Shown here one piece after another: positions 1-23,498 of a stretch of 23,498 bases of DNA; the first letter of the stretch is position 1; each line of letters opens with the position of its first letter. This DNA is from a virus (Duplodnaviria > Heunggongvirae > Uroviricota > Caudoviricetes). The notes beneath the pieces were generated by a model. The model did not search any database and had not been told where the DNA came from. It saw only the letters and a program-made list of their open reading frames with translations. Where the stretch lies: IMG/VR virus record IMGVR_UViG_2537561944_000018; one strand, 5' to 3'. The position numbers were made by a program, and so were the translations under genes.

Positions 1-65
1 GAAAGGAGATACAGCACACAGACCACCGTACAGAAGTACAGCATTAACTGGTTCAGAAATGTCAT
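1..65 (-). CDS. N-terminal 21 codons of a hydrophobic small protein, continues past the window start
   Basis: ATG at 65-63 opens MTFLNQLMLYFCTVVCVLYLL on the minus strand; only a weak GGAAAG upstream. Speculative. Confidence 0.25.
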   Translation of the reverse strand, partial: MTFLNQLMLYFCTVVCVLYLL

Positions 66-161
66 AATTTCTTTCCGTTATTGTTGACAATAAGAACTGT
101 TTTCATTAAAAACCAGAGTACGAAAGTATCGTTCCTTTATTTTTCTCCATAGGTATCACCA

Positions 162-197
162 CCGCCAGCGTCCATTCCTGTCGCTGGCGGTTTTTTT
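162..197 (+). terminator. Intrinsic terminator-like hairpin on the plus strand
   Basis: Perfect 9-bp stem CCGCCAGCG (162-170) / CGCTGGCGG (182-190), 11-nt loop, then T7 (191-197); abuts the nanS-p-like stop at 199-201. Confidence 0.5.
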
Positions 198-198
198 A

Positions 199-2136
199 TC
201 ATGCCGCAGTGTCTGTGCTGTTCACTTCCACCGCAATGCTGTCTATCAGTACCGGGTAAGTCGCATTCCTGGTAATGTCTGTCACATGCAGTTTATCCGC
301 CGCAAATGCACTGACCGGTGACTGCGTCAGCGTGAACGGTGTGCCATCCTGACCATCAATAACCGGCGTCACCTGAAGGCTGTTATTCCCGGCAAAGCGG
401 AAAGCCAGCGTATGCCATTCGTTATCAAATGCGCCAAAGGTTCCCAGTTTCAGGTTGTTTGTCGCCACTTTCGCATTGTGGTACATCACATTCAGGTCTT
501 TTGCATCTGTCTGGATGTAGGACGCTGCCAGCAGGTTATTCCCCCCGTCTCCGGTCAGGGCAACGCCCTGTGGCAGTGAAGAGACCGGCCAGTAAAACGC
601 CATAACATACTGGTTCGCAGCCAGCGCTCCCGAAACCTTAAAGCGGCAGCGAATCTGCCCCCCTTTCTGTAACAGAGCCGCACCGTTGCCCGCGGCGTAC
701 TCCAGCACCCAGCTGCTTTTACCGGCTTCCTTGGTCAGCTTCACTGCCTTACCTCCGGTTCCCTCCGCATCGCTGACCACTTCTGCCCTGCCGCCACTGG
801 CTGACCATCCCTGTACTTTCAGGCTTCCCTCTGACTCGCTGGCAAGGTAAGAGAGCAGTGTTGTGACGCCTGTGGCTTCTGCACCGGAAGGCGATGAAGG
901 GCGCACCTCTGATACTGTCGATGATGCCCCCGCGTTTAGCGCCACTCTTCCCGCATGGCGCAAAATCGCCGTTGCCAGACGGTCGGAAATAATCCCACGG
1001 CGTGCCCAGGCGCTGAAATGGCTCGCCCTGTCCTGTGACGTCCAGGTGGCTGAGCTGTCACGCCATTTCGAACCGTAATATCCGATACCCGGAATGTCCG
1101 GGTCTTCTTCCGGTTTGTTCGTCGGCACATTCACCCCGTTCTCATCGGTCATGAACGGTACGAAATGGATATTCTTTTCCGTTTTGTTTTTATAGCTGCC
1201 GTACACCGTCTGGTACGTGGATTCGTTCTTCTGCTTCCAGAAATACGTCGTATCTCCACATATCCAGGGAACACCGCCAGCAGAGCCACCGACGCACTGA
1301 CCTGCCATATCCGCCAGGTCTGCACGGAATTTATCAACCAGCGCACCAAACTGTGCTGCGTGATTTGCCGGCGTACCGCCAAAATCAAATTCCCCCTGCA
1401 TCCACACCACGGCAAACAGCACATTTTTCGGATTCTTCTTCAGTGCTGCTTTTGTTCGACCGATAAGGTCCTTATACAGCGGCTTGTCCACACCCCAGCG
1501 GGTTGAATTCTCCGAGGCACCACTCGCGTCACTGTATGTGCCATCGGCTCCGGTGGTGAACGCTGAACCACCACGACAGCACGGAACCAGCAGAATGCCC
1601 GCATTCGCCGGTATAAACGGCAGCAATTTTTTGGCGATATGCAGCCCTTGCCCCACGGTTCCGTACTGCCCCTTTGACAGGTCCGCTTTCGGATGGTTAA
1701 GGCGGCTCATGTCCTGCACATCATGCAGACAATGGTCCGCCGGAATGATGTCGTTATATTTACAGGCGACACCGCCCGGTGTCACCGTACTGCGACGCGC
1801 CAGCTGCTTAATGCGCGGGTCCGGACGGTCATATGTCTCCGGCAGCGGAAGGCCTTCACCATATGCCATGCTGTTTGACTGCCCCGCCAGAACCACAACA
1901 AAGTAATACTCCGGGTCTCTGGTGGCGCTGATTACTGTGCCTTCTCCATCCGACGGCTTCACCAACACAGGTGTGGTGACATCACCTTCCGCCGCAATGG
2001 CCTGCATCAGAGTATAAGGCGTGATGGCCACCGGGCTGCCAAATGGCTGCCACCCCTCCTTCAGTTTTTGTGTCAGCTTTTCCGCAAGGTCTGACGGCGA
2101 CGCCGCCCTGACAACATCATAATGTTTAATCGACAT
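199..2136 (-). CDS. NanS-p-type prophage sialate O-acetylesterase (SGNH/SASA hydrolase domain), 645 aa
   Basis: 645-aa ORF with a GQSN-type SGNH motif (VVLAGQSNSMAYGEG); ATG at 2136 preceded by GGGAGAA; size and position match prophage NanS-p proteins as recalled. Confidence 0.8.
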   Translation of the reverse strand: MSIKHYDVVRAASPSDLAEKLTQKLKEGWQPFGSPVAITPYTLMQAIAAEGDVTTPVLVKPSDGEGTVISATRDPEYYFVVVLAGQSNSMAYGEGLPLPETYDRPDPRIKQLARRSTVTPGGVACKYNDIIPADHCLHDVQDMSRLNHPKADLSKGQYGTVGQGLHIAKKLLPFIPANAGILLVPCCRGGSAFTTGADGTYSDASGASENSTRWGVDKPLYKDLIGRTKAALKKNPKNVLFAVVWMQGEFDFGGTPANHAAQFGALVDKFRADLADMAGQCVGGSAGGVPWICGDTTYFWKQKNESTYQTVYGSYKNKTEKNIHFVPFMTDENGVNVPTNKPEEDPDIPGIGYYGSKWRDSSATWTSQDRASHFSAWARRGIISDRLATAILRHAGRVALNAGASSTVSEVRPSSPSGAEATGVTTLLSYLASESEGSLKVQGWSASGGRAEVVSDAEGTGGKAVKLTKEAGKSSWVLEYAAGNGAALLQKGGQIRCRFKVSGALAANQYVMAFYWPVSSLPQGVALTGDGGNNLLAASYIQTDAKDLNVMYHNAKVATNNLKLGTFGAFDNEWHTLAFRFAGNNSLQVTPVIDGQDGTPFTLTQSPVSAFAADKLHVTDITRNATYPVLIDSIAVEVNSTDTAA

Positions 2137-2449
2137 CGAATTTCTCCCGTGTACAGGAACAGAGTTAAAAAGCCGGAACCGGAATCAAATTACAGGATGG
2201 CCATCTGCCAGTGGCTGGTCGTAAAAAAAGGCCACGCCATGCGCAGCCGGAAATAAAGGGATAACGATGATAGTTTGAGAAAAACAGAAACAACACTTTT
2301 GTGGCAAAGCATGGTGCCGGGTGCCTCCCGGTGAATTCAGTATCAGCACCTGAATCCGCGATTATCCCATATACCTGGTTGCTGATCGCCCCTCCGCACA
2401 GGGGGATTCACCATGCAGAAGTGTTTTTAATAAACAGCAAACAAAAAAA

Positions 2450-2617
2450 TCAAGCATTATGCAGGCTGTTTCTTTTTATCACCGGCCACAGCAATACCAC
2501 AATGCCGCAGACCAGCACCCCATCCGCCAGCACCGACATGATTCTGCTGGTGAAATCCACCATCACCACCAGAAACAGCAGGAGTGCAGCCACAGCCAGG
2601 CGCAGTTTTACCGTCAC
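2450..2617 (-). CDS. Small hydrophobic two-helix protein (55 aa), coupled to the TerB-like gene
   Basis: GTG at 2617-2615 overlaps the TerB-like TGA (2616-2614) as GTGA; product VTVKLRLAVAALLLFLVVMV...VLVCGIVVLLWPVIKRNSLHNA; GGAG 8 nt upstream. Below the ORF-track size cutoff. Confidence 0.4.
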   Translation of the reverse strand: MTVKLRLAVAALLLFLVVMVDFTSRIMSVLADGVLVCGIVVLLWPVIKRNSLHNA

Positions 2618-3045
2618 AGGTGATTCTCCAGACGAAGACCCAGAACACCGGCAATCTCTTCCAGCACCTTGCGCTCTTCCGGCTCAATTTCGCCGTCTGC
2701 CTCCGCAATGGCCACCGCCACATCCAGCACATCTTCCGCTTCACGCGTATCGTGTTTCACATCCTCAATCTCGCGTAACGCGGCACGACGACCAATTTTA
2801 AAATTGGTATCCAGCTGACCGATAATAGTTGCGCTAATCGCATTAATTTCCGAGGTAAACGCAGACAACGCAGGCTGATTACGTAAGACCTGTTCGATCT
2901 TCGCTTTCTCGGATGCCTCGCATTCACCATCTGCATAGGCCACCAGGTATGCAGCGTTAATCACCGCCTGTGCCAGATCGCGTTTCTCAAACTTTTTAAT
3001 TTCCGCTGCCGCTCTGCGGGTTTTCTTTTTGAAGATTCCAAACAT
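2614..3045 (-). CDS. TerB-domain (tellurite-resistance TerB-like) protein, 143 aa
   Basis: Internal ATG at 3045 with AGGAA 9 nt upstream; C-terminal VAIAEADGEIEPEERKVLEEIAGVLGL resembles TerB as recalled. The track ORF begins earlier at a non-ATG codon. Confidence 0.7.
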   Translation of the reverse strand: MFGIFKKKTRRAAAEIKKFEKRDLAQAVINAAYLVAYADGECEASEKAKIEQVLRNQPALSAFTSEINAISATIIGQLDTNFKIGRRAALREIEDVKHDTREAEDVLDVAVAIAEADGEIEPEERKVLEEIAGVLGLRLENHL

Positions 3046-3177
3046 CGTGACGTTCCTTTGGGTGGGTGAGCCAACGCCCGGGAGCGATCTGCCCACAGAG
3101 AAAGTCACACTGACCACTCCGTAAGCTCACCCCCGAAAGGCTCTGTGGTTGATATGCGCCGGGCGTGGCGCAGATAC

Positions 3178-3201
3178 AAAAAAGGCCCGCCGAAGCGAGC
3201 C
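3178..3201 (-). terminator. Rho-independent terminator after the tRNA cluster
   Basis: Minus-strand RNA GGCUCGC-UUCG-GCGGGCC (7-bp stem, one G-U) followed by U6; 13 nt downstream of the tRNA-Arg(UCU) CCA end. Confidence 0.7.
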
Positions 3202-3214
3202 TGGAAAATAAGTG

Positions 3215-3291
3215 TGGCGCGTTGTAGTGGAGTCGAACCACTGACCGATTGCTTAGAAGGCAATTGCTCTGTCCGACTGAGCTAACAACGC
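3215..3291 (-). tRNA. tRNA-Arg (anticodon UCU), CCA encoded
   Basis: 77-nt cloverleaf: acceptor GCGTTGT/ACAACGC, D-arm GCTC..GAGC, anticodon stem ATTGC/GCAAT with loop CTTCTAA, T-arm AGTGG-TTCGACT-CCACT. Confidence 0.9.
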
Positions 3292-3304
3292 ATGATGCTG
3301 ATAA

Positions 3305-3381
3305 TGGACCGCCATCGGGGACTTGAACCCCGCGCAGCCAGCTTCGAAGGCTGGCGCTCTGTCCCGATGAGCTAATGGCGG
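3305..3381 (-). tRNA. tRNA-Arg (anticodon UCG), CCA encoded
   Basis: 77-nt cloverleaf: anticodon stem CCAGC/GCTGG with loop CTTCGAA, T-loop TTCAAGT; acceptor pairs CCGCCAT with ATGGCGG (C1-G72). Confidence 0.8.
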
Positions 3382-3390
3382 TATGTGATA

Positions 3391-3466
3391 TGGTGGCCCT
3401 TGCTGGATTTGAACCAGCGACCTGGCGATTATGAGTCGCTCGCTCTCACCACTGAGCTAAAGGGCC
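3391..3466 (-). tRNA. tRNA-Ile2-like (anticodon CAU; Met not excluded), CCA encoded
   Basis: 76-nt cloverleaf GGCCCTT...AAGGGCC with anticodon loop CTCATAA; closely resembles E. coli ileX as recalled; first of a three-tRNA cluster as in Stx-type phages. Confidence 0.85.
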
Positions 3467-3494
3467 GAGCCAAAAAATAATAATCAGATGAAAA

Positions 3495-4208
3495 TCAATA
3501 ATCAAGCCCTTGCCTGGATACATATCTGTCTGGCGGGAAGCCATAATAGCGGTGAAATACAGAAATAAAGTAGGACCTGCTTGAATAACCGCATTTTTCT
3601 GCTATAGCCTGTCCATATCCATGCCGGGAACATAACATATTTACAGCAACACGCATCCGCTCTTCCAGCAACAAGCGACTGAACATGCCCCCTTCATTTT
3701 TCAGTTTTGTCTTTAACAAACTCTCACTCATATGCAACTGTAGAGCAATCGCACCAAGCGTCCAGCTTGCTGATATATCTGTCTGAATTATCGCCCTGAC
3801 TTTGGCACTTATGCTGGATAAACATCCACTTAAAAACAATGACATCCGTTCATCTGTTTCAAACAGAGACAGGCAGGCCATCATAAGAAACATATCCGTG
3901 GCCTCTCCGGAAAATCCCTGGCTGGTAATTAAAGCCGCAGCCAACGCAGGATTGTTGGGTTCCAGCAACAGGTAAAGCGGAATGTCAGTCAGACGAGTCC
4001 TCGTCAGCTTATGCTGACTTTCCAGATATTGACTTACGACGGATTCGCTTATATCGACAATTTTAACTTTGCCATAATGCATAAGGAAAAGCTCCCTGAT
4101 GCATTTGGTGGCCAGAACGACTGAGCCTGGCTTAAGTGACAACGTATCCTTTTCAAGAAAAATATTAATTGGGGAGCAAACCATGATAACTGAACAGACA
4201 ACAGCCAT
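3495..4208 (-). CDS. AraC-family transcriptional regulator, AppY/GadX-like, 237 aa
   Basis: C-terminal AraC-type HTH (AIAEKCGYSSRSYFISVFHRYYGFPPDRY); N-terminus MAVVCSV resembles AppY as recalled; ATG at 4208. Confidence 0.8.
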   Translation of the reverse strand: MAVVCSVIMVCSPINIFLEKDTLSLKPGSVVLATKCIRELFLMHYGKVKIVDISESVVSQYLESQHKLTRTRLTDIPLYLLLEPNNPALAAALITSQGFSGEATDMFLMMACLSLFETDERMSLFLSGCLSSISAKVRAIIQTDISASWTLGAIALQLHMSESLLKTKLKNEGGMFSRLLLEERMRVAVNMLCSRHGYGQAIAEKCGYSSRSYFISVFHRYYGFPPDRYVSRQGLDY

Positions 4209-4330
4209 TATAATTTTACTTTCATTAGCAATTGGTTAGCTCAATTATAGCCCCAAAAGGTAAATTATCATCAACACATAAGCAAAGGACTGACAGGTGT
4301 CGCCCCCCCACCAGCCGCCCATTCACCACA

Positions 4331-4356
4331 AATAAAAAGCCTTCAGGACTGAAGGC
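4331..4356 (-). terminator. Rho-independent terminator overlapping the stop of the 65-aa gene
   Basis: Minus RNA GCCUUCAG-UC-CUGAAGGC followed by UUUUUAUUU; the stop codon at 4343-4345 lies within the stem. Confidence 0.5.
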
Positions 4357-4540
4357 GTCTGTAACAACCGCACTGATAGTCTGCCAGACCCGCCATAACA
4401 AGCTGGGTCAGTATTAACTGGCAGCGTTCGCGTGAAAGGTAAGTATTCTGCGCAACCTCCCCGACTGTCGCCGGTTCGGTAACGCTTAATTCATTAAACA
4501 CCACTCTGGCGGTTTCGGTCATATCCTGCTGTTTCAGCAT
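4343..4540 (-). CDS. Hypothetical small protein (65 aa), possibly winged-helix (PapI/FaeA-like)
   Basis: Internal ATG at 4540 with AGGGA 9 nt upstream; MLKQQDMTETARVVFNELSVTEPATVGEVAQ...; family guess is weak. The longer track ORF starts at GTG 4663 inside the tR'-like A-run. Confidence 0.4.
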   Translation of the reverse strand: MLKQQDMTETARVVFNELSVTEPATVGEVAQNTYLSRERCQLILTQLVMAGLADYQCGCYRRLQS

Positions 4541-4663
4541 GTCTTTTTCCCTTTTTCGGTTAACGTGACACACCAATAACTCTTGTCGAAAAAGCCAGCA
4601 AGCTGAAAGAACGGTATTAATAACCACCAGCGAATTTATTGCGCTGCTGTATATTACGGACAC

Positions 4664-4685
4664 AAAAAAACCACCTTCCGGTGGC
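4664..4685 (-). terminator. tR'-like terminator downstream of the Q-like gene
   Basis: Minus RNA CCACC-GGAA-GGUGG followed by U7 (plus A7 at 4664-4670), about 100 nt downstream of the Q-like stop. Confidence 0.6.
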
Positions 4686-4781
4686 TTCCTTGTGCGAAAA
4701 AACTTGCATTTCGCCTCGCGATACAGCTTTGCGAAGCTTACAGGAATTCAAGCTGTTTCTGCGTAAAAAAGCAAGCTTTTT

Positions 4782-5324
4782 TTATCGAAATGAATCGTGC
4801 ATAGGTACATAAAGCATGTGTTCAGCCACGGCTAACCAACCTGCAATACGTTTCTCACATGTGCTGAAACACCATTCCGGGTGAGTACGATTTAAACATT
4901 CTGCCATTTTTCTCTTACTCATTCCCCGTCCTTCGTACCTTTGCCGGAGAATATTGATTAGCCCGGGATATTCCCCAAGCACCTCACTGATAACGCGATC
5001 AATAATCAACGCCTCTGTGTCTGTACAATGTGACAACCAGCTCTTCTGCTTCCCTCTGGTCATATCCCGAAAAAATGCCTCAAGTTCCGGTTTTTCCAGC
5101 CCGGATTTCTTCATGCTGCGTAAAACCTCATTAACTGCTGTTTTCGTCAGCTTTTTCGAAACCAGTAACCGGTTAAACATATTTCCGGATTTACCCCCAC
5201 CGATATACGACCACCGCCCCCACATCCGTAATTTCCCCTGGATCCAGACTGCTTCCAGCGTGTTCAGGCGTAAATGTTCGCCGCTTTTGCCTGTAATTTC
5301 CGGATATATCATATTTACGCTCAC
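4782..5324 (-). CDS. Q-like late antiterminator candidate, 180 aa
   Basis: GTG start at 5324 overlaps the rusA TGA (GTGA); WGRW motif recalls the QuuD-type WGAW; sits between rusA and a tR'-like terminator. Confidence 0.5.
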   Translation of the reverse strand: MSVNMIYPEITGKSGEHLRLNTLEAVWIQGKLRMWGRWSYIGGGKSGNMFNRLLVSKKLTKTAVNEVLRSMKKSGLEKPELEAFFRDMTRGKQKSWLSHCTDTEALIIDRVISEVLGEYPGLINILRQRYEGRGMSKRKMAECLNRTHPEWCFSTCEKRIAGWLAVAEHMLYVPMHDSFR

Positions 5325-5680
5325 TCACTCTCAATTTTGTAAATCTTCACACCCAGCCGTCCACCAGATACTGGCTGACCGCGCACAATATTGATTTCAT
5401 CAAACTGCTCGTCATCAATGAGCACTTCCGCATGCGTCAGCGCATCCAGCGGTGCTTTCAGAATGTTGTCCAGGTCACGGCGGCGCTTATCCGGTGGCTC
5501 TGCAATCACCTTTATCGCCAGCCTTCCGGACAGGCTTAATTTCAGCCGCTGCTGGCGAACAATAAGCGCCACAGCCCGGCGATAACGCTTTCCCTCCTCC
5601 GAGATAAAATATGTGCTGCCACGGCGTCGCCAGTAAGTGTTCACCGTCGGCGGGTAAGGTAAAACCAAATCTATGAGCAT
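5321..5680 (-). CDS. rusA: Crossover junction endodeoxyribonuclease RusA, 119 aa
   Basis: PYPPTVNTYWRRRG ... RRRDLDN ... GGRL motifs typical of RusA; ATG at 5680 with AGAGGTGA upstream. Confidence 0.9.
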   Translation of the reverse strand: MLIDLVLPYPPTVNTYWRRRGSTYFISEEGKRYRRAVALIVRQQRLKLSLSGRLAIKVIAEPPDKRRRDLDNILKAPLDALTHAEVLIDDEQFDEINIVRGQPVSGGRLGVKIYKIESE

Positions 5681-5692
5681 CAGTCACCTCTT

Positions 5693-6739
5693 TTACCCAA
5701 GCACGCCAGTTGCAAAGGCGTGATCAAGAAAACGAAAAATTAAATCAACCTGAGAACCATGCTTTTCTTCGAACGCCAGCGGATCCGCATGAAGCTCGTT
5801 GTGATGCTCCCGACACAGCGGTAGCGTGAAAATATCGTGAGATTTTGTCCCCATTCCCCCCTGACCATGACCAATCAGGTGATGCGGATCGTCAGCAGGC
5901 TTACCACAACACGCACACGGCTGTGTCTTCACCCAGTGCGTGTATTTCTCGTTAACCCAGCGGCGACGTTTAGGTCGTTTCATGAAAGATTCCGGAGACT
6001 CAGGATCAACGGCAATGCTGACCACCGTCTTTTCCTGTGGCGGTTTTTGCTGGTGAGCGTGAGGCAGCGGCGCAAGATTTTTTGTGCGCTGCTTCAGTAT
6101 GCTGGTGGCGGTCTGCTCTCCCGGTACGATGTCGCTTTCACGGTACATTGAGCGGATTTTTTCCGCACGCAACCCCAGCGAACGACGTAATACCGCTTCC
6201 GGTAGCGCGTCCGCCACCTGATTGCGGACCGCCCACCAGGATAATTCAGCCAGAGATAATTCCCGTTCCTGTGCACCACTTATTGCGTGACGTATGACGT
6301 CAATCATCCAGGCTGTCAGATTTTGTTGAGCAAGCTGCCCGAGTGATTCGGATGTCTGGTCGCGCAGCTGGTTGTCGCAGTGCCAGCACAACACCATTGC
6401 GCCGGTACCATAACGGTGAATGACGGTTTCGCTGTGATGATAATCGCCGTGTGGCCACTGGCAGGATTTAATATGGCGCAACAGCCAGTCAGACAATGCA
6501 CCAGCACCACCAGCAGCACGAATCACCCGTGCGTTACTGAAAAACGGCAGCAATGTTTTGTCTTCCACTAGCGGCTGGCGAACGGCAGGAACAACCCCGG
6601 ACGGCAGATTACGCATGCTTTTCGGTTCCGGCTCCACCAGTACCCGGGTATTGTGGAATACCGGCATGGATTCACGACCCGGCTTAACGATCACCAGCCC
6701 GAGTTCCGGTACCAGAACAGGTCGAAGTAATACCCGCAC
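5693..6739 (-). CDS. DUF968 (YdfU-like) protein with C-terminal HNH-like Cys/His motif, 348 aa
   Basis: GTG start at 6739 one nt after the upstream TAA and preceded by GGAGG; C-terminal CACCGKPADDPHHLIGH...CREHHNELH. Confidence 0.8.
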   Translation of the reverse strand: MRVLLRPVLVPELGLVIVKPGRESMPVFHNTRVLVEPEPKSMRNLPSGVVPAVRQPLVEDKTLLPFFSNARVIRAAGGAGALSDWLLRHIKSCQWPHGDYHHSETVIHRYGTGAMVLCWHCDNQLRDQTSESLGQLAQQNLTAWMIDVIRHAISGAQERELSLAELSWWAVRNQVADALPEAVLRRSLGLRAEKIRSMYRESDIVPGEQTATSILKQRTKNLAPLPHAHQQKPPQEKTVVSIAVDPESPESFMKRPKRRRWVNEKYTHWVKTQPCACCGKPADDPHHLIGHGQGGMGTKSHDIFTLPLCREHHNELHADPLAFEEKHGSQVDLIFRFLDHAFATGVLG

Positions 6740-6740
6740 G

Positions 6741-7013
6741 TTACCTCCAGATGCGTTGCTGGAATGTGCGGGACGGACGCGGCGGGCGTTCGGAATAAAG
6801 GAGCCTGACGTAGATTATCCAGTGACGGTAGTCGAGGCTAAGGGCTTTCTTAAACTCATACCCACGTCTGCGGTAGTTATGAATCAGCCATTCGGCCTGT
6901 TCTTCAGTGCAGGGATCGTGCTGATACCAGTCATATTTGAATGTGTGAGAACACCGCCCTTGCCTGCTGGCAGGGGCGATATCAGAATTGTGATGTTTGG
7001 TATTGTGCGCCAT
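6741..7013 (-). CDS. Hypothetical protein (about 90 aa from ATG 7013)
   Basis: Stop TAA 6743-6741 abuts the DUF968 GTG, and the DUF968 SD lies in its 3' end; own start signals are weak. Confidence 0.45.
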   Translation of the reverse strand: MAHNTKHHNSDIAPASRQGRCSHTFKYDWYQHDPCTEEQAEWLIHNYRRRGYEFKKALSLDYRHWIIYVRLLYSERPPRPSRTFQQRIWR

Positions 7014-7085
7014 CGGTTTTCTCTGCTGGCGCAGCAGGTGCCAGTTGTTCAAGCTGGCGTGCGGCAATATTGTCTCTGATTTCTG

Positions 7086-7113
7086 TTGTCGTCAACAGGC
7101 AACGTGCTATCAT
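7086..7113 (+). promoter_or_regulatory. Candidate sigma70 promoter for the parDE-like operon
   Basis: TTGTCG (7086-7091), 16-bp spacer, TATCAT (7108-7113); SD GTGAGG at 7137-7142 precedes the ATG. Confidence 0.35.
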
Positions 7114-7148
7114 CGAATGGTGTTCTATCCTACTCCGTGAGGTTTACC

Positions 7149-7406
7149 ATGCGTACAACCCAACAATTCAGCATTACATTAACTAACGAAATGGCTGACA
7201 TGGTGCGCGCCCGTGTGGCTTCCGGTGCCTATGCTTCAGAAAGCGAGGTCATTCGTGAAGGGCTTCGCGCACTGAATGAGCGCGATAAAGCAATCGAAGC
7301 GTGGTTAACGCATTCAGCCGCCCCCTCTCTTGATTCTATCCGCGAAAATCCAAACAACGGACGCTCCATTTCACAGGTTCGCGCCGCGATTCGATCCGGG
7401 AAGTAA
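7149..7406 (+). CDS. parD: ParD/CopG-type RHH antitoxin, 85 aa
   Basis: ATG at 7149 with GTGAGG 6 nt upstream; ...ASESEVIREGLRALNERDKAIEAWL typical of ParD-like antitoxins. Confidence 0.75.
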   Translation: MRTTQQFSITLTNEMADMVRARVASGAYASESEVIREGLRALNERDKAIEAWLTHSAAPSLDSIRENPNNGRSISQVRAAIRSGK

Positions 7407-7411
7407 TCTGC

Positions 7412-7711
7412 ATGACATATGAAGTCATCATTACTCCTGAGGCCGAACAACAAATAATCAACCTGCACAGGTATATAACGGAGAAAGCAGGGAACGTCAT
7501 TGCTGACAATTATGCCAATGCGCTTCTTGATTATCTTGATGGGTTTTCTACATTCCCGCATCGGGGCAATAAACGCGATGATATTCGCCAGGGGATGCGG
7601 GTAACTCATTTCCGCCACAGAACGATTATTGCTTTTGCCGTTGATAGCAGAAAAGTCTTTATTGTCGGTATCTATCATGGTGGGCAAAGTTATGAAACCG
7701 ATTTCTTATAA
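7412..7711 (+). CDS. parE: ParE/RelE-superfamily toxin, 99 aa
   Basis: Starts 5 nt after the antitoxin stop; RelE/ParE fold signature (...RQGMRVTHFRHRTIIAFAVDSRKVFIVGIYHGGQSYE). Confidence 0.8.
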   Translation: MTYEVIITPEAEQQIINLHRYITEKAGNVIADNYANALLDYLDGFSTFPHRGNKRDDIRQGMRVTHFRHRTIIAFAVDSRKVFIVGIYHGGQSYETDFL

Positions 7712-7794
7712 ACTTTTACCCACATCATTCCGGTGTTAGAATTAACCGTCCGCCCCCTCTCTTACTGGCGGATTCGTAGGCTATATAAATCAAA

Positions 7795-7828
7795 GATCCC
7801 GGCTCATGTTTATGTCGGGATCTTTTTT
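7795..7828. terminator. Bidirectional terminator between convergent parDE and the minus-strand operon
   Basis: GATCCCG (7795-7801) / CGGGATC (7816-7822), 14-nt loop, T6 on plus (7823-7828); U-rich stretch on the minus side. Confidence 0.55.
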
Positions 7829-7835
7829 CGGCGAT

Positions 7836-7919
7836 TTATCCCCAGCGGCAAATCGAATACACCACCAGCGCCACCGCCATCGCAATTCCTACCGTTGTGA
7901 ATGCTTCAGGCCAGGTCAT
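7836..7919 (-). CDS. 27-aa hydrophobic peptide, coupled to the upstream gene
   Basis: ATG 7919-7917 overlaps the upstream TGA (ATGA); GGAGG 10 nt upstream; [27 protein letters not shown]; stop TAA 7838-7836 just before the terminator. Below the ORF-track cutoff. Confidence 0.4.
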
Positions 7920-8260
7920 CGTAAAATATCCTCCACGCTTATCAGTCCGTTCCGCTCCAGATAACTCATCGCCTTATCCGGTAATTTGCAGTCTGGCTTC
8001 GCTTTCCTCAGTTGCCAGGTTAACTGCTTTACCAGCATGGTTAACTCATCGACCAGACGCTGATATCCCACTGGTTTGTATTCATGCAATTTACCGGCTG
8101 GCTCTGCTGCCAGCGATACCAGTGCGATTTCCAGAACAGCAATATCCATCTTATATGTGCGGATGATGTCATGGTCGATTGTGCCCGGTATGCACAGTCT
8201 CTGTGTTTCAATAGTCTCCTCTGCGTGAGCTATTAACTGCTCTCTGGTAAAAGTCGTCAT
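7916..8260 (-). CDS. Hypothetical protein, 114 aa
   Basis: ATG at 8260 overlaps the HNH gene stop (ATGA); no family recognised. Confidence 0.6.
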
Positions 8261-8622
8261 GCCGTAGCCCCTTCTTGATATTTTTCAAACCAGAACACAA
8301 CTGGGTCAGATTTCATTTCAACCAATCCCATACGAACCAGCGCTTTGCCTTTCCCGGACGCAAGGAATTCACGACGACCATCACTGATAATTCGCCGATA
8401 ATCTTCCAGACTACTGCAATGCTTGTGCAGATTGCATGGGTGGCATGCCGGAACCATGTTGGATATATCGTCACGTTCCTGGTGAAGCATATTTCCATCA
8501 AAACGAATGACCGGTTTTACATGGTCTGCATGCCACTTTTCGCCAAGTTCGCAGCCGCAATAAGCACAGCGACCGCCGAACTTCATGCGCAGCTCTGCAC
8601 GTTGTTTTTTCGTCAGTGCCAT
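8257..8622 (-). CDS. HNH endonuclease, 121 aa
   Basis: Internal ATG at 8622 with AAGGA upstream; CAYCGCEL...HADHVKPV...CHPCN HNH motif. Confidence 0.8.
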
Positions 8623-8623
8623 A

Positions 8624-8842
8624 TCAGCTTTCCTTATACGGATTAATTTTATTGTGCAGTGTGCTGAACGACGCCCACACCACGTCGTTATACAATTCAA
8701 TAACTGGCTCAATTATTTTCACGATAAACCAGACCAGTAATAGCGGGGGTATCGGTATCATCAACACGATAAATATAATGAGAAACAAAAATTCTGTCGC
8801 TCTACTTTTTCTCGGATATTCTTTTCTGAATAATGTAGTCAT
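8624..8842 (-). CDS. Small membrane protein, 72 aa
   Basis: ATG at 8842; central hydrophobic stretch FLFLIIFIVLMIPIPPLLLVWFIVKII; stop TGA 1 nt before the HNH ATG. Confidence 0.5.
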   Translation of the reverse strand: MTTLFRKEYPRKSRATEFLFLIIFIVLMIPIPPLLLVWFIVKIIEPVIELYNDVVWASFSTLHNKINPYKES

Positions 8843-8847
8843 TTCTT

Positions 8848-8872
8848 ACCGCCCTTTCAGGCGGCCTCCTGA
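8848..8872 (-). promoter_or_regulatory. SD-hairpin element, copy 1 (structured ribosome-binding site)
   Basis: Minus RNA UCAGGAGG-CCGCCU-GAAA-GGGCGG, 6 nt before the AUG at 8842; 24/25 identical to 9920-9944. Confidence 0.5.
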
Positions 8873-8929
8873 TGTTTTGAGGGTGCAGAAATCCCTCCGG
8901 TTAAGGATTAAATTTTTAACTAAATTTAA

Positions 8930-9565
8930 TTATTCAGGCGCGATAAGCTGTTCCGCACAATCCAGCAATGCTTCTGTCGCTTCCTTAAGCGTTACTGTAT
9001 CGCTATCATCCAGTCCTGCAACTTTTTCGTACCTGACAAACGCCGCGCAAAGCTCGTTAAACAACCCCGCCCGTACTTCAGCCAGGAAAGCGTCGGTGGC
9101 CGGAGTTTCAGGAATCCGTCTCCTCATCCGTTCTATTGCATGATTGAACCCGAAATCTTCAGCAAGAGATACGTCATCCATATTGTCATTGTCGTCCTCA
9201 ATATCCCGTGGTTCTGGAATTGCAGACTTTATTACCGCATTCTCCGCCGCCAGCGCCACAAGATTAGCTTTCAGCTCTGCAATTCGTTTGTTTTGGGCTT
9301 CCCGTTCATCCAGTAGTGCCAGCGCAACATTTGGATTAAAAGCAGCAATAAATTCAGCGTTTGCATAAGCCTGAACATCTGTTTCAACCAGGCAGTTAAC
9401 ATGACATTCTGCAATTACGCCACCGGGCTCTCCTTTCCATTTTTGACAAACAAAAACTCCTGTTATATTCCCATGCTGATTGCCCGATGTATGCCCTACG
9501 ATGTAGCATCCTTTAGTTGCTTTCTCTGCTGCTTCACGCAGCGCCTGATAGTCAATCTCGCTCAT
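8930..9565 (-). CDS. Ead/Ea22-like protein, 211 aa
   Basis: N-terminal MSEIDYQALREAAEKATKG characteristic of Ea22-like proteins as recalled; ATG overlaps the upstream stop (ATGA). Confidence 0.75.
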   Translation of the reverse strand: MSEIDYQALREAAEKATKGCYIVGHTSGNQHGNITGVFVCQKWKGEPGGVIAECHVNCLVETDVQAYANAEFIAAFNPNVALALLDEREAQNKRIAELKANLVALAAENAVIKSAIPEPRDIEDDNDNMDDVSLAEDFGFNHAIERMRRRIPETPATDAFLAEVRAGLFNELCAAFVRYEKVAGLDDSDTVTLKEATEALLDCAEQLIAPE

Positions 9566-9738
9566 TCATCGCCCCACTCATCACAATATGCTTCGACCGG
9601 ATTTTTTCCTGCTTCATAATCATCACGCCATGCTTCAGCATCAGCAGCACTGCCACCACGTAACTCTGCATATTCCATTAACAGTTCATGCCATTCTTCA
9701 AAACTGACGCTGTATTTAGTTGAACCAAAATCAGCCAT
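9562..9738 (-). CDS. Hypothetical acidic small protein, 58 aa
   Basis: ATG at 9738 (4 nt before the upstream TGA), stop overlaps the Ea22-like ATG; MADFGSTKYSVSFEEWHELLMEYAELRGG.... Below the ORF-track cutoff. Confidence 0.5.
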   Translation of the reverse strand: MADFGSTKYSVSFEEWHELLMEYAELRGGSAADAEAWRDDYEAGKNPVEAYCDEWGDE

Positions 9739-9913
9739 TTTGTTCTTCCTCTTCGTCTTTTATTTCGTGATATGAATAATTGCAGTAGTTAAAGAAAATA
9801 TCTTTTGCTTCGTCATGTATTTCATCAGGCGTCGCATCATCATCCACTTCGAATTCATCCTCGAAATCTCCACCGGCTATTCCCGTTTCAATAATTATTT
9901 TAAACTTTCGCAT
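9731..9913 (-). CDS. Hypothetical acidic small protein, 60 aa
   Basis: ATG at 9913 preceded by SD-hairpin copy 2; coupled to the downstream ORF. Confidence 0.55.
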   Translation of the reverse strand: MRKFKIIIETGIAGGDFEDEFEVDDDATPDEIHDEAKDIFFNYCNYSYHEIKDEEEEQNG

Positions 9914-9919
9914 TTAACT

Positions 9920-9944
9920 ACCGCCCTTTCGGGCGGCCTCCTGA
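9920..9944 (-). promoter_or_regulatory. SD-hairpin element, copy 2
   Basis: Minus RNA UCAGGAGG-CCGCCC-GAAA-GGGCGG, 7 nt before the AUG at 9913; the loop-closing pair is C-G here versus U-G in copy 1. Confidence 0.5.
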
Positions 9945-9946
9945 CA

Positions 9947-10159
9947 TTAATCGTTGTGGTAACTCATGGCTTCATTTGCAACATCAACCGGATCAACCTC
10001 CCACCAGCAATAATTTGGTGCGTTTCCTTCAGGTGTCCACGGTTCTAATTCATTTTTTGCCGCATTCTCATCGCCAGTAATTTTAAAAATCTGCTCAGAG
10101 AATTTTCTTGCCCACTCGTTATATTTTTCCGCATTAATGGCTTTCTGTGTATTTAACAT
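9947..10159 (-). CDS. Hypothetical small protein, 70 aa
   Basis: ATG at 10159 with GGAGG 7 nt upstream. Confidence 0.55.
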   Translation of the reverse strand: MLNTQKAINAEKYNEWARKFSEQIFKITGDENAAKNELEPWTPEGNAPNYCWWEVDPVDVANEAMSYHND

Positions 10160-10209
10160 AAATATACCTCCAGTTCAGGATTAGATTTTATTTACAGCGC
10201 TAAATTTAT

Positions 10210-10566
10210 TTATTCAGTTCTGGATTTTGTCGCCCTGCGTATCCGCGCTTTCGCGTTACGTTCAATCTGAATTAACTTTTCTATATTTTTCCGCCTTTCC
10301 TGTTCCTCCTGGCGCAATAGCCTTACATCATCTGCCAGTCTGGTTTCTCTTTTCGCCACAGAGAGCATCCAGTCAAACGGCTCCACAACCGCACCGCAGA
10401 TTTTACAGCGGACCTGGCGCTCTTTTTCGTCAACCCGAACAGAGGCGTGATGACAATATGGTCTTTCCGATGGCTCATAAAGAAAATTAACCTGATTACG
10501 AGGGTCATCCTCTTTTACCGGAAATAAAACGATATTGCTTAACTCATCCTCTGGTTTTATTTCCAT
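10210..10566 (-). CDS. Hypothetical protein with Cys/His zinc-binding motif, 118 aa
   Basis: ATG at 10566 preceded by AAGGAGAGGAG; CHHASVRV...CKICG motif; start overlaps the upstream Ea22-like 3' end. Confidence 0.6.
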   Translation of the reverse strand: MEIKPEDELSNIVLFPVKEDDPRNQVNFLYEPSERPYCHHASVRVDEKERQVRCKICGAVVEPFDWMLSVAKRETRLADDVRLLRQEEQERRKNIEKLIQIERNAKARIRRATKSRTE

Positions 10567-11005
10567 GCTCCTCTCCTTTGATGCGAATGCCAGCGACGCG
10601 TAATGCGTGTTCTAGGTCAATCAGGTAAAGCCAACTGCCATTTTCTTTAGGTATCATGACATGTCGCTCATCTGCATTTATCGGGTGTCCATATCGAAGG
10701 TCGTAGCGAGTCGGTAATTGAACTTCCCGCGCATCCAGTTCAGCAATACGCTTGCTCCCATCAGAGATAACGCCTTCGTAATACTCACGCTGCTCGTTGA
10801 GTTGTGATTTTGCTTCTTCCAGTCCATCCAGCAAACCAGCGATAATATCCGCTTCCCGATGACGGATATGACGCTTAAACGCAGCAAGAGCCGCATCACA
10901 ATCCCGTTCAGCATTTGGGCTGTCCGGGGTAGCCTGATACCACGCCAGCGTCGACTGATAGTTTTGTGCTGCCTCACGAAGCGCCTCATAGTTAACCTCT
11001 CTCAT
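10544..11005 (-). CDS. Ead/Ea22-like protein (paralog), 153 aa
   Basis: N-terminal MREVNYEALREAAQ; AGGAGG 7 nt upstream of ATG 11005; ATGA overlap with the DUF4406 stop. Confidence 0.7.
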   Translation of the reverse strand: MREVNYEALREAAQNYQSTLAWYQATPDSPNAERDCDAALAAFKRHIRHREADIIAGLLDGLEEAKSQLNEQREYYEGVISDGSKRIAELDAREVQLPTRYDLRYGHPINADERHVMIPKENGSWLYLIDLEHALRVAGIRIKGEEHGNKTRG

Positions 11006-11298
11006 CGAGCCACCTCCTGATAAATCACCGCATGCCCCAGTTTCTCCGCCAGTGCCAGCTCTGCCTTAGCGCCCGCTGACCGCTGCCAGCCATTCAGCAT
11101 GTAAATCGCATCCACACAACGAATCATTGCCATGCAAATATCCATGTAGTGCGGCTGTGTCAGCCCGTCCGGAAGTACTGCCGGAGTTAAGACGGTATGC
11201 CCTTCCCGTTTCAGTTCCTCTTCCGCCTTGTGAAACGCCTCACGGTTGAAATTTTCATATCCCGTCATTGGACCGGCAATATAAACTCTCACCCTCAC
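11002..11298 (-). CDS. DUF4406-like protein (nucleoside deoxyribosyltransferase-like fold), 98 aa
   Basis: GTG at 11298 preceded by AGGAGG with 7-nt spacing and overlapping the upstream TGA (GTGA); VYIAGPMTGY motif. Confidence 0.65.
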   Translation of the reverse strand: MRVRVYIAGPMTGYENFNREAFHKAEEELKREGHTVLTPAVLPDGLTQPHYMDICMAMIRCVDAIYMLNGWQRSAGAKAELALAEKLGHAVIYQEVAR

Positions 11299-11687
11299 TC
11301 CATCACCTCCTGAAAGTTTCCCCGATAGAACGCCAGCACACGCTGCATAACTTCGCTCTGGCGGCACTCACGACAAATTATGTTCTGCCGTCTGTTGTAA
11401 CGACGTATTTCTCCGTCAGGTAACTTTCGAATCAGTGTCGGGTCAGCAGCCTTCTCCGGTGTCTTACGCCATACGCGATACGCCTGCTCTGATGGAAATA
11501 CCCCGCAACCAGAGAGCCAGACATCACCACTGGCCGCAAGCGCACCAGATAAACGACGAATAGCGGTCTTACTGACACCCGTTTTATCTGCCAGTTGTCG
11601 AAAAGTTTCTCGTCCGCTCAGGCGCACGAATTCCACAATGCGCGCCTTCACTTCTTCCCGCTCTTCTGGTGTAAATTCTTTTGCCAT
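11295..11687 (-). CDS. Hypothetical HTH-containing protein, 130 aa
   Basis: ATG at 11687 with GGAGG 5 nt upstream; HTH-like TFRQLADKTGVSKTAIRRL and a C-terminal CRECRQ. Confidence 0.6.
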   Translation of the reverse strand: MAKEFTPEEREEVKARIVEFVRLSGRETFRQLADKTGVSKTAIRRLSGALAASGDVWLSGCGVFPSEQAYRVWRKTPEKAADPTLIRKLPDGEIRRYNRRQNIICRECRQSEVMQRVLAFYRGNFQEVME

Positions 11688-12024
11688 AAGCGCCTCCGGC
11701 AATCACTTTTCCGATACAACACGGCGGGAAGAATCAGTAATCTGTCGAACAATATCCCGGTGCTTGTTCAGCTCCCGCAGCGCGGCGCAGACTCGCTCCC
11801 ACTTCTGAACCTGACCTTTTGCCCGGCGCAGCTCGCGGTTAGCCACATGCAGCGATGGTAAAATCAGACCATCCGGATGTTTTCTGGTGAACGACGGCTG
11901 TGACTGCACTGTGACCGCCACACTTTCCGTTTTTATTTCTTCCTGTGTTTCTGCTTCCCGTGAGGTAGCCTGAGTTTAACGGACACTCCTTCCTGAAATA
12001 GAATGGCATCAGAAGGAGCTAATA

Positions 12025-12327
12025 ATGAGCAGAAAAACCCAACGTTACTCTAAAGAGTTCAAAGCCGAAGCTGTCAGAACGGGTCTCGAAAATCAACTTT
12101 CGATCAGTGAAGGCGCTTCCCGATTATCTCTTCCTGAAGGCACTTTAGGACAATGGGTTACCGCCGCCAGAAAAGGGCTCGGTACTCCTGGTTCCCGCAC
12201 GGTGGCTGAACTGGAATCTGAAATTCTGCAACTGCGTAAGGCGTTAAATGAAGCTCGCCTTGAGCGAGATATATTAAAAAAAGCAACAGCGTATTTTGCA
12301 CAGGAGTCGCTGAAAAATACGCGTTAA
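12025..12327 (+). CDS. IS3-family transposase OrfA (HTH), 100 aa
   Basis: ATG at 12025; MSRKTQRYSKEFKAEAVR... typical IS3-family OrfA with a leucine-zipper-like C-terminus. Confidence 0.8.
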   Translation: MSRKTQRYSKEFKAEAVRTGLENQLSISEGASRLSLPEGTLGQWVTAARKGLGTPGSRTVAELESEILQLRKALNEARLERDILKKATAYFAQESLKNTR

Positions 12328-13181
12328 TCGAACAATGGCGACAACAATTTCCCATTGAAGCGATGTGTCAGGTATTTGGTGTATCCAGGAGCGGTTATTA
12401 CAACTGGGTACAGCATGAACCCTCAGACAGAAAACAAAGTGATGAGCGGCTAAAACTGGAGATTAAGGTGGCACATATCCGCACTCGCGAAACATATGGA
12501 ACCCGGCGGCTCCAGACGGAGCTGGCAGAGAATGGCATCATCGTTGGTCGTGACCGACTGGCACGTCTTCGTAAGGAGCTAAGGCTACGCTGTAAGCAGA
12601 AACGCAAGTTCAGAGCGACTACGAACTCGAACCACAATCTGCCAGTTGCGCCAAATCTGCTGAACCAGACGTTCGCTCCTACAGCACCAAATCAGGTCTG
12701 GGTGGCGGACCTGACGTATGTTGCCACACAGGAGGGATGGTTGTACCTCGCTGGCATCAAAGATGTTTATACGTGCGAAATTGTCGGCTACGCCATGGGA
12801 GAGCGCATGACAAAAGAGCTGACAGGTAAAGCTCTGTTTATGGCGCTCAGGAGCCAGCGCCCACCTGCCGGGCTAATCCACCACTCTGATCGAGGTTCAC
12901 AGTACTGCGCATACGATTACCGGGTCATACAGGAGCAGTTTGGTCTGAAAACATCAATGTCGCGTAAAGGTAACTGTTACGACAACGCTCCGATGGAAAG
13001 CTTCTGGGGAACGCTGAAAAATGAGAGCCTGAGCCACTATCGTTTTAATAACCGGGATGAAGCCATCTCAGTAATACGGGAATACATTGAGATTTTCTAC
13101 AATCGTCAGCGTCGTCACTCTCGTCTGGGGAATATCTCCCCGGCAGCCTTCAGGGAAAAATATCATCAGATGGCTGCTTAA
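12264..13181 (+). CDS. IS3-family transposase OrfB (DDE/rve integrase domain), made as an OrfAB fusion by -1 frameshift
   Basis: The -1 frame is open from 12264; slippery A AAA AAA G at 12276-12283 inside orfA; DDE motifs (...HHSDRGSQY...YDNAPMES...). Confidence 0.75.
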   Translation, partial: ARYIKKSNSVFCTGVAEKYALIEQWRQQFPIEAMCQVFGVSRSGYYNWVQHEPSDRKQSDERLKLEIKVAHIRTRETYGTRRLQTELAENGIIVGRDRLARLRKELRLRCKQKRKFRATTNSNHNLPVAPNLLNQTFAPTAPNQVWVADLTYVATQEGWLYLAGIKDVYTCEIVGYAMGERMTKELTGKALFMALRSQRPPAGLIHHSDRGSQYCAYDYRVIQEQFGLKTSMSRKGNCYDNAPMESFWGTLKNESLSHYRFNNRDEAISVIREYIEIFYNRQRRHSRLGNISPAAFREKYHQMAA

Positions 13182-13728
13182 AAAAAGAACAAATGGTAGT
13201 GTCCGCTATTGCCAGTACACCTCACCGAACTGGTAACGCAACACCTGCTGGCTGAGGAAAGGCTTTACCATCGGTTTCCGCTACGGATGCAGCTTCCGGC
13301 TCTGCCGGTAAATCAGCGCCCGGTATGCAGTAACGAAATTTACCGCCCTGATTCACGCGAATCAGACGCCCTTTGCTGATTACCATGGCCAGCGATGAAT
13401 TCGCCCGGCGGGAGGTAATCCCGAACATCAGTGCCAGCTCATCCGCCGTTTGTGGGCCATGTTGTTCAATCGCCTCAGTCAGCATTTGCGCTGTCACTTT
13501 CGGTACCGGTGACACCGGTTCACTTTCACCAGCCTGAATCAGCCACCACATCGACCCCTTGTTATCCGCTTCACCGCGGCGCTTCAGTTTCCACAGTTCG
13601 TTGACCGCATCTTCACGGCTGATTCCAAGGCGGGCCGCCACTACCTGTGAAGAGGCTCTTTTCAGTGCTTTCAGTGCGTCAAATACGGTTTCCATTAAAA
13701 TTTCCTCCGACAAAATCGTTTCTCAGAT

Positions 13729-14391
13729 TCAAATAAAACCAGCTGCCTTCCGGCGTTCGTATTCCTGTTTCAGCCGCTCAATTGGCGTTGGCCCTTGCGG
13801 GTGTTTCGCCCCTTCCAGTTGTCGTCGCACTGGCGGAACACTCATCCCGTTACCAACATGCTTTGCCCATTTCGTCAGTTGCCGTTCTGCAAGTAGTTTT
13901 AACTCACCCTGCGTCATCTGGCGCTCAATCCCTCTGGTACGCATTTCGAGGCAGATGTGGTACAGCACAGGCTGTGGCCACGGGTATTTATCACTCCCGT
14001 CGTATCGCCAGGATTCATTGCGCCAGCGCCGGTACTCTTCCATCACGGCATCCACCGTAAGACCAAATGGATTTGCCCCACTCTCCGAAATCAGCGCAAC
14101 AAACTCAGCCAGGTCCGGGGGCCACGTTTCACCCGCCCGGCAGCGGTCCATGCACTGACGGCAGACCAGACGGATTTGCTGTTCAGTCATCGCACCAATC
14201 TGGGCAATCCAGAGCTTCGAAGGTGCGGCCCCGTTCTTCTGAGTCCAGCGGTTCGAATACACCTCCCCCATAAGCTCCCACAGCTTCCAGGCCGTTTCCG
14301 TTGCTGATAAATCCGTTTTCACGTTCCCACTGTTCGCGTGCTGCCCGGATTTCCTGAACTGCCCGTGATGCCGTGCCACCTGATGCTGCAT
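13729..14391 (-). CDS. Lambda P-like replication protein (helicase loader), 220 aa if started at 14391
   Basis: C-terminal two-thirds resemble lambda P as recalled; ATG 14391 has AGGGGG 6 nt upstream but overlaps the O-like gene by 209 nt; in-frame ATGs also at 14271 and 14190. Confidence 0.6.
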   Translation of the reverse strand: MQHQVARHHGQFRKSGQHANSGNVKTDLSATETAWKLWELMGEVYSNRWTQKNGAAPSKLWIAQIGAMTEQQIRLVCRQCMDRCRAGETWPPDLAEFVALISESGANPFGLTVDAVMEEYRRWRNESWRYDGSDKYPWPQPVLYHICLEMRTRGIERQMTQGELKLLAERQLTKWAKHVGNGMSVPPVRRQLEGAKHPQGPTPIERLKQEYERRKAAGFI

Positions 14392-15193
14392 GGCTTACCC
14401 CCTTGCTGACTGGTTTTACCTGTGCCCTGACGTGCTGCACGTGGCGGGCAAATTTCTGCTCCCACTGAACCTGCGTGAAAACCTTCCCCTCCGCCATCCA
14501 GTAATCCCGGAATGCGGCAAGCTCAGCAGGTGTAAATTCCGGCTCAGGCAGAGCCATACCCCACACTGCTGCCCGTTGTCGAAAATCCGGCGACGGCTGC
14601 CAGACAGTAGTCATCGAAAATTTCCCGATCGGTTCGCTCAGGCCGTCCAGGTATTCAGGTTCGGCTGTCTGCAACGGCGCACCATGCGACTCACTGGTCG
14701 GAATACTCTCGCGTTCACGCACGTTATGTGTGGGGTTTAATTCTTTTAGATCTGTATCTTTATTAGTTGCTTTTGTGTTTGCGTCATGTTCAAACACAAC
14801 ACCAACATTTGTTTGAACACCTGTTAAATCTCTCTCTTGTTTTGTTTGAACATATGCTTCCTTTCTGCTTCTTCTGGCCTGAACAGATGCTTTTCCGGCG
14901 GCTGATTTTTTGGTCAATTTTTCCCTGACTGATGCCAGATCTTCCTCAATCCGAAGATGCACCCATTCATCGCTGTTATCGCAAAAAAACTCCCGCAAGG
15001 ATGGTTCCACATCAGCCCATCGCTCGTTAGTCAGACGGGAAATTTTTGCCAGCCTGTTTTTAGGTATTGGTTTCCCTGTTTGCCAGTAATTGAACATCAG
15101 CAACAAATACGCACCGTGCTCCTCTGCGGACAAATGCATGGTGTCAGCCAGGTAATCAGCTATGTACAGTTGCATGTATGGTAATGCGGCCAT
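14183..15193 (-). CDS. Replication initiator, DUF1376 N-terminal domain (O-like / YdaU-like), 336 aa
   Basis: ATG at 15193 with GAGG 5 nt upstream; MAALPYMQLYIADYLADTMHLSAEEHGAYLLL DUF1376-type N-terminus. The track ORF starts at TTG 15247. Confidence 0.7.
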   Translation of the reverse strand: MAALPYMQLYIADYLADTMHLSAEEHGAYLLLMFNYWQTGKPIPKNRLAKISRLTNERWADVEPSLREFFCDNSDEWVHLRIEEDLASVREKLTKKSAAGKASVQARRSRKEAYVQTKQERDLTGVQTNVGVVFEHDANTKATNKDTDLKELNPTHNVRERESIPTSESHGAPLQTAEPEYLDGLSEPIGKFSMTTVWQPSPDFRQRAAVWGMALPEPEFTPAELAAFRDYWMAEGKVFTQVQWEQKFARHVQHVRAQVKPVSKGVSHAASGGTASRAVQEIRAAREQWERENGFISNGNGLEAVGAYGGGVFEPLDSEERGRTFEALDCPDWCDD

Positions 15194-15279
15194 AATTGCC
15201 TCATCTTGTGACGAACCATCCTCTGGTGATATTCTGTGATTCCCCAATCAACAGAATCAGCAGGGGTCTGGCATAAATA

Positions 15280-15717
15280 TCAATGCACCACAACAGACTC
15301 GCCGGATGACCCGCCGTCGCTGAAATACGCTTTCCGGTAAACTGCCTGGACTGCATCATCATGCGCATCAATTGCCGTGCTCAACGCTTCCTGGGCCGCC
15401 AGTAATGCACGGCGCTCAACAGTGTCAAAAATACTGAGGTGATAACGCAGTTCACGCGGAAGAACAGTCAGGATAGCTGGAATTAGTGCCTGAATTTTTT
15501 CAACAGCATCAGGCGTATCCTTTTCAAGCCAGCGAAAAATATTTTGTATGTTCAATCCAATACCCTCTGTCGTAGAGGTGTCATGCATTGGTGGATAAGT
15601 CATTTCAAGCTCAAAATATGCTGTCGCTATATCATCAGCGATTTTTTTGCGCCCTACCCTCGGATAAAGCAGCCACGCATTCATCGCCATGCGGATGTGC
15701 TCATGCTTGATTTTCAT
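15280..15717 (-). CDS. YdaT-like protein (cII position), 145 aa
   Basis: ATG at 15717 overlaps the Cro-like stop (ATGA); C-terminal ...ERRALLAAQEALSTAIDAHDDAVQAVYRKA resembles Rac YdaT as recalled. Confidence 0.65.
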   Translation of the reverse strand: MKIKHEHIRMAMNAWLLYPRVGRKKIADDIATAYFELEMTYPPMHDTSTTEGIGLNIQNIFRWLEKDTPDAVEKIQALIPAILTVLPRELRYHLSIFDTVERRALLAAQEALSTAIDAHDDAVQAVYRKAYFSDGGSSGESVVVH

Positions 15718-15974
15718 GAATCAACTCCCGCCGCTGCTTGTGCGTTAGCCTGATACTCAACAGGTAAACCATCGGTTGGATTAGGGTATTTATCAGGGCG
15801 CAATTCATGCGGAGTTACTCCCCAGTCAAGCGCCTCACATGCTGGTATAACCTCCTCCGCTGGCACTCGTTTTTTAAACCACCCACTTATGGTTTGCGGT
15901 GTTTTACCAAGACGACGCCCTAATTCTGATTGGCTCATTATTGACAGGATTTTCACTTGAGTACTTTTTTGCAT
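15714..15974 (-). CDS. Cro-like HTH regulator (YdaS/DicC-type), 86 aa
   Basis: ATG at 15974 with GGAGGG 4 nt upstream; HTH SQSELGRRLGKTPQTISGWFKKR; divergent from the repressor gene. Confidence 0.75.
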   Translation of the reverse strand: MQKSTQVKILSIMSQSELGRRLGKTPQTISGWFKKRVPAEEVIPACEALDWGVTPHELRPDKYPNPTDGLPVEYQANAQAAAGVDS

Positions 15975-16100
15975 GTTTCCCTCCGAACTTTACGATGACA
16001 CCGATAATTACAAATTTAAATTTAAATTTCAACTTCTATTTGTAATGCCACTTATCAATTTTTTCTGTAGGATCGCGGAACTAGTTTACGAGGGGTGGTG
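15975..16100. promoter_or_regulatory. Divergent promoter/operator region between the Cro-like and repressor genes
   Basis: Contains AATTACAAATTTAA (16006-16019) and its inverted partner ATTTGTAA (16038-16045) flanking a TTTAAATTTAAATTT repeat; candidate -35/-10 elements on both strands. Confidence 0.5.
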
Positions 16101-16493
16101 ATGATCTTTGTAAAACGCCTTCAGCAGGTGTTGCAGGAATTGAATATAAACCAGTCAGAGCTGGGAAGACGTCTTGGTGTAAAACCCCAATCCGTGCAAG
16201 GTTGGTTGAAAGGCGTGATGCCAAGAATGGATAAACTGGAAAAATTAGCAGAGCTCTCACAACATCCCGTCCATTGGTTCTTTATGGAAGAAGAAACTCT
16301 CGGCGATAAAATGGCTGTATCCAGTAATGACAACCAACCGCAACTTACAGAACAACAACGAAAAATCATATCGCTTTTAGATGAGTTACCTCAAAGCGAC
16401 GCAGAGCAGATCATTCGTGATATGGAGCAAAAACGCGATTTCTATAAACGGAAACTTGAAGAGTTACTGCGGCAGAAAAACAAAACTGCCTGA
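16101..16493 (+). CDS. DicA-like prophage repressor (HTH-XRE), 130 aa
   Basis: ATG at 16101 with AGGGG 5 nt upstream; N-terminal HTH LNINQSELGRRLGVKPQSVQGWLKG and a DicA-like C-terminus (...LPQSDAEQ...YKRKLEELL) as recalled. Confidence 0.8.
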   Translation: MIFVKRLQQVLQELNINQSELGRRLGVKPQSVQGWLKGVMPRMDKLEKLAELSQHPVHWFFMEEETLGDKMAVSSNDNQPQLTEQQRKIISLLDELPQSDAEQIIRDMEQKRDFYKRKLEELLRQKNKTA

Positions 16494-16539
16494 TGCATTC
16501 CTTTTCTGGAACGAGCATCAGGCAAATGACTAGCAGATT

Positions 16540-16898
16540 TTATAATCCAACCAGGCTTTCCAGGGGGATACCAAATTGATTATGAAGACGGCGAATCATT
16601 GGTAACGTAAGGCTTCTGGTACCATTCAACACCTCATAAACCCGATTTTTTTTCCCAATTGCGGGTTCCAAATCTTTCACAGTCAGCCCCTGCTGTTCCA
16701 TGCGAAATCTTATAGCTTCAATTGGGGATGGTGGCTCAATGGGATAATGTTTTTTTCATATTCCTCTATTAGCAAACACATCACCTCAAAAAAATCCCCC
16801 TCAGGCGTGTCAATTTCGGGCTCATTGTCGAACATGGGTTCAACAGCACGCAACGCGGCTTCATAATCTTGCTCTGTACGAATAGGTTTGATGTTCAT
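16540..16898 (-). pseudogene. higA: HigA-like antitoxin, frameshifted at an A7 tract
   Basis: The N-terminal 62-codon ORF (16898-16710) stops shortly after an A7 run (plus T7 16750-16756); the -1 frame continues through an HTH-XRE domain to TAA 16542-16540. One extra A would give a 120-aa protein. Confidence 0.65.
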
Positions 16899-16900
16899 GC

Positions 16901-17203
16901 TTACTCCAGTTCGATGGTATCAGCATCAATAGCATCGTATTCCTTGTGGTTTCCGATGAATTTAACAAATACCCATCCTCGCTGATACGCAATTGCAACA
17001 ATTAAACGGTAATGATTACCTTTTATGTTGAATACCACGCGCCGGTTTTTCAATATACTGGCCGTTCGGTATTGTGCCTTAATGTCTGCTGGGCTTTTCC
17101 AGTCAGCTTTTGCCGCCTCATCCACCCATGCCCTTAGCGGTTGTTCTGCATCAGGATTCTCCGCCCAAAAATCCCTGAGTGTTTTAACTGAGATAATCTT
17201 CAT
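16901..17203 (-). CDS. higB: HigB-family toxin (RelE/ParE superfamily), 100 aa
   Basis: ATG at 17203; ...VVFNIKGNHYRLIVAIAYQRGWVFVKFIGNHKEYD matches the E. coli HigB motif VFNVGGNELRVV...THKEYD as recalled; toxin-first order, stop 2 nt before the higA ATG. Confidence 0.75.
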   Translation of the reverse strand: MKIISVKTLRDFWAENPDAEQPLRAWVDEAAKADWKSPADIKAQYRTASILKNRRVVFNIKGNHYRLIVAIAYQRGWVFVKFIGNHKEYDAIDADTIELE

Positions 17204-17246
17204 AACTGTATAGTAGTCCCATTTTGGGACTGATGCAACAGCCCGC

Positions 17247-17300
17247 AATTACAAATTTAATAATAAACATGTTGACCAGTTAAATTTTAATTTGTAAATT
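17247..17300. promoter_or_regulatory. Second operator-like site with candidate rightward promoter (PdicB-like) upstream of higB
   Basis: Exact 14-mer AATTACAAATTTAA (17247-17260) plus inverted ATTTGTAA (17290-17297); plus-strand TTGACC (17272-17277), 17-bp spacer, TAAATT (17295-17300). Confidence 0.45.
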
Positions 17301-17616
17301 GTATCCATAAACCCACCCCGCCCCACAGAACGCAGGGCAATACTTCGAGTTACCCGGCAGTGGTCAGGGGTTAAGTAGCCAGCCTGAGGCGTATGAACAT
17401 GACGGCGGGGATTACGTTTAACTATGCAGCAGGTTTTTTGTTCCGCTACCCCGGCGTTAAGGGGAAACAGAGGATTTCTCAGTGGGCGAAGTCAAACATC
17501 AGAATGGAAGGCATCCAGGGATCAGCAAAGAAACAGCGATGGCGCTTTATATTGATATCAGCGCCATTGCCGGACAGGTAAGAATTATCAGAGCGGTAAC
17601 TAAGCGGTATGCGCCT

Positions 17617-17817
17617 TTACTTCAGAAAGTCTCTGGTGAGTGCACCGAAGATATTGTCAACGATTTCGTCATCAAACTGCGAGGACTCATCTTCAGTTAC
17701 AAGGTGACCACAATTTTTGCAGATGGCTCCCGCGAAACTGTCAGAGCCATGCGGTTTAAAGGATGTGTCAAAGACTTCGCCACCACATACTGGGCAAGAA
17801 AACTTGATTGTATTCAT
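17617..17817 (-). CDS. Small zinc-ribbon protein (CxxC-N20-CxxC), 66 aa
   Basis: ATG at 17817 with GAGAGGAA 7 nt upstream; CPVCGG...CKNCGH. It lies antisense to a 118-codon plus-strand ORF (17482-17838), so the call is uncertain. Confidence 0.45.
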   Translation of the reverse strand: MNTIKFSCPVCGGEVFDTSFKPHGSDSFAGAICKNCGHLVTEDESSQFDDEIVDNIFGALTRDFLK

Positions 17818-17909
17818 AACCAATTTCCTCTCGAGTAACAGACCCCTCAGAGGATACCACCTCGCCTGACGTGGTTAAAAGCAGGCAGCGCTAACCACAA
17901 GGAGCCGAC

Positions 17910-18128
17910 ATGCAGAAACGAGAACCCGTCATCATCGCGCCAGACTATACCGATGATGAACTTTATGAGTGGATGCACCAGAAAATTAAGGCAGCGCAGG
18001 ACCTGAAATGGGCCAATGAAGCCAGGGCTAAGCAGGCTGAAAATCTGTCCGCTCTGGAGCAGGATATCACCAATCTGGAAAAAGCAGCGGCATTAAGCAT
18101 TGCCAGAATGATTACATACCCGCGTTAA
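17910..18128 (+). CDS. YdfC-like small protein, 72 aa (assigned by position and length only)
   Basis: ATG at 17910 with AAGGAG 5 nt upstream; sits immediately upstream of dicF as ydfC does in Qin. Confidence 0.65.
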   Translation: MQKREPVIIAPDYTDDELYEWMHQKIKAAQDLKWANEARAKQAENLSALEQDITNLEKAAALSIARMITYPR

Positions 18129-18468
18129 TAGCTAACCAACGAAGCTAAGGTTGGTAATTAAGGAGTTCTCCACGGGTGAGGTGGAGTGCGTGCGCCGGAC
18201 ACGGGTGAGCATCCGGCACTGACAGTTTACTGAAAGGATATTCCCTGAAAAGTCAGACCATAACGCGAAAGCGCACGGCGAGGTAGCTGGTTCATAGATA
18301 GCCTGTCGTTAAATTTTCGTCGACCGTGCGCTTCCGGTTGTGGCAATCCGCGAAATGGCGCGGCGGTAAGTATGGCGGGGTTATTCCTTCCCCAGTTGAG
18401 GACACCGGGTTGTCAGGTTGACCATACGCTTAAGTGACAACCCCGCTGCAACGCCCTCTGTTATCAAT

Positions 18469-18526
18469 TTTCTGGTGACGTTTGGCGGTATCAGTTTTAC
18501 TCCGTGGCTGCTCTGCCGCCCTTTTT
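18469..18526 (+). ncRNA. dicF: DicF small regulatory RNA with its U-tail terminator
   Basis: TTTCTGGTGACGTTTGGCGGTATCAGTTTTACTCCGTGGCTGCTCTGCCGCCC followed by T5; matches the DicF sequence as recalled, with one apparent A-to-G difference; lies just upstream of the dicB homologue. Confidence 0.8.
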
Positions 18527-18695
18527 AAAGTGAATTTTGTGATGCGGTGAATGCGGCTCAGCGCACGCGGAACAGTTAAAACCAAAAACAGTGTTATGGG
18601 TGGATTCTCTGTATCCGGCGTTAATTGTTAACTGGTTAACGTCACCTGGAGGCACCAGGCACCGCATCACAAAATTCATTGTTGAGGACGCGATA

Positions 18696-18884
18696 ATGGA
18701 AACGTTATTACCAAACGTTAATACGTCTGAAGGTTGTTTTGATATTGGTGTTCTGCTCAGTAACCGGGAGTTTACTGAAGATGCCATTAATATGAGGAAA
18801 TATGAGCCTTATCTGCTCAATGATAATTCCATACTTTCCCGAATTGCTCTTCTTGAACTTGGTATTTTCGGAGAACGTCAATGA
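18696..18884 (+). CDS. dicB: DicB-like cell-division inhibitor, 62 aa
   Basis: ATG at 18696 with GAGGA 7 nt upstream; METLLPNVNTSEGCFDIGV... matches the DicB N-terminus as recalled; same 62-aa length. Confidence 0.8.
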   Translation: METLLPNVNTSEGCFDIGVLLSNREFTEDAINMRKYEPYLLNDNSILSRIALLELGIFGERQ

Positions 18885-19069
18885 CTTCAGCATTTGCACT
18901 GATGATGACGGTTTTTCTTATAACGGGTGAATCACAGAATGTGATTACCGGAATTTATGCCAGTAAAGAATCCTGCCTCCAGGCAAGAGACGAGCAAAAA
19001 ATTTCTGGTGAATGCCTCCCGGTAAAAAAAGTATCGCTGTACCTGAATAACGAAACACCGGCTGGATAA
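18881..19069 (+). CDS. YdfD-like small lysis-associated membrane protein, 62 aa
   Basis: ATG overlaps the dicB stop (ATGA); N-terminal hydrophobic helix MTSAFALMMTVFLITG and ...EQKISGECLPVKKV resemble YdfD as recalled. Confidence 0.7.
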   Translation: MTSAFALMMTVFLITGESQNVITGIYASKESCLQARDEQKISGECLPVKKVSLYLNNETPAG

Positions 19070-19163
19070 CCCTCCAGCCATATTAACACCATACCAACGG
19101 ATTAAAAATGCCAGCAATGGCAGGGATTCGTTCACCCTGAAATCTGTAATGAGGTAAAACAAA

Positions 19164-21083
19164 ATGAGTAAAGTCTTTATTTGCGCCGCCATTCCGGACG
19201 AACAGGCAATAAAGGAAGAAGGTGCAGTCGCTGTAGCCACTGCCATTGAAGCCGGTGATGAACGTCGCGCCCGCGCAAAATTTCACTGGCAATTCCTGGA
19301 ACATTATCCGGCTGCTCAGGACTGCGCTTATAAATTTCTTGTTTGCGAGGATAAACCCGGTATTCCCCGCCCTGCCCTCGATTCCTGGGATGCTGAATAT
19401 ATGCAGGAAAACCGCTGGGATGAGGAGTCTGCTTCCTTTGTCCCGGTTGAGACTGAATCAGATCCGATAAACGTCACTTTTGACAAGCTGGCCCCTGAAG
19501 TACAGAACGCTGTCATGGTTAAGTTCGACACATGTGAAAACATCACCGTTGATATGGTGATTAGCGCGCAGGAACTGTTGCAGGAAGACATGGCAACATT
19601 CGACGGACATATCGTTGAAGCGTTGATGAAAATGCCAGAAGTTAACGCCATGTATCCGGAGCTTAAGCTGCATGCCATCGGGTGGGTTAAGCATAAATGT
19701 AAGCCAGGTGCCAAATGGCCCGAAATTCAGGCAGAGATGCGCATCTGGAAAAAACGTCGCGAAGGTGAACGCAAGGAAACCGGAAAATACACGTCTGTTG
19801 TTGATCTCGCCCGCGCCAGAGCCAATCAACAGCACACTGAAAATTCAACAGGAAAAATCAGCCCGGTCATTGCTGCCATTCATCGCGAATACAAGCAGAC
19901 ATGGAAAACACTGGATGACGAACTGGCCTACGCTCTCTGGCCTGGTGATGTGGATGCCGGAAACATTGACGGCAGCATCCATCGCTGGGCAAAAAATGAA
20001 GTTATCGACAACGACCGCGAAGACTGGAAGCGTATCTCGGCATCAATGCGCAAACAGCCTGATGCCCTTCGCTACGACCGCCAGACTATTTTTGGCCTTG
20101 TCCGTGAACGTCCGATCGACATTCACAAAGACCCTGTGGCACTGAACAAATACATTACTGAATACCTGACTACAAAGGGCGTGTTTGAAGATGAAGGAAC
20201 AAATCAGAGCGCAACTGATACTCTCTCGTCGCCAGTACCAGAAACTGATGCAGTGGAAACGGCAATTCCGGACAACGAAAAAACCGAATGCAAAGTGGAA
20301 GTCGAACCATCTGTAGAGCGTGAGGGGCCGTTCTACTTCCTCTTCACCGACAAGGATGGCGAAAAATACGGTCGCGCAAACAAACTTTCTGGTCTGGATA
20401 AGGCACTGGCTGCCGGGGCTACTGAAATCACGAAAGAAGAATATCTTGCCCGCAAAAACGGAACATACACGGACTTACCGCAAAATGTGGATACCGCTGA
20501 AGATTCCGTACAACCGGAGCCGGTAAAAGTTACCGCTGACGAAGTAAACAAAATTATGCAGGCAGCCAATATCAGCCAGCCTGACGCCGATAAATTGCTT
20601 GCTGCATCACGTGGTGAATTTGTTGAAGGGATTAGCGATCCGAATGATCCGAAATGGGTGAAGGGGATTGAAACCTGCGATTCTGTGAACCAGAACCAGC
20701 AAGAATCGGAACAGAACGACCAGAAAACGGAACAAAACAGCCCAAATGCGCAACAAAACGAGCCAGAAACGAAACAGGAGCCGGAAAAAGCCTGCACCGC
20801 CTGCGGTCAGACCGGCGGCGGTAGCTGCCCTGATTGTGGTGCGGTGATAAGTGACGCAACATACCAGGAAATATTCGATGAAGAGAATCAGCCTGAAGTT
20901 CAGGAAAATGATCCGGAGGAAATGGAAGGCACTGCGCATCAGCACAAGGAGAACACTGGCGGCAATCAGCATCATGCCAGCGATAGTGAAACTGGCGAGG
21001 CGTCAGATCCCTTAATTAAGGCGAACGGTCATCATAATCTCACATCACCAGCAGAGCGGGATTCATCTGATGATCGACCTTGA
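19164..21083 (+). CDS. Large YdfE-like protein of unknown function, 639 aa, acidic Q/E/N-rich C-terminus with a Cys4 motif
   Basis: ATG at 19164 with GAGGT upstream; CTACGQTGGGSCPDCG near the C-terminus; occupies the ydfE position after ydfD; no enzymatic motif recognised. Confidence 0.7.
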   Translation: MSKVFICAAIPDEQAIKEEGAVAVATAIEAGDERRARAKFHWQFLEHYPAAQDCAYKFLVCEDKPGIPRPALDSWDAEYMQENRWDEESASFVPVETESDPINVTFDKLAPEVQNAVMVKFDTCENITVDMVISAQELLQEDMATFDGHIVEALMKMPEVNAMYPELKLHAIGWVKHKCKPGAKWPEIQAEMRIWKKRREGERKETGKYTSVVDLARARANQQHTENSTGKISPVIAAIHREYKQTWKTLDDELAYALWPGDVDAGNIDGSIHRWAKNEVIDNDREDWKRISASMRKQPDALRYDRQTIFGLVRERPIDIHKDPVALNKYITEYLTTKGVFEDEGTNQSATDTLSSPVPETDAVETAIPDNEKTECKVEVEPSVEREGPFYFLFTDKDGEKYGRANKLSGLDKALAAGATEITKEEYLARKNGTYTDLPQNVDTAEDSVQPEPVKVTADEVNKIMQAANISQPDADKLLAASRGEFVEGISDPNDPKWVKGIETCDSVNQNQQESEQNDQKTEQNSPNAQQNEPETKQEPEKACTACGQTGGGSCPDCGAVISDATYQEIFDEENQPEVQENDPEEMEGTAHQHKENTGGNQHHASDSETGEASDPLIKANGHHNLTSPAERDSSDDRP

Positions 21084-21612
21084 AACCATGGGAAAAAATC
21101 CTGATGCCCCGATTATCTCAATAGGTGCAATATTTTTCGATCCGCAAACCGGAGAGATGGGGCCAGAATTCAGCAAAACTATCGATCTGGAAACTGCTGG
21201 CGGAGTCATTGATCGGGACACCATTAAGTGGTGGCTGAAACAGTCACGCGAAGCGCAATCCGCCATTCTTACCGATGAAATCCCGTTAGATGATGCACTG
21301 CTGCAATTACGGGAATTTATCGACGAAAACTCCGGTGAATTTTTTGTTCAGGTCTGGGGTAACGGTGCAACTTTCGACAACGTGATTTTACGCCGTTCAT
21401 ATGAACGGCAGGGGATCCCCTGCCCGTGGCGTTACACCAATGATCGCGATGTAAGAACGATGGTTGCTCTGGGACTGGTGATGGATTTCGACGCAAGAAC
21501 GACTATTCCATTCGAAGGTGAACGCCATAACGCTCTGAACGATGCACGTTACCAGGCGAAATACGTTTCAGCCATCTGGCAAAAACTGCTCCCGAGTCAG
21601 GCTGATTTTTGA
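21070..21612 (+). CDS. DEDDh-family (DnaQ-like) 3'-5' exonuclease, 180 aa
   Basis: Exo motifs IDLETMG, WGNGATFD and HNALNDARY; start overlaps the upstream gene by 14 nt. Confidence 0.8.
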   Translation: MIDLETMGKNPDAPIISIGAIFFDPQTGEMGPEFSKTIDLETAGGVIDRDTIKWWLKQSREAQSAILTDEIPLDDALLQLREFIDENSGEFFVQVWGNGATFDNVILRRSYERQGIPCPWRYTNDRDVRTMVALGLVMDFDARTTIPFEGERHNALNDARYQAKYVSAIWQKLLPSQADF

Positions 21613-21679
21613 TGTTCAACCCATATCGCCGCCCACCAGCTATAGTGGCGGCGGTCATGCTGTAAAGGCACGTGACCAC

Positions 21680-21922
21680 ATGTACGAATTAACTCTATCT
21701 CCAGCAGAGATTAAAGAGATCACGAAATACGAGCGATACACAAAACAGCAACACCAGTTAAGACTGCACGGCATCCCATTTGTAATCGGCCCTAAAAACG
21801 AACCCATAGTTCTCCGCAGGGATATTCCACACGGTCTGACAACGATGCCAAAAACATCTGAACTGGTTTCTGCTGAACCCGATTTTGAGGCGCTGAACAA
21901 TGGGAAGACCAAGAAAAAATAA
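21680..21922 (+). CDS. xis: Excisionase-like protein, about 80 aa
   Basis: Internal ATG at 21680; resembles lambda Xis in size and position; 3' end overlaps the int start by 23 nt. Start signals are weak. Confidence 0.55.
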   Translation: MYELTLSPAEIKEITKYERYTKQQHQLRLHGIPFVIGPKNEPIVLRRDIPHGLTTMPKTSELVSAEPDFEALNNGKTKKK

Positions 21923-22277
21923 AAAAGATAATGTACTGCCACCGCGGGTTAGATCGAATGGTTACAGTTACGTGTGGAAACCCGAAGGAAGTACAAGAAG
22001 TATAGGGCTAGGAAGAGTGCGGAAAACCAGCGTAGCTAAAGTCTGGCAAAATTATGAACTGGAAAAAGCAAAACTCCACAACATAATGACCGTAGCTAAA
22101 TTATGGCACATGTTTATGGACTCCCCTGCATTTACAGAACTGGCCCCCCGAACCCAAAAAGATTATCGACAACATCAGAAGGCGTTGCTGATGGTATTCG
22201 GAAAAGTGCTTGCTGATAATGTCAAAACTGAGCAGGTAAGAATTTTCATGGATAAACGAGGGCTTGAGAGCAAGTGA
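21900..22277 (+). pseudogene. int: Tyrosine integrase N-terminal fragment (125 codons), truncated by IS insertion
   Basis: MGRPRKNKKDNVLPPRVRSNGYSYVWKPEGSTRSIGLGR matches the lambda-Int arm-binding N-terminus; the frame ends at TGA 22275-22277, the first 3 nt of the IS terminal repeat. Confidence 0.75.
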
Positions 22278-22316
22278 ACCGCCCCGGGTTTCCTGGAGAG
22301 TATTTTATCTGTGAAC

Positions 22317-23207
22317 TCAGGCTGCCAGATCATTATTTCCGATGGAAGCATAATAAGCTTTTTCTGCTTCTGCCGGAGGAATATGGCCCAGCCTTTCCAG
22401 CAATCGTCGATTGTTATACCAGTCCACCCACGTTAGTGTGGCCAGTTCCACTTCTGTCCGGTTTTTCCAGCTATTACGGTGTATTACCTCCGCTTTGTAA
22501 AGACCATTGATGCTCTCAGCCATCGCGTTGTCATACGAGTCGCCAGTACTCCCTGTTGATGCCAGTAATCCGGCTTCCTTAAGCCGCTGCGTGTAGGCCA
22601 GCGATACATACTGAGAACCTTTATCACTGTGATGGATTGTGCCGGACGGCCGACGGGCCCACAACGCCTGCTCCAGTGCATCCAGCACGAATGTTGTTTC
22701 CATGGATGATGAGACCTGCCATCCCACGATGTATCCGGCGAACACATCAATGATAAACGCCACATAAACGAAGCCCTGCCATGTGCTGACCCAAGTAAAA
22801 TCAGCCACCCACAACTGGTCTGGACGTTCTGCCACGAACTGACGGTTTACGCGGTCGCATGCGGCAACGGCTTTCCGGCTGACGGTAGTGCGGACCTTTT
22901 TACCCCGGAGAACACCGGCAAGCCCCATAACTGCCATGAGACGTGCCACAGTGCATCTGGCCACTCTGATACCTTCCCGTAACAACTGACGCCAGACTTT
23001 ACGCACACCGTATACCTGGTGATTTTCATCGTATACGCGCTGTATCTCTTTCTTCAGCCAGTCATCGTGCTGCGCACGGGCACTGCGTTTATCCGGATGA
23101 TGTCGCTGTTGCTGACAATGGTAATACGTTGACGGGGCAATATGCAGTTCGCTGCATACCGGTCCGACCCCGTACTGCTCACGCAGCTTATCCAGCAGTG
23201 GCATCAT
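22317..23207 (-). CDS. IS629-like transposase OrfB (DDE), about 296 aa from MMPLL
   Basis: DDE/rve motifs (...HHSDKGSQY...YDNAMAES...); the frame stays open upstream to 23297, overlapping orfA for frameshift fusion. Confidence 0.75.
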
Positions 23208-23498
23208 TTTTCCAGAGGCGGTCGAACTCCGCCTTCGCAAAATAAGCGGAAGCCTGGCGAAGGATATCGTTACTGCGGCGCAGTTCACGATTTTCACGTT
23301 CCAGCTCTTTCAGACGCTGACGTTCAGCACTGGTGAGCCCACCATCACCGCCCCCGGTATCCCGCTCATGCTGGCGAACCCAGACACGCAGAGTCTCCGG
23401 CGTACAGCCAATCTTTGGGGCAATGGAACAAATTGCCGCCCACTGTGAGTCATATTCATCCTGACTTTCCAGAACCATACGAATCGCCCGCTGACGGA
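23188..23498 (-). CDS. IS629-like transposase OrfA, 5'-partial (start lies beyond the window)
   Basis: ...[39 protein letters not shown]...[26 protein letters not shown]; HTH and leucine-zipper region of IS3-family OrfA. Confidence 0.75.

Follow-up and report, generated by a model that had tools for sequence, protein, structure and literature searches.

The window analysed here, a stretch of 23,498 nucleotides, carries what its sequence identifies as a standard, intact copy of the well-studied and already known prophage operon dicF-dicB-ydfD, within what is, on the same grounds, a lambdoid prophage of an O26-like Shiga-toxin-producing Escherichia coli (STEC). We hold it to be highly probable that the region represents the early-left (pL-type) ydfC-dicF-dicB-ydfD segment of such a prophage, homologous to the dicBF operon of the K-12 prophage Qin and working as proposed below, and that the single base by which its small RNA (sRNA) DicF departs from the K-12 version (A39G) is nearly neutral. 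The original prediction of an intact dicF-dicB-ydfD module was a correct identification, based now on profile matches for DicF, DicB and DUF1482 together with synteny; the finding is accurate but ordinary, and carries little weight beyond correct annotation. The features of the region, in window coordinates, are as follows.

17247-17257 (minus strand) and 17289-17299 (plus strand): operator-like half-sites AATTTGTAA(A/T)T flanking the candidate promoter, from a pattern search.
17272-17300, plus strand: candidate pL/dicBp-like promoter TTGACC-17 nt-TAAATT, from a promoter scan and similarity to K-12.
17440-17467, plus strand: 28-nt leader element, 27/28 identical to the K-12 dicBF 5' leader just upstream of ydfA.
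17910-18128, plus strand: ydfC, 72 aa, whose 3' UTR is the source of DicF; 97% identity to K-12 YdfC (tblastn), and annotated as ydfC in near-identical genomes.
18258-18343, plus strand: upstream stem-loop of 23 pairs with an 8-bp repeat as its core, from folding and conservation; probable RNase III site forming the 5' end of the 190-nt precursor.
18464-18472, plus strand: putative RNase E site AUCAA|UUUU, which would set the DicF 5' end at 18469, from published RNase E dependence and a flank nearly invariant in 96 loci.
18469-18521, plus strand: DicF sRNA, 53 nt, from the Rfam match and alignment to K-12; nt 39 (18507) is G, against A in K-12.
18484-18526, plus strand: Rho-independent terminator of DicF, comprising a hairpin of nt 16-52 (18484-18520) and U5 (18522-18526), from folding, the Rfam structure line and a terminator scan.
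18522-18688, plus strand: long stem closing the dicF-dicB spacer, from an inverted repeat and folding; probable RNase III site for the 3' end of 72-nt DicF and release of dicB mRNA.
18696-18884, plus strand: dicB, 62 aa, matching Pfam PF05358 and NCBIfam NF049927; its start is an internal ATG in phase with a longer ORF.
18881-19069, plus strand: ydfD-like gene (DUF1482), 62 aa, matching PF07358; its start overlaps the dicB stop (ATGA).

The identity of the sRNA is established by the Rfam covariance model for DicF, RF00039, which matches the plus strand at 18470-18521 over its full length (model positions 1-52/52) with a score of 75.0 bits (E-value 3.7e-15), well above the gathering score of 48. 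The run TTTTT at 18522-18526 lies directly 3' of this match, and a terminator scan placed a stem and T-run at 18504-18519 within DicF. Both the 53-nt DicF sequence and the T5 read originally from the letters are thus borne out. In addition to the full-length score over threshold, membership of the DicF family is indicated by the presence of the terminator hairpin and U-tract, folding as in K-12; by a coding position between ydfC and dicB that is syntenic with K-12 Qin and with strain O26:H11 11368; and, in silico, by complementarity of the 3' region to the ftsZ ribosome-binding site. The 340-nt leader that had been delimited at 18129-18468 corresponds precisely to the distance from the ydfC stop codon to DicF.

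Annotation of this sRNA is uneven. Under exact matches in RefSeq E. coli genomes, K-12 excepted, dicF is not annotated (feature 'none'), and it is thus systematically missing from the annotation of multi-copy STEC genomes; in the record of Escherichia phage Tritos DicF is annotated. Because RefSeq leaves dicF unannotated, flagging it along with its two RNase III stems is useful annotation housekeeping.

The two protein genes that had been proposed downstream of DicF, encoding a DicB-like and a YdfD-like product, are both intact, with profile matches above cut-offs. The dicB ATG lies at 18696, and the mechanical list of ORFs begins this frame earlier, at an in-frame GTG (18591). Over its full 62 residues the product scores 125.5 bits against PF05358 (cut-off 27) and 114.2 bits against NF049927 (cut-off 100); it is near-identical to K-12 DicB in the N-terminal half, with divergence concentrated in residues 33-62. 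Exactly this protein occurs in 19 of the loci fetched, 11 of them with A and eight with G in DicF, and it is encoded in O26:H11 11368 as well (WP_000449175.1). The YdfD-like protein matches PF07358 (DUF1482) with 56.3 bits (cut-off 25), aligns with K-12 YdfD at 45% identity over its full length, and retains the N-terminal hydrophobic segment MxSAFxLxxTVFLxxGE; the ATGA overlap with dicB is as in K-12. No NCBIfam model matched it in the profile search, and in O26:H11 11368 the gene is annotated 'DUF1482 family protein'. K-12 DicB exerts a MinC-dependent division block and a ManYZ-related exclusion of phage (PMC6832061), and K-12 YdfD causes IspG-dependent lysis (PMC8835842). Comparable activities of the two proteins in the window would be extrapolated from these K-12 homologs, at 63% and 45% identity respectively. 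The description of the locus as a lysis module draws on what was shown for K-12 YdfD.

Evidence for processing of the transcript begins with the inverted repeat GCGCACGG (18271-18278) / CCGTGCGC (18324-18331) in the leader, which had been put forward as a possible processing site and is present as described. Taken by itself, an 8-bp inverted repeat in a 340-nt stretch is near chance level (by our own estimate, roughly one is expected). The repeat extends, however, to 12/13 positions at 18266-18278 / 18324-18336, and the extended hairpin at 18258-18343 (-37.4 kcal/mol, z = -3.56) is beyond chance, because 0/200 shuffles fold equally well. In an alignment of 96 distinct loci sharing DicF, many with unrelated upstream flanks, conservation starts at about window position 18245; the arms of this stem are conserved across loci and the loop they enclose is variable in sequence and length. 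Among the cells of the alignment 97.3% are paired. Ten pairs are invariant and eight change on one side, nearly all cells remaining paired as G-U, and the pair counts over the 96 loci include no two-sided change.

The published record supplies a role for this stem. Ragunathan et al. 2023 (PMC10448788), bearing out Faubladier et al. 1990, found that RNase III is needed for the 5' end of a 190-nt DicF species and RNase E for the 53-nt one, and the same stretch of sequence appears in Fig. S1B of that paper. A species of 190 nt that ends with DicF at 18521 would begin at 18332 (18521-190+1), in the 3' arm of the stem (CCGUGCGCUUCCGG); the cut is placed here by the length of the species, its exact nucleotide being marked only by colour in the published figure. 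By this analogy the leader inverted repeat is very probably the known RNase III site for the 190-nt DicF precursor, a reading that agrees with the possible processing function first ascribed to it.

A second stem, in the spacer between dicF and dicB and absent from the original prediction, is the stronger structure of the two (z = -6.86). It has a perfect 19-bp core, 18531-18549 / 18660-18678, extending to about 28 pairs. Pairing is kept in 99% of its cells across the 96 loci, one pair occurring as CG in 51, UG in 42 and UA in three. A 72-nt form of DicF has a 3' end made by RNase III (reviewed in PMC9438474); this stem carries the corresponding position, 18469+71 = 18540, in its 5' arm and is therefore a probable RNase III site of the 72-nt species. 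Both stems exhibit conservation and wobble-compatible changes, and their support from covariation is modest; a claim of covariation proof for the leader structures was dropped, given the near absence of two-sided compensatory changes in the 96 loci. At the 5' end of mature DicF the sequence AUCAA|UUUUCUGG fits the RN|WUU preference of RNase E. The determinants of processing in the sequence, namely the AA|UUU site and both long stems, are conserved, and their enzymology is known for K-12 alone. In a fold of the long transcript, the RNase E site (A|UUUUC) lies in the 6-nt loop of a small hairpin, UGUUAUCA / UGGUGACG (18464-18489), that comprises the DicF 5' end and its upstream flank and is invariant in the 96 loci.

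Pairwise alignment with dicF of K-12 MG1655 (NC_000913 1649382-1649434) revealed one difference in 53 nt, A39 to G at window 18507, the variant site reading GTGACTGC in K-12 and GTGGCTGC in the window. The A that had been given for K-12 was thus right, and the possibility that K-12 also has G, which would have removed the variant, is contradicted by the MG1655 sequence. Exact matching of a 58-nt query (DicF plus T5) found the G allele in 493/5426 complete E. coli genomes (~9%) and the K-12 (A) allele in 3055 of the 5426. Carriers of G include STEC of serogroups O26, O103, O111, O121, O145 and O157, as well as strains not labelled STEC, such as ML35, and clinical isolates. Genomes with multi-copy dicF have up to 6-7 copies with mixed alleles, and G copies often coexist with A copies, as in strain E2865 (H31, G; H43, A). 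A further comparison of 123 DicF copies, drawn from the window, K-12, O26:H11 11368 and viral contigs of IMG/VR by a pattern scan with N at position 39, comprised 109 A copies and 14 G copies, C and T being absent; a scan of species-representative genomes found the exact DicF pattern in only two records, both of E. coli. The G allele is mostly linked to one DicB class. As judged from these sequences, G at 18507 is a common natural allele, neither rare nor special.

Since the window does contain single-base homopolymer deletions of a kind resembling long-read indel errors (in a T-run at ~18241, and after 21045 and 21057 in the exonuclease gene), an error of sequencing or assembly might be suspected of having created the G. 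DicF differs by a substitution rather than by an indel in a homopolymer; its 58-nt sequence recurs unchanged in the 493 independent complete genomes and in IMG/VR contigs, and the same G stands at the syntenic position of O26:H11 11368. Because the allele recurs in this way we take G to be a real base; an artefact is so improbable that we rejected it, its recurrence refuting it in practice.

We then consider what the substitution would do. Both the Rfam structure line and the ViennaRNA folds join position 39 to U27 of the upper terminator stem, and A39G converts this U-A pair into a U-G wobble. The two alleles share one minimum free energy (MFE) structure, of -15.9 kcal/mol with A and -15.4 kcal/mol with G. 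The ensemble is more heterogeneous with G: the MFE structure has a frequency of 0.24, against 0.45 with A, and nt 27-28 and 41-42 become more often unpaired (probability 0.35-0.5).

Two targets involve the 3' part of the sRNA. Pairing of the DicF 3' region with the ftsZ ribosome-binding site is validated for K-12 (PMC5069750), and the manX site has been footprinted (PMC5861419); we recomputed both duplexes, as exact DicF positions are absent from the text of the papers on the published pairings. In the predicted ftsZ duplex, DicF nt 32-36, 41-43, 45-47 and 49-52 pair with ftsZ -29 to -9; CUCCG (nt 32-36) pairs with CGGAG, and nt 37-40 form a 4-nt internal loop; the local duplex energy is identical for A39 and G39 (-27.9 kcal/mol). 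The footprinted manX site is complementary to DicF nt 38-52, unambiguously so even though residues G145-C162 of the paper are offset by a few nt from our count on the 115-nt UTR; there A39-U becomes G39-U, and the duplex goes from -28.3 to -27.8 kcal/mol (+0.5). On long targets duplex prediction over-extended through large internal loops, so only the local ftsZ and manX results were used, and for xylR and pykA, whose pairing uses the DicF 5' end (PMC5069750), we relied on that statement instead of a recomputed duplex. Target prediction with and without the variant base, as originally proposed, thus left ftsZ unchanged and shifted manX slightly. The idea that the base would matter if it lay in a target-pairing region holds to the extent that nt 39 does pair in the manX duplex, but the change there is only from A-U to G-U, and in the predicted ftsZ duplex the base is unpaired. 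From these models A39G is apparently nearly neutral, the hairpin pair being kept as a wobble and target pairing barely altered.

Set against this is the view that G39 is functionally significant, a pathotype-linked retuning of DicF target choice or RNA stability in STEC prophages, exerted, for instance, by a weaker duplex with manX, by a change in the activation of pchA, a DicF target in enterohaemorrhagic E. coli (EHEC), or by a terminator or Hfq binding that behaves differently. The location of nt 39 within both the manX-complementary stretch and the upper terminator stem would suit it, as would the greater heterogeneity of the G ensemble, the many G carriers among STEC of the six serogroups above, and the linkage of the allele mostly to one DicB class. 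The predicted energy shifts, however, do not exceed 0.5 kcal/mol, against duplex energies of about -28 kcal/mol; ftsZ pairing is unaffected and the hairpin pair persists as a wobble. The only changes seen are pairing-preserving transitions (A/G, never C/T), which fits neutrality under structural constraint, and G is found also in non-STEC (ML35, clinical isolates) and beside A copies in the same cell. We regard such retuning as improbable, and slightly more so the proposal that G39 is a selected variant shifting the regulatory balance of DicF by weaker manX repression or altered pchA activation or RNA turnover. If that were true, cells with mixed A and G copies would express functionally distinct DicF isoforms, and this small chance of a selected regulatory effect of the G allele is the sole novelty left in the finding. 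In its own right, the A/G polymorphism could act as a copy-specific marker for which STEC prophage dicF copy is expressed.

Upstream of the module, the candidate promoter at 17272-17300 has the -35 hexamer and spacing of the K-12 sequence upstream of ydfA (TTGACC-17-TAATCT). The total for the promoter scan was not above that for shuffles, and the assignment draws on this likeness to K-12 and on the operator repeats. A third half-site, AATTTGTAA(A/T)T at 16006-16016 on the minus strand, lies in the cro/repressor intergenic region; the pattern search gave four matches against 0.74 expected, three of which are at the two places expected for lambdoid operators. The 28-nt leader element was located by local blastn of K-12 Qin against the window (Qin sequence 1971-1998 aligned to 17440-17467). 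From these arrangements we infer that transcription of the module is repressor-controlled, and it is assumed that transcription from the candidate promoter proceeds into ydfC. The genes ydfA and ydfB are absent, and a minus-strand zinc-ribbon gene occupies the interval between the candidate promoter and ydfC. This interval has overlapping ORFs on opposite strands: 17482-17838 (plus strand), a 118-aa ORF whose start follows GAGG at a position equivalent to the K-12 ydfA start, and 17617-17823 (minus strand), encoding a 68-aa CxxC...CxxC zinc-ribbon protein assigned by RefSeq to the 'ECs_2282 family'. A toxin-antitoxin pair of the HigB/HigA type (16539-17248, minus strand) lies between the prophage repressor gene and the pL-like promoter, where K-12 Qin has nothing.

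These replacements invite a different view of the locus, that it is what remains of a defective prophage in decay, its sequence still intact but its expression lost once ydfA, ydfB and the original dicBp context gave way to the higBA cassette and a minus-strand gene. In favour of this view, ydfA and ydfB are lacking, and the stretch from the repressor gene to ydfC contains minus-strand genes for HigB, HigA and a zinc-ribbon protein; the truncated exonuclease ORF downstream and an IS3-family element near the end of the window are in keeping with it. Yet the K-12-like promoter (-35 and spacing), the operator repeats and the 28-nt leader are found after higB and before ydfC, neither the RNA-processing structures nor the two small ORFs are damaged, and the same arrangement recurs at 99.8% identity in many STEC genomes. 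We consider decay unlikely, though less so than retuning by G39.

For a functional operon, the near-identity to the K-12 operon, in which processing and target repression were shown experimentally, is the reason for supposing the same here, and the following course of events may be envisaged. An active prophage repressor would keep the operon silent. On derepression a polycistronic RNA would be transcribed from the pL/dicBp-like promoter, probably that at 17272-17300; RNase III would cut the 18258-18343 stem, generating the ~190-nt precursor, RNase E would then cut at AA|UUU to create the 5' end at 18469, and Rho-independent termination at 18521-18526 would form the 3' end of 53-nt DicF. In read-through transcripts, an RNase III cut in the 18531-18549 / 18660-18678 stem would release a ~72-nt form. 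DicF with Hfq would repress ftsZ through its 3' region, and also manX, xylR and pykA. The read-through RNA would be translated into DicB, recruiting MinC to the septum and blocking ManYZ-dependent phage entry, and into the YdfD-like small membrane protein.

Comparison with known systems places this locus among familiar ones. The order ydfC-dicF-dicB-ydfD is that of the K-12 Qin dicBF operon (ydfABC-dicF-dicB-ydfDE); DicF is 52/53 identical, the non-coding stretch between ydfC and dicB is ~98% identical, and both RNase III stems, the RNase E site, the terminator, the dicB/ydfD ATGA overlap and the 28-nt leader element are conserved. The window differs from Qin in (i) lacking ydfA and ydfB, with the higBA cassette and zinc-ribbon gene upstream instead, (ii) its immunity region, the repressor being 22% identical to DicA and the operators different, and (iii) the divergence of the DicB C-terminal half (63% overall identity) and of YdfD (45%), and DicF A39G. 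Multi-copy dicF loci of EHEC/STEC lambdoid prophages (O157:H7, O26:H11 and others) were reportedly the subject of work by Melson and Kendall in 2019 and by Balasubramanian et al. in 2016. With such prophages the window shares 99.8-99.9% identity, and O26:H11 11368 has the same G allele and DicB; it departs from them only in a handful of homopolymer indels and in an IS3-family insertion not present in most relatives. The window as a whole is 99.9% identical to one STEC chromosome over its full length, and 95% of it matches many genomes of O26 type. Gene order in O26:H11 11368 proceeds from the cro-like gene and repressor, through HigA, HigB and the zinc-ribbon gene on the opposite strand, to ydfC, dicB and the DUF1482 gene, and then to exonuclease and integrase. 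The module also shares its position with the Kil/cell-division-inhibitor region of the pL operon in lambdoid phages (P22 immC-like), downstream of the repressor-controlled leftward early promoter and upstream of exo/recombination genes and integrase; as inhibitors, though, it has an sRNA and the MinC-dependent DicB instead of lambda Kil. By sequence, the locus is essentially the same as those in K-12, O157:H7 and deposited Stx-converting and other lambdoid phages.

Several observations concern the remainder of the window. In the RecE-like exonuclease (20900-21300 region) the two 1-nt homopolymer deletions relative to O26:H11 11368, after 21045 and 21057, shorten the ORF to 639 aa (19164-21083) from the 816 aa of that strain, and the T-run of the dicF leader at ~18241 is one base shorter than in nearly all of the 95 other loci. 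The homopolymer deletions could be long-read assembly errors or real pseudogenisation. Near the end of the window an ALIL pseudoknot, the frameshift signal of IS3-family transposases, matches at 23133-23248 on the minus strand (115.7 bits); ~1.26 kb of the window has no counterpart in most close relatives, and an IS600-family transposase is listed for the best match, which suggests a strain-specific IS insertion there. At the opposite end, on the minus strand at 2273-2445 and 3215-3466, are an Rfam match to the sRNA STnc100 (104.7 bits) and three phage tRNA genes, Arg-tct, Arg-tcg and Met-cat (the last perhaps of Ile2 type), a layout typical of the late region of Stx-type lambdoid phages.

Follow-up and report, generated by a model that had tools for sequence, protein, structure and literature searches.

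A single frameshifted exonuclease gene in an Escherichia coli prophage, predicted to join a RecE-type scaffold to a DexA-like DEDDh domain

The 23,498-nt stretch of Caudoviricetes DNA analyzed here (IMG/VR record IMGVR_UViG_2537561944_000018; hereafter, the window) carries at positions 19164–21612, as comparison with its relatives shows, one gene, which in its intact form encodes a modular 816-amino acid (aa) protein. The reading favored here, with a probability of roughly 0.6, is that this single frameshifted gene encodes a 3′-end DNA exonuclease, tethered to a scaffold, that would serve phage recombination or the processing of DNA ends, with no annealase of its own.

The split reading frame

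Two open reading frames (ORFs) are present on the plus strand of the window, as an earlier note on this DNA had recorded: one of 639 aa at 19164–21083 and one of 180 aa at 21070–21612, with an overlap of 14 nt. Their description as a gene pair does not hold up, since relatives that are 99.9% identical possess a single 2451-nt coding sequence (CDS) for an 816-aa protein (WP_000048499.1), in which a RecE-type scaffold and a DEDDh exonuclease are joined. The family phrog_2082 matches this 816-aa gene from end to end. Over the 2449 nt compared, the window differs from these relatives only in that two short homopolymers have each lost one base: near 21045, CC has become C, and near 21057, GGGG has become GGG (21044–21058, plus strand). 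The deletions break the reading frame, and to them are due both the stop of the 639-aa ORF and the apparent 14-nt overlap.

In the free phage mEp460, as in near-identical prophages, the scaffold and the DEDDh domain are encoded by a single CDS. Among 75 loci with the DEDDh domain in IMG/VR, 70 encode both scaffold and domain in an unbroken ORF, and the remaining five are broken or truncated elsewhere; outside this contig, the two make up one polypeptide and not a gene pair. Database relatives of the middle region of the protein all continue into the exonuclease family PF16473.

The likeliest source of the two deletions is an error of sequencing or assembly; failing that, they would be a mutation private to the strain. 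When the window was compared with two independent references, all seven indels proved to be 1-nt homopolymer deletions, every one of them in the window, whereas the same 21 kb held only about 5–8 substitutions. The two that break the gene fall 12 nt apart, with the rest of the 2.45 kb unchanged, and one of the seven splits the gene for the HigA antitoxin, next to an intact HigB toxin. The exact 639-aa product occurs in one public contig, which is this one (EIJ17436.1, E. coli 900105 (10e)), and the exact intact 816-aa sequence in 746 contigs. For the junction with both deletions, the best full-length match in the E. coli genome collection was 98.6% or lower.

The same observations bear on the alternative that the frameshifts are real, leaving this strain either with a pseudogene or with a 639-aa scaffold plus a free 180-aa nuclease produced through re-initiation at Met637. 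Both deletions are part of the sequence as deposited, and the 180-aa ORF encompasses the whole domain, its start lying two residues ahead of the first catalytic Asp. In addition, prophage genes do decay: the integrase gene here is cut by an insertion sequence (IS), and five of the 75 related loci are broken at other points. Real frameshifts are nevertheless improbable, given that seven of seven indels are homopolymer deletions beside so few substitutions, that two of these cluster in an otherwise unchanged gene, that one would disable an antitoxin whose neighboring toxin gene is intact, and that the allele is found in no other assembly.

The 14-nt overlap might also suggest two genuine genes coupled in translation within an operon, or programmed frameshifting from one ORF into the other, but this is scarcely credible: other assemblies lack the split, the ORF of the relatives is already in frame and makes recoding needless, and the frames here could be joined only by a net shift of 2 nt divided between two positions 12 nt from each other, which do not form a recoding site. 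Programmed ribosomal frameshifting and translational coupling were both rejected, as the split frames are not conserved, the relatives have one in-frame CDS, and the split is confined to this contig. The annotation suited to the window is that of a single frameshifted exonuclease gene, and the contig should be regarded as liable to homopolymer errors.

Modules of the predicted 816-aa protein

The N-terminal module (aa 1–235; 19164–19868, plus strand) is of the YdfE type, with 95.3% nucleotide identity to the ydfE remnant of E. coli K-12. In the Qin prophage of K-12, IS2 cuts ydfE after nt 767, a truncation that the earlier note had stated correctly, and the resulting pseudogene is for this reason without the RecE-like linker and the nuclease. 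The 95.3% identity extends over these first 767 nt, the gene order dicB-ydfD-ydfE is common to both prophages, and the large ORF is, as had been proposed, an intact-length counterpart of YdfE. No match to the N-terminal module was obtained in the local copy of Pfam. Its database relatives carry PF27430 and PF27432, and at the sensitivity used its homologs were found in Escherichia and Shigella only.

The middle modules (aa 236–465; 19869–20558, plus strand) are common to RecE-family proteins, as judged by phrog_607, phrog_2489, and BLASTP. They are followed by a segment (aa 466–627; 20559–21044, plus strand) that comprises a conserved RGEFVEGISDPNDPKW motif, a Cys4 zinc-ribbon-like motif, and an acidic linker, and that shares ~75% identity with RecE residues 453–591. 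The Cys4 motif, CTACGQTGGGSCPDC (C544-x2-C547-x7-C555-x2-C558; 20793–20837, plus strand), is kept in RecE and several relatives and missing from others, such as P0138, P0123, and P0249. Of the earlier picture of a large acidic protein with a C-terminal Cys4 motif, the acidity (pI 4.3–5.2) and the motif stand, but not its location, which is central in the 816-aa protein. Searches for Pfam families in the 639-aa ORF and in ten scaffold proteins found none. Structure prediction for the 627-aa non-catalytic part, from an alignment of 30 homologs too similar to one another, returned a mean pLDDT of 39 and a pTM of 0.23, and the only confident stretch of the model was aa 386–437.

Although the protein had been presented as an orphan of unknown function, its residues ~262–618, the Cys4 motif among them, correspond by homology to residues 278–591 of RecE from the K-12 Rac prophage (BLASTP of residues 262–618, E 2e-56). 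At the DNA level, homology to Rac recE (79%) covers window positions 20588–21016 and stops at about RecE codon 591. The NCBIfam exoVIII model NF007259 matches the central region only, with 259.7 bits (E 5.4e-77), which is below its equivalog cutoff of 1269 bits. The two genes occupy the same early-left operon slot upstream of xis-int, and their products are of similar size (866 aa for RecE), with a homologous central region and Cys4/acidic linker, of which the last 150 aa are ~75% identical.

In contrast, the two proteins differ at both ends. The N-terminal ~235 aa are of the YdfE type here and of the PF06630 type in RecE; the 816-aa protein had no match to this Exonuc_VIII N-terminal domain, and sibling proteins exist in which a PF06630 N-terminus is joined to a DEDDh C-terminus (e.g., P0129 and P0138). 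The catalytic C-terminus is a PD-(D/E)XK domain of 5′-3′ polarity in RecE, which scores PF12684 at E 4e-28, and a DEDDh domain of 3′-5′ polarity here. No PF12684/DUF3799 domain was detected in the 816-aa protein, which has PF16473 in its place, and the DEDDh domain is located exactly at the position of the PD-(D/E)XK 5′-3′ nuclease of RecE. The protein had been thought open to explanation as a fusion of known domains with assigned functions. It is a fusion, and one partner is the known N-terminal part of RecE, but that partner has no assigned function. Linear-linear recombineering is reported to be boosted by this non-catalytic part of RecE.

The DEDDh 3′-5′ exonuclease domain (21070–21612, plus strand) belongs to PF16473, the Rv2179c-like family that includes T4 DexA (E 1e-65; 221 bits, the cutoff being 27, with positions 2–177 of 177 matched), which confirms the earlier identification of the downstream ORF as a DnaQ-like DEDDh exonuclease. 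Lack of catalytic residues on alignment would have told against the exonuclease, but all five are present: D3, E5, D103, H153, and D158 of the 180-aa ORF, corresponding to D639, E641, D739, H789, and D794 of the 816-aa protein (plus-strand codons 21076–21078, 21082–21084, 21376–21378, 21526–21528, and 21541–21543, respectively). The ExoI D-x-E, ExoII D, and ExoIII H-x4-D motifs are invariant in alignment with D7, E9, D119, H186, and D191 of DexA, and the domain is predicted to be catalytically competent.

T4 DexA (PDB 8KEL/8KEN) belongs to the same DEDDh family, and the 8KEL structure is the closest solved relative by sequence (phmmer E 5e-7). It is a phage 3′-5′ DNA exonuclease that is documented to take part in the repair of double-strand breaks (intron homing) and in the scavenging of DNA (PMC12153337). 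Unlike the domain here, DexA is a standalone protein of 227 aa with extra loops and no RecE-type scaffold. The two share about 26% identity; W152 of DexA is not conserved in the domain of the window, and D169 aligns to Leu in a gappy part of the alignment.

Exchange of effectors and proposed function

Across phage contigs, the scaffold carries one of three effectors: a PD-(D/E)XK nuclease, the DEDDh domain, or a Rad52-fold annealase. The PD-(D/E)XK loci have RecT downstream in every case (82 of 82). The RecE-type arrangement, with recT following, is not seen for the gene here: no recT lies downstream in the window, in relatives L001 and L007, or in phage mEp460. The earlier note had stated that the operon is devoid of Bet, RecT, and lambda Exo-type genes, and this extends to the prophage as a whole and its relatives, in which no Bet, RecT, Erf, lambda Exo, or Gam was found. 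Single-sequence phmmer had overlooked divergent RecT proteins at loci L040 and L042, both recovered with Pfam, and the DEDDh loci were therefore re-examined with Pfam on ORF clusters. In the same-strand ORF clusters around the 75 DEDDh loci, with 25 of 43 families listed, this search detected no RecT, Bet, Erf, lambda Exo, or Gam.

The third C-terminal class was assigned to the Rad52 fold on the basis of homologs above the PF04098 cutoff and of Foldseek, whose top matches were to human RAD52 (E about 1e-6). A profile search of the PDB with this class found nothing, and hhalign against a RAD52 sequence gave a collinear but weak alignment (E 0.026, probability 1.9%). Rad52-fold loci have Gp157 downstream and, in some cases, Gam upstream. 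The non-catalytic N-terminal part of RecE acts here as a mobile module, found together with three different effectors of recombination, which predicts that the role of the scaffold is independent of the type of nuclease attached.

Under the favored reading of a scaffold-tethered 3′-end exonuclease, transcription of the early-left dicF-dicB-ydfD operon would reach this gene as its last long one, ahead of xis and int. The RecE-type scaffold would have a role that is the same whatever effector it bears; it might mediate assembly, or guide the protein to DNA ends or to intermediates of recombination. Trimming of 3′ DNA ends would fall to the DEDDh domain, by two-metal hydrolysis in the manner of DexA in double-strand-break repair and scavenging. 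With no co-encoded annealase, the process may need the RecA pathway of the host, or annealases supplied by co-resident prophages, and junctions could be resolved by the phage RusA. Such a system would resemble lambda Red and RecET in its genomic slot and, judging by the shared scaffold, in a role in phage DNA-end processing. It would differ from them in that the nuclease is of opposite polarity and of another fold, with no annealase or Gam nearby. Three points count against a role in recombination: reasoning from domain fusions is indirect; a 3′-5′ nuclease leaves 5′ overhangs, an unusual substrate for RecA- or annealase-mediated invasion; and the nearest tested E. coli relative, EcD, with 38% identity, is reported as an anti-phage nuclease and not as an enzyme of recombination.

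The main rival holds that the gene encodes a prophage anti-phage nuclease of the EcD/‘HREX’ kind, in which the DEDDh domain degrades incoming 5hmC-type DNA and so protects the lysogen or infected cell. Exclusion functions are frequent in the early-left operons of lambdoid prophages, which counts in favor of such a role. EcD (HAK9828821.1) is an E. coli homolog of DexA that degrades T4 DNA and spares unmodified double-stranded DNA; its expression from a plasmid confers protection from T4 (PMC12153337). Its sequence, traced through its cloning primers, is a full-length homolog of the DEDDh domain of the window (E 6e-37), and like that domain it belongs to the DexA-family DEDDh proteins of E. coli and is present on IMG/VR viral contigs. 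Kang et al. (NAR 2025) describe E. coli DexA homologs as bacterial defense genes and make no mention of prophages or a fusion architecture.

Several differences make the anti-phage role unlikely. The residue at W152 of DexA remains Trp in EcD (PWCYWN) but is Thr here (PWRYTN), and D169, a Glu in EcD, aligns to Leu here, in a gappy region with acidic residues 3–5 positions away. The tetramer residue D90 of DexA is Asp here (D711; D75 of the 180-aa ORF) and Ala78 in EcD. Furthermore, EcD stands alone, at ~189 aa, and has no scaffold. The gene of the window belongs to a lytic operon under repressor control and is retained in free phages, and the other fusion partners of its scaffold are recombination proteins. 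The most abundant DexA-family domain of E. coli in this analysis is one without the proposed 5hmC-recognition residues (the D169 position being gappy), borne on a RecE-like phage protein.

A second and very unlikely alternative is that the DEDDh domain is a 3′ exoribonuclease like Rv2179c that, for example, trims transcripts of the pL operon or DicF: the top-scoring Pfam family takes its name from this exoribonuclease of M. tuberculosis, a weak RNase_T match exists, and DicF is encoded in the same operon, but the closest solved relative, DexA, is a DNA exonuclease, EcD also acts on DNA, and the domain fills the DNA exonuclease slot of a scaffold otherwise joined to DNA-recombination domains.

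Taken beyond the single gene, the scaffold-tethered exonuclease suggests a broader and more tentative proposal. The N-terminal part of RecE might be a portable ‘recombination hub’ of enterobacterial phages with interchangeable partners: a 5′-3′ PD-(D/E)XK nuclease with RecT, a DexA-type 3′-5′ nuclease alone, or a Rad52-fold annealase with Gp157. The DEDDh version could then represent a previously unrecognized, annealase-independent, reverse-polarity pathway of end processing in most E. coli genomes or, alternatively, a scaffold-targeted anti-phage nuclease.

Operon context and distribution

Upstream, the operon contains on the plus strand the small RNA DicF (18470–18521; Rfam RF00039, 75 bits), followed by the cell-division inhibitor gene dicB (18696–18884; PF05358, E 2.8e-36, and the annotation of L001) and, directly before the exonuclease gene, a ydfD-like gene (DUF1482; 18881–19069; PF07358, E 2.9e-15), whose K-12 counterpart YdfD is annotated as a lysis protein.

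Downstream, xis and int had been expected to follow, which is true of the former: a DUF4224 gene in the excisionase position is intact (21680–21922, plus strand; PF13986, E 8.9e-9, and the annotation of relatives). The integrase gene, however, is reduced to an N-terminal fragment (21900–22277, plus strand) through interruption by an IS3-family element; it is annotated as incomplete in L001, and is intact at 1020 nt in L002 and L007. The element itself encodes its transposase, orfA/orfB, on the minus strand (22317–23478; HTH_Tnp_1 and rve domains) and includes an ALIL frameshift pseudoknot recognized by Rfam at 23133–23248.

A literature search for ydfE as an exonuclease, or for RecE-DEDDh fusions, returned nothing relevant, and the recombinase survey of Lopes (2010) makes no mention of such fusions. 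The gene itself is widespread and already annotated. Matches to it occur in 4790 of 5426 complete E. coli genomes, where the presence of several copies is common, and its domain is the most abundant of the DexA family found in E. coli in this analysis, forming a cluster of 18,012 members on a RecE-like phage protein.

A single gene at 19164-21612

The interval 19164-21612 (+) contains two ORFs, 19164-21083 (+, 639 aa) and 21070-21612 (+, 180 aa), which overlap by 14 nt and were described in an earlier note as a gene pair. The pair is one gene. In a megablast search of 5,426 complete E. coli genomes, the top matches to the whole interval share 99.9% identity, span 2451 bases vs. 2449 in the window, and carry a single annotated feature, "exonuclease"; in two such genome records, the interval is one 2451-nt CDS encoding an 816-aa protein (WP_000048499.1). 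Base-by-base alignment of the whole interval to these relatives reveals only two differences, each the loss of a single base: near 21045, CC is reduced to C, and 12 nt further on, near 21057, GGGG is reduced to GGG. The deletions shift the frame into a stop at 21081-21083 and make M637, an internal methionine of the intact protein, look like the start of another gene, so the overlapping pair is an artefact. The nuclease and the non-catalytic part of the protein, referred to here as the scaffold, form one uninterrupted ORF in 70 of 75 IMG/VR loci with the DEDDh domain, and the remaining five ORFs are broken or truncated at places other than the window's. By exact-sequence look-up, the 639-aa product occurs on one contig only, the window itself (23,498 nt; EIJ17436.1, E. 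coli 900105 (10e)), and the intact 816-aa protein on 746 contigs. A true two-gene or recoding arrangement is extremely improbable, while the identity and architecture of the 816-aa gene are held with high confidence.

The window was also compared with near-identical prophage loci from two independent complete genomes (13225-23498 against L001; 1-11960 and 13225-22274 against L007). Seven indels were found, at window positions 139, 190, 16749, 18240, 21045, 21057, and 23206. All seven are 1-nt homopolymer deletions on the window side (in T6, T8, T8, T3, C2, G4, and T6), and the two references are mutually consistent; substitutions are few, at about 5-8 per comparison. The deletion at 16749 (T8 to T7) splits a HigA-type HTH antitoxin (16540-16898 (-)), 119 aa long in relatives, into ORFs of 62 and 53 aa beside an intact HigB toxin (16901-17248 (-); PF09907, E 7e-33). 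Such an arrangement is biologically unlikely and supports sequencing error across the contig. Among ~3,950 genomes with the 21045/21057 junction, no full-length match exceeded 98.6%, a ceiling that corresponds to the two gaps. A homopolymer sequencing error is the most probable cause of the split in the 816-aa gene; failing that, the split would be a mutation private to this strain. The contig of E. coli 900105 (10e) seems prone to errors in homopolymers, so frameshifts elsewhere in this assembly should not be taken at face value.

A RecE-type scaffold with alternative effectors

The intact 816-aa protein is modular and acidic along its whole length (pI 4.3-5.2 by segment). Its N-terminal YdfE module (aa 1-235) shows 95.3% identity to the first 767 nt of K-12 ydfE, which is cut by IS2 immediately thereafter, in line with the truncation of the Qin homologue given in the earlier note, and is regarded as a pseudogene (PMC11430063). 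Homologs of this module, which bear the recent Pfam accessions PF27430 and PF27432, occur only in Escherichia and Shigella at the search sensitivity used. The 639-aa ORF had no match in the Pfam copy used. The central region (aa about 262-618) aligns with residues 278-591 of K-12 Rac RecE (BLASTP E 2e-56), with about 75% identity across the last 150 residues, a stretch that includes the RGEFV(D/E)GISDPNDPKW motif and the Cys4 motif C-x2-C-x7-C-x2-C; it is also matched by the NCBIfam exoVIII model and phrog_607/412. DNA homology to recE (79%) stops at window 21016, equivalent to RecE codon about 591 and the edge of the RecE catalytic domain, and does not resume downstream. The "large acidic protein of unknown function" of the earlier note is therefore acidic but no orphan: by sequence homology, it is a RecE-type non-catalytic scaffold with a different head. 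The function of the RecE N-terminal region is unknown; basic recombination is possible without it, and linear-linear recombination is enhanced by it (2023 review, PMC11611040).

The C-terminal part (aa 635-816), represented by the 180-aa ORF at 21070-21612 (+), matches PF16473, the "Rv2179c-like" DEDDh domain, over its full length (E 1e-65), in agreement with the exonuclease originally proposed there. Among solved structures, the nearest in sequence is T4 DexA (PDB 8KEL, E 5e-7), a member of the same DEDDh family. The catalytic residues of DexA (D7, E9, D119, H186, and D191) are all present and are invariant in an alignment of the window ORF with diverse relatives.

Only 248 relatives of the 639-aa part emerged when 1.84 billion cluster representatives were searched exhaustively, and reference modules were mapped onto the long members. 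A YdfE-type N-terminus is joined to a DEDDh C-terminus in P0121 and to a PD-(D/E)XK C-terminus in P0127 and P0220, while a RecE-type (PF06630) N-terminus is joined to DEDDh in P0129 and P0138 and to PD-(D/E)XK in P0137 and P0249. Two more C-terminal classes lack a Pfam match. One of these (P0133, P0178, P0262, and P0228) is an annealase of the Rad52 type. NCBI and UniRef give the name Rad52/Rad22 to its standalone homologs (E about 1e-40), three of which pass the PF04098 gathering threshold, and its AlphaFold model (pLDDT 78) gives only two significant PDB matches, both human RAD52 (E about 1e-6, probability 1.00). Scaffold and Rad52-fold annealase form one 700-800-aa ORF in 80 IMG/VR loci (L199-L278), with a lambda Gam homolog just upstream in 5 loci and a Sipho_Gp157 gene directly downstream in 5/5 loci checked. 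The PHROGs label of these proteins, "exonuclease" (phrog_2489/7838), appears to be a mis-transfer. The fourth class (P0124, P0141, P0162, P0186, and P0223; phrog_26058) ends in a conserved short sequence, "...QQLTIAALxGLCANP...", that has neither a Pfam match nor a nuclease or annealase domain. The only scaffold part modelled with confidence (pLDDT about 80), aa 386-437 (window 20319-20474), is a small two-hairpin-plus-helices unit ("GPFYFLFTDKDGEKYGRANKL...ITKEEYLARKNG") that is also kept in the Rad52-fusion and short-C-terminus classes and may be a discrete binding domain.

Gene neighbourhoods sort cleanly by effector type. RecT lies immediately downstream in 80/80 loci retrieved via the RecE PD-(D/E)XK domain, including one with a YdfE-type N-terminus, and RecT is of a divergent kind (PF03837, E 7e-37) in two further PD-(D/E)XK loci. 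In the 75 DEDDh loci, phmmer detected no RecT, Bet, Erf, lambda Exo, or Gam. Same-strand ORFs of at least 130 aa from these loci, grouped into 52 clusters and scanned with Pfam, include integrases, repressors, and IS transposases, with no annealase family among the 25 of 43 families listed. Likewise, the whole-prophage PGAP annotation and the complete genome of the free phage mEp460 list RusA only and no annealase. The absence of Bet/RecT and lambda-Exo-type genes, first noticed in the window's operon, thus extends across these relatives. This pattern indicates that "RecE nuclease domain plus recT" is exchanged for a lone DEDDh domain: the Rac RecE system combines a PD-(D/E)XK nuclease with recT, whereas the 816-aa protein has a DEDDh domain without recT.

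The gene itself is abundant and already annotated. It is matched in 4790 of 5426 E. coli genomes, and a single genome can have as many as 9 copies. It falls in a cluster of 18,012 members, and NCBI and PHROGs call it "exonuclease" or "3'-5' exonuclease". The searchable literature yielded no recognition of a RecE scaffold with a swapped, opposite-polarity nuclease, of a perfect correlation between nuclease swap and recT loss, or of a RecE-type scaffold also bearing a Rad52-fold annealase.

Possible roles of the scaffold-DEDDh protein

The protein combines a RecE-type scaffold and an intact DEDDh active site on one polypeptide, and it has no cognate annealase. The scaffold would provide an effector-independent function, and the DEDDh domain would trim 3' DNA ends, for which T4 DexA, active in double-strand-break repair (intron homing) and DNA scavenging (PMC12153337), is a precedent. 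The favoured role (probability about 0.5) is in recombination or the processing of DNA ends, as two of the three effectors that alternate on the scaffold are bona fide recombination proteins; such a role would lean on annealing and strand-exchange functions of the host or a co-resident prophage.

The main rival, considerably less probable, is an anti-phage role like that of EcD, an E. coli DexA homologue that cuts 5hmC T4 DNA but not unmodified dsDNA and confers protection from T4 (Kang et al., NAR 2025; PMC12153337). EcD is 38% identical to the window's DEDDh domain (E 6e-37). It was recovered from IMG/VR viral contigs (L174, L179, L189, L190, L192, and L195) via the published cloning primers, both of which match apart from a surplus A in the reverse primer as printed. 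On these contigs, EcD stands alone as a protein of 189 aa and has the published Ala78, whereas the window's domain is the C-terminal part of an 816-aa scaffold protein. Residues tied by Kang et al. to the EcD phenotype are apparently not retained, which counts against a defence role: DexA W152 is Thr in the window's domain, D169 aligns with Leu (in a gappy part of the alignment, with acidic residues 3-5 positions away), and the tetramer residue D90 is Asp, compared with Ala in EcD. The lytic-operon location of the gene, the last long one of the dicF-dicB-ydfD early-left operon before xis-int, and the scaffold's other fusion partners also argue against defence. Prophages are nowhere mentioned by Kang et al., and their statement that K-12 lacks DexA homologues (PMC12153337) fits the loss of the K-12 ydfE nuclease part to IS2. 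An RNA-directed role of the DEDDh domain is more doubtful still than defence.

Other features of the prophage

Two IS3-family elements are present. The first (1264 bp, 11961-13224 (+)), an insertion when compared with strain 8D, lies between the genes for DUF977 and DUF1627 and encodes orfA (12025-12327, HTH_Tnp_1) and orfB (12363-13181, rve). The second (22317-23478 (-)), with an ALIL pseudoknot at 23133-23248, interrupts the prophage integrase, an insertion shared with strain E2865, and autonomous excision of the prophage is therefore improbable. The deletion at 23206 falls within the frameshift/pseudoknot region of this element.

A small Cys-rich ORF of 68 aa with two CxxC pairs (17617-17823 (-)) lies antisense between higB and ydfC and is named "ECs_2282 family putative zinc-binding protein" in relatives. 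Finally, Rfam places an STnc100 sRNA and a cluster of three tRNA genes, annotated in a relative as Arg, Arg, and Ile, at 2273-2445 (-) and 3218-3466 (-) in the late-regulatory region.

Follow-up and report, generated by a model that had tools for sequence, protein, structure and literature searches.

The last part of a 23,498-nucleotide stretch of DNA from a lambdoid prophage (hereafter the window, that is, the whole stretch that was analysed) carries an integrase gene that stops after 125 codons at the border of an insertion sequence, next to a small xis-like gene that is complete. This arrangement raises the question of whether the int gene has been genuinely broken by transposition, whether the event occurred once or many times, and what it means for the ability of the prophage to leave the chromosome.

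The explanation that we favour, and hold to be very probably correct, is an IS629 insertion with duplication of the target AAG that truncates the prophage integrase. In detail, IS629 would have inserted at codon 125/126 of int, duplicating the 3-bp target AAG; with the element lying opposite to int, its terminal TGA would close the int frame at once. The product, Int(1-125), would comprise the arm-binding domain with roughly half of the core-binding domain and would lose every catalytic residue, while the remaining 645 nt of int would be found just past the IS, as in relatives. One ancestral event would then have been passed down an O26-type sub-lineage, and its consequences would be softened or overridden by circumstances found in complete relatives, namely by a second, identical Int with its Xis-like protein, by a rearranged prophage array and by IEE-aided excision of the IS. 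The features of the locus are collected in Table 1.

Table 1. Features around the junction between int and the insertion sequence, in window coordinates
Feature	Position	Strand	Basis or remark
xis-like gene, 80 aa, DUF4224	21680..21922	+	Pfam DUF4224, E 8.9e-9
Truncated integrase	21900..22277	+	Arm-binding domain and part of core-binding domain, then IS-supplied TGA
AAG, left copy of the 3-bp target-site duplication, int codon 125	22272..22274		Comparison with uninterrupted genes
IS629 copy, 1224 of 1310 bp, remainder past the window end	22275..23498	-	99.4% identical to BP-4795 copy, 99.6% to 02E060 copy
IS629 terminal inverted repeat, end downstream of orfB	22275..22301		TGAACCGCCCCGGGTTTCCTGGAGAGT against TGAACCGCCCCGGAAATCCTGGAGACT at the other end
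IS629 orfB, DDE (rve) transposase part	22317..23207 (ORF 22317-23297)	-	Pfam rve, E 2.4e-26; HTH_21, E 3.2e-18
Programmed -1 frameshift region, ALIL pseudoknot	23133..23248	-	Rfam RF01497, 115.7 bits
IS629 orfA, first 11 codons beyond the window end	23188..23498	-	Pfam HTH_Tnp_1

The int-IS junction and the remainder of the gene

Translation of the window gives an int frame of 125 codons whose TGA stop occupies 22275-22277, and these three nucleotides are the first ones of the IS629 terminal inverted repeat. The boundary of the element at 22275 was set by comparison with the uninterrupted gene: the latter reads GAGAGCAAGACCC, and the interrupted form reads GAGAGCAAG/TGAACC...GGTTCA/AAGACCC. 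An earlier note, made from the letters of the window, had described the cut after 125 codons, the origin of the TGA in the end of the IS, the absence of the catalytic domain and the run of the element past the window end. All of these points are borne out, as the open reading frame is confirmed, the junction agrees with the uninterrupted gene, the frame ends at residue 125 in the core-binding domain, and the far junction of the partly contained element lies outside the window. In other words, the catalytic domain, with its R-K-H-R-H-Y residues, is absent within the window, where the int frame stops at residue 125.

Since the far junction, the duplication and the 3' part of int are all outside the window, we infer their presence in this strain from genomes that are 99.9% identical to it. 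In particular, in E. coli 02E060 (locus L001) the IS is 1310 bp long, belongs to the IS3 family, has TG...CA ends with terminal repeats that match at 23 of 27 positions, and is annotated as 'IS3 family transposase, programmed frameshift' with an AL1L pseudoknot. It is flanked on both sides by AAG, the second copy being at 10588-10590, whereas the uninterrupted genes hold a single AAG. Immediately behind the element comes a pseudogene piece of 651 nt described as 'tyrosine-type recombinase/integrase, missing N-terminus', so that the inspection of the sequence past the IS proposed in the earlier note, when run in relatives, finds the remaining 3' portion of int, 645 nt, directly behind the IS and its AAG. 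A megablast of positions 21000-23498 against 5,426 complete E. coli genomes detected the whole stretch, junction included, in 37 of them at 99.7%, and the far-side junction (the int 3' part preceded by 20 nt of IS) at full coverage in 33 complete genomes. The named genomes with the junction, among them RM10386 and RM8426, are O26.

Joining window positions 21900-22274 to L001 10591-11235, with the IS and one AAG removed, yields a reconstructed int of 1020 nt that encodes 339 aa. Along its entire length it shows 100% identity to uninterrupted integrases of O103:H2 12009, 55989, O26 and O111 and 99.9% identity to O157:H7 genes, and 742 genomes cover at least 80% of the query. With respect to ECs_1055 of the Sakai prophage Sp4, 1019 of 1020 nt agree and the protein is identical, including the N-terminal part encoded by the window.

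The family of the integrase is best read from the reconstruction. Submitted to Pfam alone, the 125-aa fragment gives no match, and for this reason the lambda-type assignment, proposed already in the earlier note, is drawn from the reconstructed full-length protein, which can be aligned over its whole length with lambda Int (PDB 1z1b; residues 1-319 against 1-340, E 5.6e-20), arm-binding N-terminus included. Taken alone, residues 1-59 match the lambda Int N-domain (1kjk) at E 0.048, and in the full-length comparison they form part of one unbroken alignment. Pfam places its Phage_integrase domain in the int 3' part only, as seen in the sequence of relatives. Compared with PHROGs, the 125-aa fragment matches integrase families weakly and phrog_22903 strongly (E 1.6e-63), the latter being a family of 107-aa pieces of unknown function; such pieces are N-terminal parts of integrases.

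In the alignment, Int residue 125 corresponds approximately to lambda Int residue 137, inside the core-binding domain, and the catalytic residues all lie C-terminal of the break. Int H289 is opposite lambda H308, a lysine (in FHDIKAKG) is opposite the lambda catalytic Arg311 (in FHELRS), and the R, the K, the second H and the Y are also present in Int, as read from the lambda alignment and from the sequence past its end. As a separate observation, the Sp4-type int with Lys at the R311 position (L001 10588-11235) is widely conserved nonetheless. Because Int(1-125) lacks every catalytic residue, it is predicted to be catalytically dead and the prophage to be incapable of making a working integrase of its own; the same alignment, by placing every catalytic residue beyond the break, upholds the statement of the earlier note that the prophage is probably unable to excise by its own integrase.

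The xis-like gene and the Sp4 module

The xis-like frame is complete and overlaps the start of int by 23 nt. It had been described as an intact xis, and its sequence is indeed identical at 243 of 243 nt to Sakai Sp4 ECs_1056, annotated as 'phage excisionase', while the excisionase role is putative. Among the PHROG 'excisionase' families, the best match of the protein is phrog_1266 (E 1.9e-23). An AF2 model shows a helix-helix-two-strand topology with pLDDT of about 90 over residues 10-50; it was built on a shallow alignment of 16 sequences, because homologue searches gave close or few relatives. Fold searches with this model returned nothing significant, and the protein had no match among PDB sequences at E up to 10. 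The excisionase activity of DUF4224 'xis' proteins has been doubted (PMC2669165). The end of the frame (21917-21922, ...KTKKK before the stop) is three codons shorter than in most homologues (...KTKKKQKR), and the Sakai Sp4 copy is shortened likewise.

Like lambda int and xis, the module comprises a three-domain tyrosine recombinase with an N-terminal arm-binding domain and a small upstream gene that overlaps the int start. It differs from the lambda pair in the low sequence similarity, in the Lys at the position of R311 and in the upstream protein, which belongs to DUF4224 and not to the lambda Xis family. The likeness to the Sakai Sp4 module (ECs_1055 int, ECs_1056 xis, serT next to yccA) is much closer: the Int protein is identical once reconstructed, the xis-like gene is the same at every nucleotide, and the 206 bp behind int, with the 3' half of serT, are common to both. 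In Sakai, however, the module is intact and bounds the prophage at serT, whereas in the window int is interrupted, and in the relatives the module adjoins an attP-like site within an array at wrbA. Circles of Sakai Sp4 have been detected, and Sp4 circularises in Sakai after mitomycin C (PMC2669165).

The IS629 copy

IS629 is a member of the IS3 family that transposes by a copy-out/paste-in mechanism and has IS1203 and IS3411 as iso-forms. In the window, its transposase genes run opposite to int. The name given here to the element rests on the copy annotated as 'OrfA/OrfB of IS629' by the depositors of phage BP-4795, taking at least 95% nucleotide identity as the threshold. The window IS shows 7 differences from that copy in 1224 positions and 5 differences from the copy in 02E060, and the full copy of 02E060 (L001) is 99.8% identical to that of BP-4795. 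Together with the ALIL element and the orfA and orfB domains, this identity substantiates the description as an IS629-like element given in the earlier note. The OrfB protein equals that of the L001 copy over the stretches compared by eye, and the full OrfA was taken from the L001 copy.

Two peculiarities distinguish the copy in the window. The first one is its slippery run, which is A5, as opposed to A6 in three other IS629 copies, owing to a one-base deletion at 23207. With the A5 run, orfA ends in ...LWKNDATAG and orfB lies in the +1 frame, so that a -1 frameshift could not yield OrfAB, if the deletion is real. As all seven indels of the window are homopolymer deletions, A5 is probably a sequencing error; if real, the window copy would need transposase from other copies. 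The second peculiarity is a set of four private substitutions (22755, 22788, 22794 and 22923), which are missing from the same-site copy in relatives, from the BP-4795 copy and from the O157-type copy, and which, judged by eye from the translations, are synonymous in orfB. An O157-type IS629 variant, or a collapsed consensus, was considered as the source of the four substitutions and set aside, as they do not match the O157-type copy.

Strain 11368 and the possible reversal of the insertion

The O26:H11 strain 11368 (NC_013361.1) carries the same prophage in the same place without the IS, and its int gene, 1021 nt long, is annotated as frameshifted. At the position that corresponds to window 22272-22274 (L002 4000-4006), it reads GAGAGCAAAGACC against the intact GAGAGCAAGACC, with the extra A located exactly at the AAG (site sequence GCAAAGACC). 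This +1 A allele occurs in one genome only among the complete genomes. It represents a candidate scar of near-precise IS629 excision, in which 1312 bp would have been removed and not 1313; alternatively, the extra A may have arisen by an independent slip or a sequencing error.

IEE promotes the precise excision of IS3-family elements with gene reactivation, a process that requires an active transposase, and iee is found on SpLE1-like elements in O26:H11 (PMC9397093, PMC9943667, bioRxiv 10.1101/2023.06.07.543989). IEE-promoted excision of IS629 could revert the int insertion. The stronger proposal, namely that the insertion is a reversible switch in which IEE and the IS629 transposase precisely excise the element at low frequency and restore int in a subpopulation, is unlikely. 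Precise removal of IS629, IS1203v and IS600 by an IEE-dependent route restores stx2, bla and lacZ, O26:H11 strains carry iee, and 13-21 places per relative match a half-IS629 query, a rough indication of at least a dozen copies that could supply transposase in trans; the 11368 allele, without the IS and with its extra A at the duplicated AAG, fits a near-precise excision scar. Yet the junction genomes of this lineage include no revertant, and the only candidate excision event, that of 11368, left a frameshift, so that int stayed dead. Moreover, the A5 run at the frameshift site, if real, makes the production of its own OrfAB impossible for the window copy, and a restored Int would bring no obvious benefit, because the prophage has no cognate att pair in relatives.

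A probable single ancestral insertion in an O26-type sub-lineage

The favoured explanation of an IS629 insertion leaves the question of how often it took place. The junction is also present in genomes where the neighbouring prophages are arranged otherwise, and because it persists across these differing arrangements, one old insertion inherited by the sub-lineage is favoured. Most simply, the shared junction would trace back to a single ancestral insertion inherited by an O26-type E. coli sub-lineage. Repeated independent insertions of IS629 into a hot-spot could give the same picture, as the element is very active in EHEC, and the window IS has accumulated four private substitutions with respect to the same-site copy, as compared with only two in 9 kb of flanking prophage. 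These four substitutions, synonymous by eye, could however stem from gene conversion between IS copies. In addition, all junction genomes, of which the named ones are O26, agree in insertion site, orientation and duplication, and the prophage backbone is unchanged even where neighbouring prophages have been rearranged; recurrent insertion is, on balance, a distinctly unlikely origin of the junction.

Events of this kind are familiar. IS629 disruption of prophage genes, integrases included, is documented in EHEC genomes, and for those prophages of Sakai whose int is disrupted, an inability to excise was predicted (PMC2669165). Sakai Sp3, Sp11 and Sp12, with their disrupted integrases, resemble the present case both in the element, which in the relatives has 1310 bp, TG...CA ends, a 3-bp duplication and orfA/orfB with the ALIL signal, and in the outcome, a prophage int split into pseudogene pieces; the target here is different, being the Sp4-type int that is intact in Sakai itself. 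With respect to other IS629 insertions in EHEC prophage genes, this copy differs by its A5 in place of A6, maybe a sequencing error. The exact junction is already contained in dozens of public RefSeq genomes, where it is annotated as a pseudogene. Past a correct annotation, its significance is small, as one more example of how the prophages of EHEC decay and lose their mobility. The shared junction could, in addition, serve to mark the O26-type sub-lineage in the style of IS-printing.

A second integrase and a rearranged prophage array in relatives

The loss of the prophage's own integrase has to be viewed in the context of the other prophages of the same chromosomes. In 31 of the 33 junction genomes, the int 3' part occurs at least once more. 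In 2010C_5028, the second int is complete and lies beside yccA, at a distance of 47 kb from the interrupted gene, from which it departs at 2 nt; it encodes an identical protein and is preceded by an identical DUF4224 protein. Several other junction genomes carry an intact int copy 47-49 kb away. Going by these sequences, most related genomes have a further Sp4-like prophage with an identical Int, a point missed by the earlier note, and since the intact copy resides in a sister prophage, Int could come in trans.

The attachment sites and the array were examined in relatives at L001 11236-11529, L007 28061-29243 and L009-L011. Both prophages share with Sakai the 206 bp that follow int, a stretch that includes the 3' half of serT. 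Beside the interrupted int, the site is made of a P' arm, the 3' half of serT and a P arm (L001 11236-11529), and it is considered attP-like because the 206-bp stretch continues into phage P-arm sequence; 294 bp of this attP-like stretch are common to two differently arranged genomes. At the far end of the prophage, past the tail-fibre genes, no serT core was found within 14 kb in 02E060. In both 02E060 and strain 10159 this end abuts a wrbA remnant (its first 17-20 codons), followed by ymdF, with a serine-recombinase element inserted between the remnant and ymdF in 02E060. On its int side, the prophage of strain 10159 borders the end of a Stx1a prophage that is integrated in wrbA, and the complete serT is found upstream of hyaA, beside the other Sp4-like prophage. 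For this arrangement, a simple tandem formed by Int at serT was considered and dropped, the int side in 10159 being attP-like and the far side, in 10159 and 02E060 alike, being wrbA.

As read from these loci, the prophage of two complete relatives lies within a rearranged array and has no cognate attL/attR pair, and for this reason the broken int would not be the sole obstacle to excision. That int is broken is, in other words, insufficient to predict immobility, as the sister Int, the missing att partners and the excision of the IS also count. Given its extra IS600 and its seven deletions, the strain from which the window derives may differ in its wider genome, that is, in the second int, the array and iee. 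The candidate excision scar of 11368 and the embedded prophage devoid of att partners are mildly interesting by-products of the analysis, and both are located outside the window.

Two further proposals concern the fate of the locus. According to the first one, the system would be dynamic: IEE would at times remove the IS, of which the 11368 scar would be a natural trace, while neighbouring effector- and Stx-prophages that use the same Int would be stabilised by competition of Int(1-125) for the arm sites. We regard such a combination as very unlikely. The second one attributes a new function to the fragment, whose arm-binding domain would occupy arm sites and modulate the excision of the sister prophage in a dominant-negative or stabilising manner. 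The fragment does retain the whole region that aligns with the lambda arm-binding domain (residues 1-64), the P'-core-P site beside it is almost the same as that at the sister prophage, and a PHROG family of such N-terminal pieces exists (phrog_22903, see above). This function is pure inference, however; a break halfway through the core-binding domain, as here, usually makes a protein unstable, and phrog_22903 is more simply understood as a collection of annotated pseudogene fragments, so that we attach hardly any credence to a functional Int(1-125).

Sequence quality and other features of the window

Over the prophage, the window matches its relatives at 99.9%, and it differs from all 5,426 complete genomes searched. 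Compared with the nearest complete genomes, it has seven one-base deletions (140, 191, 16750, 18241, 21046, 21058 and 23207), all of them in homopolymer runs, and no insertions. This pattern points to sequencing or assembly error, and frameshifts anywhere in the window need caution. That the int-IS junction itself is an assembly artefact, with a mis-joined contig or an end at a repeated IS masking a gene that is really intact, is exceedingly improbable: the window does end within the IS, and the seven homopolymer deletions suggest error-prone sequencing or assembly, but 33-37 independently finished genomes have this very junction at the same site and in the same orientation, all with the far junction and the 3-bp duplication.

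The deletions at 21046 and 21058 account for the split of the prophage exonuclease, a single gene of 816 aa in relatives, into two open reading frames (19164-21083 and 21070-21612), the C-terminal piece of which contains an Rv2179c-like 3'-5' exoribonuclease domain.

A second insertion sequence occupies positions 11961-13224 (1264 bp) and is 99.8% identical to an IS600-family copy annotated in 7_56_38A. It sits in the prophage DUF1627 gene, flanked by a 3-bp duplication, CCG, and it is private among the 5,426 complete genomes, because the genomes that otherwise match have none at this site.

Finally, Rfam and ARAGORN locate an STnc100 sRNA at 2273-2445, three tRNAs at 3215-3466 and a DicF RNA at 18470-18521. 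The tRNAs are Arg-UCU, Arg-UCG and one with a CAU anticodon (Ile in RefSeq). Their cluster lies at the position that stx occupies in Stx phages, with TerB-family and DUF3927 genes there instead.
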